From the NCBI GenBank assembly GCA_964361705.1, contig CAYIBP010000004.1, positions 1 through 59,998 on the forward strand: a stretch of DNA of 59,998 bases, in the 5' to 3' direction. Made by a program: the position numbers and the translations under genes. How positions within the stretch are numbered: the first letter of the stretch is position 1; the number at the start of each line of letters is the position of its first letter. Origin of the DNA: an uncultured Candidatus Saccharibacteria bacterium (GTDB taxonomy: Bacteria; Patescibacteriota; Minisyncoccia; Phycocordibacterales; UBA9973). The notes beneath the pieces were generated by a model. It made no database searches, was not told the DNA's origin, and saw nothing but the letters and a program-made list of their open reading frames with translations. Below, piece after piece: positions 1 through 59,998 of the stretch.

Positions 1-2
1 CT

Positions 3-482
3 AAACTTTTAAGAAAGTTGGATGAAGTTTTTAATGCGGGACGGGTGGGGAGATACGGAACGCACACAGTTCCTTTCTATCATCCAGTTCTTAAGATAAA
101 TACCACTGGTCCAGCAGATATTGCTCACGCTTGGACTCACTACGCTGAACTTGAGAAAATATATCCAACAGTAAAAATAAATCCGGCTACAGTTGGAGAA
201 GTCACAGCTGTAAAAAATCTGAATGCGCTTACCCAATCCTTTGTCTCCACCAAAATATCGACAAAGAGGTTTTTGCAGAGTATGCCGGGAGGAAAAGATC
301 AAACTCGCATAGGCAGAACAATGGTATACGATACCACCACCAAAGAATTTGCAACATTTACCCCAAAAATTGATGGTTCAGTACAGATACATACTCACTT
401 TGTACCAGATAATCCCGATGATTATGTGTTCAACTTGGTCGATGGACAAATTAAAGTATTTAATTACATCGAAATAAAGTAG
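3..482 (+). CDS. Partial CDS (5' truncated by window edge); probable polymorphic-toxin C-terminal domain, possibly RNase-like
   Basis: The frame is open from base 3 (KLLRKLDEV...), so the TTG at 18 is not the true start. The VYDTTTKEF...G..IHTHFVP...DDY tail resembles BECR-type toxin tips. A small acidic ORF starts 1 nt after the stop. Confidence 0.5.
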   Translation, partial: KLLRKLDEVFNAGRVGRYGTHTVPFYHPVLKINTTGPADIAHAWTHYAELEKIYPTVKINPATVGEVTAVKNLNALTQSFVSTKISTKRFLQSMPGGKDQTRIGRTMVYDTTTKEFATFTPKIDGSVQIHTHFVPDNPDDYVFNLVDGQIKVFNYIEIK

Positions 483-483
483 T

Positions 484-834
484 ATGGAAAAACAAAATTT
501 TGGAATTATTCACGAAAGTAGATTTGAGCCTCCCTTTTCTTATTACACAGCAAGAAATGCATTTTATGCACTAGTAAATAATTACGCAGACAAAAAGAAC
601 ATAAAGCTCATCACCTCTGAAGGTGAAGGCAATAGGTGGCTCCTCATCCTCAAGGATGGAACCAAGGTGTTGGCGGAGGATATGAGTTTTGAAGGAGATC
701 CTATAGGCATGTGGACAAAATATGTACCAGGAATAGGTCTTACAAACGGAGACGACATCCTCATCCCCCAATCTGATATCAAAGAAGTTTTAAATCCTTA
801 CAAATACGATTGGAGCAAAGAAGAAAAGAAATAA
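484..834 (+). CDS. Hypothetical 116-aa protein, candidate cognate immunity protein
   Basis: Small, aromatic and acidic-rich ORF starting 1 nt after the upstream stop (TAG-T-ATG); assignment by context only. Confidence 0.45.
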   Translation: MEKQNFGIIHESRFEPPFSYYTARNAFYALVNNYADKKNIKLITSEGEGNRWLLILKDGTKVLAEDMSFEGDPIGMWTKYVPGIGLTNGDDILIPQSDIKEVLNPYKYDWSKEEKK

Positions 835-867
835 TATTTTATTAAAATTAACGGAAAAAGAAAAGAT

Positions 868-1260
868 ATGGATTACATAAAGAATTTATACAGTGGACGA
901 ATAGGAAGAAAGAATTATATTTTAGGTTATTTTGTTTTTACATTACCTCTTTTAGTTTTGTATTTTAGCCTGTTTTCTGATACAGAAACGGCAGATTTGT
1001 TTTCAACATTATATATAATCCCTTATTTACTGGTTTCCTTTTATGTTTACGCCTTAATGGTTCGTCGTCTTCACGATATTGGTAAAAATGGCTGGTTTAT
1101 ATTTTTGATGGCTATTCCATTTGTGGGTGTTATTTATTTTTTTATTCTTTTGTTCAAAAAAAGCCAACCAATCGTCAACAAGTATGGTGAAGTTCCAGAC
1201 AAAAACAAAAAGTTTCTTGATGATATTTTAAACAGGAAACCATTGTCAAATCAAGATTAA
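868..1260 (+). CDS. DUF805 (YhaH/YhaI-like) inner membrane protein
   Basis: GRIGRKNY N-terminal motif, VRRLHDIGKNGW motif and NKYG C-terminal motif, with about 3 TM segments. Confidence 0.85.
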   Translation: MDYIKNLYSGRIGRKNYILGYFVFTLPLLVLYFSLFSDTETADLFSTLYIIPYLLVSFYVYALMVRRLHDIGKNGWFIFLMAIPFVGVIYFFILLFKKSQPIVNKYGEVPDKNKKFLDDILNRKPLSNQD

Positions 1261-1340
1261 GAACAAAAAATAATCAACAGTTCTCTAGAGGAAAAGTAAT
1301 TGAATGATACATTTATCAAAATTAACATAAAAGAAAAAAT

Positions 1341-1958
1341 ATGTATTGTCAAAATTGTGGATCAAAAAATGAAAGTGACTCTAAGTTCTGTCAAAACTGC
1401 GGAGTAAAATTATCAAATAGCCAACAGGAAAAGAAAGAAGAAAAACAGATAGCTAACATTGAATACTTTGCTATATCTCCCAAACGCCTTGCTCTATTTT
1501 CTATTCTTACATCTGGTATTTATCAGGTTTATTGGTTTTATAAAAATTGGGAAGCAATAAAGAAAGCAGAAAGGCAGAATATTTCGCCATTATTGAGATC
1601 GCTTTTTGCTGTATTTTTTTGTCATGGTTTATTCAAAAGAGTTTTGGGATCATCAAAAAGCCATGGATATAAGGAATTGTATTCGCCGGGTTGGCATGCA
1701 GCAGCATATATCGTACTTCTTTTGTTTGGAAATATTCTGAGCATAGATGAGTCAACCAATGCTAGTATTGTTTGGTTGGTTGCTGTATCAGTTAGTTTTA
1801 TTCCCTTGTTGTCGGTTCAAAGAGCAATTAATTTTAACAACGAAAAGTTAAAAGAAGGTAGTAGTTTTAAACAAGGATTTTCTGGTGGTGAAGTTGCATT
1901 GATCGTAATTGGAGTCATTTGGTCTTTGTTGATATTAATTGGCATATTTTTATCTTAA
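1341..1958 (+). CDS. Zinc-ribbon domain membrane protein
   Basis: N-terminal CxxC-x10-CxxC (MYCQNCG...FCQNCG), then several hydrophobic segments (T.GIY..YWFYKNW). Confidence 0.75.
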   Translation: MYCQNCGSKNESDSKFCQNCGVKLSNSQQEKKEEKQIANIEYFAISPKRLALFSILTSGIYQVYWFYKNWEAIKKAERQNISPLLRSLFAVFFCHGLFKRVLGSSKSHGYKELYSPGWHAAAYIVLLLFGNILSIDESTNASIVWLVAVSVSFIPLLSVQRAINFNNEKLKEGSSFKQGFSGGEVALIVIGVIWSLLILIGIFLS

Positions 1959-2097
1959 ATAATTTATAAAATGTTAAATAAATAAATGGATATCAGAATC
2001 TAGATATTTCTTAGTGATGTTGTTTACCAGTTGTTTGATTAAAGTTGCGAGAAGACAGAGATTTGCCTTAAAAATAAAAGATGCTATCATATCTAAC

Positions 2098-2454
2098 ATG
2101 CTTGATAAGAAGAAAATAAAAGAGAAATTAGAAAAGGAGAGGGATATGCTACTTGAGCAAATGCGTGGTATGGGCAAGTTGAATCCAGAAACAAATGACT
2201 GGGAAGCCACCCCTGAAGACAAGGGTTACAGAGATACTGATCAGAACGACATGGCAGATAGATTTGAGGATTTTGAAGAGAGAAGCTCAATGATAAAGGT
2301 TTTAGAAAGCCGATTGAATAACATTTTGATCGCCCTAAAAGGTTTAAATCGAGAGTCTTTCGGTAAATGTGAAGTCTGTAAGAAAGATATAGAAAAAGAC
2401 CGCATAGAAGCCAATCCTGCAGCCCGTACCTGCAAGAAACATCTAGAAAAATAA
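2098..2454 (+). CDS. DksA/TraR family C4-type zinc finger protein
   Basis: Coiled coil with DxxDxA (DQNDMA) and a C-terminal CEVC...RIEANPAARTCKKH finger (CxxC/CxxH). Start moved to ATG 2098, 7 nt after TGc-TATCAT. Confidence 0.85.
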   Translation: MLDKKKIKEKLEKERDMLLEQMRGMGKLNPETNDWEATPEDKGYRDTDQNDMADRFEDFEERSSMIKVLESRLNNILIALKGLNRESFGKCEVCKKDIEKDRIEANPAARTCKKHLEK

Positions 2455-2489
2455 TAAATCTTCCTGAATTAACCCCCACCTAAAATAAT

Positions 2490-4052
2490 ATGAGCTTCGC
2501 AAGAGTGTATTCCGCACAGGTCAATCTGCTTTCTGGACAAATAGTCACTATAGAGGTTGATCTATCTAAAGGCCTGCACACTTTTAATGTCGTAGGTTTA
2601 CCTGACAAAGCAGTAGATGAATCAAAAGATCGTGTAAGCTCGGCTATAAAAAATTCTGGTTTTAAATCTCCAAAAGCAAAAAATCAGAAAATAATAGTTT
2701 CTTTATCACCGGCTGATTTGAAAAAAGAAGGGCCGTTTTTTGATTTAGCTATAGCACTCGCCTACATGCTTGCGGCGGGAGATTTAAAATTTAACGGAGA
2801 GAAAAGGATTTTCTTAGGTGAACTGTCTTTGGACGGCACACTGCGTGGTATCAGAGGATCTTTGCCCCTCGTTATGGAAGCTAAAAAGAAAGGATTTGAG
2901 GAAATATATTTGCCGAAAGAAAATGCAGTAGAAGCGGCTCTTGTAGATGGCATAAAAATTTTTGGCGCTGGGAGTTTAAGGGAAGTGGTAGAGCATATCA
3001 ACGAGATAAAATCTTCTCATTTGGAAGCAAAGCAAAAACAAAATAAAAAAATACCACCTCAAGTAAAAACAAAAATAGCATACAAACTAGAAAAAAGAAT
3101 TTCTGATTTTTCTGATATTAAAGGGCAAGAAGGAGCAAAAAGAGGTCTAGAAATAGCGGCAGCCGGCGGACACAACATCGCTATGTATGGTCCGCCTGGT
3201 ACAGGTAAGACGATGCTGGCTAGAGCGTTTTCACAGCTTTTGCCTGATTTGGAAATAGATGAAGTACTTGAGATCACAGGAATACATTCCGTGGCGGGAG
3301 CTATACGAGGAGAGCTTGTGTCTTCTCCTCCTTTTCGTTCACCTCATCACACTTCTTCGTATGTATCTATAATAGGCGGAGGCACTTATCCGAAACCAGG
3401 TGAAGTGACTTTGGCGCACAGAGGAGTGCTTTTCTTAGATGAATTTCCAGAATTTGAAAAAAGGGTTATCGAATCCTTGCGTCAGCCTCTTGAAGACAAT
3501 ATCGTATCGATTTCTCGCGCTAAGGGCACTGCTACTTTTCCATCCAATTTTATTTTGGTTGCGGCTATGAATCCATGTCCATGCGGTAATGCCACTTCTA
3601 AACAGCGGGCCTGTATTTGTAAGCCTTCGGATTTAGACAGATACAAAAGGAAACTCTCCGGCCCGATAATGGATAGGATAGATTTGTGGGTTTCTGTAGG
3701 TAATGTGGATTATAAAAAATTAAGCGAAGAGGGGAACGGAGAAAAAAGCGACAAGATAAAACAGAGGGTAATGAACGCGCGCAAAATTCAGAAAAAAAGA
3801 TTTGAAAAATTTGGCCGAAATATAAGTATGAACAGTGAAATGAATGTGAAAGATTTGGCAAGCATGGCTAAACTCGATGAAGAAGTGAGACGTATCCTAG
3901 ACGATAGCGCCGAACATTTAGCTCTCTCCGCTCGTGCTTATCACCGAGTAATCAAGATCGCCCGAACAATAGCGGACCTAGAAAATTCAGAAGAGATAGA
4001 AGCAAATCATATCCTTGAAGCTCTGCAATATAGGCCAAGAGTGAATTCGTAG
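2490..4052 (+). CDS. comM: YifB/ComM family Mg-chelatase-like AAA+ ATPase
   Basis: N-terminal Lon-like domain (VVGLPDKAVDES), Walker A GPPGTGKT, LAHRGVLFLDEFPEF, AAMNPCPCG and LSARAYHRVIKIARTIADL. Confidence 0.92.
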   Translation: MSFARVYSAQVNLLSGQIVTIEVDLSKGLHTFNVVGLPDKAVDESKDRVSSAIKNSGFKSPKAKNQKIIVSLSPADLKKEGPFFDLAIALAYMLAAGDLKFNGEKRIFLGELSLDGTLRGIRGSLPLVMEAKKKGFEEIYLPKENAVEAALVDGIKIFGAGSLREVVEHINEIKSSHLEAKQKQNKKIPPQVKTKIAYKLEKRISDFSDIKGQEGAKRGLEIAAAGGHNIAMYGPPGTGKTMLARAFSQLLPDLEIDEVLEITGIHSVAGAIRGELVSSPPFRSPHHTSSYVSIIGGGTYPKPGEVTLAHRGVLFLDEFPEFEKRVIESLRQPLEDNIVSISRAKGTATFPSNFILVAAMNPCPCGNATSKQRACICKPSDLDRYKRKLSGPIMDRIDLWVSVGNVDYKKLSEEGNGEKSDKIKQRVMNARKIQKKRFEKFGRNISMNSEMNVKDLASMAKLDEEVRRILDDSAEHLALSARAYHRVIKIARTIADLENSEEIEANHILEALQYRPRVNS

Positions 4053-4053
4053 G

Positions 4054-4062
4054 TTATCCACA
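4054..4062 (+). promoter_or_regulatory. Consensus DnaA box (TTATCCACA)
   Basis: Perfect 9-mer in the intergenic region, 8 bp upstream of a -35 element. Confidence 0.55.
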
Positions 4063-4070
4063 GTTTTTGT

Positions 4071-4099
4071 TTGACAGTGAACGAACGTTCACTTATACT
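4071..4099 (+). promoter_or_regulatory. Sigma70 promoter of the small-ORF/lexA operon with a LexA (SOS) box in the spacer
   Basis: TTGACA (4071-4076), 17 bp, TATACT (4094-4099). The spacer holds the perfect palindrome AGTGAAC-GAAC-GTTCACT (4076-4093), which matches GAAC-N4-GTTC. Confidence 0.85.
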
Positions 4100-4140
4100 T
4101 ATCTACATAAGATTATCAGTAATTAAGTATATATAATTTT

Positions 4141-4335
4141 ATGTCGCAAAAACAATATCTAAAAATTATAGAGAAAGAGATCAATAGGGTAAACAAGATA
4201 ATTGACCTCAAGATCCTTCGCGGAGAGGAATACTGGAAGGAAGCCCGAGATCACAAACTCCTTTTGAGGAAGATTCGTTTCTATAATAGGCAGAGCTTTC
4301 TCAAGAGATTATTTCCCAGCTTTCTTTTCAGCTAA
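4141..4335 (+). CDS. Small basic protein (64 aa) with amphipathic C-terminus, first gene of the lexA operon
   Basis: Clean ORF between the LexA-box promoter and lexA (5-nt gap); ends SFLKRLFPSFLFS. Confidence 0.7.
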   Translation: MSQKQYLKIIEKEINRVNKIIDLKILRGEEYWKEARDHKLLLRKIRFYNRQSFLKRLFPSFLFS

Positions 4336-4340
4336 ATTTT

Positions 4341-4907
4341 ATGGTCAATCAGTATCAGAAAAAATTAGAATCTTTCTACGAAAACAATAAAAGAATGCCC
4401 ACATATTCCGAGATGATGGAGTTGTTTGATTTTAAATCCAAAAATGCAGTCTTTAAAATCGTTCAAAAGCTCATAGATGGGGGAATGGTAGCCAAAGACC
4501 ACCTTGGAAGACTGGTACCCTCAAAATCTTTCGGTGAAGTGCCAATGCTCGGTTTTGTGACTGCTGGATTTCCTGCAACTGTAGAAGAAGAGCTTACTGA
4601 TACTGTAAACCTCGATGATCTTTTAGTAAAAAATAAATCAATAACATATATGCTCGAAGTAGATGGAGATTCTATGATAGATGCTCATATAGAAAAAGGC
4701 GACATGGTACTGGTAGAGAAAACAAATCAGGCCAAAGACGGACAAATAATAATAGCTGAAGTAGATGGGGAGTTTACTATGAAATATTTTCGTAAAGACG
4801 GAAGCAAAGTCTGGCTCGAACCCGCAAATAAAAACTACAAGCCCATTTATCCAAAACACTCTTTAAATATAAACGCCGTGCTAAAAGCGGTGATAAGAAG
4901 ATACTAA
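4341..4907 (+). CDS. lexA: LexA repressor
   Basis: N-terminal wHTH (MPTYSEM...KSKNAV), Ala-Gly cleavage site (VTAGFP) and S24 Ser/Lys dyad (GDSM...TMK). Confidence 0.93.
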   Translation: MVNQYQKKLESFYENNKRMPTYSEMMELFDFKSKNAVFKIVQKLIDGGMVAKDHLGRLVPSKSFGEVPMLGFVTAGFPATVEEELTDTVNLDDLLVKNKSITYMLEVDGDSMIDAHIEKGDMVLVEKTNQAKDGQIIIAEVDGEFTMKYFRKDGSKVWLEPANKNYKPIYPKHSLNINAVLKAVIRRY

Positions 4908-4920
4908 ATAACTCAAAATT

Positions 4921-4952
4921 AAAAAACACTCCAAATTATGGGAGTGTTTTTT
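4921..4952. terminator. Bidirectional intrinsic terminator between lexA and HU
   Basis: AAAAAACACTCC-8nt-GGAGTGTTTTTT between convergent genes. Confidence 0.85.
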
Positions 4953-4973
4953 AATTTAATCTCGAGATTAAAA

Positions 4974-5246
4974 CTATGCAACCGCGTCTTTAAGAGCTTT
5001 TGCTGGTCTGAATTTTGGAACTTTCTTTGCAGCAACTTTGACTTGCTCTCCTGTCTTTGGATTGCGAGCCATTCTAGCTGCGCGAGCCTTAACAGAAAAG
5101 ATTCCAAAACCGGCAATTGAAACATCCATGCCTTTTTTCATACCGCCAACGATTGCATCGAACAATCCATCAACGATTTCCTCAGCTTGTACTTTTGTAC
5201 CTCCAAGCTTTGCCTGTACCCATTCAACCAATGATTGTTTATTCAT
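4974..5246 (-). CDS. hup: HU family DNA-binding protein
   Basis: IAGFGIF...ARMARNPKTGEQVKVAAKKVPKFRPAKALKDAV signature. Confidence 0.96.
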   Translation of the reverse strand: MNKQSLVEWVQAKLGGTKVQAEEIVDGLFDAIVGGMKKGMDVSIAGFGIFSVKARAARMARNPKTGEQVKVAAKKVPKFRPAKALKDAVA

Positions 5247-5435
5247 GTTATTAAAAGATAATTCTTGTAATATTTCGACCCTACCACCTTAGTATCATAC
5301 CAAGACGGCGATTTACTTATAAAATCAATACCCCTATATTATATATCAAGGGTTTTTTAGCGCAAGAGCACAAGGGTTTTTCCTCAGAATTAGGTTTTTG
5401 TAATTTTTATGCTGGATTAAGAGCAGAAAAATGAA

Positions 5436-6965
5436 TTATCTTGCGTATTCTATCACTCTTGTTTCTCTTATCAGTATTACTTTTATTTCACCGGGGTATT
5501 TTAGCTCTTGCTCTATTTTTACAGCGATATCACGGCCCATTATTTTAGCTTCTGCGTCGGAGACTTTGTCTGGAGTTACGAATATCCTTATTTCACGGCC
5601 TGCCTGCAGAGCGTAGGACTTTTCTACAGCAGGGAAGGCGTTTACTAGAGCCTCAAGTTCTTGTAGTCTCTTCAAGTAATTCTCGACTGAATCGCGTCTA
5701 GCGCCCGGTCGTCCTCCTGATATAGCATCTGCGGTCTGCACTATTACTGATTCAATTGTTTCATAAGGATAATCTTCATGGTGCGATTTCATCGCGGTTA
5801 TAATACGCTCATCTGCGCCGAATTTTTGAAGGATGCGTATGCCTATTTCTATGTGAGTACCTTGGACCTCGTGATCAAGGGCTTTTCCTATGTCGTGTAC
5901 TAATGCGCCGGCTTTTGCTATAGCTACATCCGCTCCGAGTTCTTCGGCTATCATACCAGCGATATGCGTCATTTCTATGGAATGTTGCAAAACATTTTGT
6001 CCATAACTTGTACGGAAGTAGAGTCTGCCGATTATTGCTACTATTCTAGGATCGAAATTCAAGATTCCGCATTCGTAAACAGCTTGTTCACCCTTTTCTT
6101 TTATTATTTTGTTTATATCTTCTTTTGCTTTTTCAACCAATTCTTCTATCTTTGCAGGTTGAATTCGCCCGTCTAATATGAGGTTTTCCAGCGCAAGGCG
6201 CGCAACTTGTCTTCTGACAGGATCAAAGGAGGAAATAACTATAGTACCAGGAGTGTCATCAACTATGAGCTCTACTCCTGATGCGCGTTCAAAAGCGCGA
6301 ATATTACGGCCTTCTTTTCCTATTATTTTCCCCTTGATTTCGTTGTTTGGTATGCTGACCGAAGTCACCATGAGTTCAGCGGCAGTGCTGGATGCTAGGC
6401 GTTGGATAGAAGTGGATAATATGTCTTTTGCTCTGCGGTCAAGCTTTTCTTCATTGTTATTTTCGAGTTTTTGAATTCTTATCAAAAGGTCTTCCTCGTA
6501 TTTTTTCTCTATATCCTTGATCAAGAGCTCTTTTGCCTCGGATTCGCTTAACTTTGAAATTCTTTCAAGTTCTGTTTTCTTGTCTTCTTCTATCTTAGAA
6601 ACTTTTTCTTGTACCTTTTTTACTTCTTCTATCTTGAGTTTGATATTCTCGGTTTCTTTGTCTATATCAAGCTGTCTCGCGTCCAAGAACTCATCTTTTT
6701 TTATGAGCCTTTTTTCTTTTTCTTTAAACTCTTGGTCGTGCTTTTTTTCTTCCTCTTTTAATTCAATGAGCCTTTTTTCAGCTTTACTGTTTGCTTCGTC
6801 TAATATCTTTTGCGCTTCTTCTTTGGCAGAGAGCGTCATCTGTTTGATATCTATTTCTATGGATTTCCTTTTACCTAAAGCGACGATGACTCGCAGGTAG
6901 TATCCGATCCCAACGCCTAAAAGGAGTACTCCGACTCCAATTAGTATTATAATTAATGAGCTCAT
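5436..6965 (-). CDS. rny: Ribonuclease Y
   Basis: N-terminal TM, coiled coil, KH domain (KGKIIGKEGRNIR) and HD domain (LVHDIGKA). Confidence 0.97.
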   Translation of the reverse strand: MSSLIIILIGVGVLLLGVGIGYYLRVIVALGKRKSIEIDIKQMTLSAKEEAQKILDEANSKAEKRLIELKEEEKKHDQEFKEKEKRLIKKDEFLDARQLDIDKETENIKLKIEEVKKVQEKVSKIEEDKKTELERISKLSESEAKELLIKDIEKKYEEDLLIRIQKLENNNEEKLDRRAKDILSTSIQRLASSTAAELMVTSVSIPNNEIKGKIIGKEGRNIRAFERASGVELIVDDTPGTIVISSFDPVRRQVARLALENLILDGRIQPAKIEELVEKAKEDINKIIKEKGEQAVYECGILNFDPRIVAIIGRLYFRTSYGQNVLQHSIEMTHIAGMIAEELGADVAIAKAGALVHDIGKALDHEVQGTHIEIGIRILQKFGADERIITAMKSHHEDYPYETIESVIVQTADAISGGRPGARRDSVENYLKRLQELEALVNAFPAVEKSYALQAGREIRIFVTPDKVSDAEAKIMGRDIAVKIEQELKYPGEIKVILIRETRVIEYAR

Positions 6966-7223
6966 AAGCTTTGTTTCAGCTTATAAAAACAGCCCCTATG
7001 CTTTGTTTTGCTTCTGTTTTAGACGCAGATTTGCATTCATGCACAAAATACCAAAATCTTCTTTTAACGATCTTTCTTGTATTTTATCTCGCAACGACAT
7101 AGATGGGAATTTCTATAAACCAATTGAAAATAAATTTGTAAAATCAACATTTACAATATAACAAATGTTAAAGACTTTGTCTATGTTTGTGTTTCTAATG
7201 AAAATCATCAAAAATCTGACAGT

Positions 7224-7823
7224 CTAAGCCTTAGATGGTGGAGTTTTGGTCTTAGTGAGAACTTCGTCTATGATGCCGTATTTTTTGGCTTCTTCTGCGT
7301 CCATAAAGAAATCTCGTTCTACATCTTTCTCTATTTGAATGAGAGACTTGCCTGTATTTTTAGCAAGTATTTTGTTTAAGCTATCTCTTGTTTTTAAGAT
7401 ATGTTTTGCAGAAATAGCAATATCTGTGGCTTGACCTTCTACTCCGCCGAGAGGTTGGTGGATCATAACTTCGGCATTTGGCAAGATAAATCTTTTGCCT
7501 TTTTTGCCAGCAGAGAGCACTAAGGCGGCGCCGGATGCTGCGAGCCCTACACAAAAAGTAGAAACATCTGGACGGATGTGGCTCATAGTGTCTACTATGG
7601 CCAATGTGGAAGTGACGGATCCGCCGGGAGAATTGATATACAAGAAGATATCTTTTTTGGGATCTTCGGACTCTAAAAACAAAAGTTGAGCGATGACGAT
7701 GTTTGCCACATTGTCATCTATTGGCCCTGCCAGAAAAACTATGCGCTCGCGCAAAAGGCGAGAGTAAATATCATAAGCTCTCTCTCCAAACTGCGATTTT
7801 TCTATAACTGTTGGTATTAACAT
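7224..7823 (-). CDS. clpP: ATP-dependent Clp protease proteolytic subunit
   Basis: [27 protein letters not shown] (Ser), MIHQP (His) and ERDFF (Asp). Confidence 0.97.
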
Positions 7824-7917
7824 ATTTTTATTTAAGATTTAAAGTTAGTAAGTAAGAGGTATTTTATAAGACCACTTCTCGCCCCGCTGTGGCGGGGTAA
7901 CTGTTGGTATTAACATA
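7805..7917. repeat. 20-bp direct repeat of the clpP start (7805-7824 and 7898-7917) flanking 73 bp that contain a GC palindrome
   Basis: TAACTGTTGGTATTAACATA occurs twice; CCCCGC-TGTG-GCGGGG lies at 7882-7897. Confidence 0.85.
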
Positions 7918-7923
7918 ATGGTA

Positions 7924-9000
7924 TTATACTAAATTTTCCAAGAACTGGAAGACTCTTTCGTTGGTTAGGACATTTTCTGCATGGATGGTGGCGCGTTCTT
8001 TGTCTGCATCTTTATAAATTTCTAAAATTTGCGTTACCTCTCTTTCTACTTGTTCTTTATCGGCAAAAAGTTTCTCAATTTCCGCTATCTTATTTAATGC
8101 CATAGATAATTTGGCTTTTTTCTCCGCATCTTTTCTGAATTCTCCTTTTAAATCTTCCATCGTCTTATTCAGATGTTTCAAATAGTCTTCAAACTTCAAA
8201 CCCATCTGATTAATATCTGATTCCATTCTGTATAAAATCTTATTTAGTTCTATATCTACTAGTATATCTGGAAGGTCAGTCTTGATTTCATCTATGATTT
8301 CCTCAACTATTTTTAACCTAGTTTTTTCTTTTAGCTGATTTTCTTTTTCCAGTTTTATATTTGTTTTTAGCTTCTCCTTAAAGTCAGCGATATTTTCAAA
8401 AGGACCGAGAGCTTTTACGAATTCATCATTAAGTTCTGGCAAGGCTTCTTTATTTGGAGAATCTGTTTCATCTTCCTTGTCTTTAGCCCCTTCTTTTACT
8501 TGTTCGGCAATGTGTTTTTTGGGAGCGCGAGATTTTCTGATGTCTAAAATAGTGTCTTCTAGTTCTTTTTCTGTTACTTCGAGATTTTTATCTTCTTTGC
8601 TAGTTTTAGTGATTACTTTTTTTGCTATTGATTTGTAATCAGGCAATTCTATTTCAGGCATGACTGAAAGTTTTATTTTGAAATTAAGAGGATTTTTGCG
8701 TACGAGTTTAGTGATGGATATTTCTGGTCTGCTTATGGCATCAATTTTATTTTCTTCTAAAATCTTGGGATAATGCTCATTGAGAGCCATATCTGCCATC
8801 TCTGTAAGAATTTGAGATTCGGGAATTTTAGAGAGCAGGACACTTTCCGGCGCTTTACCTTTTCTGAAACCAGGTAATTCAATATTTTCAGCGATCTTTT
8901 TTACAGCTCTACTGAAGTATTCCTCAAAGATTTCAGCTCCAAGCTCTGCCTCTATTTCTATTTCGCTTTTAGGCAACTTTTTTATATCTATTTTTAGCAT
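7924..9000 (-). CDS. tig: Trigger factor (appears to lack the FKBP/PPIase domain)
   Basis: Ribosome-binding signature GFRKGKAP, LPELNDEF and a C-terminal SurA-like region; only 358 aa. Confidence 0.92.
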   Translation of the reverse strand: MLKIDIKKLPKSEIEIEAELGAEIFEEYFSRAVKKIAENIELPGFRKGKAPESVLLSKIPESQILTEMADMALNEHYPKILEENKIDAISRPEISITKLVRKNPLNFKIKLSVMPEIELPDYKSIAKKVITKTSKEDKNLEVTEKELEDTILDIRKSRAPKKHIAEQVKEGAKDKEDETDSPNKEALPELNDEFVKALGPFENIADFKEKLKTNIKLEKENQLKEKTRLKIVEEIIDEIKTDLPDILVDIELNKILYRMESDINQMGLKFEDYLKHLNKTMEDLKGEFRKDAEKKAKLSMALNKIAEIEKLFADKEQVEREVTQILEIYKDADKERATIHAENVLTNERVFQFLENLV

Positions 9001-9040
9001 ACAACTATATTATATTTATCACTTGCGTTTGTCAAAAAAT

Positions 9041-9071
9041 AAAAAACCTTCCAACTATTGGAAGGTTTTTT
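9041..9071. terminator. Intrinsic terminator downstream of the 9084-9326 gene
   Basis: Perfect 14-bp stem AAAAAACCTTCCAA-CTA-TTGGAAGGTTTTTT. Confidence 0.85.
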
Positions 9072-9083
9072 ATTTTTTGATAT

Positions 9084-9326
9084 CTAGTTTACTGAATTTA
9101 TATCAAGATCAATCTCAGAATCTAGTCCTCCAGCTTCTTCTTCTAGAGTGTTAAGTTCTGCATCATCTAAAGTGGTGGTTGCTTCTTCTTTGTAGTTACT
9201 GTCAGTTGCCTTCTTTACTTTTGATTGCCAAACATAGATCCCGCCAACTACCAATATGATGATGATAATGATCGATCCGACAAGTGCCCCATTTGATTTT
9301 TTATCTTCTTGTGACATTGATTCCAT
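9084..9326 (-). CDS. Small single-pass membrane protein with acidic tail
   Basis: GALVGSIIIIIILVVGGIYVW TM segment followed by a D/E-rich region. Confidence 0.75.
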   Translation of the reverse strand: MESMSQEDKKSNGALVGSIIIIIILVVGGIYVWQSKVKKATDSNYKEEATTTLDDAELNTLEEEAGGLDSEIDLDINSVN

Positions 9327-9363
9327 AATGTTTTTAAAAGTTATTTATAATAAATTGATAATT

Positions 9364-10296
9364 TTATTGTGTTGCACCGGTATTTCCCGTAGTAGTGTTC
9401 ATTGTTGATTCAGTGCTCTTTTCCATTTCTCTCTTTAGCTTGAATTCTTCCTTGAGTGATTTTATAGCATCATTTAAGGCTTTATGAGCTTCTTTTAAAA
9501 GGGTTTGCGTTTCTCCTGCAAGAGTTCGCAATTTTGTTTTTTGTTCTGCCGTTAACTGTTCAAGGGAAATAGCTAATAATGCATTTGCTTCCGCTACTTT
9601 TGTCTTTGCTTCAGTTAATTTTGTTTCAGCCAAGGTGACAAAAGTCTTTGCGCTTGTTACATTTACACCTTCTGCTCCAAGTCTTGTAATGTGTTCGTTT
9701 ACTCTATTTTTTAATACATTAATTCTCTCTATTGCATTGTCAAACCTCTCAAGAGCTCTTTCACGACCCTCAACTCTCAATTCTTTTATTTTCGCTTTAG
9801 CCTCATCTTTCTCTTCTTTTAATTTTTCTCTCAGGTTCTCAAACTTTTGTTTTGCTTCTTCTCTCTGTAACTCCATCTTTGCCCTGAGACTTTCCATTTC
9901 TTTCTTCATCTCCTCTCTCTTTGCTTCCATTTCTTTGAAGAGGGCTTCTCTTTTCAACTTCATATCTTCCCTTATCTCTTCCATTTTTTCTCGTTCTTCT
10001 GCGGTCTCTTCTTTACCAGCCTCTCTTTTAGCTCTTAGCTCGGCCTCTATTGCTTCACGCTTTGCTTTCAGATCATCTTGCATTTTAAACTGAGCTTCCA
10101 ATCTTGCTTCCATTTCTGCCCGTCTTTGCTCGGGAGTGATACCTATATTTGCTTTTACACCAACACCAGCTTTCAACCTCAATCCAGATCCTGTGCTGTA
10201 CGGTGAAGAACCACTACCACTGTCTTCTGCGTACGCATTAGAACTCAGAGTAAATGCTATGGCTAAAACCAAAAACAAACTTAAATATTTTTTCAT
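9364..10296 (-). CDS. Secreted long coiled-coil protein, function unknown
   Basis: Signal peptide (…SSNAYA|ED) and a long E/K/R/A-rich helical body. Promoter TTGTGT-17bp-TATAAT on the minus strand ends at 10373. Confidence 0.75.
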   Translation of the reverse strand: MKKYLSLFLVLAIAFTLSSNAYAEDSGSGSSPYSTGSGLRLKAGVGVKANIGITPEQRRAEMEARLEAQFKMQDDLKAKREAIEAELRAKREAGKEETAEEREKMEEIREDMKLKREALFKEMEAKREEMKKEMESLRAKMELQREEAKQKFENLREKLKEEKDEAKAKIKELRVEGRERALERFDNAIERINVLKNRVNEHITRLGAEGVNVTSAKTFVTLAETKLTEAKTKVAEANALLAISLEQLTAEQKTKLRTLAGETQTLLKEAHKALNDAIKSLKEEFKLKREMEKSTESTMNTTTGNTGATQ

Positions 10297-10411
10297 AATT
10301 TTCTCTTTTAATTTATAAAATCTACCTTAGCTTATAATCAAAACAACAACCAGCCCGTTACCGGACCAGCTAATTATACATGGAGGGTGTTTTTGACACA
10401 ACAGGTCATTT

Positions 10412-10999
10412 TCACTGTTCAAATTTTGGTAGATACAATTCCTCGTATCTTTTTTCACATTCTTTGATGACTTTTACTGCTTCGTCTTTGTCGTAAAAAC
10501 CTTTTGTTACTCCTGTGCCCGGTTTCTTCAAATATTTTATATGTTCCCAGAAATATGTTGTCTCTTTTTTGAATTGTTCACCGAGATCTTCTACTGATTG
10601 TATATGATCGCTTCGTCTGTCATCTGCGAGCACTGCTATGATTTTGTCATCAACTTCGCCACCATCTACGAATTTCATAACACCTATAACACGAGCTTCA
10701 ACAACGCACCCAGGCACGAGGGGTTCTATGACATTTACTATTTCTACATCGAGTGGATCACCATCATAATCCCAAGTCTTTGGTATTGCGCCATACGCGA
10801 AAGGATAGGCGAGTGAAGAATACCCTACACGGTCGAGTTTGAGCTGACCGCTCTCGGTGATGATTTCGTATTTATTTATAGAGCCAGAATTTATCTCTAC
10901 GATGGTATTTATCACGCCGTCTTTGCCCTCTACGAAAGGAGGAAGGACATGCAATAAATTTAACATGTATTTAGAAGGTTTGTGATTTATATTTGCCAT
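10412..10999 (-). CDS. ppa: Family I inorganic pyrophosphatase
   Basis: KYE...LDRV...YP..YG..P.T...DGDPLD motif and DDK.IAV. Confidence 0.95.
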   Translation of the reverse strand: MANINHKPSKYMLNLLHVLPPFVEGKDGVINTIVEINSGSINKYEIITESGQLKLDRVGYSSLAYPFAYGAIPKTWDYDGDPLDVEIVNVIEPLVPGCVVEARVIGVMKFVDGGEVDDKIIAVLADDRRSDHIQSVEDLGEQFKKETTYFWEHIKYLKKPGTGVTKGFYDKDEAVKVIKECEKRYEELYLPKFEQ

Positions 11000-11040
11000 A
11001 TGAGGATTATAGTATAGTTTTTTATTTTTTCAAAATATTA

Positions 11041-11493
11041 TTACTGAAGACTTTTTATTAAGATTTCTATTCTTTGACTATCTTTGGGATATTTTTTTAA
11101 AAGCTTATCGTGTAGGGTTTTTAATGTTTCTTTTTTATTTTGTACATATTCTAAAATCCCCTTCATATATTCTATAGAATCATTAATATGATTTTGTAAT
11201 AGATCATAGTTTTCAATGTTTAAAACCAGCATATCTGGAATCAAGCCTTCTTGATCTATATAAAGAACATATTTTTGAAATTCTTCTTGATTTTTTGCTC
11301 CTCGTATATCCAAAAGAAATTCTTGTAAAATCTCTATACGAGCCTTTTCCTCCTGTCTTTTGGAGTCTTGATATCTTAGAATCCATCTGTTTATTTCTTT
11401 GTCTGGATTGGTTAATAAGAATATCATTATGAAAACAAGCCATCTTTTCATTTTTTCGAAACTCGCTCCAGAGGGAAATTTTTCATGATTCAT
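11041..11493 (-). CDS. Hypothetical protein
   Basis: Full-length ORF with AT-rich codon usage and a TAnnnT element 8 nt upstream; no family recognised. Confidence 0.6.
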   Translation of the reverse strand: MNHEKFPSGASFEKMKRWLVFIMIFLLTNPDKEINRWILRYQDSKRQEEKARIEILQEFLLDIRGAKNQEEFQKYVLYIDQEGLIPDMLVLNIENYDLLQNHINDSIEYMKGILEYVQNKKETLKTLHDKLLKKYPKDSQRIEILIKSLQ

Positions 11494-11540
11494 ATATGAA
11501 AATAATACTATTTATTTATACCGATTACAAAAATTTAAAG

Positions 11541-11599
11541 TTACCAAATTACCAAAGGTTACCAAAGGTGCCCTTTGGTAATTTGGTAAGGTGGTAACC
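11541..11599. repeat. Nested inverted repeat built from TTACCAAA units
   Basis: Perfect 18-bp arms TTACCAAATTACCAAAGG (11541-11558) and CCTTTGGTAATTTGGTAA (11572-11589), with a third TTACCAAAGG unit in the loop. Confidence 0.85.
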
Positions 11600-11651
11600 A
11601 CAGAAGAAGTTTGATTTGCATTTTTTTCTATATTTTGTACAATATGTACAT

Positions 11652-11903
11652 ATGAAAACAATAAGCATAACAAATGCCAGAAGCAGCATGAAAGCTTTGA
11701 TAGATCGTGTCAAATACCGTGGGGAGGTTTTTGCGATAGGTAGGCGCAATTCTATAGATGCTGTGATTGTTCAGTTTCCTTCAAATTACAACAAAAACAT
11801 TGATGACATTACCAACATCAATGCCAATTCTAGGAGTTTTGATTTTTTGAAAGACGAGCCGGATATTTATAGCAGAGAAGATTTAAAGAAGATATATGCA
11901 TAA
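11652..11903 (+). CDS. Putative antitoxin, Phd/YefM-like N-terminus
   Basis: MKTISITNARSSMKALIDRV..GEVFAI resembles the Phd fold; acidic tail DFLKDEPDIYS; overlaps the toxin start by 8 nt. Confidence 0.7.
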   Translation: MKTISITNARSSMKALIDRVKYRGEVFAIGRRNSIDAVIVQFPSNYNKNIDDITNINANSRSFDFLKDEPDIYSREDLKKIYA

Positions 11904-12225
11904 AGGCAAGATTGTGCTGGTTCCGTTTCCGTTTACTGATTTATCTGGTCAGAAAATTCGTCCTGCTCTGGTATTGAGTGTTGAGAGTAAAGGAGATGAT
12001 TTTATAGCGTGTTTTATCTCCTCAAAGTCAAACGACAAGGTCGGAGCTTTTGATCTGAAAGTCAAAGCAGATAAACAAAATGGTTTGAAAGCAGACTCAA
12101 TCATAAAAGTTTCCAAAATTGCCACACTAGAGAAAAAGATAGCTATAGGAGAGATAGGCGGTTTAGACAGAGCTACCTTCCTAGAATTAAACTTGAAACT
12201 AAAAAAAGTTTTTGGGTTGGAATAG
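11896..12225 (+). CDS. PemK/MazF family toxin (endoribonuclease)
   Basis: GKIVLVPFPFTDLSGQKIRPALVLS...GL..DS.I...KIATL is a typical PemK-like pattern. Confidence 0.88.
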   Translation: MHKGKIVLVPFPFTDLSGQKIRPALVLSVESKGDDFIACFISSKSNDKVGAFDLKVKADKQNGLKADSIIKVSKIATLEKKIAIGEIGGLDRATFLELNLKLKKVFGLE

Positions 12226-12356
12226 GGAGATAAGTGTTTTGTATATTGGTGATCATGATGTATATAAATAGGAAATAATAAATTTCGCCCTAAACGAAAA
12301 ACAGCCCCTCACAAAAACCGGGTGGTAGGGTGTTTTGATGGGGCCGATCGCGCGTG

Positions 12357-12896
12357 TTATCGCCAATCGTCCCTTGTCACCGCGAAGATATTCTGTCCAG
12401 AAGTTGTGATGTTCACATCTTCTTCGTAGACGAACACCTTTGTCATTTCAGCGGCTTTTGCCTCGATCTTTATCCGGCGTTTTCCTGCAAGAACCCCTTT
12501 CAGAGTCTTGGCAAGGGTTCCGTAGCCACTGGATCCTCCAAGCAACTCTTGCTTGCCGTCGACAAAGACGGTAAACGAGATGCCGCTTTTGCCGGAAAGC
12601 GCTTCCGGTGTCGAGGCCGAAATCATGAGGTTTGCCGTTATAGTTTGGTTGGCAGGATCGAGGATCAGACTCGAGTATTTGGCAAACAGGGTCACGACGT
12701 TTCCATCGCTCCCTATTGTGACAAAATACTCTCGGTCGGCAAAGGTGAAAAGCAAAGTGTCGCCCTCGATTTCAATGTTGTGCACTTGCCTTGGCTGCGC
12801 CCAGCCGGTGCCGGTGAGAATGAAAAAAGCAAGGAGGGAAAAAATGAAAAGGCAGACGCGGCCGAAGCCAGAGGTGAGGGTAATTAGCTGGCGCAT
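12357..12896 (-). CDS. GC-rich orphan secreted or membrane-anchored protein (179 aa)
   Basis: ATG 12896 is preceded by AAAAGGAGGTTTCCC; signal-peptide-like N-terminus (…GTGWA|QP); about 50% GC by eye; hairpin plus T-run after the stop. Confidence 0.7.
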   Translation of the reverse strand: MRQLITLTSGFGRVCLFIFSLLAFFILTGTGWAQPRQVHNIEIEGDTLLFTFADREYFVTIGSDGNVVTLFAKYSSLILDPANQTITANLMISASTPEALSGKSGISFTVFVDGKQELLGGSSGYGTLAKTLKGVLAGKRRIKIEAKAAEMTKVFVYEEDVNITTSGQNIFAVTRDDWR

Positions 12897-13056
12897 GGGA
12901 AACCTCCTTTTGCGCTGAGTGAAAATCGGTGAAGCGTGATTTGTTTGGTTTGTAGCAAGCAAACATCGATCTATATAGAATAATCAATATCTATTTGCTA
13001 CAACCCACATTTCAAGGTACTAATACTATACCTGTATATTATCGCACAATATAGGT

Positions 13057-14208
13057 CTATTTGTCAATAGTTGAAGTTGTTTCTTCATTTTCTTCTTCTT
13101 TTTCGCTGTCGCCCTTGATATCTATCTTCCAGCCGGTGAGTTTGGCGGCAAGGCGCACATTTTGGCCACCTTTGCCGATGGCGAGAGATAGCTGATCATT
13201 TGCGACTTCTACTGTCGCGCGGTGCTCTTTTTCATCTACTTCTATAGAAAGCACTTTAGCTGGAGAGATGGCATTTGAAATGAATTCTTTTGGATCTTCT
13301 GACCAAGGTATGATGTCTATTTTTTCCCCGACTAATTCTTGGGTGATGGTGTTTACTCGGGTACCTTTTTGTCCTACGCAAGATCCGACTGCGTCTATGT
13401 GTTCATCATTTGAATGGACCGCGATCTTGGAACGGGAACCAGATTCTCTGGCTACGGATTTTATTTCTACTATTCCATTTTCTATTTCTGGTGCTTCTAT
13501 GGCAAAAAGTTTTTCCAAGAATTTCGGATGAGTGCGAGAGAGACGGAGATTTATTCCTCTTGGTGTGTCTTCAACAGAATACAAGTAAGCCCTTATGCGT
13601 TGGCCTCTTTGTAAATATTCTCTGGGAATTTGTTCTTCTACGGGGAGGATGCCAGTGGCACGATTGAAATCCACAAAGACATTACCTCGTTCTATTTTCT
13701 GTACGATACCTGTGACTATCTCTCCTTCTTTTGTGCCGTATTCATCAAGGATAGATGTTCTCTCTGCTTCGCGGATTTTTTGGATTATGACTTGCTTAGC
13801 TGTTTGTGCTGCTATGCGTCCGTAGTCGTCTTGATTTGGAAGAGGGAATACGATTTCGTCGTTGAGCTCTACATCTTTTTTAATTCTTCGCGCGTCTTCT
13901 AGCATGATATGGTGCTCGCTATTAAAACGCACGCGCTCATCAGCATCTTCTTTTATAGAATATTCAGAATCTTCTTCGCTTTCTGTTTTTGCGATAGTTT
14001 CATCCACAGCTATTTTGATTTGGAAAAATTCAGTTTTACCTGTCTCAAGATCAAGCTTGGCGCGCACTATCTGGCCTTTCTTGCCGTAGTCTTTCTTGTA
14101 GGCGGCAGCCATCGCGGCCTCTATAGCGTCTATGATCTTTTCTTTTGGGATCTTTTTCTCTTCCTCAAGTTGTTCCAAGGCTGATTTGAATGTTTTTATA
14201 TCTAGCAT
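13057..14208 (-). CDS. nusA: Transcription termination/antitermination factor NusA
   Basis: GRIAAQTAKQVI, S1 domain, KH domains (ARESGSRSKIAV, GSCVGQKG) and LSLAIGKGGQNVRLAAKLTGWKIDI. Start set to MLDIK. Confidence 0.97.
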   Translation of the reverse strand: MLDIKTFKSALEQLEEEKKIPKEKIIDAIEAAMAAAYKKDYGKKGQIVRAKLDLETGKTEFFQIKIAVDETIAKTESEEDSEYSIKEDADERVRFNSEHHIMLEDARRIKKDVELNDEIVFPLPNQDDYGRIAAQTAKQVIIQKIREAERTSILDEYGTKEGEIVTGIVQKIERGNVFVDFNRATGILPVEEQIPREYLQRGQRIRAYLYSVEDTPRGINLRLSRTHPKFLEKLFAIEAPEIENGIVEIKSVARESGSRSKIAVHSNDEHIDAVGSCVGQKGTRVNTITQELVGEKIDIIPWSEDPKEFISNAISPAKVLSIEVDEKEHRATVEVANDQLSLAIGKGGQNVRLAAKLTGWKIDIKGDSEKEEENEETTSTIDK

Positions 14209-14297
14209 ATTTTGTTTTTTGTTAAAAATAAAAGCCCTGTTTCGACAGGACTTATACATACAAAACTATATCATTATTGAAGATTTTTTGCAATAGT

Positions 14298-14317
14298 TTA
14301 TCCAGACTTTATCCACA
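14298..14317 (+). promoter_or_regulatory. Tandem DnaA-box-like sites in the divergent nusA / surface-cluster intergenic region
   Basis: TTATCCAGA (14298-14306, one mismatch) and TTATCCACA (14309-14317, perfect). Confidence 0.5.
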
Positions 14318-14363
14318 GTAAGTGTGTAAAGGGAAGGAATAGCATTGTATAATGAAATACAAT

Positions 14364-14642
14364 ATGCAATCGCCCAAGAAAAATATGATCTTAGTTTTTT
14401 TGATTTTAGGTTTCATTGCTTTGGCTATTGCTTTATATCTTTTCAATCAGGGGCAGGATTATCGAGGTGTTTCTTCTGAAGAGAAGAAAGTATTGAAAGA
14501 ACTTGAAGACCTTAAACGCCGTCCGAATGATACCAAAACAGAAGAAGAAGTTTTGAAAGAGCTTTATTCTTTAAAAGCGCCTTTAAAAAATAAGGCAGAA
14601 GAGGAAAGAGTCCTTAAAGAATTAGAGAGCTTAAAGCCATAA
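14364..14642 (+). CDS. Small membrane-anchored protein with three EE.VLKEL..LK repeats
   Basis: N-terminal TM and three helical repeats. The ATG at 14352 overlaps the TATAAT, so the second ATG is preferred. Confidence 0.65.
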   Translation: MQSPKKNMILVFLILGFIALAIALYLFNQGQDYRGVSSEEKKVLKELEDLKRRPNDTKTEEEVLKELYSLKAPLKNKAEEERVLKELESLKP

Positions 14643-14666
14643 ATAATTTTTATAGATTAAATTCAA

Positions 14667-15950
14667 ATGAATAATTCAAAAAAAAAGAAACATTTTTTTA
14701 TAGGCGGTCTGATGGCGCTGGCGCTTTTTTTAGGCTTTACCATAAGGGTTAATTCTAGTGCTTCTGACAATGTATCCGGTTTTGCTTGGGGCGCTGATTG
14801 GTTTACAGTTGGTGGCAACAGCTCTCTGGGCGGTATGGGCTGGCTTTCTTTTAATTCTATTAACGATCACAACCCAAATACCGATGGTGTACAACCATCC
14901 TCATATGATTATGGGGTAAAAGTGGACAGTAGTGGCAATATCACAGGTTATGCTTGGGCAGGGAATAGCGTGGATTCAAATATTAATGGTATTGGATGGA
15001 TAAGATTTGGAGGACTTTCTGGTTTTCCTTCTGGACCTGGTACTACGCCCGTGAATGCTAAAATCGTGAATGGCACTCTCGTAGGATGGGCAAGGGTTTG
15101 CAGTGTACTGGCAACCACGAATTGTACTGGTAATACATTAAAGCCAAGTACTTCTACTGGCGGATGGGACGGATGGATAAGTCTTAATGGTTCTGGTTAT
15201 GAAGTTGTCTTGAATGAAACCACAGGCGCTTTTTCTGGTTTTGCTTGGGGCGGACCCGATGTTTTGGGCTGGATTAATTTCAGTCAAGTGCTTAAAGACG
15301 CTCCTATAGTACCGCCGATTGGTTCTCTAATTTTCTCGGCTGATTCCTTTGTGGTGTATCCGCCAAGTTATCAAACTATTCTGCATTGGAGTTCTTCTCT
15401 CCCCCTTACTGATTGTGAGGCAAAAAACAATGGCACTCCTTCGACTTCCACATGGTCAGGCACAGTTGCAAATCCATCAGTGCTTCCAGCACCTCCCGCA
15501 TCAAAAACGGTCAGCGTGCCCGCGGTTCCTACGTCCACGATTTACAATCTAAAATGTTTCAATGGTGGAATTGCAGTGTCTGCTGAAGCCGTGACTCTTA
15601 CCAGAGGTGTTATACTGGAAGATGTCTCTTTAGGGTATACCAAGCCAGTTTTGAACAATGGAATTTACACAACCAAACTTTCATGGACTACTAAAAATAT
15701 AGTTCCAAACTCCTGCAAGGCGTCGGGTGGTTGGAGTGGAAATAAAACCACTGTTCCCGCAGGTTCACAAGATGGCACTGGCTCTGAATCAGATGTTGTT
15801 GTACCGGCAATAGCTCCTCTTCTCACTCGATATACTCTGACATGTACTGGTTTCTATACGACGCAACAAGAAATATCTACATATGTGGATATAAACGAAA
15901 AAAGTAGCAGTGGAGGAAGTAATAGAAAACCTCGTTATGAAGAAGATTAA
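14667..15950 (+). CDS. Secreted surface protein with G(F/Y)AW...GW(I/L)(S/R/N)F repeats and Cys-paired Ig-like modules
   Basis: Signal anchor; repeats SGFAWG..GWLSFN, TGYAWAG..GWIRFG and SGFAWGG..GWINFS; C-terminal L.W...C....W.G...Y.L.C modules. Confidence 0.7.
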   Translation: MNNSKKKKHFFIGGLMALALFLGFTIRVNSSASDNVSGFAWGADWFTVGGNSSLGGMGWLSFNSINDHNPNTDGVQPSSYDYGVKVDSSGNITGYAWAGNSVDSNINGIGWIRFGGLSGFPSGPGTTPVNAKIVNGTLVGWARVCSVLATTNCTGNTLKPSTSTGGWDGWISLNGSGYEVVLNETTGAFSGFAWGGPDVLGWINFSQVLKDAPIVPPIGSLIFSADSFVVYPPSYQTILHWSSSLPLTDCEAKNNGTPSTSTWSGTVANPSVLPAPPASKTVSVPAVPTSTIYNLKCFNGGIAVSAEAVTLTRGVILEDVSLGYTKPVLNNGIYTTKLSWTTKNIVPNSCKASGGWSGNKTTVPAGSQDGTGSESDVVVPAIAPLLTRYTLTCTGFYTTQQEISTYVDINEKSSSGGSNRKPRYEED

Positions 15951-16018
15951 AAAAGTCAAAAGTCGGTTTATTTAAAATTAAAAGTAAGATAAGAAATTTT
16001 ATTAGTTAATCAAAATAT

Positions 16019-17638
16019 ATGTCCAAAAAAGCAAAAATATTTTTACAATCGTTCATAACCCTAGCGTTGTTTGCCGTAGCCGTGCAGGTGATGGCTACAT
16101 GGCAAGCTCCTTCTACTTCCGCGCCAGCAGGTAACCCAGAACCTCCGATAAATGTAGGAAGCACTGCTCAAACAAAATCCGGTTCTTTGGCGGTGAACGG
16201 ACTTAGAGTTTTCACGGGTTCGATTTTTGATGGAACAGTTCAAATCAAAACAGGCACTCCAGCAGAGGGTAAGGTTCTGACTTCAGATGCAACTGGTTTG
16301 GTAAGATGGGAGGATCCTGCAACAGGAAGCACTAATAACTATTGGACAAAAAGAGGCAAGAATATTTGGTATGGGACAACAAGTGAAGGCAAGGTAGGCG
16401 TCGGTACAGGAGACAAAGATCCAGATGCAAAACTTCATGTTCAAGGAAATTTTAAAGTAGAAGATTACAGTCAGGGTGTAATAGAGACAGGAATGGTACT
16501 AACCGCTATGAATGACAAAGGTCTTGCCAAGTGGGCAAAGTTGCCAGTGGGTGGAGGAGGGGGAGAGCCAGGATCACAGACACCATGGACGCAGGATGTG
16601 AATGCCAATGGTTTTAAATTGTATGGCAATGGCACTCTTGTTTTGGATTCAAGCCAAAATGGTACGAATGGGGTTATTTTATTAAACACAACTAGAGGAG
16701 GGGTTATAATAGGAGGTTCTAATTATGGATATACTGGTCGCGCTTTGCATGTGGCGCAAGATATAAACGGAACGATGTTAGGACAAGGAAAAGCTCAGCT
16801 TTTTTTGTCCGGTAGTACTCAAAATGCAGATGGTCTTTTGCTTGGATATCAAAGTACTGCAGGGTTTACTTTTCTTCAATCAACAACCAATCAAAATTTG
16901 GCTTTACAACATTTAGGCGGTAATGTGGGTATAGGGACTTCTACTCCCACTAGTAAGCTTACCGTCGCTGGTATGATAGAAACAACAAAAGACGGTATAA
17001 AGTTTCCAGACGATACAGTACAGACAACAGCTTCTACGACTCCTCGAATAGCGCGTTATAGTGTTGGTCAATATGGTTTCAATAATGCATTATATACTTT
17101 CACAGTGCCTGATTATATTACAAAGGTATGGATTACAATGTCTGGTGGAGGTGGAGGTGGAGGATGCTCTAATGCTTCTGAGCGTTATGGTGGCGGAGGT
17201 GGTGGCGCGCACGCAATACTTGCTCAACAAATAAATGTAACACCAGGAGAAAATGTAAATGTTCAGGTTGGAGGTTTCGGTATTGGAGGCATTTCGGGTG
17301 GTGGTTGCAATGGAACAGCTGGAGGCGATTCAAAGTTTGGAACTTTGATAGTTCAAGGAGGCGGTGGAGGTGAAAGATATCTAGGGAGTGGACATGGCGC
17401 GGCTGGACAGAAAGGTGGTATGGGTGGTACTGATGGTATGAGTGCTCATGATCTTTTTGGTACAGGTTTTTATAGTGAAACACCTATACAAGTACCAAAA
17501 GGAGGTAGTAGTATTTTTGGCAATGCCAATCATTATGTAGCTAATAGTGGTACAGGTTATGGTAGTGGTGGTAATGGTGCTGGTCCTGCTGCCGATGGTG
17601 GTGATGGCGCTCCGGGCTTTGTGCTTGTGGAATGGTAA
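16019..17638 (+). CDS. Tail-fibre-like surface protein with glycine-rich C-terminal domain
   Basis: Signal peptide, W.AP...P.GN..PPINVG..Q.K.G motif, VG(V/I)GT and GKVLTSDATG modules, and a GGGGGGG...GFVLVEW tip. Confidence 0.7.
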   Translation: MSKKAKIFLQSFITLALFAVAVQVMATWQAPSTSAPAGNPEPPINVGSTAQTKSGSLAVNGLRVFTGSIFDGTVQIKTGTPAEGKVLTSDATGLVRWEDPATGSTNNYWTKRGKNIWYGTTSEGKVGVGTGDKDPDAKLHVQGNFKVEDYSQGVIETGMVLTAMNDKGLAKWAKLPVGGGGGEPGSQTPWTQDVNANGFKLYGNGTLVLDSSQNGTNGVILLNTTRGGVIIGGSNYGYTGRALHVAQDINGTMLGQGKAQLFLSGSTQNADGLLLGYQSTAGFTFLQSTTNQNLALQHLGGNVGIGTSTPTSKLTVAGMIETTKDGIKFPDDTVQTTASTTPRIARYSVGQYGFNNALYTFTVPDYITKVWITMSGGGGGGGCSNASERYGGGGGGAHAILAQQINVTPGENVNVQVGGFGIGGISGGGCNGTAGGDSKFGTLIVQGGGGGERYLGSGHGAAGQKGGMGGTDGMSAHDLFGTGFYSETPIQVPKGGSSIFGNANHYVANSGTGYGSGGNGAGPAADGGDGAPGFVLVEW

Positions 17639-17663
17639 AAATTTAAAAAATAAAAAATAACTT

Positions 17664-17700
17664 AGCACAAAAAATCCGCCCTTGGCGGATTTTTTGTGCT
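17664..17700 (+). terminator. Intrinsic terminator
   Basis: Perfect 17-bp stem AGCACAAAAAATCCGCC-CTT-GGCGGATTTTTTGTGCT. Confidence 0.85.
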
Positions 17701-17763
17701 TACTTGCTTTTTTTTCTTAAAGTTGTAGAAATAGGGTATTAGTAAATTAACTTTTCGTATTTT

Positions 17764-19257
17764 ATGGATAAAAAAGTAAAAATAATTTTACAATCGGTTT
17801 CTGTTTTGATTTTGGGTGCTATGTTTTTCGGAATTGCTCTTGATCTACAAGCGCAAGGCGGTCCGGTATTATGGACGGCTGACAACAATGCAGATGGTTT
17901 TACATTGTTTGGTGATAATGTTTCAGGTGGCAATCTGATTTTGGATTCAACATCGGTCGGAACAAAAGGGAATATTATTTTAAATCCTACTAATGGAAAT
18001 GTAGGTATCGGCACAAATACACCAACGGTGAAGTTAGAAGTTGCAGGGAGAATCAAAATTACCGGTGGTAGTCCTGGCGCAGGTAAGGTGTTGACTTCTG
18101 ACGCGACTGGTCTTGCGAATTGGCAACCAAGACAATGGAATCCCATAGGTCAAACACAAGATATTTATAGGACTAATGGAAATATCGGTATAGGTACTGG
18201 TACTCCCACTGCCAAACTTGATTTAGTTGGTCAAATAAAAATTTCTGGTGGAAATCCCGGAGTAGGTAAAGTTTTGACTTCAGATGTAAATGGTCTAGCT
18301 TCTTGGGTCACTCCGCAAGCAAGTTCTAGCCAGTGGGTTACTTCTGGTACAAATATTTATTATAATAATGGTAATGTCGGTATTGGCACTACAGCTCCAG
18401 TTACTAAACTGCATCTAGGAGGCGATGGTTCTATTTTTGCAAATGGCAATGTGGGTTCAGGTTTTATCTTGGGTGGTGGCGGAGAAGCAGGCACGATGAT
18501 GCTCTGGTATGCGAGAAAGGCCTCTTTTCGATCTGGTATAGGTCGCTGGTCTGATTCTACGATAGGTAAATATTCTTTTGCTACTGGTTTTTTGACTACA
18601 GCAAACGGTGAAAGATCTGTAGCTATGGGTGATAATACCAACGCAAACAGTCATGTATCAGTTGCTTTAGGTAGGTACAATGTCGGTGGTGGAGCATCTG
18701 ATGTTTGGAATTCTGCGGATCCTCTCTTAGAGGTTGGCATAGGGGTTGATTCTGATAACAAAGCAAACGCTCTCACTATTTTAAAGAACGGCAATGTAGG
18801 TATAGGCACAGCGACTCCGGTTTATAGTTTGGAACTTACTACTGATTCAGCTGCAAAACCAAATGGTGGTTCTTGGTCTAGTACTTCGGACTCTCGTCTG
18901 AAAAAAGATGTGGCTACATACACAGGCGCACTAGAAAAATTGACACAGCTTCGTGGCGTAAATTTCAAATGGATCAATCCTGAAAATCATGGCGATGAAT
19001 CCGACACACAAGGCGGTTTCATCGCGCAGGAAGTTGCAAAAGTTTTCCCTGAATGGGTAAAAGAAGTAAACGCCAAAGGCTCAGACGCAACGCTTGTCGG
19101 TTCTGGTGAAAAAGTAAAAAGTATCAGCCTTCCATTTGAGTTTGATGCGGTTGTCGTAGAAGCTATTAAGGAACAACAAGAGATGATAAAGATTCAACAG
19201 GAAAAAATAGACGAACTTACAAAAAGATTGGAAGTGTTGGAGAGTATAACAAAATAG
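17764..19257 (+). CDS. Trimeric fibre/adhesin with YadA-head-like repeats and C-terminal intramolecular chaperone (peptidase S74)
   Basis: NVGIGT repeats; S.A.G..T.A.G..S.A.G repeats; TSDSRLKK...L.GV.F.W...GFIAQEV S74 signature followed by a coiled coil. Confidence 0.85.
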   Translation: MDKKVKIILQSVSVLILGAMFFGIALDLQAQGGPVLWTADNNADGFTLFGDNVSGGNLILDSTSVGTKGNIILNPTNGNVGIGTNTPTVKLEVAGRIKITGGSPGAGKVLTSDATGLANWQPRQWNPIGQTQDIYRTNGNIGIGTGTPTAKLDLVGQIKISGGNPGVGKVLTSDVNGLASWVTPQASSSQWVTSGTNIYYNNGNVGIGTTAPVTKLHLGGDGSIFANGNVGSGFILGGGGEAGTMMLWYARKASFRSGIGRWSDSTIGKYSFATGFLTTANGERSVAMGDNTNANSHVSVALGRYNVGGGASDVWNSADPLLEVGIGVDSDNKANALTILKNGNVGIGTATPVYSLELTTDSAAKPNGGSWSSTSDSRLKKDVATYTGALEKLTQLRGVNFKWINPENHGDESDTQGGFIAQEVAKVFPEWVKEVNAKGSDATLVGSGEKVKSISLPFEFDAVVVEAIKEQQEMIKIQQEKIDELTKRLEVLESITK

Positions 19258-19270
19258 ATATATAAAAAAA

Positions 19271-19310
19271 CTAAAAAAATCGCTCCTGTATCGAGGAGCG
19301 ATTTTTTTAG
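19271..19310 (+). terminator. Intrinsic terminator
   Basis: Perfect 17-bp stem CTAAAAAAATCGCTCCT-6nt-AGGAGCGATTTTTTTAG. Confidence 0.85.
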
Positions 19311-19324
19311 TGTATAATATCTAG

Positions 19325-21082
19325 ATGCAGATAGATGAGGGTCAGTTAAAAAAAGTTCTATTGTATTCAAAACTCATATCTCGAGAAGATCTGGAGACTC
19401 TGTCAGAAAAAGCGAAAAGTAAAAACCAAAAACTTGGCAATTTGCTGTTGTCTGAAGGCAAGATATCTGAGGTGGATCTCGCGCGTATGGAGGCATTTGT
19501 TTTAGGCATACCCTTTATAAATCTGGCAGACAAAAAGATAGAACCGGCGGTATTATCTTTGATTCCCGAGCCTATAGCTCGCAATCACAATATTATCGCT
19601 TATGAAAAAAGTAAACTTGGGCTTGAAGTTGCGATGCTTGATGTAGACGATCTCCCTATAATTGATTTTATAAAGAAAGGTTCTGGCACAAAAATATTGC
19701 CTCGTCTCACAGATAGTGTTTCCATAAAGTATGCCTTGACTCAATATAGGAAAAGTTTACAGGCGGATTTTGATAATATAATTAAAAAAGAAGCAGCCAC
19801 TTTAAAAGCATCTACAAATAAAGAAAGCAAAGAAACAGAAAAAACTGAAGAAGAATTGAAAGCGATGGCAGAGGATTTGCCTGTGATCAAAATAGTTGAT
19901 TCGCTTATTTCCCATGCCATATTGCAGAATGCTTCAGATATTCATGTAGAGCCCAGCGCAGAGAATCTCATAGTGAGGTATCGCATAGATGGCATACTGC
20001 ATGACGCCATGATTCTTGATAAAAGTATTGCGCCGGGAATCACTACACGCATAAAAGTTTTGTCCAATCTAAAACTTGATGAAAAAAGACTTCCGCAAGA
20101 TGGCAGATTTAAAATAGAGCAAAATGGTGAAAAAGTTTCTTTTCGCGTATCCACTTTGCCGACTTTTTACGGAGAAAAAACAGTGATCAGAGTTCTTAAA
20201 GAAGATTCGCACGGTTTTTCTTTGGAGACACTTGGTTTTCATGGGGAGGGGCTAGAAAGAATTCATGATTCACTAAAGCAAAAGATAGGTATGATACTTG
20301 CCACTGGCCCCACGGGTTCTGGCAAGACCACGACTCTTTACACGATGCTTGATATTTTGAACAAGCCAGAGGTAAACATTTCTACCGTTGAAGATCCGAT
20401 CGAATATCAGATGCAGAGGGTAAATCAAACTCAAGTGAAATCAGAAATAGGACTTACTTTTGCAAACGGACTTCGTTCTCTTCTTCGTCAAGACCCAGAT
20501 ATTATAATGGTAGGAGAGGTTCGCGATGGAGAAACTGCTAGCCTTGCCATAAATGCCGCTCTAACGGGTCATCTTGTACTTTCTACTATTCATACGAATT
20601 CTGCGGCAGGGGCAATACCAAGATTGATGGACATGGGAGTTATGCCTTTTTTGATGATTTCAACTTTAAAAACAATTATCGCGCAAAGACTTGTACGCCA
20701 GCTTGTTGAAAATAAAGAAAAATACACCCTATCTAAAGACGAAATAAAGAACCTTGGAAAGCTAGTGGATCTCGATAGAATGCTTACAATTTTGAAAAAT
20801 GAAAAAATTGTGGAGGAGTCTATTACTTGGGATAAAATTTCATTTTACAAGCCAGTCAAAAGTTCTGAATATCCAGATGGATATTCAAATCGCATAGGTA
20901 TTCATGAAGTTTTGAAAGTGACTTCTTCAATAAAAGAAATGATTATTCGAGGGAGTTCGCAAGACGAGATCGAAGTTCAAGCCAAGAAAGAGGGGATGAT
21001 GACCATACTTGAAGATGGAGTGTTTCAGGCTGTTTTAGGGCATACTTCTTTAGAAGAAGTGCTCCGTGTTGTGTCGGAATAG
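19325..21082 (+). CDS. pilB: Type IV pilus assembly ATPase (PilB/GspE family)
   Basis: ASDIHVEP, RLPQDGR, Walker A GPTGSGKT, LRQDPDIIMVGEVRD and TGHLVLSTIHTN. Confidence 0.93.
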   Translation: MQIDEGQLKKVLLYSKLISREDLETLSEKAKSKNQKLGNLLLSEGKISEVDLARMEAFVLGIPFINLADKKIEPAVLSLIPEPIARNHNIIAYEKSKLGLEVAMLDVDDLPIIDFIKKGSGTKILPRLTDSVSIKYALTQYRKSLQADFDNIIKKEAATLKASTNKESKETEKTEEELKAMAEDLPVIKIVDSLISHAILQNASDIHVEPSAENLIVRYRIDGILHDAMILDKSIAPGITTRIKVLSNLKLDEKRLPQDGRFKIEQNGEKVSFRVSTLPTFYGEKTVIRVLKEDSHGFSLETLGFHGEGLERIHDSLKQKIGMILATGPTGSGKTTTLYTMLDILNKPEVNISTVEDPIEYQMQRVNQTQVKSEIGLTFANGLRSLLRQDPDIIMVGEVRDGETASLAINAALTGHLVLSTIHTNSAAGAIPRLMDMGVMPFLMISTLKTIIAQRLVRQLVENKEKYTLSKDEIKNLGKLVDLDRMLTILKNEKIVEESITWDKISFYKPVKSSEYPDGYSNRIGIHEVLKVTSSIKEMIIRGSSQDEIEVQAKKEGMMTILEDGVFQAVLGHTSLEEVLRVVSE

Positions 21083-21113
21083 CATTTTTGTGTGAAATAT
21101 TTACAAACTGACA

Positions 21114-22331
21114 ATGCTTTTTTCTTATAAAGCAAAATTAAAAAATGGAGAAATTCTTGAAGGGACGATGGAGGCGATCGATCGTTTTGCTCTTGCCCAC
21201 GAACTCAAGGCAAAGGGTAGCATGCCTATTTCTATAAAGGAAAAGAATAACCGATCTTTTGATCTTACTTCTATTTTTGGCGATATGTTTGGCAAGATAA
21301 ATATTGAAGAACAAATTCTTTTCACAAAGAATTTGAGCGGAATGCTAAAGGCAGGGCTTTCACTCGATCGCGCGCTTTCCGTGTTAAAAAAACAAACCAA
21401 GAATCAAGCATTTATAAAAATCTTGACCTCACTTTCTGACGAGATAAACTCTGGTGGCAATCTTTCCGCAGGACTTGCTAAATTCCCAAAAGTTTTCTCG
21501 AAACTTTTCGTATCCATGACCAAGGCAGGTGAAGAATCGGGTAATATAGTCGTGTCACTTTCAGAAATCGGGGTGAATTTGGAAAAAGCTCATTCTTTAA
21601 ATAAGAAAGTAAAAAGCGCGCTCATTTATCCTGGGGTTATTTTTTGCGCCATGATCATAATAGGTGTTCTGATGTTTGCTTTTGTTGTGCCGACCTTGGC
21701 GGGCACATTCAAGGAACTCGGAGTTGTATTACCTACTTCCACAAGAGCCATCATTGCTCTCGGTACATTTTTTTCTGAACACTTATTACTGTCTTTTGTG
21801 ATCATTATTTCATCTGGGGTTGGAGTTTTTTCTTTAGTCCGAGCTCCTTTTATGAAAAAATATGTGGATTTTATTATACTTCGCCTGCCTGTCTTGGGCA
21901 CTATCGCGAAAGAATTAAACACTGCGCGCACTGCGCGTACACTCGCGTCACTTTTATCTTCAGGTGTGTCTATAGGCAGAGCGATAGAGATAGCCGAAGA
22001 TGTGGTACAAAATACTTATTACAAAGATACTCTAAATAAGGAAAAAGTTGCCATAGAAAAAGGAGAATCTTTTACTAAAATTTTCTCAGAAAATTTAAAT
22101 CTTTATCCTGTGATGATGGTGGAAATGATAGAGGTAGGAGAGGAGACAGGCAAGCTTTCTGAAATGCTATCTGAGGTCGCTCTTTTCTATGAGGGAGAGA
22201 TAGAAAACAAAACCAAAAATCTTTCCGTAATCATCGAACCCGTATTGATGATTTTCATAGGTGGAGCCGTCGGTTTTTTCGCCATATCCATGATTTCGCC
22301 ACTTTATTCAATATTAGGTAGTATTAGCTAG
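21114..22331 (+). CDS. pilC: Type IV pilus platform protein (PilC/GspF family)
   Basis: Two GspF domains (AGEESG..., VGEETGKL) and EPVLMIFIGGAVGFFAISMISPLY. Confidence 0.93.
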   Translation: MLFSYKAKLKNGEILEGTMEAIDRFALAHELKAKGSMPISIKEKNNRSFDLTSIFGDMFGKINIEEQILFTKNLSGMLKAGLSLDRALSVLKKQTKNQAFIKILTSLSDEINSGGNLSAGLAKFPKVFSKLFVSMTKAGEESGNIVVSLSEIGVNLEKAHSLNKKVKSALIYPGVIFCAMIIIGVLMFAFVVPTLAGTFKELGVVLPTSTRAIIALGTFFSEHLLLSFVIIISSGVGVFSLVRAPFMKKYVDFIILRLPVLGTIAKELNTARTARTLASLLSSGVSIGRAIEIAEDVVQNTYYKDTLNKEKVAIEKGESFTKIFSENLNLYPVMMVEMIEVGEETGKLSEMLSEVALFYEGEIENKTKNLSVIIEPVLMIFIGGAVGFFAISMISPLYSILGSIS

Positions 22332-22334
22332 AAT

Positions 22335-22805
22335 ATGACATATCTTTTTTATCAAAAAGGAATAACAATGTTGGAAACCTTAGTAGTCGTGGCTATCATC
22401 GGTATTTTGGTAATGATCGTGTCTCCTGGATTTTCAGATATAAGAGAAACTCAAGTTCTAAAAAATACGTTAGAGGATATTACTTCATCTTTGCACAGCG
22501 CTCAATCTCAAAGTCTTGCTTCAGTGGATTCTTCAGAATACGGGGTACATTTCAAATCGGATCAGGTTATTATTTTTAAAGGCAAGATTTTTGCAGAAGG
22601 GGCTATAGACAATAAAGTTATAAATGTAGTTTATCCAGCTAGTATTTCAAATGTTACATTGGGTGGAGTTAGCGCATCTTCTGGGAATCTATATTTTGAA
22701 CGACTCTCTGGCGCTCCCAGCAAGATTGGCACAATAACTGTTCTTACCCCTTCTTCTACAAAGATTATTACAATCTCCGCTACTGGCGCAACAAGTGTGA
22801 ATTAA
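22335..22805 (+). CDS. Minor pilin (FimU/GspH-like)
   Basis: Class III signal peptide KG|ITMLE with E5 and a hydrophobic helix. Confidence 0.85.
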   Translation: MTYLFYQKGITMLETLVVVAIIGILVMIVSPGFSDIRETQVLKNTLEDITSSLHSAQSQSLASVDSSEYGVHFKSDQVIIFKGKIFAEGAIDNKVINVVYPASISNVTLGGVSASSGNLYFERLSGAPSKIGTITVLTPSSTKIITISATGATSVN

Positions 22806-22840
22806 ATTTGCTCATTATTTAATATAATTTTATTAATCAG

Positions 22841-23323
22841 GTGAAAAGAAATATAAAAATTAAAACAAGAGGATTTATGATGGTCGAAGTTCTAGTATCT
22901 TTGTCTATTATTGTGGTTTCGATTCTAGCAGCGATGTCTGTCACAGAAAAATCCATGGCTGTGTCTCGCCAAGCTCTGCATACTGCCCAATCCTCTTTTC
23001 TTTTAGATGAGGGGGCTGAAGCGGTACGTATACTTCGAGATGGTTCGTGGAATAATATTTCAAATCTATCTGTTGGGACTCCTTACTATCTTGTATTTGC
23101 AAATGGTAATTGGTCTTTGTCCGCTACGCCTTCTACTGTGGGGAATTTTACGCGCACAATCATCATGTCCAGCGTTAATCGTGATGCTAATTCCTCAGAT
23201 ATCGTTGTTTCTGGAGTAAATGACCCACTAACGAGACTAGTAACGGTAAATGTATCTTGGAATGAAAGCGGACAAATCAAAAACAAGACTTTACCATTTT
23301 ATATAATGGATATTTTCTCATGA
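22841..23323 (+). CDS. Minor pilin (PilV-like)
   Basis: RG|FMMVE prepilin motif; TRLVTVNVSW C-terminal strand. Confidence 0.85.
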   Translation: MKRNIKIKTRGFMMVEVLVSLSIIVVSILAAMSVTEKSMAVSRQALHTAQSSFLLDEGAEAVRILRDGSWNNISNLSVGTPYYLVFANGNWSLSATPSTVGNFTRTIIMSSVNRDANSSDIVVSGVNDPLTRLVTVNVSWNESGQIKNKTLPFYIMDIFS

Positions 23324-23826
23324 TAAAAGGCAAAAAAAATATTAATAATGGCTATGCGCTAATGGAAACCCTTTTTTACATCGCTCTATTTTCGATTCTA
23401 TCTATTCTTATTATTAATTCAATGATTGTAATGATGGGGTCCTTTAAAGAAACGGCTATCCAAGCTGAATTAAGACAAGGTGCGGATATTTTAAAAAAAA
23501 TGACTCAAGAAATCAGAAGCGCGCATCGTATAGATGAGATAAGTACGAATGCTTTAAAGATTGGGACCTTAGATGAAGATAATAATGAAAGAGATGTGGA
23601 TTTTTTGCTCTCTGGCACTGATGTAAGGTTTCTGGAAAGTGATGACTTTATAGCGAATCTAAATTCTCAGAATTTGGAGGTAACAAACTTGTCTTTTACA
23701 GAGATTAACACCACGAATAGCGTAGCGATCAAAATATCTGTCTCTGTAAGATCCAAACGAGATAAGCAAAATCGAGTTGTAGATTTTTATGACACGGTCG
23801 TCCTTCGCGGGTCTTATTGGTATTAA
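23320..23826 (+). CDS. Minor pilin (PilW-like)
   Basis: NG|YALME prepilin motif; overlaps the upstream stop (ATGA). Confidence 0.82.
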   Translation: MIKGKKNINNGYALMETLFYIALFSILSILIINSMIVMMGSFKETAIQAELRQGADILKKMTQEIRSAHRIDEISTNALKIGTLDEDNNERDVDFLLSGTDVRFLESDDFIANLNSQNLEVTNLSFTEINTTNSVAIKISVSVRSKRDKQNRVVDFYDTVVLRGSYWY

Positions 23827-23846
23827 GTTTAATTTATAAATAACAA

Positions 23847-25112
23847 ATGAAAATATATAAAAAAAGAAAAATAAACAATCAGTCTGGCGCGGCAATGCTG
23901 ATATCTATAGTTTTTTTCCTCTTTATTTCCTTGGCTATTATTTCTGGTCTTGTATCTCCAGTAGTTCGTGGGTTTAAAGATACCAGTGACTTAACAAAAT
24001 CCCATCAGAGCTTTTTTCTTTCGGAGTCAGCGATTGAAGATTCATATTTTCGCTTGAAAACAGGAAAGAACATTGGAACCACGAATACGATCACCTTGAG
24101 TGGTAGTTCTGCTACAGCCACGATAACGGATTCGGGTTACAATGAAAAAATTATTTCTTCCTTGGGTGATGTTTCTTCTAGACAGAGAAGAAATGAAATT
24201 TTATTAAACACTGGAAGCGGAGTTTCTTTTAATTATGGCATTCAAGCTGGTCTGGGAGGTTTTGAGATTGGTGGTAATGCAGTGGTTAATGGCAATGTCT
24301 ATTCCAATGGTCCAATTGATGGTTCAAATGGAGCTACTATCACAGGCTCTGCTTTTTCGGCTGGTGCCTCTGGTTTTATCAATAATATTATTATTGGCAC
24401 TCTAGGTCAGGGAGATGCCAGAGCGCATTATATAGAGGATTCTACTGTCGCAGGCAATCTGTACTGTCAAATTGGTGATGACAACAACAAGGATTGTGAC
24501 ACATCGCAACCAGATCCTGAAGAAGCCGCAATGCCTATCACACAAGAAATGATAGACGGATGGAAAGCAGATGCTCTGTTGGGTGAGGTTATCAATGGTA
24601 ATTTGACTATTTCTTCACCAGGAACTTTAGGTCCTAAAAAGATTACTGGTGATCTAGCTATCAATGCTGATTTAGTCATTACTGGAACGATCCATGTTGT
24701 TGGTAATATAACAACAAAAAATGGAGCGAAGATTTCTTTAGACGAATCGTATGGTTCGACAGGTGGCATTATTGTTACTGACGGACGAGTCACCCTGTCC
24801 AACAATGTGCAGTTTTATGGTACCGGAGAGCCTAATAGTTATGTGTTGCTTGTGTCCACTAGCGCTTGTCCTTCAAATTGTTCAGGTTCAAATGCTATAG
24901 AAATTTTAAATAATGTTGGCGCTATCCTTGTAAATGCTCAAAATGGCACAGTACATTTGAATAATAATGTAGAGCTGAGTGAGGTTGTAGGCAAGATGGT
25001 TGATATAGATAATGGCGCAAATATTACTTATACATCTGGTCTTGCAAATACCTTGTTTACGTCTGGTCCAACTGGTGGGTGGGAGATCACTTCTTGGAAA
25101 GAGGTTAAGTAA
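23847..25112 (+). CDS. PilX/GspK-like minor pilin with large C-terminal beta-rich domain
   Basis: SG|AAMLI motif lacking E5, which is typical of PilX/GspK; G/N-rich beta-helix-like repeats; ends GWEITSWKEVK. Confidence 0.75.
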   Translation: MKIYKKRKINNQSGAAMLISIVFFLFISLAIISGLVSPVVRGFKDTSDLTKSHQSFFLSESAIEDSYFRLKTGKNIGTTNTITLSGSSATATITDSGYNEKIISSLGDVSSRQRRNEILLNTGSGVSFNYGIQAGLGGFEIGGNAVVNGNVYSNGPIDGSNGATITGSAFSAGASGFINNIIIGTLGQGDARAHYIEDSTVAGNLYCQIGDDNNKDCDTSQPDPEEAAMPITQEMIDGWKADALLGEVINGNLTISSPGTLGPKKITGDLAINADLVITGTIHVVGNITTKNGAKISLDESYGSTGGIIVTDGRVTLSNNVQFYGTGEPNSYVLLVSTSACPSNCSGSNAIEILNNVGAILVNAQNGTVHLNNNVELSEVVGKMVDIDNGANITYTSGLANTLFTSGPTGGWEITSWKEVK

Positions 25113-25140
25113 CTTTGAATTACGTGATACAATTCTCTGT

Positions 25141-25899
25141 ATGAAAAAAATTGTCGTTGGTAATTGGAAAATGAACCCATCTTCTTTAAAAGAGGCAGAA
25201 AATCTGTTTGAAAAAATAGTTAAACTGATGCCGAGATTGAAGAATACTGAAGTGGTAGTTTGTCCGCCGGTGCTTTTTATAGAAGAGCTCGAAGAGATTT
25301 CTAAAAAAATCAAAATTGGCGCGCAAAATGTTTCTTCTGAAAAAGAAGGGTCTTATACCGGTGAAGTTTCCGCTAAAATGCTGAAAAACATGAGAGTAAA
25401 GCATGTGATAGTTGGGCACTCCGAAAGAAGAAAGATAGGAGAAACTGATATTGATGTAAATAGAAAGATAAAAGCCACGCTTAGTTCTTCACTTGTCCCA
25501 GTGCTTTGTATAGGGGAAGAAGTACGAGATGAAGATAACAAATATTTTGATTTTATAAAAACACAATTAAGAGATTCACTAGAAAACATATCAAAATCAG
25601 ATATTACTAAAATCATTGTAGCTTACGAGCCTGTATGGGCTATAGGTACTGGCGCTTCTGCTGCGACAGCGACGGAATTTTTTGAAATGGGAATTTTTAT
25701 AAAGAAAGTATTGAGCGATAAGTTTGGTCTAAAAGTTGTATCCAAAATACGCATAATATACGGAGGTTCGGTAGATGAAAAGAATGCGGAAGAATTTATA
25801 AAAATTGGCAAAGCAGACGGTTTTCTTATTGGTCGCGCGAGTTTAAATGCGGAAAAGTTTTCTAAAATCATAAAAACATGCGAAGTATCAAACAGGTAA
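25141..25899 (+). CDS. tpiA: Triosephosphate isomerase
   Basis: VVGNWKMN, GHSERR, AYEPVWAIGTG and YGGSV. Start set at MKKIVVG. Confidence 0.97.
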   Translation: MKKIVVGNWKMNPSSLKEAENLFEKIVKLMPRLKNTEVVVCPPVLFIEELEEISKKIKIGAQNVSSEKEGSYTGEVSAKMLKNMRVKHVIVGHSERRKIGETDIDVNRKIKATLSSSLVPVLCIGEEVRDEDNKYFDFIKTQLRDSLENISKSDITKIIVAYEPVWAIGTGASAATATEFFEMGIFIKKVLSDKFGLKVVSKIRIIYGGSVDEKNAEEFIKIGKADGFLIGRASLNAEKFSKIIKTCEVSNR

Positions 25900-26984
25900 A
25901 AGATTTAAAGGGCAAAAAGATTCTAGTGCGTGTGGACTTTAATGTACCCATCAAAGATGGGAAGGTAGAAGACGATTTTAGAATTCAAAAAGCATTGCCG
26001 ACCATAAAATACTTGTCGAATGCTGGGGCAAGGATAATTTTAATTTCTCATTTGAGCAAAGCAAGAGAAACCCTCCTTCCTGTTTCCAGATTCTTAAATA
26101 AATATATCAAGCATGTTTTTGTTTCTGAAGTTCTTGGTGAGAAGGTTTCAAAATCCGTAGCCGAAATGAAAAATGGCGAAGTCATCCTGCTCGAGAATTT
26201 AAGGAATGATATAGGTGAAAAAGAATGCGATAAAATATTTGCTCTGAATCTTGCAAAGCTGGCAGATATATATGTAAATGAAGCGTTTTCTGTGTCTCAC
26301 AGAGAAGATGCCTCGATAATTCTTTTACCAAAACTCTTATCTGCTTATGCGGGATTGCAATTTCTAGAAGAAATAAAATATTTATCCAGAGCGTTTGAAA
26401 AACCCAAGCACCCATTCCTTTTTATCTTAGGTGGAGCCAAATTTTCTACTAAAGTACCCTTGATCAACAAATATTTGAAACTCGCCGACTTGGTTTTTGT
26501 GGGTGGAGCGTTGGCAAATAATCTTTTAAAAGCCAAGGGAAACGAAGTGGGTAAGTCTTTGGTAGACGAAAACTCTTATGATTTTTATGAAATTTTAAAA
26601 AACAAAAAACTTGTCTTACCTGATGACGTAGTGGTGGAGTCCGAAAGTAAATTGCTAAATAAAAATATTGATGAAGTCGAAAAACATGATGTAATAGTGG
26701 ATATTGGCAGAGAGTCCACAGCATTCTTGGTTGAATTAGTTAAAAAATCCAAATTTGTGGTTTGGAATGGACCTTTAGGTAAATCTGAATTGGGCGATAA
26801 TAGCGCTACAAGCACAGTATTGAAAAGTTTTTCGAAATCAAAACAAGAGAGTGTTCTCGGTGGGGGAGATTTGGTGTCTTTTGTAAAAGATGAGAAAGAT
26901 TTTTCTTTTGTTTCTACTGGAGGTGGAGCGATGTTGGAGTTTTTAGTAAATGGCACTCTGCCGGGTATCAAAGCGCTTGAATAA
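25878..26984 (+). CDS. pgk: Phosphoglycerate kinase
   Basis: VRVDFNVP, LLENLR, LGGAK, WNGPLG, GGGD and STGGGAMLE. Confidence 0.96.
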   Translation: MRSIKQVKDLKGKKILVRVDFNVPIKDGKVEDDFRIQKALPTIKYLSNAGARIILISHLSKARETLLPVSRFLNKYIKHVFVSEVLGEKVSKSVAEMKNGEVILLENLRNDIGEKECDKIFALNLAKLADIYVNEAFSVSHREDASIILLPKLLSAYAGLQFLEEIKYLSRAFEKPKHPFLFILGGAKFSTKVPLINKYLKLADLVFVGGALANNLLKAKGNEVGKSLVDENSYDFYEILKNKKLVLPDDVVVESESKLLNKNIDEVEKHDVIVDIGRESTAFLVELVKKSKFVVWNGPLGKSELGDNSATSTVLKSFSKSKQESVLGGGDLVSFVKDEKDFSFVSTGGGAMLEFLVNGTLPGIKALE

Positions 26985-27378
26985 TTTTCTTTGCTTCTTT
27001 TTCTAGTTCTTCTTTACTTGGATTTTTCTTTGGCCAAGGCATTAAGCCATCGTCTTTATATCTAGGCATGATATGTATATGCGAGTGAAAAATAGTCTGT
27101 CCTGCAACAATGCCGTTATTTGTATTTATATTTATTCCCTCTGCTCCTGTGTCTCGCAATGCGTGACTTACCTTTTTCGCTATTTTTATCATGTGTGCCA
27201 AAGTGTCCTCTGGCAGTTCAAATATATTTTCCAAATGATCTTTAGGTATTACGAGTGTATGTCCTACGTGCACAGGCTCGATGTCCAGGAACGCTATGGC
27301 CAAATCGTCCTCATAAATCTTGTAACAAGGGATATCGCCAGTTGCGATTTTGCAAAATAGGCAGTCATCTTTTTTCAT
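26968..27378 (-). CDS. HIT family hydrolase
   Basis: CLFCKI N-terminus, GHTLVIPK and FHSHIHIMPR histidine triad. Confidence 0.93.
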   Translation of the reverse strand: MKKDDCLFCKIATGDIPCYKIYEDDLAIAFLDIEPVHVGHTLVIPKDHLENIFELPEDTLAHMIKIAKKVSHALRDTGAEGININTNNGIVAGQTIFHSHIHIMPRYKDDGLMPWPKKNPSKEELEKEAKKIIQAL

Positions 27379-27414
27379 ACAGTGTATTTTAGCATATATG
27401 TTATTATTTGGTCT

Positions 27415-29085
27415 ATGTATTCGGAACTGATTTCGTCTTTACTAGAAAAGAGAGGCCTAAAAACCAAAGAGGAGATTGAAGTATTTTTAAATCCAGATTA
27501 CGAGCGTGATATGCGTGACCCTTTTTTAATGCGTGATATGGAGCGCGCCTGCGTGAAGTTGTTTGAAGTTATTGATGCAAACGAAAAGACCGTGATTTAT
27601 TCCGACTATGATTGTGATGGTATTCCTGGCGCTGTGATCTTGGAAGATTTATTTAAAAAAGTTGGTTACAAAAATTACGAAATTTATATTCCAAAGAGAA
27701 ATTCAGAGGGGTATGGTTTAAATTTATCTGCAATAAAACAATTTGCAGAAAAAAAAGTAAAATTGCTCGTTACTATTGATCTGGGTATCACGGCTGTAGC
27801 AGAAGTTGCTCAAGCTACCGTAGATGGCATGGAAGTGATAATCACAGACCATCACTTGCCACGCATTGGTGTAAACGGGTTTGTTGATATTGTTTTACCT
27901 CGTGCGTATGCGATTTTAAATCCAAAAATAGATGATTATCCTGAAAAGATGCTCTGTGGTGCGGGAGTTATATTTAAATTTGTGCAGGGTTTTGTAAAAA
28001 AATATGGAGAATATTTTAAAATAAATAATGGCTGGGAAAAATGGTTGCTCGATATGGCTGGACTTGCGACCTTGTCCGATCAGGTCCCTTTGATTGGTGA
28101 AAACAGAGTGATCGCTTATTTTGGTATGAAAGTTTTGCGTAAATCGCCTCGTCCGGGTTTGCAAAAGCTTTTGACTAAAATGAATATTGAACAAAAGCAT
28201 CTCGCAGAAGACGATGTGGGTTTTATGATTACACCTAGATTAAATGCTGCCTCCAGAATGGATGATCCTTTACGCGCTTATGAGTTGCTCGCGACTAGCG
28301 ATGTGGGTGAAGCTGGAGTCCTCGCAGATCATCTGTCAAAAATAAATGACGAGAGGAAGCTAATGGTTACGAATATTATGCGTGAAGTTAATAAAAACTT
28401 TTCAAAAAGAGAACAAAGCGATGTAGTGGTACTAGGCAATCCAAAATGGAAGATAGGAGTGTTGGGTTTGATAGCGGGCAAGGTGATGGATAAATATAAA
28501 AAACCGGTTTTTGTTTGGGGCAGAGACGAGAATGATTTGATAAAAGGTTCGTGTCGTAGTGATGGCTCTGTCTCTGTGGTAGAGCTCATGACAGAGACCA
28601 AAGAATTTTTTGCAGAATTTGGCGGGCATGAGCTCGCTGGAGGGTTTACTGTGCACAATGAAAAGATTCATTTCTTAGAAGAGTCTTTATCTATTTCTTT
28701 TCAAAAAGTGAAACGAGAAAAAAAGACAGACAGTGTGACATATGATGTAGAGACTGGTTTAGATTCTGTGAATATGAAGAATTGGAAAGATTTAGAAAAA
28801 TTAGCGCCATTTGGCATGAGCAACGAGAAACCGATCTTTCTTTTTAATAATGTGAAAGTCGAAAAAATAAAACAATTTGGCAAGAATGGTTCAGGGGAAC
28901 ATCTGGAGATAGTCGTCTCTGACCAAAGTGGCAAAGAAATAAAAGCCGTTGCATTTTTCTCGGGCTTGGATTCTTTTAAAATCCCCATTTTAAATCAAAA
29001 TAAAATAAATCTTTTGGGAACTTTTGATCTTTCTCGTTTCGGCGGACGCACCGAGCTCCGATTGCGGATAGTTGATATAATATAA
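27415..29085 (+). CDS. recJ: ssDNA-specific exonuclease RecJ
   Basis: DYDCDG, TDHH, PRLNAASR, GGHELAGG and L.PFG..N.KP. Start set to MYSELIS. Confidence 0.95.
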   Translation: MYSELISSLLEKRGLKTKEEIEVFLNPDYERDMRDPFLMRDMERACVKLFEVIDANEKTVIYSDYDCDGIPGAVILEDLFKKVGYKNYEIYIPKRNSEGYGLNLSAIKQFAEKKVKLLVTIDLGITAVAEVAQATVDGMEVIITDHHLPRIGVNGFVDIVLPRAYAILNPKIDDYPEKMLCGAGVIFKFVQGFVKKYGEYFKINNGWEKWLLDMAGLATLSDQVPLIGENRVIAYFGMKVLRKSPRPGLQKLLTKMNIEQKHLAEDDVGFMITPRLNAASRMDDPLRAYELLATSDVGEAGVLADHLSKINDERKLMVTNIMREVNKNFSKREQSDVVVLGNPKWKIGVLGLIAGKVMDKYKKPVFVWGRDENDLIKGSCRSDGSVSVVELMTETKEFFAEFGGHELAGGFTVHNEKIHFLEESLSISFQKVKREKKTDSVTYDVETGLDSVNMKNWKDLEKLAPFGMSNEKPIFLFNNVKVEKIKQFGKNGSGEHLEIVVSDQSGKEIKAVAFFSGLDSFKIPILNQNKINLLGTFDLSRFGGRTELRLRIVDII

Positions 29086-29088
29086 AAT

Positions 29089-29568
29089 ATGAAAAATGAA
29101 AAAATCACAATTTACACAGATGGGGCGGCGAAAGGAAATCCGGGGAAGGCTGGCTGGGCAGTAATTTTATTTATAGATAAAAAGGTTATTGAGCTTGGCG
29201 GATTTTCTCCTCACGCTACCAATAATCAGATGGAGCTAACCGCGCCTATAGAAGCATTGAAATATTTGCAAAAGAACATCGCTAGGCAAGGCCTAACGAC
29301 AAGAGAAATTGAAATTTTCTCAGATTCAAAATATGTGATTCTAGGTATAACCGAATGGATATTTAATTGGCAGAAGAATAATTGGCGAAATGCTGCAAAA
29401 AAACCTGTTTTAAACAAAGAACTCTGGCAAGAACTTTTTGATCTTACGCAAAATTTCAAAATAAAATGGAAATATGTAGAAGGGCATAGTGGAGATAAAT
29501 GGAACGAAAGAGCCGATGAAATAGCTACTAGCTTTGCGGATGGAGTATCGGTTGATTTATCAGCATGA
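29089..29568 (+). CDS. rnhA: Ribonuclease HI
   Basis: YTDGAAKGNPG, TNNQMEL, DSKYV and GHSGDKWNERAD. Confidence 0.96.
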   Translation: MKNEKITIYTDGAAKGNPGKAGWAVILFIDKKVIELGGFSPHATNNQMELTAPIEALKYLQKNIARQGLTTREIEIFSDSKYVILGITEWIFNWQKNNWRNAAKKPVLNKELWQELFDLTQNFKIKWKYVEGHSGDKWNERADEIATSFADGVSVDLSA

Positions 29569-31040
29569 AAGAAAAAATATTTTTTACGGTTTGTTTTGGC
29601 TTTATTTTTGGTGTGCTTGCGCGCTCTATGTTTTTTATTGATTTTCATCTGGCTTTATTTTTAAGCGTGATGTCTTTGGCGTTTCTTTTATTTTTTAAAT
29701 TTGTTTCCAAACATGATATTGGGATTTTGATTTCTGTTTTGATGTTACTTTTTTCTTTTGGTACCATCAGATTTCATTTCAGTAATATTGCGCCTCCTCT
29801 TTTGTTTGAAAGCAAACTTGATCAAGAAGTTGTGCTTATGGGTAAAATAATAGATGAGCCAGATATCAGAGAAAATAACAAAAAAGTTCTTTTTGAGGCA
29901 AAAGAAGATGGATATAAAGTTAGAGTTTTAATTACGGCGGATTTTGGTCTTGATTTGAGATACGGAGATGAGATAAAGGTCCGAGGAGTCTTAGAGAAAC
30001 CAGAAAATTTCATTACAGATCAAGGCAAAGAGTTTGATTATGTAAATTATTTGCGAAAGGACGAGATTTTCTATCTTATGAGATATGTGGATGTTGAGGT
30101 TTTATCAAGTGGGCACGGGAACTTTTTGAAGGTTTTTTTGTTTTCGATAAAGGAGAAATTTTCAAGCAAAATAAATCTTGCTGTCAGAGAACCTGAATCA
30201 TTGCTTTTGGGCGGGCTCATCTTAGGAGAAAAATCCGCCTTTAGTGATTCTTTGAGAAAAAACTTTGTGGATACTGGCACGATACACATCGTTTCTCTTT
30301 CTGGCTACAATATTACTATAATTGCCGAGTGGATAATGAAAGTCTTCTCTGTGTTTCCACAAACTTTTGCTATTGGAGCTGGGATTCTTTCTATTTTACT
30401 TTTTATTTTGATGACAGGCGGAGCTTCTACTGCTATTCGCGCGGGAATAATGGCAGTTTTAGCTTTGTACGCTCGCGCCTCTGGCAGGAATTATGATGTG
30501 GCGCGAGCGCTTTTGCTTGCGGGCGTGGTGATGACATTGATCAATCCATTTGTACTCTACTATGATGTGTCTTTCCAGCTTTCTTTCTTGGCTACTATTG
30601 CTGTGATATTTTTTGCGCCTAGAGTGGAGAAGTATTTTCAATGGATTACAAAGAGTTTCGGTCTGCGAGATATTATTTCTGTCACCAGCGCTGTGTATAT
30701 TTTTGTCCTACCTTTTATTTTGTACAAGATGGGTAATCTATCCCTTGTCGCCTTGCCTGCGAATATTTTTATATTGCCTTTTATTCCTATCACTATGGGT
30801 ATTGGATTCCTGACTGGTTTTGCAGGATTGTTCTCTTATTTTCTTTCTGTGCCGTTTGGATATTTATCATACCAACTGCTTCATTATGAGCTCGCTGTTG
30901 TTGATTTCTTTGCGCGTGTTCCATTTGCCTCTCTGTCTATCCCAGATTTTCCACTAGTTTTGACGGTTCTTATCTATGCTTGTTTTGCATACAAGCTTTT
31001 CGGAAGAGATATAAAAGAATCTTTTACTTCACCTCGTTAA
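29565..31040 (+). CDS. comEC: ComEC/Rec2 competence channel, membrane (N-terminal) part
   Basis: OB-like region followed by GTIHIVSLSGYNI, RAGIM and DVSFQLSFLAT. Confidence 0.92.
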   Translation: MKEKIFFTVCFGFIFGVLARSMFFIDFHLALFLSVMSLAFLLFFKFVSKHDIGILISVLMLLFSFGTIRFHFSNIAPPLLFESKLDQEVVLMGKIIDEPDIRENNKKVLFEAKEDGYKVRVLITADFGLDLRYGDEIKVRGVLEKPENFITDQGKEFDYVNYLRKDEIFYLMRYVDVEVLSSGHGNFLKVFLFSIKEKFSSKINLAVREPESLLLGGLILGEKSAFSDSLRKNFVDTGTIHIVSLSGYNITIIAEWIMKVFSVFPQTFAIGAGILSILLFILMTGGASTAIRAGIMAVLALYARASGRNYDVARALLLAGVVMTLINPFVLYYDVSFQLSFLATIAVIFFAPRVEKYFQWITKSFGLRDIISVTSAVYIFVLPFILYKMGNLSLVALPANIFILPFIPITMGIGFLTGFAGLFSYFLSVPFGYLSYQLLHYELAVVDFFARVPFASLSIPDFPLVLTVLIYACFAYKLFGRDIKESFTSPR

Positions 31041-31617
31041 AGTTTTCTTCAACAACTTCCCAATTCAGATTTTTAAAAAATGTTTCCACATATTTTTTCT
31101 TTTCGGAGGTTGGGTAGTCGTACACAAATGCATGTTCCCACATATCGAGCGCGAGGATAAGAGTGCAGTCTTGTAGTTGGCCTATATGCTGTTCGTCTAT
31201 CCAAGTCATCAGCAACCTTTTTTCTTTTCTGTCGTAGTAGAGCATTGCCCAGCCTATGCCTCGGGTGAGGGCTATGGATTTGAAACGATTGAGCCATGAA
31301 TCAAATGAGCCCCATTCTTCTGTAATCGCTTTTTTTAATTCATTCATCTCTGTAAGATCTTTTGGACCATTTTCAAGTGAAGAAAAATAAACTTCGTGAT
31401 TTCTCATACCATTGTATTCAAAACCAAATCTTCTTTGTACTTCGCCTAAAGCATAGGCATTCTTTTCCGCATCTTGCGCGAGCTCATTTATCTTTTCCAA
31501 TATTAAATTGCTATTTTTTACATAGCCCGCATAGAGTTTCAAGTGCTCCTCTATGTTTTTATTAGAAATGCCTTTTAATGTTCCAATATTAAACTTTTTT
31601 TCTTCAAATGTTTTCAT
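31024..31617 (-). CDS. sod: Fe/Mn superoxide dismutase
   Basis: EEHLKLY.GYV, NHEVYF, GSFDSW and DMWEHAFVYDY metal ligands. Confidence 0.92.
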   Translation of the reverse strand: MKTFEEKKFNIGTLKGISNKNIEEHLKLYAGYVKNSNLILEKINELAQDAEKNAYALGEVQRRFGFEYNGMRNHEVYFSSLENGPKDLTEMNELKKAITEEWGSFDSWLNRFKSIALTRGIGWAMLYYDRKEKRLLMTWIDEQHIGQLQDCTLILALDMWEHAFVYDYPTSEKKKYVETFFKNLNWEVVEENFNEVK

Positions 31618-31634
31618 ATGCTAGCATTATACCA

Positions 31635-32501
31635 ATGTTTCAGAATTGTAAGAAATATTGGTTGTTTTGGCTGACATTGGCACTTATCGCCGTGAATGTT
31701 TTTATCTTTCGTCTTGATTGGCAAAGCTCTAATAAGGGTTTTACTTTTGCGATGCTAGATGTAGGTCAAGGCGATGCTCTCTTTGTAGAATCTCCCACTG
31801 GTACGCAAGTACTGATAGATGGGGGTGGTGAAAGAAAAATATTAAGCCAACTTTCACGCATCATGAGTCCTTTTGACAGGAGTATAGATGCTCTAATAAT
31901 TACAAATCCAGATCAAGATCACATAGGTGGATTTCTGGATGTTTTGAAAGTTTACAAAGTGGGCAGAGTCTTTGAACCAGGCACAATCAATGATTCAAGA
32001 GTTTATCGAAATTTAAAAAATGAAATAAACAAAAATAAAATACCAAATATTTTGGCAAAAAAGGGAATGATATTGGATCTTGGGGCTGGAGTCAAAATAG
32101 AAATCTTGTTTCCTGATCGTGATGTGTCTTTGTTCTCTACCAACGATGGTTCAGTGGTTGCTCGACTTTCTTATGGAGAAAATTCCATGATGCTTATGGG
32201 AGACTCAACTGTAAAAACAGAAAAAATAATTTTACAAAATTACAAAAAAGAAAATTTAGAAAGTGATATTTTAAAAGTAGGACATCACGGTTCGCGCACT
32301 TCAACCAGTGATAAGTTTCTAGAAGCCGTTTCTCCCAAATATGCTTTTGTTTCAAATAGTAAGAATAATAAATATGGTCATCCGCACAAGGAAATCTTGG
32401 ATATTTTAGGCTCTTTTGGAGTGGATATACTGAGGACGGACCAGCTTGGTACTATCATCTTTAGGTGTGATACAATAAAGCAATGCAAGATAAAAAAGTA
32501 G
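31635..32501 (+). CDS. ComEC-type metallo-beta-lactamase domain protein (separate C-terminal part of ComEC)
   Basis: LDVGQGDA, ITNPDQDHIGG, NDGSVV, GD, LKVGHHGS and NKYGHPH. Confidence 0.9.
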   Translation: MFQNCKKYWLFWLTLALIAVNVFIFRLDWQSSNKGFTFAMLDVGQGDALFVESPTGTQVLIDGGGERKILSQLSRIMSPFDRSIDALIITNPDQDHIGGFLDVLKVYKVGRVFEPGTINDSRVYRNLKNEINKNKIPNILAKKGMILDLGAGVKIEILFPDRDVSLFSTNDGSVVARLSYGENSMMLMGDSTVKTEKIILQNYKKENLESDILKVGHHGSRTSTSDKFLEAVSPKYAFVSNSKNNKYGHPHKEILDILGSFGVDILRTDQLGTIIFRCDTIKQCKIKK

Positions 32502-33727
32502 AAAAACTAATACAGGGGGAGCAAAAGAGACAGTCAGAAGGGTTGGAACTCATTCCTTCTGAAAATTATGTTTCGGCAGATGTCTTGGCGGCAAACGGTT
32601 CTATTTTTACAAATAAATATTCCGAAGGTTATCCGGGTAGGCGATATTATGGTGGGCAGGAGTTTACTGATCAAGTAGAAACTCTGGCGATAGAACGCGT
32701 AAAGAAACTTTTTAAATGTAAATTTGCAAATGTGCAGGCGCATTCCGGCGCACCGGCGAATCTGGCTGTGTATTCTGCACTCCTTGAGCCGGGTGACACT
32801 GTGCTCGGTATGGATCTCTCTCACGGCGGACATCTGACCCATGGACACCCGATGACATTGCCGGCAAAGATATATAAATTTGTCACATACAAGATGAAAG
32901 ACCCTGACACTGGAGAAATAGATTATGAAAATCTCCGCAAGGTTGCTTTGGAAACAAAACCAAAAATAATTCTTGCTGGATTTTCCGCGTATCCTCGTAC
33001 TTTGAACTATAAAAAATTTGTAGACATAGCACGTGAAGTCGGAGCGATAACCATGGCAGATATGGCACACATTGCAGGGCTCATAGCGGCGGGAGTTTTA
33101 CGCAATCCTTTCGCTGATGGTTTTGATATTATCACTTCCACTACACACAAGACGCTCCGCGGACCAAGAGGAGGTTTGATACTCACTAGAGAAAACGAAG
33201 AGATTGCCAAAAAAATAGACAAAGCAATTTTCCCCGGTATTCAAGGTGGTCCGCATATGCATACCATAGCTGCTAAGGCAGTGGCATTTGGCGAGGCAAT
33301 GAGCCCAAAATTTAAAGTTTACGCAAAACAAATTTTGAAAAATGCCAAAGCGATGGAAAAAGTTTTCAAGAAAAATAAAATCCGCATGATCGGCGGAGGC
33401 ACGGACAATCATTTATTACTCGTAGATGTTTTTGGTTCACTCGGAGTTACAGGCAAAGAAGCGCAGAGTGTGCTCGATGAAGTGGGTATAACTTTGAATA
33501 TGAACAGCATAGCAGGGGATACAAGAAAACCACTTGACCCTTCAGGTATTCGCTTCGGCACACCAGCCATCACAACTCGAGGTTTCAAAGAACCACAGTG
33601 TGCTCGCGTGGCAGAGCTGATGCTAGAGGTCCTGAAAAGTAAAGATAACAAAAAAGTAAAAGAAAAAGCGCACAAAGAAATAATTAAGCTCGCCAAAAAG
33701 TTCCCAATACCCAAAAAGTTTGTATAG
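32483..33727 (+). CDS. glyA: Serine hydroxymethyltransferase
   Basis: LIPSENY, NKYSEGYPG, GGHLTHG and STTHKTLRGPRGG. Confidence 0.97.
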   Translation: MQDKKVEKLIQGEQKRQSEGLELIPSENYVSADVLAANGSIFTNKYSEGYPGRRYYGGQEFTDQVETLAIERVKKLFKCKFANVQAHSGAPANLAVYSALLEPGDTVLGMDLSHGGHLTHGHPMTLPAKIYKFVTYKMKDPDTGEIDYENLRKVALETKPKIILAGFSAYPRTLNYKKFVDIAREVGAITMADMAHIAGLIAAGVLRNPFADGFDIITSTTHKTLRGPRGGLILTRENEEIAKKIDKAIFPGIQGGPHMHTIAAKAVAFGEAMSPKFKVYAKQILKNAKAMEKVFKKNKIRMIGGGTDNHLLLVDVFGSLGVTGKEAQSVLDEVGITLNMNSIAGDTRKPLDPSGIRFGTPAITTRGFKEPQCARVAELMLEVLKSKDNKKVKEKAHKEIIKLAKKFPIPKKFV

Positions 33728-33733
33728 TATAAT

Positions 33734-34333
33734 ATGCTTCCACAAGAAATAGTATTTATATCAATTGCTACTTCGCTCTTTGCTGGATTTTTCTATCTTC
33801 GCGATACCTTGAAAGGGGAAACAAAACCGAATCGTATAACTTGGCTTATCTGGGTTATAGCTCCAGCCGTAGCGGCCGGAGTGCAGTTTCAAAAAGGAGC
33901 TGGGCTCTCTGCTTTGCCAATTTTTATGGCAGGAGTTGTACCATTTTTTGTTTTTCTTGCTTCTTTTAAAAACAAGAATTCATATTGGAAGTTAGGTGTT
34001 TTTGATTATGTGTGTTTGGCATTGTCACTTCTGGCGATTTTCTTCTGGCTTTATCTGAAAGAGGGAGTTCTGGCGACGATTCTCGCGATACTAGCTGATC
34101 TGATAGCTTTTGCTCCAACATACAAAAAATCTTGGGACTATCCTAATACAGAAACCATAACTCCATATCTTTCAGGTTCTTTTAACGCATTACTTAGTCT
34201 TTTTACGCTTTCATTTTTCAGTTTTAATACCGCCGGCTTTGCCGTGTATCTGTTTTTTTGTAATTTAATCGAAGTTATATTAGTATTGTATAGACGAAAA
34301 GTGTTAGCAAAAGATTTATCCAAAGTATTATGA
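33734..34333 (+). CDS. Multi-pass membrane protein of unknown function
   Basis: About 7 hydrophobic segments; KGETKPNRITW and PTYKKSW..P..E motifs. Confidence 0.7.
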   Translation: MLPQEIVFISIATSLFAGFFYLRDTLKGETKPNRITWLIWVIAPAVAAGVQFQKGAGLSALPIFMAGVVPFFVFLASFKNKNSYWKLGVFDYVCLALSLLAIFFWLYLKEGVLATILAILADLIAFAPTYKKSWDYPNTETITPYLSGSFNALLSLFTLSFFSFNTAGFAVYLFFCNLIEVILVLYRRKVLAKDLSKVL

Positions 34334-35028
34334 AAAAAAAGAAAGGCAAACTCATAGTGATAGATGGTACAGATGGTTCTGGTAAACATACACAGGTCGA
34401 GCTTTTGGCGAAGACCCTGAGGGACGAAGGGTGGAGAATTAAGATTATAGATTTTCCTGAATATTACAAAAATTTTTTCGGAGCTTTTATTGGGCATTGT
34501 TTGTCAAAGCAGTATTACAATTGGGTCGGCGTGCATCCAAAGATTGCTTCTATCGCCTATGCGGCAGATCGTTTTGAATCAAGCAAAGATATTAGAAAGT
34601 TTTTGGATCAAGGTTACATTGTGATAGCCAATAGGTATGTTTCTGCAAATCAAATACATCAAGGAGGTAAAATAAAAAGCGCGAAAAAAAGAGAAGCATT
34701 TATAAAATGGCTGGATCAGATGGAGTATGGAGTTTTTGGTATACCGAAACCTGATGTTACTTTTTATTTGAGTTTGCCTATTGATATAGTGATGGATTTG
34801 ATAAAGAATCGCGAGAGTAGCAAGACGAAACGCGCGTATTTAAAAAAGAAAAAGGATATTTATGAAGCCGATATAGAATTTCAAAAAAATTCTATAAATA
34901 GTGCTCTCTGGCTTGTAAAAAAAGTTCCAAATTTTATAAAAATAGAATGTGCGGAAAAAGGGGAGATTCTGCCGAGAGAAGTGATACACGAAAAAATTTA
35001 CGAAAAGGTGAAGAAAGTTATAAAATAG
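34330..35028 (+). CDS. tmk: Thymidylate kinase
   Basis: DGTDGSGK.TQ P-loop, DRF, NRYVSAN.IHQG and PKPDVTFYL. Confidence 0.9.
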   Translation: MKKKKGKLIVIDGTDGSGKHTQVELLAKTLRDEGWRIKIIDFPEYYKNFFGAFIGHCLSKQYYNWVGVHPKIASIAYAADRFESSKDIRKFLDQGYIVIANRYVSANQIHQGGKIKSAKKREAFIKWLDQMEYGVFGIPKPDVTFYLSLPIDIVMDLIKNRESSKTKRAYLKKKKDIYEADIEFQKNSINSALWLVKKVPNFIKIECAEKGEILPREVIHEKIYEKVKKVIK

Positions 35029-35035
35029 GTTTATT

Positions 35036-35518
35036 ATGCAGATTCCGATTGTAAACGAACAAGACGAGATGATAGGGTATCAAGAGAGAGAAACTAGGAA
35101 TCCTAAAGATATTTGTCGTGTTACAAGTCTTTGGCTTACCGATACAGCTGGCAATATTTTGCTCGCGCAGAGATCTTTTGAAAAGAAAAATGGTCCTGGA
35201 CTTTGGGGCACAGCTGTTTCTGGTACAGTAGAGGAGGGTGAGACTTACGAATCAAATATAATAAAAGAAGCGGAAGAAGAAATAGGATTGAAAGATTTAA
35301 AGCCCCTGATAGGACCGAAATTTAGAAGGTCTACTACTCATGAATATTTTGGACAATGGTTTACTGCGATGGTGTCACACGATTATCCTTTTGTGAAAAA
35401 AGACGATGAGGTTGAGCAAATCAAGTGGTTTACAAAAGACGAAATAAAAAAGTTACTAGAAGAAAAACCAGAGATTTTTTTGAAAAATTTTAAGCAATAT
35501 AATTTTTGGCTGGAATAA
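35036..35518 (+). CDS. NUDIX hydrolase (IDI-like subgroup)
   Basis: LLAQRS..K...PGLW, GTVEEGETY...KEAEEEIG Nudix box. Confidence 0.85.
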   Translation: MQIPIVNEQDEMIGYQERETRNPKDICRVTSLWLTDTAGNILLAQRSFEKKNGPGLWGTAVSGTVEEGETYESNIIKEAEEEIGLKDLKPLIGPKFRRSTTHEYFGQWFTAMVSHDYPFVKKDDEVEQIKWFTKDEIKKLLEEKPEIFLKNFKQYNFWLE

Positions 35519-35519
35519 A

Positions 35520-35942
35520 ATGCAAATCAAAGTAAAAAAATTAAAAGAAAATGCAAAATTACCGCAATATCACCATCCTGGAGATGTGGGTATGGATGTG
35601 TACGCCATGGAGACAGTGACCATCGCGCCGATGGAGCATTATCGTTTTTGGCATGGATTTGCTCTAGAATTTCCAGAGGGTTACGGGGCGATTATCATGG
35701 ATAAAAGCAGTATTTCAAAAGCAGGGCTTGCTCACATGGGAGGTGTGTTTGATGCGGGATATCGGGGAGAGTACAATACTCATCTGGTCAATTTGTCTGA
35801 TAGACCTTATACTGTTGAGGAAGGAGATAAAGTGGCTCAGATTTTAATTTTGCCCGTAATGCGTGCAGATATCTTGGAAGTTGAAGAATTGAGTGAATCC
35901 GCCCGTGGAGACGGAAAGTTTGGTAGCACCGGTCGTAAATAA
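35520..35942 (+). CDS. dut: dUTP diphosphatase
   Basis: GMDV, GVFDAGYRGE, GDKVAQ and RGDGKFGSTG motifs. Confidence 0.95.
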   Translation: MQIKVKKLKENAKLPQYHHPGDVGMDVYAMETVTIAPMEHYRFWHGFALEFPEGYGAIIMDKSSISKAGLAHMGGVFDAGYRGEYNTHLVNLSDRPYTVEEGDKVAQILILPVMRADILEVEELSESARGDGKFGSTGRK

Positions 35943-35943
35943 A

Positions 35944-37683
35944 ATGGAAATAAATTTTAAAATAAAAAATCTAATAAAAGAGGCGTTAAAAAATCTCGGC
36001 TTGGGAGAAGTGGATTTTGTGGTTGAACATCCAGCAGATTTGAAAATGGGGGATTATTCTACAAATGTGGCTATGGTTTTGGCGAAAGCTCAAAAGACAA
36101 ATCCAAAAGAATTGGCAGAAAAAATACTGCAGGAGATGTCAAAGAGTCTCTTTGACACTGATTCTGACATAGAGAGGGTGGTGTCCGCAGGAAATGGATT
36201 TATAAATTTCTATCTTTCGAAAGAATTTTTGCAAAATAGTGTTATCGCGATAGTGGATACAAAAAATCACAATGAAAATTTTGGACACAATGAAATTTTT
36301 GCCGGTAAAAAAGTGATGGTGGAATACACTGATCCGAATCCTTTCAAACCTTTTCACATAGGACACTTGATGACGAATGTTATAGGCGAATCCGTTTCCA
36401 GGTTTATAGCTTTTTCTGGGGGTGAAGTTTTACATGCAAATTATCAGGGAGATGTGGGGCTTCATGTAGCGAAAGCTATTTATGGACTTTTGAAAAAAGG
36501 AAAGCCAGAAAATGATCTTTCAATAAAAGAACAAGCAGAATATATAGGCAAATGTTATTCTTTTGGTTCGGGTGAATATGAAGAAAATGAAGGAGCGAAG
36601 AAAGAAATAGACGCAATAAATAAAAAAGTCTATGAAAAAAATGACGAGAGGATAAACGAACTTTATGATTGGGGGCGCAGGATTACACTTGAAGCTTTTG
36701 AAAAGATTTACGAGATGCTCGGCACAAAATTTGAATATTATTTTTTTGAATCAGAAATGGCGCCGATAGGCATGAAGATGGTAAAGGAAAATATCGGTAA
36801 AGTATTTGAAGAATCCGATGGCGCGATAGTTTTTAAAGCGGAAAAACATGATCCAAAACTTCATACTCGTGTATTTATAAACTCCCAAGGTTTGCCTACA
36901 TACGAGACAAAAGACATCGGACTAAATATTACAAAGTTTGAAAAAGAAAATCTTGATTTGTCTGTCATCGTCACTGCCAGTGAACAAGCCGACTATATGC
37001 GCGTGGTACAAAAAGCTCTGTCGTTTATCAAGCCTGAAGTAGAAAATAAGATGAGGCACATCACTCACGGAATGCTCCGTTTTGCCTCTGGCAAGATGAG
37101 TTCGCGTAAAGGCAATGTGGTGACTGGTGAGTCATTGATAAATGATGTCAGGCACATGGTGTATGAAAAGATTCGAGATAGAGGTTTTTCGGAAGATGAA
37201 AAGGAAAAGATCGCGACAGATGTCGGCGTGTCAGCCCTAAAGTTTTCCGTTTTAAAGCAAGCTTCCGGCGGAGACATTGTTTACGATTTTGATAAATCAA
37301 TATCTTTTGAAGGCGATTCAGGCCCGTATTTGCAATATGCTTACACGCGAGCGAAAGCAGTTTTTAAAAAAGCGCAGGCAGGAAATTTTGAAGCTAAGCT
37401 TCAAAATTTCCTGCCTGCCGAATTTCCAATAACTGAAGTAGAAAAACTTTTATACAGATTCCCCGAAGTGGTAGAAAGGAGCGCCAAAGAATTTGAACCT
37501 CACTATATGACGAATTATTTGATAGAGATAGCTCGCGCATTTAATTCATTTTATGGAAACAACAAAATAATAGATGAAAAAGATGCGAACTCTCCATACA
37601 AAGTCGCCATCTGCGAGGCATTTTCCGTAGTTATGAAAAACGGCCTCCATCTCCTCGGCATCTCTACGCCGGAGAAGATGTAG
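35944..37683 (+). CDS. argS: Arginine--tRNA ligase
   Basis: GDYSTN, EYTDPNPFKPFHIGH, ANYQGDVG, KMSSRKG and GPYLQYAYTR. Confidence 0.97.
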   Translation: MEINFKIKNLIKEALKNLGLGEVDFVVEHPADLKMGDYSTNVAMVLAKAQKTNPKELAEKILQEMSKSLFDTDSDIERVVSAGNGFINFYLSKEFLQNSVIAIVDTKNHNENFGHNEIFAGKKVMVEYTDPNPFKPFHIGHLMTNVIGESVSRFIAFSGGEVLHANYQGDVGLHVAKAIYGLLKKGKPENDLSIKEQAEYIGKCYSFGSGEYEENEGAKKEIDAINKKVYEKNDERINELYDWGRRITLEAFEKIYEMLGTKFEYYFFESEMAPIGMKMVKENIGKVFEESDGAIVFKAEKHDPKLHTRVFINSQGLPTYETKDIGLNITKFEKENLDLSVIVTASEQADYMRVVQKALSFIKPEVENKMRHITHGMLRFASGKMSSRKGNVVTGESLINDVRHMVYEKIRDRGFSEDEKEKIATDVGVSALKFSVLKQASGGDIVYDFDKSISFEGDSGPYLQYAYTRAKAVFKKAQAGNFEAKLQNFLPAEFPITEVEKLLYRFPEVVERSAKEFEPHYMTNYLIEIARAFNSFYGNNKIIDEKDANSPYKVAICEAFSVVMKNGLHLLGISTPEKM

Positions 37684-37717
37684 CTTTTTTGGTTTATTTT
37701 TGTTACATTGTTAATGT

Positions 37718-37948
37718 ATGAAAACACCGATGAGGCAGTTTACAGCATTATATAAGAAATCCGGCAGATGGTATGCTGGTTCTATTGAAGAGATTCCAGG
37801 GGTTAATACTCAGGGCAGGACATTAGCTGAAGTTAAAGAAAATCTCAAAGAAGCGCTTCTGCTTATTTTAGAAACCAATCGTTTTTTAGCCAACAAAGAC
37901 AAGAACACTTCATCTGTTACTAGGGAAGTTCTTTTTGTTCCGGCGTAG
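37718..37948 (+). CDS. hicB: HicB family antitoxin (short form)
   Basis: Y.G...EIPGVNTQG.TL.E..ENL.EAL.L pattern. Confidence 0.85.
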   Translation: MKTPMRQFTALYKKSGRWYAGSIEEIPGVNTQGRTLAEVKENLKEALLLILETNRFLANKDKNTSSVTREVLFVPA

Positions 37949-37952
37949 ACCT

Positions 37953-38147
37953 ATGAAACTTGTAGACCTGCTTAAACACCTTCGCAATAATAATTGTATT
38001 TTTGTGAGGGAGGGTGGTTCACATAGTGTCTGGTATAACACGATAACTGGCAGGACTTCTACCGTGCCAAGGCATATTGAAATAAATACTTATACTGGAA
38101 GAAAGATTTGTGAAGATTTGGGAATTCCAATAATCAAAAAGAAATAA
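37953..38147 (+). CDS. hicA: HicA family toxin
   Basis: VREGGSHSVWYN...TVPRH...T...IC..LG dsRBD-like HicA motif. Confidence 0.88.
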   Translation: MKLVDLLKHLRNNNCIFVREGGSHSVWYNTITGRTSTVPRHIEINTYTGRKICEDLGIPIIKKK

Positions 38148-38221
38148 AATCTCCGCTCCGGAGAGGATGTAGCGCCAAAATTTAGGGTGTTAAAACTCCA
38201 GAAATATGGTATAATTAGCTT

Positions 38222-38770
38222 ATGAAAAATGTTGATGAAATCAGCAAAGAGCGAGCCCTGAAACTTTTTGGTAGCTCTGAAATTGAGGTTTTTGAAGTTG
38301 GCACCACGAGGGGTTTGCAACAAATTCATGTCTATCTTTTTGATGGCCTTTATGATTTTGCCGGAGAAATTCGCAAAAAAGATTTAAGCAAAGGTGGTTT
38401 TCGTTTTGCATCTCATTTGTATTTGACTGAAAGTTTGGCGAAGGTGGAGAAAATGCCGGAGGATACATTTGAGGAAATTGTGGCTAAATATGTAGAGATG
38501 AATATAGTACATCCATTTATGGAGGGTAATGGTCGCAGTATGCGGATTTGGCTGGATTTGATTTTGAAAAAAAATCTGAAAAAATGTGTGGACTGGGCGA
38601 AGGTTGATAAAATGGATTATCTGAATGCTATGGGGCGTAGTCCAATAAATGATTTAGAAATTCGTGAGCTTTTGCGTGGCGCTTTGACTGATAAGACAGA
38701 CGATCGTGAAGTTTTTATGAAAGGCATTGAACAATCATACTATTACGAAGAAGTTGATTTGTATAAATGA
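38222..38770 (+). CDS. fic: Fic family protein adenylyltransferase, class III (self-inhibited)
   Basis: Canonical [12 protein letters not shown] motif and C-terminal [10 protein letters not shown] inhibitory-helix-like motif. Confidence 0.9.
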
Positions 38771-38815
38771 AATTGAAGCAGAAAATTCAATATTTAGTAT
38801 TGGGTGTACGAAAAC

Positions 38816-38844
38816 TTGACAAGACATTCTCTGTATGCTATACT
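38816..38844 (+). promoter_or_regulatory. Strong sigma70 promoter
   Basis: TTGACA, 17 bp, TGc-TATACT. Confidence 0.8.
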
Positions 38845-38974
38845 ATAAAAGTAAGTTAATTTTGTACCTTAAAAATTGTGGTTTTGACGAAAAAGTGTTT
38901 ATTTGTAAGGTTAAATGAATCTTTTTTCGTCTAAATCACACAGTTTCTTATCACATAACTCCAAAGGAGGAGCT

Positions 38975-39112
38975 ATGGGTTTTATCGTTGGAGTACTGGC
39001 ATTCCTTACGGTTTCGTATCTTTTCCCTGAAGCTCATCTTCTCCTTCGTTGCTTGGGGGGGCTTGGGCTTGGAGCCGTAGTAACTATTGCTGTGAAAGAA
39101 TTTCAAAAGTAA
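38975..39112 (+). CDS. Small hydrophobic protein (45 aa, two predicted TM segments)
   Basis: AAAGGAGGAGCT-ATG start, its own promoter and terminator, and higher GC than the flanks. Confidence 0.65.
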   Translation: MGFIVGVLAFLTVSYLFPEAHLLLRCLGGLGLGAVVTIAVKEFQK

Positions 39113-39132
39113 GAATATTCTTTCACAATTTG

Positions 39133-39174
39133 CAGCCCATGATTGATCAGAAATGATTGGTCGTGGGCTGTTGT
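39133..39174 (+). terminator. Terminator-like RNA hairpin
   Basis: 17-bp stem with four G-U pairs and a GAAA loop, followed by TTGT-ATTT. Confidence 0.65.
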
Positions 39175-39200
39175 ATTTATAGGAGGAATTTTTCTAGTTT

Positions 39201-40187
39201 ACTTTGAATTACGAAACTCCACAAGACCACTTTTCCCCAACCAAGCAAAATAACCTCAAGAGTCCTTGATTTTTAAAACGGAAGTTTAATTTTTCTTGTT
39301 AACAACTTTCTCTACCTAAGCACATAGGCGAGAATCGAATAAATGTAATTAGCAAAGTAACCATCAATAGATCTGGGAAACGAGGTTAGAAAAGCGTACA
39401 GCATTTTCAGATTTCTGAAGTTCAACTCAATCAGCATTCTGGTATTGTAGAGATGATACTGGAACTCAGTAATGATTTTCTTCATATTCTTTCTTGGCTT
39501 AGCAAACAGAATTCTTTTGTTTTCAATGTAGAATTCTTTTTCTAAATTTTCTGAAGAATATCCTGCGTCAGCCACAAATATACCATCAATATTTTTGTTC
39601 ATCTTCTGGAATGTTTTTCGATCATTCCCATTTGCAGAAGTAAATGAAATAGCTAAAACATTGCGATTTAAATCAGAGGTCAATGACATTTTAAGCCCAT
39701 AATAGAAGCCTTTTCCTGAATGTCCCCAAGAAGAGAGCATTTTCATAATTTTGTTGTGTCTGAAATTTTTGTTCAGACAAACCGGAATATCGGTGGAGTC
39801 GGTGTATTTAACTATATGAGCATTTTTCTGATTCCATTTTAGAATTGCGTTTAAGACCCTAAGCGCTTGCAATGCAAATCGATTCATCTGAATACAAAGT
39901 GTCTTGTAACATTCCTTAAGTTGGAATATCTCCCAGATTTTTTTCTTGGTGGGGATGCCAGTATTTTGTTTGAAGAGAGCGAGCGCGATTGTTTCTTCTC
40001 CAGAGATTGCCAATTTTCGACCAGTGCTTTTGCTTAATTTCAGTTGTAATTGTTTTGAGAAAAATTGAACTTTTGTTAATATGTCAGTATACAGTTGAAT
40101 GACTGTGTTCATAACAAAAAGCACCTCACGGCGCTTTTTGTATTTTAACCTATTTTAATTGAAAAGTGGAGTTTCGTAATTCAAAGT
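39201..40187 (-). mobile_element. Insertion sequence, IS982-like (987 bp)
   Basis: Perfect 22-bp terminal IRs ACTTTGAATTACGAAACTCCAC (39201-39222 and 40166-40187). Flanking direct repeat AGTTT, or TAGTTTA if the ends are drawn 1 bp inward. Confidence 0.88.
39312..40112 (-). CDS. DDE transposase, IS982-like
   Basis: DSTDIPVC, G.YYGLK, ADAGY and Y..R..IE..F..LK motifs; GAGGTG upstream of ATG 40112. Confidence 0.85.
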   Translation of the reverse strand: MNTVIQLYTDILTKVQFFSKQLQLKLSKSTGRKLAISGEETIALALFKQNTGIPTKKKIWEIFQLKECYKTLCIQMNRFALQALRVLNAILKWNQKNAHIVKYTDSTDIPVCLNKNFRHNKIMKMLSSWGHSGKGFYYGLKMSLTSDLNRNVLAISFTSANGNDRKTFQKMNKNIDGIFVADAGYSSENLEKEFYIENKRILFAKPRKNMKKIITEFQYHLYNTRMLIELNFRNLKMLYAFLTSFPRSIDGYFANYIYSILAYVLR

Positions 40188-40225
40188 AGTTTACTTTTCC
40201 ATATTTTTTAGTATTATATAAACAT

Positions 40226-40445
40226 AAGCGTTGAAGAGGCTATCACCTCAGAGCTTTTGGGAAGAAATACTTTGTTGATATAGCCCGCCTGCGCGCGAGG
40301 CTACGGCGAGGTAAAGTAGAACCCTATGAATTAAGTGTCTGCCCAGCGCAAGTTGGTTTGGGCGGAAATTAAGGTGGTACCGCGGGAGAGTCCCGTCCTT
40401 AGATAGTAATTTTTTAATTATTATTTTAGGACGGGATTTTTTATT
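40226..40445 (+). ncRNA. T-box riboswitch leader of ileS (Ile AUC specifier)
   Basis: GAGG-CUAUCA-CCUC mini stem I; GGAAGAA/AGUAGAACC stem II elements; AAGG-UGGUACC-GCGGGA antiterminator (40371-40400); alternative terminator at 40391-40436 plus U-run. Confidence 0.9.
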
Positions 40446-40523
40446 TATCAATTTGACCTTTCCCCTCTCCTTTGGGGAGGGGAAAGGGGTGGGGTGTATT
40501 GTAAGGAATATATTTTAAAACAC

Positions 40524-43500
40524 ATGCAAGAAAAAGAAGAAAACCACCGCCAAGGCGGGGTGAACACAAAATCAGAAGTAGCTCTGAGGGAAGAAAAGAT
40601 TATGTATTTTTGGCGCGAGCATAAGACTTTTGAAAAAAGTTTGGAAAAGGATTCGCCAAAGGGCAATTATGTTTTTTATGATGGACCGCCTTTTGCCACG
40701 GGACAGATGCATTATGGGCATATATTGGGCAGTACTGCCAAGGATGTCATCGGGCGGTATCAGACGATGCGTGGATATCATGTGCCTCGCAAGTGGGGTT
40801 GGGATTGTCATGGTTTGCCGATAGAAAATATTGTAGAGAAAGAGCTCGGCATCGCAGGACACAATGAGATAGAAAAATACGGCATAGACAAATTCGTGGA
40901 GTATGCGCGGAGCAAAGTTTTGGAATACGATGCGGATTGGCGAGTGGGCATAGAGCGCATAGGCAGATGGGTAGATTTTGATGGTGGGTACAAGACGATG
41001 GACAATGATTTCATTGAGTCTGTGTGGTGGGCGCTCGCGGAATTAAATAAAAAAGGTTTGATATACGAGGGCGTGCGAGTGCTGGCGTATTGCGCGAGAT
41101 GCGAGACGCCGATAGCAAACTCCGAAATAGCGATGGACAACAGCTACAAAGACATCGCTGATATTTCTGTGTATGTGAAGTTTGAGTTGGAAGATGAGTT
41201 TGGTACAGAAAGTCCCTCGCTTCGCTCGGGACGATCAAATACTTCGTATTTGATCGCGTGGACCACAACGCCGTGGACATTGCCGGGCAATACTGCCATA
41301 GCGGTGAATAAAGATATTGAATATGTGAAAGTGGAAGCTGATGGGGTGAATTATATTTTGGCAGAAGCAACATTAGGAAATGTTTTTAAAGAAAAAAGTT
41401 TCAAAATTTTGGAAAAATTCAAAGGTGATAAACTTGTCGGCAGAAAATACAAGCCGGTTTTTCCATATTATCTGGATGCCGACATGCCGAACAAAGAAAA
41501 TATTTACAAAGTCTGGCATGCGGATTTTGTGACGACAGATATGGGTACAGGGATAGCGCACGAGGCGCCGGCTTTTGGCGAAGACGATATGAACCTCGCT
41601 CGAGAACACAAAATACCTTGGATCATACATGTGGACGAGACGGGCAGATTTAAAAGCGAAGTAAAAGATTTCTCAGGTCTCAAAGTAAAACCAAAGGACA
41701 CTGCTGAAGACAAAGACATGCATCTGCGCTCTGATATAGAGGTCATAAAATATTTACAGGCAAATGGATCGTATTTTGCCAAAGAAAAAATAACACACTC
41801 ATATCCGCATTGTATGCGTTGTGATACGCCGATCATTTACTACGCGCTTCCGTCTTGGTTTGTGGATATACAAAAATCAAAACCGATAGTGCAAAAAACT
41901 GCCGAATTTATAAATTGGGTACCGGAGCACTTGAAAGAGGGCAGATATAAAAATATTGTAGATAGCGCGCCAGACTGGAATATCTCGCGCAATAGATATT
42001 GGGCTTCGCCTTTGCCTGTGTGGAAGTGTGACACTTGCGACAATCAAGAATTTATAAGCTCTCTGGAAGACTTAAAAGAAAAATCCGTAAAATCCGGCAA
42101 CAAATATTTCGTGATGCGACATGGGGAATCTGAAGGAAATATAACAGGCGTAATTAGTTCATACTCTGAGCACACAGATCATTTAACAGAATTGGGCAAG
42201 AAACAAGTATTTGAAACATCGCAAAAGTTAAAAGATAAAAATATAAATTTGATTATTTATTCTGATTTGGCTCGAACAAGAGAAACCGCCGAGATAATAA
42301 AAAAGGAACTCGGTATTCTGGATGAGAATTTTATTTCAACTAAAAAAATTAGGGAAATTTCCACTGGAGTTTGGGACGGAAAAAGATGGACTGAATATGT
42401 TGCTTTTATAAAGAACGAGGGAATGCAGAGGTATCTTTATCGCCCAGACAATGGTGAATCGGGAGAAGATGTAAAAGCCAGGATGGCTAGGTTTCTTTAT
42501 GAAATAGATAGCGAATATAGAGATAAAAATATTCTGATAATAACTCACGAAGGTCCAGCTAGGATACTTTATGTAGGTGCTCTCGGTTTGAGCTCTTCTC
42601 AAATGGAGGAGAAATTAAATAATAAAGAGATAATCGTTTTTAAAAATGCGGAAGTTAATGGGTTGAATTTTGTCCCATTTCCCCACAATGCAAACTTTGA
42701 GCTTGATATGCACAGGCCATATATAGACGCTGTAAAATTAAAATGTAAATGCGGTGGTGAGATGACGCGTATCACGGAGGTTTTGGATTGTTGGTTTGAG
42801 TCAGGGTCTATGACTTTTGCGGAGGATCATTATCCTTTTGAGAGTGCTGACTGGCAAGAAAAGAATTTCCCAGCTGGATTCGTGGCGGAATACATAGCGC
42901 AGACTCGTACGTGGTTTTATTATATGCATGTTGTTTCGGCTCTGCTTTTCAATCACGCGCCGTTTAAAAATGTCGTGACCACAGGCACCCTTCGCGCTGA
43001 AGACGGACAAAAGATGTCCAAGTCCAAGCACAATTATCCTGATCCGTGGGTTTTCATAGACAAATACGGCGTGGATGCTTTGCGTATATATCTGATGTCT
43101 TCACCACTGATGAAAGGCGAAGATGCGAATTTCTCTGAAAAGCTCGTGCAGGAAATATCTAGTAAGATTGTCGGCAGATTTCACAACACGATGCTTTTTT
43201 ATGAATTGTATCGAGATAAAAATCTAGAAGATGTTTTTGAAAAAGATTTAAAAAATGTTTTGAACAAATGGATAGTCGGCAGACTCGATGAAGTGATAAC
43301 AGAAGTGACAAAAGGCATGGAAGCGTACGATATGGCGATGGCTACTAGGCCGCTTGATCTGTTTGTGGACGATCTCTCTACTTGGTATTTGCGTAGATCA
43401 CGTGATGCCATCAAAGATGGTGATAAAGAAACAAAACAAACACTGTATTTCGTACTAAAAACTTTTGCCAGACTGATGGCTCCATTTGCGCCGTTTATAG

Positions 43501-44078
43501 CAGAAGAAGTTTGGAGAAATTTGCGCGGAGATACGGATGAGGAGAGCGTGCATTTGGTAGAATGGCCAGAGGCAGGTTCTCTCGTGTCAGATAAAAATAA
43601 AATAACGCAAGATATGGCAGATGCTAGGCGCATTGTGTCGCTAGGGCTTGAAGCTCGACAGAGAACGAATATAAAAGTCCGTCAGCCATTGTCAAAAATA
43701 AGCGTAAAGACGTATTCGCTCTCGCGAGAATACGAAGAACTTATAAAAGACGAGTTGAATGTCAAAGAATTAAAAGAAGATAAAAATTTGGAAAATGAAG
43801 TCCTGCTCGATACAGATATAACAGAAGAATTAAAACAAGAAGGCGACTATCGCGAGCTCTTGCGCGGTCTGCAAGATTTGCGAAAGAAACTCGGACTCAC
43901 ACCGAAAGACCTCGTCACCTTGTCCCTAGAATGCGATGATGCTGGTAAAAGACTTGTCTCAAAATACGAAGAGAATTTATTGAAAACTGTGCTTGTCTCA
44001 AAAGTAACTTACGAGAAAAATAACGGCGAAGAAATTCTCGTCGGCGAATTATCTTTTAAGGTGAAGATGGAGAAATAA
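40524..44078 (+). CDS. ileS: Isoleucine--tRNA ligase (type 2) with inserted histidine-phosphatase domain
   Basis: FYDGPPFATG.MHYGH, GWDCHGLP, WTTTPWTLPGN, DWNISRNRYW and KMSKS; insert with RHGE...SDLARTRETA...THEG. Confidence 0.95.
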   Translation: MQEKEENHRQGGVNTKSEVALREEKIMYFWREHKTFEKSLEKDSPKGNYVFYDGPPFATGQMHYGHILGSTAKDVIGRYQTMRGYHVPRKWGWDCHGLPIENIVEKELGIAGHNEIEKYGIDKFVEYARSKVLEYDADWRVGIERIGRWVDFDGGYKTMDNDFIESVWWALAELNKKGLIYEGVRVLAYCARCETPIANSEIAMDNSYKDIADISVYVKFELEDEFGTESPSLRSGRSNTSYLIAWTTTPWTLPGNTAIAVNKDIEYVKVEADGVNYILAEATLGNVFKEKSFKILEKFKGDKLVGRKYKPVFPYYLDADMPNKENIYKVWHADFVTTDMGTGIAHEAPAFGEDDMNLAREHKIPWIIHVDETGRFKSEVKDFSGLKVKPKDTAEDKDMHLRSDIEVIKYLQANGSYFAKEKITHSYPHCMRCDTPIIYYALPSWFVDIQKSKPIVQKTAEFINWVPEHLKEGRYKNIVDSAPDWNISRNRYWASPLPVWKCDTCDNQEFISSLEDLKEKSVKSGNKYFVMRHGESEGNITGVISSYSEHTDHLTELGKKQVFETSQKLKDKNINLIIYSDLARTRETAEIIKKELGILDENFISTKKIREISTGVWDGKRWTEYVAFIKNEGMQRYLYRPDNGESGEDVKARMARFLYEIDSEYRDKNILIITHEGPARILYVGALGLSSSQMEEKLNNKEIIVFKNAEVNGLNFVPFPHNANFELDMHRPYIDAVKLKCKCGGEMTRITEVLDCWFESGSMTFAEDHYPFESADWQEKNFPAGFVAEYIAQTRTWFYYMHVVSALLFNHAPFKNVVTTGTLRAEDGQKMSKSKHNYPDPWVFIDKYGVDALRIYLMSSPLMKGEDANFSEKLVQEISSKIVGRFHNTMLFYELYRDKNLEDVFEKDLKNVLNKWIVGRLDEVITEVTKGMEAYDMAMATRPLDLFVDDLSTWYLRRSRDAIKDGDKETKQTLYFVLKTFARLMAPFAPFIAEEVWRNLRGDTDEESVHLVEWPEAGSLVSDKNKITQDMADARRIVSLGLEARQRTNIKVRQPLSKISVKTYSLSREYEELIKDELNVKELKEDKNLENEVLLDTDITEELKQEGDYRELLRGLQDLRKKLGLTPKDLVTLSLECDDAGKRLVSKYEENLLKTVLVSKVTYEKNNGEEILVGELSFKVKMEK

Positions 44079-44163
44079 AGTCTCTAAAGGATGCAAAGGC
44101 AGAACTATACAAATCTAGACTATAAGATAGACACGGCCGTATCTATATGATAGCATCATGTTT

Positions 44164-44724
44164 ATGAGAACAATTGATAAAGAGTCGGTTTCAGGTAAAA
44201 TAATCAGAGCATTGGGATATGGTATAGGTATAGCTGTGGCGCTTTCTAATAGAAGGACGAGTTATCGATTGAGTAAGGAAATTTTAAAAAAGTCCTTTAA
44301 CCTAAATGAGAAACCCAAGAATCTTTCGCAGTATTTCTTAAAGTTAAGAAAACAAAAGTTGATAACTCTCAAAAGAGAGGGGGATTTTCATAAAATAATT
44401 CTCACCGAAAGTGGTAGAGAATTGTTTTTGAGATTTAATTATAATGAATTGAAAATAAAAAATCCCAAAATTTGGGATAGACTTTTTCGAGTCATAGTAT
44501 TTGATGTGCCGGAAACTAAAAGACAAGCCAGGGATGCCCTCAGAGAAAAAATAAAAGAATTAGGATTCGTAAAATTCAATGACAGTGTCTGGGTGTATCC
44601 TTATCCATGCCAAAAAGAAATAGATTTTATTGCAAACTACTGGAGGATAGGGAAATTCGTACATTTTATTTTAGCTAAAGATATAACCAATAGGGAACTT
44701 CTAGAAAAAGCTTTTAATCTGTGA
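44164..44724 (+). CDS. wHTH plus PaaX-C/Cas2-like ferredoxin-fold protein, probable transcriptional regulator
   Basis: WD..FRVIVFDVPE..R..RD.LR...KELGF...N.SVWV domain preceded by a wing motif (LTESG). No cas genes or array nearby. Confidence 0.75.
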   Translation: MRTIDKESVSGKIIRALGYGIGIAVALSNRRTSYRLSKEILKKSFNLNEKPKNLSQYFLKLRKQKLITLKREGDFHKIILTESGRELFLRFNYNELKIKNPKIWDRLFRVIVFDVPETKRQARDALREKIKELGFVKFNDSVWVYPYPCQKEIDFIANYWRIGKFVHFILAKDITNRELLEKAFNL

Positions 44725-44867
44725 TTCCTACCTTCCTTAATTTTTCATAGTATTATAATGTTATGTTTATCCCGCGGACGTGGGAAAGACATAGTAATAA
44801 TGTGTATTGTATGTTTTAACTTTAATACAATCTTCAGACTCTGATGAATGTGTTAAAATATCTAAAT

Positions 44868-45452
44868 ATGAAAAAAGTTTTTATCGTGCATGGATTTGGT
44901 GGTATCCCCAATGGTGGTTGGTTTCCTTGGCTTATGAAAGAATTGGCAAAAAAGGGTGTACCTGTTTGCTCTCTCCTTATGCCCCACACAAATGATCCTG
45001 TTGTTTCGGAATGGGTTGACCACATAAGTTCCAATGTTGTAGGAGAAGAAGAAAATGCGATACTGCTGGGGCACAGTCTGGGAGTGCCGGCGATTTTGCG
45101 TTATCTAGAATCTTTACCGGAAGGCAGACGAATAGGTGGCGTGGTCCTTGTCTCTGGATTTATAGAACCTTTAGATACGGAAGATCCAAATAGTGCTTTC
45201 CGAAAGATAGACGCATTTGCAGTACCAGAAATTAATTTTGAAAAAATAAAAGATATTCCAAAGTCGGCAGTTATCTTGCATGGATCGGAAGACAAGCTCG
45301 TGCCATTCTCTCATGCTGAAAGAATTGCAAAAGGTTTGAACTGTAAGCTCGTGAGAATAGAAGGAGGAACTCACTTTAGTCAGATCACAGAACCTATTTG
45401 TTACGAACTACCGGAAGTTTTGGAAGCAGTATTGGAGATAGCCAACTCTTAA
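44868..45452 (+). CDS. RBBP9/YdeN family alpha/beta hydrolase
   Basis: VFIVHG, WFPWL, GHSLG nucleophile, SEDKLVP and GGTHF. Confidence 0.88.
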   Translation: MKKVFIVHGFGGIPNGGWFPWLMKELAKKGVPVCSLLMPHTNDPVVSEWVDHISSNVVGEEENAILLGHSLGVPAILRYLESLPEGRRIGGVVLVSGFIEPLDTEDPNSAFRKIDAFAVPEINFEKIKDIPKSAVILHGSEDKLVPFSHAERIAKGLNCKLVRIEGGTHFSQITEPICYELPEVLEAVLEIANS

Positions 45453-45458
45453 TAAAAA

Positions 45459-46037
45459 ATGCATCACATATATCACACAGAGGGGATCATATTGGATAGC
45501 AAGGATTTCGGTGAGGCAGGGAGATATTATTTTGTTTTCACGCGGGAGTTTGGGATGTTGATGGCTTCTGCTCAAGGTGTCAGAAAGATGTCTTCGAAAT
45601 TGCGTTTTGTTTTGCAAGATTTTGCTTATGTGAAGATAGATTTGGTAAAAGGCCGAGATTTGTGGCGCATTACTAGCGCTTCAAAGACAAATCAGCTTGA
45701 AAGTATAAAAGAAAAACATATACTTGAAGTTTTTTCAAAAATCGCAAAACTTTTAAGGCGTTTGTTGGTGGGAGAAGATGCGAATCAAATACTTTTTGAT
45801 GATGTGTTAAGAGGGTTTCTTGTTTTGGAAAAAACAAAAAGCAAAGAAGAAGCCTATAACACAGAAGCTGTGATTGTGCTGCGTATCTTGCATAACCTTG
45901 GATATATCGGTGGTGACGAAGCAACAAAAGATTTGATTTGCTCACCATTTGAAAAAGATTTGATCTTTATGGCGTCTAATAATCGGACGAGGATTTTAAA
46001 TCAGATTAACAAAGCACTTAAGGAAACTCACTTATAA
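45459..46037 (+). CDS. recO: DNA repair protein RecO (short form)
   Basis: TEGIILDS...GEA.....FTREFG....AQGVRK..SKL N-terminal OB fold. Confidence 0.85.
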   Translation: MHHIYHTEGIILDSKDFGEAGRYYFVFTREFGMLMASAQGVRKMSSKLRFVLQDFAYVKIDLVKGRDLWRITSASKTNQLESIKEKHILEVFSKIAKLLRRLLVGEDANQILFDDVLRGFLVLEKTKSKEEAYNTEAVIVLRILHNLGYIGGDEATKDLICSPFEKDLIFMASNNRTRILNQINKALKETHL

Positions 46038-46056
46038 TTTGTGCTACAATTAGAAG

Positions 46057-47988
46057 ATGGATCTGGGGGATAAAAACAAGCTTAATAAATTAGAAGATTT
46101 GAAGAAAAAACTTTTTGATAAGAACTATCAGGTAAAGTTTGAACATCGAGAGAACTTTCCTCATTTTCACAGCAAAGAAGTGACAGATTCCTGGGAGAAG
46201 AGAGAAGTATCTTCACCTGATACTAGATTTAACATGTACGGTAAAACATCCATTTTTAAAAAATTTTTTGTGTTCTCAATGATTTTTTTTGTGTTGGCGC
46301 TCGTTTATGCTTCTTTTATGTTTTTTATCAGAAGCAATACCGTTTCTAATGAAAATATAGATATTTCGATTCAAAGCAATGCCTTTACTGCTGGTGGAGA
46401 GGAATATTCATTATTGCTTGAAGTTGTGAATAAAAATAATTCGGCATTGCAACTTGCTGATCTTGTAGTGGAGTATCCCAAAAGTTCAGCCTCTAGTCTA
46501 TCGAAAGACAATGAACACATAAGACTTTCTCTAGGCACTATCCCCGCTGGTGGCAAAAAGAATGAGAATGTTAAATTTATACTTTTTGGTGAACAAGGCA
46601 CGATAAGGCCAGTGAACGTTTCTCTTGAATATAGAATTGAAGGTTCAAACGCGATTTTCGTAAAGAAAAAAATTTACGATGTGACAATAAGTTCTACCCC
46701 GATAAATATTTTAGTGGATGCGCCTTTAGAGGCAAATTCAAATCAGGACTTGATATTAGAAGTAAGTACGATTTTAAATGCTACTAAACCGGCTTCTAGG
46801 ATGTTGCTCAAGGTTGATTATCCTATAGGTTTTCAATTTATAAGAGCAACACCGATGCCATCTTCGAATAACAATGTTTGGAGTTTAGGAGATTTGGCTC
46901 CTGGTGCTGAAAGAAAAATATCCATAGTGGGCAAGATGCTAGATGTCTTTGAAGGTGAAGAGAAGATTTTTCGAGTGTGGAGTGGTTCACAGTCTGTGAG
47001 TGATAAGTCCGTCATTGAAACAATTTTTAATTCCTTTGAACACAAGATGGTAGTCAGAGAATCCGCGATTGAAGCGAGATTAAGCATAAACGGCGTATCA
47101 AACAGAGAATACGCGGTGGATACAAAAACTGGTATTGAAGGTCAGATACAATGGAAAAATAATTTAGAAACAAAGATAAGCAATCTTGAAATCAAAGCTA
47201 GGATTTCTGGTAATGCTGTAAATAAAAAAACCATCTCAGCAAGGCAAGGGTTTTATAATTCTGCGCAGGATATAATAATATGGGACAAAAATTCCAATAG
47301 CCAACTTTTAGAAGCGGATCCCGGAGAGATCGGAGCGGTCTCTTTCTCTCTTTCCTCATTATCTCTGTTTTCGGCTTCTAGCGGTCTCTTGTCTTCACCC
47401 TCTATTAATATAGATGTTTTCATTACAGGAGAAAAAAGTGAAGCTGGAGGTTCGAGCGTGAACCTTGCAAGTAAGGAATCTAGAATTATAAAAATAATTT
47501 CAGATGTTGGTCTTTCAGCAAAAGCTCTTTATGCTTCAGGTCCATTTACAAATGTTGGACCATTGCCTCCAAAAGCTGAACAAACCACCAGCTATACCAT
47601 AACTTGGTTTTTATCTAATACCGCAAACCCTATTTCAAAAACCCAAGTTCGAGCGACGATACCTTCTTGGGTTAGCTTCAAAGGTACATTTTTGCCAGCT
47701 AACGAGGATTTGTCTTACAATGCTCCTACCAGAGAGATTGTCTGGAATGTGGGCAACATCACGAAAGGGGCTGGATTAGTTGGAGGCGGGCGAGAAGTGT
47801 CTTTCCAGCTTGATTTTAATCCATCGCTTTCCCAAGTGGATTCTTCACCTATCTTAATAAATGAATCAGTTTTGACTGGACACGATGATTTTGCTAATGT
47901 GGATGTGAGGGTTAGGAAATCCTCACTTGATATCAGACTTCTGAACGACCTTAATTTCCCTCCAGGAGGAGATAGGGTAGTTGAATAA
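46057..47988 (+). CDS. Membrane-anchored multi-Ig-like-domain protein, function unknown
   Basis: One TM segment near the N-terminus, then repeated beta-sandwich-like segments (W.LGDL.PG, W.VGNI..G). Confidence 0.7.
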   Translation: MDLGDKNKLNKLEDLKKKLFDKNYQVKFEHRENFPHFHSKEVTDSWEKREVSSPDTRFNMYGKTSIFKKFFVFSMIFFVLALVYASFMFFIRSNTVSNENIDISIQSNAFTAGGEEYSLLLEVVNKNNSALQLADLVVEYPKSSASSLSKDNEHIRLSLGTIPAGGKKNENVKFILFGEQGTIRPVNVSLEYRIEGSNAIFVKKKIYDVTISSTPINILVDAPLEANSNQDLILEVSTILNATKPASRMLLKVDYPIGFQFIRATPMPSSNNNVWSLGDLAPGAERKISIVGKMLDVFEGEEKIFRVWSGSQSVSDKSVIETIFNSFEHKMVVRESAIEARLSINGVSNREYAVDTKTGIEGQIQWKNNLETKISNLEIKARISGNAVNKKTISARQGFYNSAQDIIIWDKNSNSQLLEADPGEIGAVSFSLSSLSLFSASSGLLSSPSINIDVFITGEKSEAGGSSVNLASKESRIIKIISDVGLSAKALYASGPFTNVGPLPPKAEQTTSYTITWFLSNTANPISKTQVRATIPSWVSFKGTFLPANEDLSYNAPTREIVWNVGNITKGAGLVGGGREVSFQLDFNPSLSQVDSSPILINESVLTGHDDFANVDVRVRKSSLDIRLLNDLNFPPGGDRVVE

Positions 47989-47991
47989 TAT

Positions 47992-49338
47992 ATGGAAAAA
48001 GAAAAAAACAAAGATAATGATTTGATGAATAAAGTGGTTTCTCTATGCAAGAGGCGAGGTTTTGTGTTTCAGGGGTCCGAAATATATGGCGGTCTCGCGG
48101 GTACTTTTGACTGGGGTCATTTTGGCGTGGCCTTGAAAAATAATATCAAGCAGAATTGGTGGAGGAAATTCGTAGAGAGCAGGCGTGATATGTATGGAAT
48201 GGATGCGGCTATTCTGATGCGACAGGAAGTGTGGCAAGCGTCAGGGCATGTATCAAGCTTTTCTGATCCAATGGTCAGTTGTAAGTCTTGTGGTAAACAG
48301 TACAGGCCCGACCAGATAGGAGGTGTAGTTGATGATAAAGATTCAAAAAGATGGACACTGCGTCCTTGTCCGAATTGTGGTATGAGCGAATGGACTACAG
48401 TCAAAGAATTCAACATGATGTTCCAAACCAAAGTTGGCGCACTAGAGGATTCTTCGGCTGTTTCATATCTCCGTCCTGAAACGGCACAAGGTATGTTTGT
48501 GAATTTTAAGAATACAGTGGATGCTTTTCATCCAAAACTGCCCTTCGGTATGGCACAGATAGGTAAAGCATTCAGAAATGAGATAACTCCTCGCGATTTT
48601 CTTTTTCGTCAAAGAGAATTTGAACAGATGGAGATAGAATACTTTATTCGCGAATCTGAGTGGGAAAAACATTTTGAATACTGGAGAGATGAAATGAGTG
48701 AATGGATGGAGGGTGTGGGGATAGATATGGCGAAAGTCCACGAGCTTGAAGTGCCGGATTCTGACAGAGCTTTCTATTCAAAACGCACGATTGATTTTGA
48801 GTTTGATTATCCTTTTGGAAAAAAGGAGCTTTTTGGTTTGGCATATCGCACGGATTATGATCTTGGTGTACATAAACTTGATTATATAGATGAGGAAAAT
48901 AAGACAAAGATTGTGCCCCATGTCATAGAGCCTTCTTTTGGTTTGGATAGAGCAATACTGGCAGTGTTGTTTTCTGCTTACACTGAGGACGAGAAAGACG
49001 GTGAAGTGCGGGAATATTTAAAATTGAAACCTAGCATCGCGCCAGTCATTTGCGCTGTGTCTCCACTTTTGAAAAATAAACCAGAATTAGTGGAATATGC
49101 CAACACTAAAGTTTTTGCTCCCCTTAAAACAGAGTTTGGTAGAGTGGCTTGGGACGACAACGGCAACATTGGCAAAAGATACAGAAGGCAAGACGAGGTA
49201 GGTACACCATTTTGTATTGTTGTAGATTTCGATACTCTCACAGATGATACTGTTACTGTGCGTGACCGCGACACTGGTGCGCAAGAGAGGATAAAGGTGG
49301 TTGAACTGAATAAGTATATAAAAGAGAAAATAAGCTAA
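47992..49338 (+). CDS. glyQS: Glycine--tRNA ligase (alpha2, GlyRS-1 type)
   Basis: SEIYGG, YLRPETAQG, GKAFRNEITP, REFEQME, VIEPSFG and IGKRYRRQDEVGTP. Confidence 0.96.
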   Translation: MEKEKNKDNDLMNKVVSLCKRRGFVFQGSEIYGGLAGTFDWGHFGVALKNNIKQNWWRKFVESRRDMYGMDAAILMRQEVWQASGHVSSFSDPMVSCKSCGKQYRPDQIGGVVDDKDSKRWTLRPCPNCGMSEWTTVKEFNMMFQTKVGALEDSSAVSYLRPETAQGMFVNFKNTVDAFHPKLPFGMAQIGKAFRNEITPRDFLFRQREFEQMEIEYFIRESEWEKHFEYWRDEMSEWMEGVGIDMAKVHELEVPDSDRAFYSKRTIDFEFDYPFGKKELFGLAYRTDYDLGVHKLDYIDEENKTKIVPHVIEPSFGLDRAILAVLFSAYTEDEKDGEVREYLKLKPSIAPVICAVSPLLKNKPELVEYANTKVFAPLKTEFGRVAWDDNGNIGKRYRRQDEVGTPFCIVVDFDTLTDDTVTVRDRDTGAQERIKVVELNKYIKEKIS

Positions 49339-49351
49339 ATAAAAAAATAGA

Positions 49352-50620
49352 ATGAAATTCACAAAAAAGATTTTACCGAATGGTTTGCGGGTTGTGGTGG
49401 TGCCCATGAAAGACAACCCCACTGTGACAGTGCTTGTCTTGGTGGAGGCGGGGAGTAAGTACGAAGATAAAAAGGTCAATGGTATATCTCACTTTTTGGA
49501 ACATATGTGCTTCAAGGGTACAACAAAGAGACCCAAAGCCATAGATATTTCTCGCGAGCTTGACGCTATAGGTAGCCAGTACAATGCTTTTACTGCGCAA
49601 GAATACACGGGATATTACGCAAAAGCAGACGCGAAACATTTCAAAAAGATATTTGATGTCGTGTCAGATATTTATTTGAACTCTACTTTCCCAGAAGCAG
49701 AAATGGAAAAAGAAAAAGGTGTGATAATAGAGGAAATAAATATGTATGAAGATTTGCCAAATAGACACGTGCAGGACTTGATGATGAAGTTGTTGTACGG
49801 AGATCAGCCAGCAGGGTGGAACATTGCTGGAGAAAAAAAGAATATCACTGCTATGAAGCGAGGTGATTTTGTAAAATACAAAGGCGAACATTATCTACCA
49901 GAGGCGACGACGATAGTGGTAGCAGGCAAGGTGAGTGAGGCGGATGTGATGCAAAAGGTAAAGAAAGTTTTTAGTTCTCTTTCAAAAGGTAAAAAATCTC
50001 AAAAATTAAAAACCATAGAATCGCAGAAAAAACCGGAGGTGCTAGTGTCTTTTAAAAAGACAGACCAGACACATTTTATCTTGGGTGTGAGAAGCTATGA
50101 TCTTTTTAGTAAGAAAAATGCTGTACTTTCTGTCTTGGGTGGAGTGCTTGGTGGAGGGATGAGCTCTAGACTTTTTCAAAAGCTTCGCGAGGAAATGGGT
50201 GTTGGCTACTATGTGCGCGCGGGTAATGACGCATATACTGATCACGGATTTTTTGATGTTTCTGCCGGAGTGGATAACAAAAGAATTTATGAAGTCATAG
50301 AAGTAGTGTTAAATGAATTTCGAAAGCTAGTTACAGAAAAAGTAAGAGCAGAAGAGTTGGAAAAAGTAAAAGAATGCCTGATAGGCAATATGAAGCTCTC
50401 TCTAGAAGCAAGCGATGATATTGCCAACTTTTATGGTGGACAAGAGCTTTTGAAAAAAGAAATAAAAAATGCCGAAGAAAAAGCAAGTGAATTGCGTAAG
50501 GTTACAAGTGAGCAAATTCAAAGTTTGGCCAAAGAAATCTTCAAAAACGAAAGACTTAACCTCGCCCTCATAGGGCCGTTTAAAGAAAAAGCAAAATTCA
50601 CACAAATACTAAAGTTCTAA
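49352..50620 (+). CDS. M16 family zinc peptidase
   Basis: GISHFLEHMCFKGT (HxxEH), NAFT and GGMSSRLF. Confidence 0.93.
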   Translation: MKFTKKILPNGLRVVVVPMKDNPTVTVLVLVEAGSKYEDKKVNGISHFLEHMCFKGTTKRPKAIDISRELDAIGSQYNAFTAQEYTGYYAKADAKHFKKIFDVVSDIYLNSTFPEAEMEKEKGVIIEEINMYEDLPNRHVQDLMMKLLYGDQPAGWNIAGEKKNITAMKRGDFVKYKGEHYLPEATTIVVAGKVSEADVMQKVKKVFSSLSKGKKSQKLKTIESQKKPEVLVSFKKTDQTHFILGVRSYDLFSKKNAVLSVLGGVLGGGMSSRLFQKLREEMGVGYYVRAGNDAYTDHGFFDVSAGVDNKRIYEVIEVVLNEFRKLVTEKVRAEELEKVKECLIGNMKLSLEASDDIANFYGGQELLKKEIKNAEEKASELRKVTSEQIQSLAKEIFKNERLNLALIGPFKEKAKFTQILKF

Positions 50621-50660
50621 GCATTTTAGACTTGCTTGATTTTATGATATTATAATAAGC

Positions 50661-51731
50661 ATGAATGGACAGAATAATTCTATGCCAATGTTTATAAGTA
50701 CTGGCACGATCATTCGTTTCTTTTTGGTTGCTATAGGATTTTTATTGATTTGGGTCTTGAGAGACCTGCTTTTGGTCATTTTGACCGCTATCATGCTTGC
50801 TTCATTTGTGGAGTCGGCGGTTCCTTATTTCAAGAAAATTAAACTCAATAGGGTGTTTGGTGTAGTAGTGCTTTATGTTTCTACTATATCTGTTTTGACA
50901 GTTTTATTTTATTTGTTTGCTCCGCTTTTGATCACTGAAGTTTATAATTTCTCGGTATTCTTGTCTTCGTATGCACCTAATTCTCCATTGCTCAATTATT
51001 TCAGCCAAGACGCTTTCGGAGGAGCAAAGGATATTTTGAGCAATCTCTCGCACAGTCTTTCACTGACCAATCTCCTCGCTACTTCCAAAGCCTTTATCAC
51101 AAATCTTTCCGGAGGATTTTTCCAAGTTTTGTCTGTTGCCTTTGGAAGTATATTCAATGTAATACTTATCGTGTTGCTCTCATTCTATCTTTCAATACAA
51201 GAGAAGGGGATAGAAAATTTTCTGCGTATCATTCTGCCGTTACAATATGAAGACTATGCCGTAGATCTATGGGAACGTTCTCGCAGAAAGATTGCCTTGT
51301 GGATGAAAGGACAGATGTTGCTTGGTATTTTGATTGCGGTTTTGACTTATTTAATACTCTCCCTGCTTGGTATACAATACGCGCTTTTGCTTGCTATTAT
51401 CGCAGGGGTGATGGAGCTCATACCTTATGGAGTTTTGATAGCTTTGATTCCGGCTGTCTCTTTCTCCTATCTGTCTGGCGGAATCTCGAGCGCTTTTATG
51501 GTATTCGGAGCTTATATCATCCTGCATCAATTTGAAGCTTTTCTTTTTGGTCCACTTATTATCAAAAGCGTAGTTGGGCTTTCTCCTCTTGTCGTTATTT
51601 TAGCGGCGGTGATAGGCTTTGAACTTGGCGGATTTTGGGGTTTGGTTTTAGGTATTCCAGTCTCGGTGATTATTATGGAATTAATGGGTGATCTTGAGAA
51701 AAAGAAAATCTCTGCTAGAACCGGAAAATGA
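50661..51731 (+). CDS. AI-2E family transporter
   Basis: Multi-TM protein; W.KGQ, ELIPYG and GL.PLVVILA..IG.ELGG..G..L.IP. Confidence 0.88.
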   Translation: MNGQNNSMPMFISTGTIIRFFLVAIGFLLIWVLRDLLLVILTAIMLASFVESAVPYFKKIKLNRVFGVVVLYVSTISVLTVLFYLFAPLLITEVYNFSVFLSSYAPNSPLLNYFSQDAFGGAKDILSNLSHSLSLTNLLATSKAFITNLSGGFFQVLSVAFGSIFNVILIVLLSFYLSIQEKGIENFLRIILPLQYEDYAVDLWERSRRKIALWMKGQMLLGILIAVLTYLILSLLGIQYALLLAIIAGVMELIPYGVLIALIPAVSFSYLSGGISSAFMVFGAYIILHQFEAFLFGPLIIKSVVGLSPLVVILAAVIGFELGGFWGLVLGIPVSVIIMELMGDLEKKKISARTGK

Positions 51732-53191
51732 AAAAAGATAGCTTTTATATTACCACCACACTGCCTTATGTAAACGCTCCACTTCATATGGGGCATGCGC
51801 TAGAATTTGTGCGCGCAGATGCGATAGTTCGCTACAAGAAACTTTTAGGGTTTGATGTGTTTTTCAATACTGGTACAGATGAGCACGGAATAAAGATTTA
51901 CAACAAGGCAAAGGAGCAGGGTCTAGATCCGCAGGAGTTTGTGGATAGGGGTTTTGAGATTTTTAAAGAACAGCTCAAGATGTTTGGTATCAGTGAAGAC
52001 GTGCATTTTGTGCGTACGACGGACACGCATCACATCGAAGCTGCGCAGGAATTTTGGAAACGCGTAGATAAGAATGGATATATCTATAAAAAAAACTACG
52101 AGGCAAAGTATTGCGTGGGTTGCGAGAGTGAAAAGACAGACAGCGAGCTAGACGAAGCAGGTGAATGCCCACTGCACCCCGGACGCAAACCCGAAACTAT
52201 CAGTGAAGAGAATTATTTCTTCAAATATTCAGCTTTTAGCGAGAAACTTTTAGAGTTTTATAAAAAGAATCCGACATTTATCGTGCCTGATTTTCGTTTC
52301 AATGAAATTAAAAATTTCGTAAAAAACGGCTTGCAGGATTTTTCTATATCAAGGTTGAAAAGCAAAATGCCTTGGGGTGTGGGTGTGCCAGGGGACGATG
52401 AACATGTGATGTACGTGTGGTTTGATGCGCTTACGAATTATATTTCTACCTTGGGTTGGCCCTTTGCTGACGCTCAGGGTAAACCAGAAGAAAGTTCTTT
52501 TGAAAAATATTGGATAAATGGTAATCCTACTCAATACTGTGGCAAAGACAATACACGTTTCCAAGGTGCTATGTGGCAGGCGATGTTGATGGCATCTGGG
52601 CTACCGAATTCACACCAGATAGTGGTAAATGGTTTTATCACCGGTGAGGGCGGAATACGAATGTCTAAAACTATAGGCAATGTCGTGGATCCGCGCGATG
52701 TCGTAGCCCTATACGGCACAGACGCTCTGCGATATTTTCTACTTCGAGAAATTAGTAGTTTTGAAGACGGTCCTTTTACACTTGAACGATTCAAAGATGC
52801 TTATAATTCCGGCCTTGCAAATGGGCTGGGGAATCTGTCTTCGAGGATTTTAACTTTATCGGAAAAACATCTGGAAAGGACGCCTGAGATCCCAGAGAAC
52901 ACAATACCCCAAGAATTTTTTGAATATTTAGAAAAGTTTGATCTGCAAAAAGCGACAGAATTCATCTGGAGCAAGATAACAGAGCTAGACAAAAGAATCC
53001 AAGAGACCGAACCGTTCAAGATCATAAAGTTCGATGAAGCTAAAGGCAAAGAAATGATAAAAAATTTAGTTTTGGATTTGTACACCATAGCCAGAATGTT
53101 AAATCCACTTCTACCCGAAACTTTCGAAAAAATAAAAAATTTAATAAAACAAAACAAAAAACCCGAAGACCCGCTTTTTTTGCGAAAATAA
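51728..53191 (+). CDS. metG: Methionine--tRNA ligase
   Basis: YITTTLPYVNAPLHMGH, TGTDEHG, YVWFDAL, RMSKTIG and DALRYFLL. Confidence 0.96.
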   Translation: MKKDSFYITTTLPYVNAPLHMGHALEFVRADAIVRYKKLLGFDVFFNTGTDEHGIKIYNKAKEQGLDPQEFVDRGFEIFKEQLKMFGISEDVHFVRTTDTHHIEAAQEFWKRVDKNGYIYKKNYEAKYCVGCESEKTDSELDEAGECPLHPGRKPETISEENYFFKYSAFSEKLLEFYKKNPTFIVPDFRFNEIKNFVKNGLQDFSISRLKSKMPWGVGVPGDDEHVMYVWFDALTNYISTLGWPFADAQGKPEESSFEKYWINGNPTQYCGKDNTRFQGAMWQAMLMASGLPNSHQIVVNGFITGEGGIRMSKTIGNVVDPRDVVALYGTDALRYFLLREISSFEDGPFTLERFKDAYNSGLANGLGNLSSRILTLSEKHLERTPEIPENTIPQEFFEYLEKFDLQKATEFIWSKITELDKRIQETEPFKIIKFDEAKGKEMIKNLVLDLYTIARMLNPLLPETFEKIKNLIKQNKKPEDPLFLRK

Positions 53192-53192
53192 T

Positions 53193-54152
53193 ATGTATGA
53201 AAGAGTAACAAATTTTAATATAAAGAAAGGAGAAAAACAACCAAATGATTTCGATAGCTTTTTTCAAAAGTCTTCATTTGGAAAAGCAATCAATAAAGAA
53301 ATTAACAGGAAAGGAAGAGATGATACAGGGGTTTTTTTTGATAAGAGTTTAGAAAAAAGATTAACAGAAAAAGAAAAACAAGAATTAATTAATACTATAA
53401 AACAAATTTTTTCTTTACTTGAAAAATTACTACCAGATTTTTTAGAAGAGCTGGGTTTAAGCACAGAATATTTTGAGGCTATGCCTAAGCTTGGTATTGA
53501 AATCAAAAATTCATTTCTCTCCAATCTTTTTAAAGAAGGTTATCATATTCCAGTTTTTGACAAGTTGATTTTATCTGAAAAGATAATTAACAGCAAGTTC
53601 TTTTTTAGGACATTGATCCATGAATTTTCTCATAGTATATGTAAAAGCGTTATTAAATATTCGCCAGATTTTAAAAGGACAATTATGCAGACGGGTTTAT
53701 CTATAAGAATGACCGAAGGTAAACCGGATAAAAGATTGGGTCATACAGAAACTGTAAACGAAGGCATGACTGATATTTTTGCGAACAGATTATATTTATA
53801 TTTAATTGAAAAAGATCCGTCTTTGTTTGAAAAATATAATCAACCGAAGACTTATGAGCCTGGGTACAAAGAGGAAGTTCAATTTATTGAAAGAATGGCA
53901 GTTTTGATTTCTAGTGAAAATGAACCATATGAACAAGTTTTAAAAGAACTGATGCAACATTATTTGGATGGTAATGCTGGTTTGTTTTACAAAAAACTCT
54001 TTTTGAAGTTTAATCCAGATGATAAGAAAAGAATTTTAAAACTTTTAAATAAATCCAATTTTAGGAATATGTCTCTTTTTTCATCTAAAAAGATAATGTT
54101 TAGAAAAATTCATAAGGCAATTGATTCAATTACACAGGGTAGCCCTGTGTAA
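53193..54152 (+). CDS. Putative zinc metallopeptidase (HExxH...NEGxT, gluzincin-like)
   Basis: TLIHEFSH, with a downstream VNEGMTD third-ligand motif. Confidence 0.6.
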   Translation: MYERVTNFNIKKGEKQPNDFDSFFQKSSFGKAINKEINRKGRDDTGVFFDKSLEKRLTEKEKQELINTIKQIFSLLEKLLPDFLEELGLSTEYFEAMPKLGIEIKNSFLSNLFKEGYHIPVFDKLILSEKIINSKFFFRTLIHEFSHSICKSVIKYSPDFKRTIMQTGLSIRMTEGKPDKRLGHTETVNEGMTDIFANRLYLYLIEKDPSLFEKYNQPKTYEPGYKEEVQFIERMAVLISSENEPYEQVLKELMQHYLDGNAGLFYKKLFLKFNPDDKKRILKLLNKSNFRNMSLFSSKKIMFRKIHKAIDSITQGSPV

Positions 54153-54157
54153 TTTAC

Positions 54158-54328
54158 ATAAAAACTGACGAAACCAAAGGCAGGGAAATGATAAAAAATT
54201 TAGTTTTGGATTTGTACACCATAGCCAGAATGTTAAATCCACTTCTACCCGAAACTTTCGAAAAAATAAAAAATTTAATAAAACAAAACAAAAAACCAGC
54301 GACACCTTTGTTTTTAAGGAAAGAATAA
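54158..54328 (+). pseudogene. Duplicated 3' end of metG (56 codons)
   Basis: The 113-bp core at 54185-54297 is identical to 53051-53163. Flanks are homologous but diverged (IKTDETKGRE vs IKFDEAKGKE; KPATPLFLRKE vs KPEDPLFLRK). Confidence 0.88.
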
Positions 54329-54330
54329 AA

Positions 54331-54666
54331 TTATTTTTTTGTAGATTTTTCGTAAATACTTAACGCTTTTAGTAATCCCTCGTGTTCATTTCCGCAAAGT
54401 GCTTTTGCCAAGTCTCTGTAAACTCTCGCCAATTCATCATATCTTTTATTTCCTAAAAATATCTCAGCTTGTTTTAATACTCCAGAGGCATGGAATTTTA
54501 ATTCCGGAGCATCTTTTTCTGAAAGTTTCTCATAAACATCTTTTATATTTTTTAATAAACTAGAAAAGTCTTCATGACGCTCAGCATATTTCTTCTTTCT
54601 GCGACGCCACCATTCTAAAGGTGTTTTTGCTATACCTTCGATCTCACCCCCTATATTTCCAAGCAT
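54331..54666 (-). CDS. Hypothetical helical protein (111 aa)
   Basis: Open frame. The longer ORF-track version overlaps tatD and its promoter, so start MLGNIGG is preferred. Confidence 0.5.
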   Translation of the reverse strand: MLGNIGGEIEGIAKTPLEWWRRRKKKYAERHEDFSSLLKNIKDVYEKLSEKDAPELKFHASGVLKQAEIFLGNKRYDELARVYRDLAKALCGNEHEGLLKALSIYEKSTKK

Positions 54667-54732
54667 ATCAACATATGTACCATAAACTAATAAAAAAAGT
54701 ATTGTAATGGTATAATACAACTCAAATATCTT

Positions 54733-55572
54733 ATGCCCCGCTATATAGACATACACAGCCATGTGAATTTAAATGCTTTCAAAGATGATGCTGATCTGGT
54801 TTTAAGGCGCGCACTGGACAATGATACTTGGGTTATAAATGTAGGTACGCAGATAGATACTTCTAAGAAAGCGATAGAGCTAGCAGAAAAATATGATGAA
54901 GGCGTATATGCAATAGTTGGGCTTCATCCGGTGCATACCAGCGCGTCTTTTCACGATGAGCAAGAGCTCGGCGGTGAAGGCAAGGCTTTTACTTCGCGTG
55001 GAGAGATTTTTGACAAAGAAAAATATCGTGAGCTTTTGAAAAATCCAAAAGTGGTGGCGATAGGCGAGTGTGGGTTGGACTATTATCATTTAGACGATAC
55101 AGCAATACAAAAAGAAAAGGAAGCATTTATAGAACAGATAGAACTCGCAAATGAATTTGGTAAGCCACTGATGTTGCACATTCGGAATAATCCAAAAGAT
55201 AAAACCAATAATGCATATACGGATGCGCTGGAGATTTTGAAAAAGTATTCAAAAGTAAAAGGAGATGTGCATTTTTTTGCTGGCAATGCAGATATAGCGC
55301 AAGCGTATTTGGATTTTGGTTTTACTCTTTCGTTTACGGGCGTCATTACTTTTACGCATGATTATGATGAAGTCATAAAAATGACTCCGCTAGATATGAT
55401 AATGTCCGAGACTGATGCGCCATATGTGACTCCTGTGCCACATAGGGGCAAGAGGAATGAACCTGTCTATGTAAAAGAAGTTGTCAAAAAAATCGCCGAA
55501 ATAAAGGGTTTACCTGAAGAAGAAGTGGCGAGGGTCATAGTGCAGAATGCAAAGAGGGTATTTGGTTTGTAA
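54733..55572 (+). CDS. tatD: TatD family nuclease
   Basis: IDIHSH, GLHP, IGECGLDY, LHIR, SETDAPY and RGKRNEP. Confidence 0.95.
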   Translation: MPRYIDIHSHVNLNAFKDDADLVLRRALDNDTWVINVGTQIDTSKKAIELAEKYDEGVYAIVGLHPVHTSASFHDEQELGGEGKAFTSRGEIFDKEKYRELLKNPKVVAIGECGLDYYHLDDTAIQKEKEAFIEQIELANEFGKPLMLHIRNNPKDKTNNAYTDALEILKKYSKVKGDVHFFAGNADIAQAYLDFGFTLSFTGVITFTHDYDEVIKMTPLDMIMSETDAPYVTPVPHRGKRNEPVYVKEVVKKIAEIKGLPEEEVARVIVQNAKRVFGL

Positions 55573-55609
55573 CTTTACTTTTGCTAACTCTTTTGATAGT
55601 ATGGGATTT

Positions 55610-56122
55610 ATGCAAGAGGACGAAAATAAAGAAGATGTTTTGATGTCTTCAAACACAAAAGAGTCAGGAGATGGACGAGTTTATGAGCTCGGTTATCTTA
55701 TCGTGCCTACTATTTCAGATGAAAATATACCGGCCAAATATAGCGCGCTTAAAGACCTCATAGTAAATATGAGTGGTGAGCTTATTTCTGACGAAATGCC
55801 CAAGCTGATAAATCTGGCTTATACTATGGATAAGGTCATACAAAACGTTCACAACAAATTTGACACTGCATATTTTGCTTGGATAAAGTTTGACATGGAT
55901 CCTAAAAAAGTCGGTGAACTCAAGAAAAAGCTCGATCTAGATGTTGAATTGGTTAGATTTTTGATATTGAAGACTGTCCGTGAAAATACCATTGCCGCTA
56001 AGAGATTCATAGGTAAAGATTCAAGGAGAAAGATACCAAGCACAAAGAAAGAAGGCGAAGCGGAGATACCTATAGACAAAGAAGAAATAGACAAAGAAAT
56101 AGATGCGATGGTTGCGGTATAA
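55610..56122 (+). CDS. rpsF: 30S ribosomal protein S6 with terminal extensions
   Basis: YELGYLIVP, LAY.M, AYF.W..F and LVRFLI; followed by ssb and rpsR in the conserved order. Confidence 0.88.
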   Translation: MQEDENKEDVLMSSNTKESGDGRVYELGYLIVPTISDENIPAKYSALKDLIVNMSGELISDEMPKLINLAYTMDKVIQNVHNKFDTAYFAWIKFDMDPKKVGELKKKLDLDVELVRFLILKTVRENTIAAKRFIGKDSRRKIPSTKKEGEAEIPIDKEEIDKEIDAMVAV

Positions 56123-56164
56123 TCGAATAAAACCATCCAGTTAGCTTAAACAAAAAACAAAAAT

Positions 56165-56620
56165 ATGTATTTGAATAAAGCAATAATAATAGGCAACCTG
56201 ACTCGCGATCCAGAACTCCGATCTTTACCATCGGGGATCAAGGTCTGCTCATTTTCTTTAGCTACAAACCGCGTATGGAAAGACAAGAATGGCGCTCGTC
56301 AGGAATCTGCTGATTATCACAATGTAGTAATTTTTGGCAGACAAGCAGAGACGGTTGCCCAGTACATGAAGAAAGGTAATTCTATGCTGGTAGAAGGTAG
56401 AATGCAGACTAGAAGCTGGGATGACAAAAACAGCGGAGAGAAGAAATATCGCACCGAAATAGTAGCAGATCGTGCGCAATTTGGTCCTAAAGGTAGCGTT
56501 GGCGGAGGATCTTCTTATCAAAACAATTCGTCAAAATCAGAAGCCCCAAAAGATTCAGGTGAAGTCGATACCATAGAATATCCGGAAGAAGACATAAATC
56601 CAGAAGATATACCATTTTAA
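56165..56620 (+). CDS. ssb: Single-stranded DNA-binding protein
   Basis: GNLTRDPELR, VEGRMQTRSW and C-terminal EDIPF. Confidence 0.97.
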   Translation: MYLNKAIIIGNLTRDPELRSLPSGIKVCSFSLATNRVWKDKNGARQESADYHNVVIFGRQAETVAQYMKKGNSMLVEGRMQTRSWDDKNSGEKKYRTEIVADRAQFGPKGSVGGGSSYQNNSSKSEAPKDSGEVDTIEYPEEDINPEDIPF

Positions 56621-56639
56621 TAAAATTTAAAAACATCAT

Positions 56640-56840
56640 ATGAAACAAGACTTTTTTTCAGCCAATAATATAAAATACATAGATTACAAAGATTTAGATA
56701 TTCTAAAGAAATTTCTAAATCCAAATGCCAAGCTGATAGGGCATAGGCGTACTGGTATAACCATGAAGAATCAACGCCAGCTAGCCAGCGCCATCAAAAT
56801 CGCTCGATTCTTCGGCCTCTTGCCTTTTGTTGCAAAATAG
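56640..56840 (+). CDS. rpsR: 30S ribosomal protein S18 (Zn-free type)
   Basis: IDYKD...L.KF......I..RRTG....QRQLA.AIK.AR..GLLPF; no CxxC. Confidence 0.95.
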   Translation: MKQDFFSANNIKYIDYKDLDILKKFLNPNAKLIGHRRTGITMKNQRQLASAIKIARFFGLLPFVAK

Positions 56841-56925
56841 TTTTTTTTATGTTTTTATACTATAAAAAGAAGTTGTCTCCAAGGCAACTTCATGGTTCCT
56901 AACAATATGACAACCGGAGAAGACC

Positions 56926-57099
56926 ATGTCTATCATCAGCGATGAATCTTCTACGACGCCCAAGACCGAGGCCGAGATTGCAGCCGAGGTCAAGGCCGCG
57001 GAGGAATTCAGAAGATGGATCACTCAGGTGGCGGTGTTTTCCCCCTTCAACCCACCACCGGAAGCTCCAAAAGAAAAAAGCACAGGTTACATTTTTTGA
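56926..57099 (+). CDS. GC-rich orphan small protein (57 aa), below the ORF-track cutoff
   Basis: GGAGAAGACC-ATG start; MSIISDESSTTPKTEAEIAAEVKAAEEFRRWITQVAVFSPFNPPPEAPKEKSTGYIF; upstream TATACT and a downstream hairpin with T-run (about 57118-57146). Confidence 0.55.
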   Translation: MSIISDESSTTPKTEAEIAAEVKAAEEFRRWITQVAVFSPFNPPPEAPKEKSTGYIF

Positions 57100-57175
57100 A
57101 TTTCTTTCTTTGCCATGAAAGGTCATTCTACGAATGGCCTTTTTTAACTTTGATTTTGTATTGATTAAAAAGTAT

Positions 57176-57757
57176 CTACACCCTCTCCACATATTCGCCA
57201 GTTTCGGTGTTGATGCGGATGCTGTCGCCTTCGCTTATGAACATAGGCGCGTTTAGGGAATAGCCGTTTTCTAGAACTATCATTTTGTTGCCACCTTTTG
57301 AAGTGTCTCCGCGCACGGCAGGGGGAGCCTCTTTTACTTTAAACTCCATTTTGATAGGTAGCTCTACCTTTATTATTCTTTCTACTTCATCCTCATCGGT
57401 CCAGACTAGCGCGTTGACAAGGCCGTTGTCTTTCAAGAATTTTCCTTTTTCACCTATGATACTCGCCTCGAGCTTGAATCTGTTTTTTGGATCTTCTGGA
57501 GGGCAGAACCAGTATTCGCCTTTATTGTGGTATAGGAATTTTGTTTCTTTTTTTTCTATACCTGCTTCATCTGCGCTGTCTGACACATGAAATGTAGCCG
57601 CTACGGTCTTGCCAGAAATAAGACTTTTTAATTTTACCTGATTTTGAGGTTTGCGTTGCTGGGTTCTGGCTACATGTGAGTCTATGACTTCATAAGGTTC
57701 GCCGTCATGAATGATAATCTTTTTTTCGCGTATTTCATTGTATTGAAGTTGTGACAT
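57176..57757 (-). CDS. efp: Elongation factor P
   Basis: KOW/OB architecture, PPAVRGDT..GG.K...LENG....P.FI.EGD.IRINT..GEYVER. Start set to MSQLQYNE. Confidence 0.93.
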   Translation of the reverse strand: MSQLQYNEIREKKIIIHDGEPYEVIDSHVARTQQRKPQNQVKLKSLISGKTVAATFHVSDSADEAGIEKKETKFLYHNKGEYWFCPPEDPKNRFKLEASIIGEKGKFLKDNGLVNALVWTDEDEVERIIKVELPIKMEFKVKEAPPAVRGDTSKGGNKMIVLENGYSLNAPMFISEGDSIRINTETGEYVERV

Positions 57758-57917
57758 AGCAAGTATATTAGCCCAAAAATGTGTTTTAGGCAACCTTTCA
57801 ACACCCACTAGGCAAGACCTCGTGGGTAACACCTTCAACTATTGCTTTTTTAGTCAGGATTTGGTATAATATATAAGTAACAATAAATCAAGGATATTTC
57901 ATGTTATCCTGAAAATC

Positions 57918-59998
57918 ATGCAAAAATCGTTTAGATTGCGTACTTCGGTCACATTTTTAATAATAATCTCAATGCTCCTGCCATCAGTCGGTCCTGTTTT
58001 AGCGCAGGAAGAAGTAAATGAACCTATCGCTAGGCAAGACCTAGTAATTGATTCTGCTCCTTCTGATACAGAAGATACTGCAGTAGATGAAAGTAATACA
58101 GAAACCGATGTCCCTAAAGAATCAGAAGATACTACTACTTCTGATCCAGCCTCTACTCTGGCTCCCGTACAGCCAAAGATTGATACAAAGATCCGTCCAG
58201 AAGTAGATGAGACTACAGGCGCTTTGCGGTATTCATATCCGATTGAAATTCCACAAGGCAGATCTGGCATGACTCCAAATTTGTCCTTGAATTACAATTC
58301 TGAAAACAAGGATAATCAGTCTGCATTCGGTTACGGTTGGGATTTATCCATCCCCCACATAAGTCGTATAAACAAACATGGAACAAATGAACTTCACGAT
58401 AGATATGATTTTGTTTCTTCTATAGATGGAGAGTTGGAAAAAGTAAATGATACTACATATAGAGCGAAAATAGAAAATGGTAGTTTCAATCAATACACAT
58501 TCATAGACAACGTCTGGACTCTAAAAACCAAAGACGGTCAGACGTATATCTTTGGAGACAATACTTCTAGCAGACAAGATGATACGACACAAGAAAAAAT
58601 ATATAAATGGATGCTCTCCAGAGAATTGGACGCAAATGAAAACATCATTAAATATTCATATTTCAAAGATCAAGGGCAGATATATCCTGAAAAGATTGCG
58701 TATACTTTAAGTTCAACAATAGGTGGGAAATTCGAGGTTGAGTTTGTGAGAGAAGGGAGGACAGACACCATAGAATCATACTCTACGGCTTTTTCTGTGA
58801 AAACAAATTACAGAGTGAACGAAATACAGGCGAAGATAAATGGAACGCAGAGCAGAAAATACATTCTTGATTACACAGTCGGAGACAATGGAGTGAGGTC
58901 TGTACTTTCTGGTATCACTAAATCAGCAGTCAGCGAGTCAGGCATTATCACGACTTTGCCGAGGATGGGGTTTGAGTATAGTAAAAGTGGTTCTACTATT
59001 TATGGTGACACAACCAGACTGAATACGGATGAATTGTATGCTTCAAGTGATATGAATGGACTTGTTGCAGGAGATATAAATGGAGATGCGTATCCTGATA
59101 TGCTAAAAGCTTACGAATATAACTGTTATAATTACTTTTTAAGTAAAAAAACATTTTTATTTAATCCTACTCTGAATCTGTTCCAGGAAAGTCCTACATA
59201 TTTAGTACCAGAAAGTATCATCAACCTTACTCGTTTTTGCTATAGTAAACTTTACGGAGGTACTAGGATTTTAGATGTGAATAGTGATGGTATGGGAGAT
59301 CTTATGAGGACCCCTAACTCTAATTCAAACCCAGCGAGAGAGATAAACAATGGTGATTCTTGGATCCAAGATGCTAAAGGAGATTATCGCGTGGACTACA
59401 ATTTAAATACCTCGTGGTCTTTACATTCACAAGATCTAAATGGAGATGGATTGATAGATTATATACAAGATTCTCCAGACAATGTGAGTGGATGGAACAC
59501 AACGACTTCTATGAACGACGGTTTTGGTTTTGAATACGTATCAAATATTAAACATCATGGAGCAGGGACTAAACCATATTCTTACACCCCAGTTTTTACC
59601 GGAAAGAATGATCATGCCGTGTTTGATATAAATGGTGACAACTTGCCGGATATCGTGGAATCTACAGAGAGGATTTGTTGTGGTTGGAATTCTACTGTCA
59701 CTATGATTCAAAATGTATATATCAATAAAGGGGACTCTTGGTATCTTGATCCATCTTATGTACTCCCAAGAGGATTGATTTTCTATTCAATTAATGCGAG
59801 TGGTGAGTCTAACCAACCTTTTGATATATCTGATTTTAATAATGATGGCTTGAATGATATCTTCAACAGAGAAAATATATACATTAATCAAGGGAAAAGT
59901 TTTATTCCTTATCTTATGAGGCCAAGTTTGCAAGGTGATCTGGGTTCTGCCCGAAATTGCTCGTGTCAAAATCCATATTTCTTGTTTGATATAAATGC
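57918..59998 (+). CDS. Partial (3' truncated) secreted SpvB/TcB-N plus FG-GAP-repeat protein, probable Rhs/YD-repeat polymorphic toxin
   Basis: Absent from the ORF track because there is no stop in the window; open for at least 693 codons by hand translation. Signal peptide (…PVLA|QEE); TGALRYSYPIEIP.GR.G.TP.LSL.YNS...G.GW; five D.N.DG/D..D repeats; promoter TTGCTT-17bp-TGgTATAAT (57842-57870). Confidence 0.85.
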   Translation, partial: MQKSFRLRTSVTFLIIISMLLPSVGPVLAQEEVNEPIARQDLVIDSAPSDTEDTAVDESNTETDVPKESEDTTTSDPASTLAPVQPKIDTKIRPEVDETTGALRYSYPIEIPQGRSGMTPNLSLNYNSENKDNQSAFGYGWDLSIPHISRINKHGTNELHDRYDFVSSIDGELEKVNDTTYRAKIENGSFNQYTFIDNVWTLKTKDGQTYIFGDNTSSRQDDTTQEKIYKWMLSRELDANENIIKYSYFKDQGQIYPEKIAYTLSSTIGGKFEVEFVREGRTDTIESYSTAFSVKTNYRVNEIQAKINGTQSRKYILDYTVGDNGVRSVLSGITKSAVSESGIITTLPRMGFEYSKSGSTIYGDTTRLNTDELYASSDMNGLVAGDINGDAYPDMLKAYEYNCYNYFLSKKTFLFNPTLNLFQESPTYLVPESIINLTRFCYSKLYGGTRILDVNSDGMGDLMRTPNSNSNPAREINNGDSWIQDAKGDYRVDYNLNTSWSLHSQDLNGDGLIDYIQDSPDNVSGWNTTTSMNDGFGFEYVSNIKHHGAGTKPYSYTPVFTGKNDHAVFDINGDNLPDIVESTERICCGWNSTVTMIQNVYINKGDSWYLDPSYVLPRGLIFYSINASGESNQPFDISDFNNDGLNDIFNRENIYINQGKSFIPYLMRPSLQGDLGSARNCSCQNPYFLFDIN

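Follow-up and report, generated by a model that had tools for sequence, protein, structure and literature searches.

Organization of the metG-tatD locus

The DNA analysed here (hereafter the window) is a stretch of 59,998 nt from the genome of a groundwater member of the Patescibacteria, represented by assemblies from Hainich aquifer wells. The region between metG and tatD comprises the following features:

51728-53191, forward strand: metG, encoding methionyl-tRNA synthetase (MetRS), 487 aa, functional copy (Pfam tRNA-synt_1g, E = 2.6e-96)
53023-53050, forward strand: left margin of metG tail copy 1 (IKFDEAKGK), apparently native, 9 differences from copy 2
53051-53163, forward strand: core of copy 1, 113 bp, exactly identical to 54185-54297
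53164-53191, forward strand: right margin of copy 1 (PEDPLFLRK-stop), the present MetRS C-terminus, apparently foreign, 12 differences from copy 2
53193-54152, forward strand: ORF319, an orphan gene without a family, putatively a zinc hydrolase from its HEFSH and NEGMTD motifs
54128-54154, no strand: perfect 12-3-12 palindrome, AATTACACAGGG-TAG-CCCTGTGTAATT, a hairpin closing the insert on its right side
54155-54157, no strand: non-homologous joint, where similarity between the two copies begins abruptly in the alignment
54157-54328, forward strand: copy 2, a displaced metG tail without a metG body (IKTDETKGRE-core-KPATPLFLRKE-stop), its left margin apparently foreign and its right margin apparently native
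54331-54762, reverse strand: ORF143 (or a 111-aa version), an orphan gene filling the metG|tatD gap, no family match, GC 33%
54733-55572, forward strand: tatD, the conserved right-hand neighbour of metG and far edge of the hotspot described below (Pfam TatD_DNase, E = 6e-72)

The 3' end of metG is thus present twice, as a direct repeat (53023-53193 and 54157-54327; 171 nt, 87% identity, 1134 nt apart) whose homology extends from MetRS residue 433 to the stop codon. No other long repeat occurs in the 60-kb window. The first-pass annotation of this DNA had described two metG ends with different flanks around a common interior. Translation yields the very peptides it gave, IKFDEAKGKE-core-KPEDPLFLRK-stop and IKTDETKGRE-core-KPATPLFLRKE-stop, and the two 113-bp cores are identical throughout. 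In line with the proposed swap of the MetRS C-terminus, the functional copy ends in a hybrid tail (...KPEDPLFLRK-stop) that differs from the displaced copy. The flanks, however, had been likened to alleles from related strains, which understates their divergence: the margins span 28-30 nt and are near saturation for synonymous changes, the 12 differences between the right margins being mostly synonymous, and the databases hold no relative closer than 80% amino acid identity, among thousands of MetRS homologues.

One core together with 53164-54184 makes up a unit of 1134 bp, referred to below as the insert. The frame of copy 2 is open backwards only as far as the TAG in the loop of the palindrome. 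On its other side, ORF143 has its stop codon 2 nt past the copy 2 stop and a start that overlaps the tatD start; this gene was absent from 160 related loci.

ORF319 and the palindrome at its end

The start codon of ORF319 lies 1 nt past the metG stop codon (TAATATG). With a GC content of 28% for both the insert and ORF319, against 42% for metG, and with its single gene an orphan, the insert looks foreign, in line with the earlier description of a captured foreign gene. Only two homologues of ORF319, both distant, were found among 1.8 billion representative sequences, and residues H143, E144, H147, N189, E190 and T193 are invariant across these three known proteins. The earlier designation as a peptidase holds as far as the HExxH-type motifs go; these are accompanied by a candidate third metal ligand, probably a Glu, as in zincins. 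No family or fold match adds to the motifs: searches against Pfam, PHROG and PADLOC returned no family, the NCBIfam search gave a single sub-threshold HExxH match (TIGR04549, 17 bits against a cut-off of 75), a profile search of the PDB gave no match, and two AlphaFold2 runs produced low-confidence models (pLDDT 53) with which a fold search retrieved neither a zincin nor any other fold. The genomic contexts of ORF319 homologues at L008 and L009 display no repeat pattern, and neither ORF319 nor ORF143 was found in any other locus, so that no transfer of shared cargo at the same site could be traced.

The perfect 12-3-12 palindrome reported at the junction is present at 54128-54154, overlapping the ORF319 stop codon and ending 2 nt short of copy 2, and was matched in 0 of 100 shuffles. 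Folded as RNA it has an energy of -16.5 kcal/mol (z = -2.8). The stem is stable, yet the palindrome was not called in a scan for intrinsic terminators because the hairpin is followed by no T-run, its 3' tail being UUUACAUAAAAA. It does not resemble an integron cassette, as there is no integrase and the hairpin is a perfect 27-nt palindrome that occurs once in the window. The abrupt start of similarity sets the joint at 54155-54157: upstream of 54157 lies the 3' end of ORF319, whereas upstream of 53023 lies metG coding sequence. The earlier proposal that the palindrome marks the other breakpoint is therefore right in that the non-homologous joint adjoins it, but the hairpin may simply be a terminator-like end that was brought in with ORF319, not a recombination site.

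Depth and connectivity of the insert

Depth was read from Logan k=31 contigs (18 runs), which cannot bridge a 113-bp repeat. The 113-nt core forms a separate unitig, and its depth in three runs (42, 42 and 45) is approximately the sum of that of the flank (21, 17 and 12) and that of the insert (25, 17 and 17.5), or about twice that of the flank. This shows that the core identity is real and not an assembly collapse, a possibility raised in the first-pass annotation. The ratio of insert to flank depth in the three runs is about 1.0-1.4, and the insert stays close to 1:1 with its flanks across samples and years. In five Hainich assemblies (L002, L003, L004, L005 and L014), the insert continues through copy 2 into the downstream flank, and in two (L002 and L004) metG continues through copy 1 into the insert.

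These data also bear on a different arrangement, in which the chromosome would read metG-core-ORF143 and the 1134-bp unit would be a small circle, or part of another strain, threaded into the assembly through the core. Contigs L001, L003, L005 and L013 break exactly 55 nt into the core, as expected of a graph tangle at k=55, and k-mer depth cannot distinguish the integrated form from a chromosome plus a circle at equal copy number. In run X9, one low-depth Logan contig links metG to the downstream flank and skips exactly 1134 bp, which could reflect a minority empty site or a graph artefact, and two contigs of coverage 2 (L001 and L014) join the interior of ORF319 to unrelated DNA, although we judged them to be low-coverage chimeras. 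However, the insert unitig is unbranched from core to core, which excludes a linear second-strain context, and the five insert-core-downstream assemblies come from two wells, with the alternative connections seen neither in these nor in the two metG-core-insert assemblies. A 1.1-kb circle without a replication gene would, moreover, be unlikely to persist at the stable, near 1:1 stoichiometry. We regard an artefact of this kind as very improbable.

Neither a donor genome nor a sister strain with an empty site was found, the nearest MetRS being 80% identical. A 48-mer from the core was absent from the metagenome collection, and the MetRS cluster at 90% identity has a single member, so that no full-length empty-site allele is on record. 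Two apparent variants, P0127 and P0129, do not differ in sequence, only in how genes were called or where contigs break.

Origin of the core and of its margins

In the core, DNA of 49 relatives is only 54-77% identical to that of the window, so the identity of the two cores stems from recombination, not from conservation. The margins behave differently on the two sides. At the 9 differing sites of the left margin, the closest relative, L010, agrees with copy 1 at 5 and with copy 2 at 1, whereas at the 12 sites of the right margin it agrees with copy 1 at 3 and with copy 2 at 8 (Fisher, one-sided, ~0.04). Eight further near relatives lean the same way, and across the 49 relatives copy 1 is favoured on the left (31 loci versus 7) and copy 2 on the right (28 loci versus 18). 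Although these 21 sites are near synonymous saturation, the contrast suggests that the left margin of copy 1 and the right margin of copy 2 are native, as a single crossover within the core would arrange them. Other potential indicators of source were set aside: the GC drop at the metG 3' end, considered as a sign of a donor tract, is shared by L010; and hand counts of margin composition gave no real difference. The apparent truncation of MetRS in L090 is due to a stretch masked with N.

An insertion hotspot between metG and tatD

Among related Paceibacteria, 20 of the 73 loci from genomes and 24 of the 67 from metagenomes have an insert of 0.3-4.4 kb between metG and tatD. Hence, 44 of ~140 loci carry small, unrelated inserts, whereas elsewhere metG abuts tatD, with the tatD ATG 0-5 nt past the metG stop codon. 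The 20 inserts of the genome set carry unrelated cargo, most of it with a GC content below that of metG, and no integrase is apparent in them, as judged from the sequences rather than by a family scan. DUF559-type cassettes occupy the junction in five genomes and bear their own repeats. The metG|tatD junction is therefore a class-wide insertion hotspot.

A comparable tail duplication was found in only 1 of the ~140 related loci, the other 43 inserts being without one; the route is thus not general for the hotspot. The exception, L038, belongs to another species and contains a displaced metG tail whose joint lies at an A-rich microhomology. There, a resident membrane-protein gene has lost its own 3' end from ...EE|NKKPETPLFLRKD and is joined at the microhomology GAAGAAAA to a metG tail of foreign origin, which is followed by a terminator and a gene of 386 aa; homologues of the membrane protein occupy the same site in two other species, with no metG tail. 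Identity stops immediately past the conserved AAACAAAAAACC in L038 as well as in the window.

The layout of L038 offers another way to read the window. ORF319 would be the resident gene, and donor DNA running from codon 433 of a foreign metG (metG_D) through ORF143 would have been anchored by homology in tatD or beyond and joined illegitimately just past the ORF319 hairpin, leaving copy 1 native and copy 2 donor-derived. L038 has exactly such a layout, a foreign metG tail with cargo placed on a resident gene via microhomology, and ORF143 is also a low-GC orphan inside the hotspot. Nevertheless, this course of events predicts a native right margin in copy 1, where L010 matches copy 2 (8 sites to 3); ORF319, at 28% GC, looks foreign as well; and the identical core is left unexplained. 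We find it improbable.

Recombinases and competence genes

As had been claimed earlier, there is no integrase: among window ORFs of at least 110 aa we found neither a tyrosine nor a serine recombinase, and the insert holds ORF319 only, with no recombinase of its own or accompanying it. A DDE transposase is encoded 13 kb away (39312-40124). Target-site duplication by a transposase was considered and rejected, since the ends of the element are homologous to sequence outside the core, which corresponds to circular permutation and not to a duplication of the target only.

If the insert derived from a site-specific integrative element directed at the metG 3' end, as its remnant or satellite with the integrase lost or acting in trans, the two copies would be attL and attR. 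The hybrid direct repeats, one supplying a substitute end of the gene and the other left as a displaced pseudo-end, do have this form, to the extent that the suggestive origin of the margins allows, and they recall e14 and phage 21 of Escherichia coli, where, in the account given by PMC13626634 (citing Hill et al. 1989), the 3' end of icd is replaced and an icdC pseudogene is left behind. The shared end point of identity after AAACAAAAAACC in the window and L038 would suit this reading, and the distant ORF319 homologue P0122 has a large serine recombinase and a fragment of an integrase immediately upstream. Yet an integrase is missing from the window and not apparent in the 20 hotspot inserts, and a single gene fills the unit with 1-4 nt to spare. 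A fixed crossover point would not give a 113-bp identical core with homeologous margins, and the 43 other inserts at this site lack a tail duplication. An origin from an integrative element accordingly appears doubtful to us, on a par with the L038-like course of events.

The window does encode ComM, PilB/PilC, RecJ, ComEC, RecO and SSB, so that the complete set of competence, pilus and recombination genes cited in the first-pass annotation in favour of natural transformation is present. Within the CPR, where conservation of the com genes is general, natural transformation by homologous recombination has been demonstrated experimentally for Saccharibacteria only (PMC10633639). On the gene content of the window, delivery of the insert by natural transformation is plausible.

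A proposed homology-anchored insertion with one illegitimate joint

Homology between the copies is confined to 53023-53191 and 54157-54328, so that one junction of the insert lies in homology and the other lacks it, the arrangement that defines homology-facilitated illegitimate recombination (HFIR). The explanation we tentatively prefer, while rating it as somewhat short of probable, is a homology-anchored insertion with one illegitimate joint, carried out by host recombination, probably after DNA uptake through natural transformation, with the topology of a single crossover with a circular or tandem donor and a subsequently homogenised core. The 1134-bp unit would be foreign DNA gained at the metG|tatD hotspot without a dedicated recombinase. 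The donor unit, present as a circle or in tandem, would have combined ORF319 and the hairpin with a metG tail of homeologous sequence (residues 433-487), and one reciprocal exchange with the chromosome would have taken place inside the metG tail. Copy 1 would then combine the native left margin, the core and the donor right margin, giving MetRS a donor-derived tail, and copy 2 would combine the donor left margin, the core and the native right margin as a displaced pseudo-tail. The sole non-homologous joint, at 54155-54157 beside the hairpin, would either have closed the donor unit or linked it to the chromosome.

The earlier inference of single-crossover integration anchored in metG is thus supported for the most part as to the kind of event, since it captures the requirement for one homologous exchange and one non-homologous joint, but a crossover alone does not yield the identical core. 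Since 113 identical base pairs are not made by a simple crossover of diverged sequences, an additional homogenisation step is needed; the interior may have been homogenised by RecA-type exchange, through gene conversion or through repeated pop-out and re-entry. RecA exchange requires a minimal efficient processing segment (MEPS) of 25-35 bp, and HFIR is documented in transformable bacteria (PMC6382021). The outer 28-30 nt would have stayed diverged because exchange cannot begin in such a short homeologous margin. Margins that differ by ~30-45% are not expected to recombine, so that the original exchange would have needed a prior block of identity or a step independent of RecA.

Linear HFIR with metG as the left anchor, which is the exact model of the first-pass annotation, would reach a similar end by another path: a donor strand with the 3' part of metG_D, followed by ORF319 and the hairpin, would have paired at some upstream point of metG, and its far end would have been joined illegitimately into the recipient metG at codon 433, making copy 1 wholly donor and copy 2 wholly native, with the interior made identical later by gene conversion. 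It provides for both types of junction equally well, has the same precedent in transformable bacteria (PMC6382021) and the same competence genes in the window, and the placement of ORF319 1 nt past the metG stop is what a contiguous donor operon metG_D-ORF319 would show. The left margin of copy 2 should then be native, whereas L010 matches copy 1 there (5 sites to 1); a separate conversion step is still required, and the anchoring DNA looks far too diverged for RecA pairing. We consider this path unlikely, though less so than the L038-like course of events.

A more far-reaching proposal is that the 1134-bp unit is a selfish cassette without a recombinase, which uses a mimic of the tail of metG, an essential and conserved gene, as a portable homology arm, cycles into and out of chromosomes by host RecA over the 113-bp core and spreads among Paceibacteria by natural transformation. 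If so, the host would remain viable upon entry thanks to its replacement metG tail, and the diverged margins of 28-30 nt would be the parts that cycling never exchanges. We give this idea little credence.

Relation to known systems and implications

In our preferred reading, that of a homology-anchored insertion by host recombination, the locus shares features with several known systems. As with e14 and phage 21, the insertion is located in the 3' end of a gene of the essential or housekeeping type; a substitute 3' end with mostly conservative changes comes in with the new DNA, and the displaced native end persists as a far-side pseudogene; and a chimeric gene would be restored if the two copies recombined. 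The e14 prophage, however, is 15 kb long, has an integrase of its own and crosses over at a short, fixed site; the metG unit is 1.1 kb in size, holds one gene and no recombinase, and has homology on both sides of its 113-bp identical interior. The circularly permuted homology with direct repeats on both sides is reminiscent of Campbell-type single-crossover integration, and the native-left/donor-right and donor-left/native-right margins suggest the same; here, however, the homology is only ~170 bp and homeologous, and the circular form is hypothetical.

The likeness extends to HFIR in Acinetobacter, Streptococcus pneumoniae, Pseudomonas stutzeri and Bacillus subtilis, in which a RecA-dependent anchor is combined with an illegitimate joint without the enzymes of mobile elements (PMC6382021). 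Competence machinery is encoded in the window, and at this very locus the joint of L038 lies at a microhomology. The documented HFIR cases were obtained in the laboratory, from donors whose sequence was known, whereas at the metG locus the target is duplicated and its interior homogenised. Known HFIR events usually delete recipient DNA instead of duplicating it.

As in the minimal mobile elements of Neisseria, relatives carry variable, unrelated cargo between the same two conserved genes. Those elements are described in PMC3787668 (citing Saunders and Snyder 2002 and Snyder et al. 2007) as unrelated cargo between conserved genes, devoid of mobility genes and, according to that source, thought to be moved when transforming DNA recombines with the flanking genes by homology. 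In classical exchange, a double crossover produces no duplication, whereas the duplicated metG tail points to a one-sided event, and the Paceibacteria concerned are uncultivated, unlike Neisseria.

Little is known of the ways in which Patescibacteria, with their tiny genomes and small number of recognised mobile elements, acquire genes. The insert looks like the scar of gene gain driven by host recombination, a real but fairly ordinary type of event, and the metG locus is best seen as a well-documented case of a known type rather than a new system. The perfect 113-bp repeat predicts that the insert can pop out; if such cycling is true, it would represent a very simple route of gene mobility. 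Together, the window and L038 represent two independent scars at which a piece of foreign metG tail arrived with cargo. They are evidence, directly from sequence, that an uncultivated lineage has gained genes through host recombination in which homology was one-sided, which is what natural transformation would produce.

The duplicated metG tail

The window aligns without a mismatch to a metaSPAdes contig of 60.5 kb and coverage 17, assembled from the 0.1-µm fraction of Hainich groundwater at well H51 (ERZ1292623). The matching protein at NCBI is labelled as coming from a Patescibacteria MAG, and the closest MetRS proteins belong to Paceibacteria/Nomurabacteria MAGs, with identity of at most 80%. 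The gene order is M16 peptidase, AI-2E transporter, metG, ORF319, metG tail fragment, ORF143, tatD, rpsF, ssb and rpsR, with the following central features:

51728-53191, metG
53193-54152, ORF319
54157-54328, metG tail fragment (copy 2)
54331-54762, opposite strand, ORF143
54733-55572, tatD

The metG-tail duplication described in the first-pass annotation is present and constitutes the sole long repeat within the window. Its copies (copy 1, 53023-53193; copy 2, 54157-54327) are 87% identical, lie 1134 nt apart and are homologous from residue 433 to the stop codon, with no alignment upstream or downstream. The core (53051-53163 and 54185-54297) is identical at all 113 bp, and the two C-terminal peptides read as originally reported. 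The copies differ at 9 sites in the left margin of 28 nt, and by 12 differences and a one-codon length difference in the right margin of ~30 nt. Many of these changes are synonymous (CCC/CCA, CCG/CCT, CTT/TTG, TTG/TTA, CGA/AGG), indicating that both copies derive from translated metG genes diverged to near saturation. The earlier description of flanks differing like alleles thus understated the divergence, which amounts to 30-45%.

The perfect 12-3-12 palindrome noted at 54128-54154 is confirmed; it is unique in the window, found no match in 100 shuffles and has a folding energy of -16.5 kcal/mol. The ORF319 stop codon falls within the palindrome, and 2 nt separate its end from copy 2. It may serve as the terminator of ORF319, although a simple terminator scan did not call it, since a T-run is absent. 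Elsewhere (17640-17724), an inverted repeat of 41 nt (80% complementary, 3-nt loop) lies between two large surface-protein-like genes and looks like a bidirectional terminator. Copy 2 holds an intact 46-codon ORF (54188-54328, MIKNLVLDLY...PLFLRKE) with purine-rich AGGGAA before its start, which could yield a free C-terminal peptide of MetRS should transcription pass the hairpin. ORF143 overlaps the first 30 nt of tatD (54733-54762) when read from its long start and leaves a 66-nt gap when read from a 111-aa start; with either, the tight coupling of tatD to metG seen in relatives is lost.

Assembly support for the structure

The 113-bp repeat is a tangle for assemblers: 4 contigs from other Hainich assemblies begin or stop exactly 55 nt within the core. 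In k=31 Logan contigs of three runs, the core forms its own 113-nt unitig at depths of 42, 42 and 45, compared with 21, 17 and 12 for the upstream flank, 25, 17 and 17.5 for the insert, and 22, 17 and 13 for the downstream flank. All core k-mers are therefore common to two places, and the core identity is not a popped bubble; with the core at this summed depth, the assembly collapse that had been considered a possible source of the identical core is not borne out. The insert stands at ~1:1 with the chromosome, and its unitig runs unbranched from core to core, which rules out a second strain carrying it in another linear context. The same k-mer graph would arise from a chromosome plus a free 1134-bp circle present in equal copies. 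One low-depth Logan contig in run X9, where insert junction k-mers are missing, links metG to ORF143 while omitting exactly 1134 bp; it could reflect a minority empty site or an artefact of the graph. The metaSPAdes contigs join the insert to ORF143 across copy 2 in 5 assemblies from two wells (L002, L003, L004, L005 and L014) and metG to the insert across copy 1 in 2 (L002 and L004), and alternative joins are absent from all of them.

Several minor contigs were also recorded. In run X1, a contig of depth 2.5 aligning to 54309-54745 leads from metG-tail-like sequence to the tatD start with 30 other nucleotides between and without ORF143, and probably represents a co-occurring related strain or species in which metG and tatD are still adjacent, as in the ancestral state. 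Two coverage-2 Hainich contigs (L001:899-1227 and L014:1-226) fuse the ORF319 interior to unrelated DNA, the former at window position 54006 with an ATP-synthase-epsilon-like gene as partner, the latter at 53820. They are likely low-coverage chimeras but may reflect other genomic contexts for ORF319.

Possible route of the recombination

The core region is 54-77% identical at the DNA level to the window in 49 relatives; given this and the divergence of the margins, the perfect 113-bp identity results from recombination rather than conservation. The 21 sites at which the copies differ were compared with relatives. The closest one, L010, matches copy 1 at 5 and copy 2 at 1 of the left-margin sites, and copy 1 at 3 and copy 2 at 8 of the right-margin sites (one-sided Fisher test, ~0.04). 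A similar but weaker tendency is seen in eight other near relatives. Among the 49 relatives, which are not independent loci, copy 1 is favoured at the left margin in 31 and copy 2 in 7; at the right margin, copy 2 is favoured in 28 and copy 1 in 18. The metG coding sequence of L010 itself contains, with the reading frame intact, a perfect 22-3-22 palindrome (7163-7209, TTCCAGCAGAGCAAAAAATTCC-AAC-GGAATTTTTTGCTCTGCTGGAA), which is far beyond chance for coding DNA; either the Logan assembly is odd here or an essential gene contains a real hairpin.

The margins are suggestive of copy 1 having a native left and foreign right side and copy 2 the converse, the pattern expected of one reciprocal exchange inside the core. 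The exchange partner would have been a foreign metG tail with ORF319 and the hairpin, as a circle or tandem repeat. Linear one-anchor models, whether copy 2 is native and copy 1 donor-derived (left-anchored) or the reverse (right-anchored), predict that each copy comes whole from one lineage, and the margin pattern weakly counts against both. Every route would need a step homogenising the interior, either gene conversion or repeated pop-out and re-entry with crossovers at varying points. RecA-type exchange requires ~25-35 bp of identity to start (PMC6382021), and markers nearer the edge than one processing segment would never be exchangeable; differences surviving only near the edges would thus be expected, and all of them lie within 28-30 nt of the two homology ends. 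The initial interpretation, single-crossover integration of DNA from a relative anchored in metG, was right in kind and left out this homogenisation. RecA-dependent loss of the insert across the perfect direct repeat should now be possible; its persistence at ~1:1 across runs dated 2019 to 2025 suggests that recombination is low or that selection retains it.

metG|tatD as an insertion hotspot

We surveyed 80 loci from species-representative genomes and 80 from metagenomes, the two sets partly overlapping. Where a contig has both genes, tatD usually follows metG directly, with a stop-start gap of 0-5 nt, often TAAnATG; inserts of 0.3-4.4 kb separate them at 20 of the 73 genome loci and 24 of the 67 metagenome loci. 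From one genome to the next the cargo is unrelated, most inserts read have lower G+C than metG, and no integrase was seen among them. Its types are listed below:

DUF559-type endonuclease genes in five genomes, bracketed by G+C-rich palindromic direct repeats of 23-92 nt (L026:7485-7984; L053:7450-8139; L072:7442-8530; L033:7505-8289; L055:1516-1931)
IS200/RAYT-like gene flanked by REP-like hairpins, ACTTGGACAyyCGGTGTCCAAG (L084:7450-8162)
MazEF pair
GNAT-, NUDIX- and NlpC/P60-like genes, named from their sequences
several membrane proteins

The DUF559-type cassettes look like a self-contained mobile family in Paceibacteria. In the window, the gap holds both ORF319 (28% GC) and ORF143 (33% GC), which lie below the GC content of metG (42%) and of the window overall (38%); the 160 related loci contain a homologue of neither.

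Tail duplication is rare, occurring in 1 of ~140 loci besides the window. In this other species (L038, CAZQAX010000025.1), metG ends in ...ENKKPETPLFLRKD, and 17 nt past it starts a 171-aa membrane-protein gene whose last 13-14 residues are again (E)NKKPETPLFLRKD, encoded by synonymously different codons. Next come a strong terminator and, on the opposite strand, a 386-aa gene. In two other species, homologues of the membrane protein with 44-49% identity lie between metG and tatD, overlap the tatD start and have other endings (...EEKNIGSEIK..., ...EEKQIKNTIS...), implying that the resident gene in L038 lost its own 3' end at GAAGAAAA. The foreign piece, joined there at a microhomology, starts inside a metG tail (AAAGAAAAC...). 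It is most naturally read as a donor fragment that comprised metG tail, terminator and cargo and had a homologous anchor on the tatD side. Together, the two cases show that one-sided, partly illegitimate events occur at this site.

ORF319 and the recombination machinery

Outside its own population, ORF319 has only two homologues among 1.8 billion representatives (E = 9e-8 and 2e-6); no curated family was reached and no usable fold obtained. All three proteins share invariant H-E-x-x-H and, 45 residues on, N-E-x-x-T motifs, compatible with a putative zincin-type metal site. One homologue is encoded on a contig that is very AT-rich and may use a reassigned codon; immediately upstream of it are a large serine recombinase and an integrase fragment, which hints that the family travels with mobile DNA. 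Since the ORF319 ATG lies 1 nt past the metG stop, in the TAATATG layout of tatD in relatives, ORF319 is probably co-transcribed and translationally coupled with metG.

In agreement with the first-pass annotation, no tyrosine or serine recombinase was found in the window, and ComM, PilB, PilC, RecJ, ComEC, RecO and SSB are all encoded there. The sole mobile-element enzyme found is a DDE transposase (39312-40124, minus strand), adjoined by a Fic/DOC gene (38222-38770). Nearby, the ~1190-aa isoleucyl-tRNA synthetase (40494-44078) carries, according to precomputed Pfam matches, a histidine phosphatase domain (His_Phos_1) between two tRNA-synt_1 stretches, an unusual insertion for an aminoacyl-tRNA synthetase. 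A cultivated Saccharibacterium has been shown to undergo natural transformation with integration by homology, and conservation of the com genes extends across the CPR (PMC10633639); gene gain has been inferred from MAGs of groundwater Patescibacteria (PMC12455944).

The nearest layout is that of E. coli icd carrying e14 or phage 21, where a substitute 3' end is paired with a displaced pseudogene (PMC13626634); unlike there, integrase and fixed crossover are missing here. In mechanism, homology-facilitated illegitimate recombination (PMC6382021) or a Campbell-type single crossover comes closest, and the metG|tatD locus behaves as do the minimal mobile elements and core-gene-flanked hotspots of Neisseria (PMC3787668). 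It is well supported that the structure is a real scar, left when host recombination brought in a gene at a hotspot. The event is of a known kind, and what is new is its example in an uncultivated lineage.
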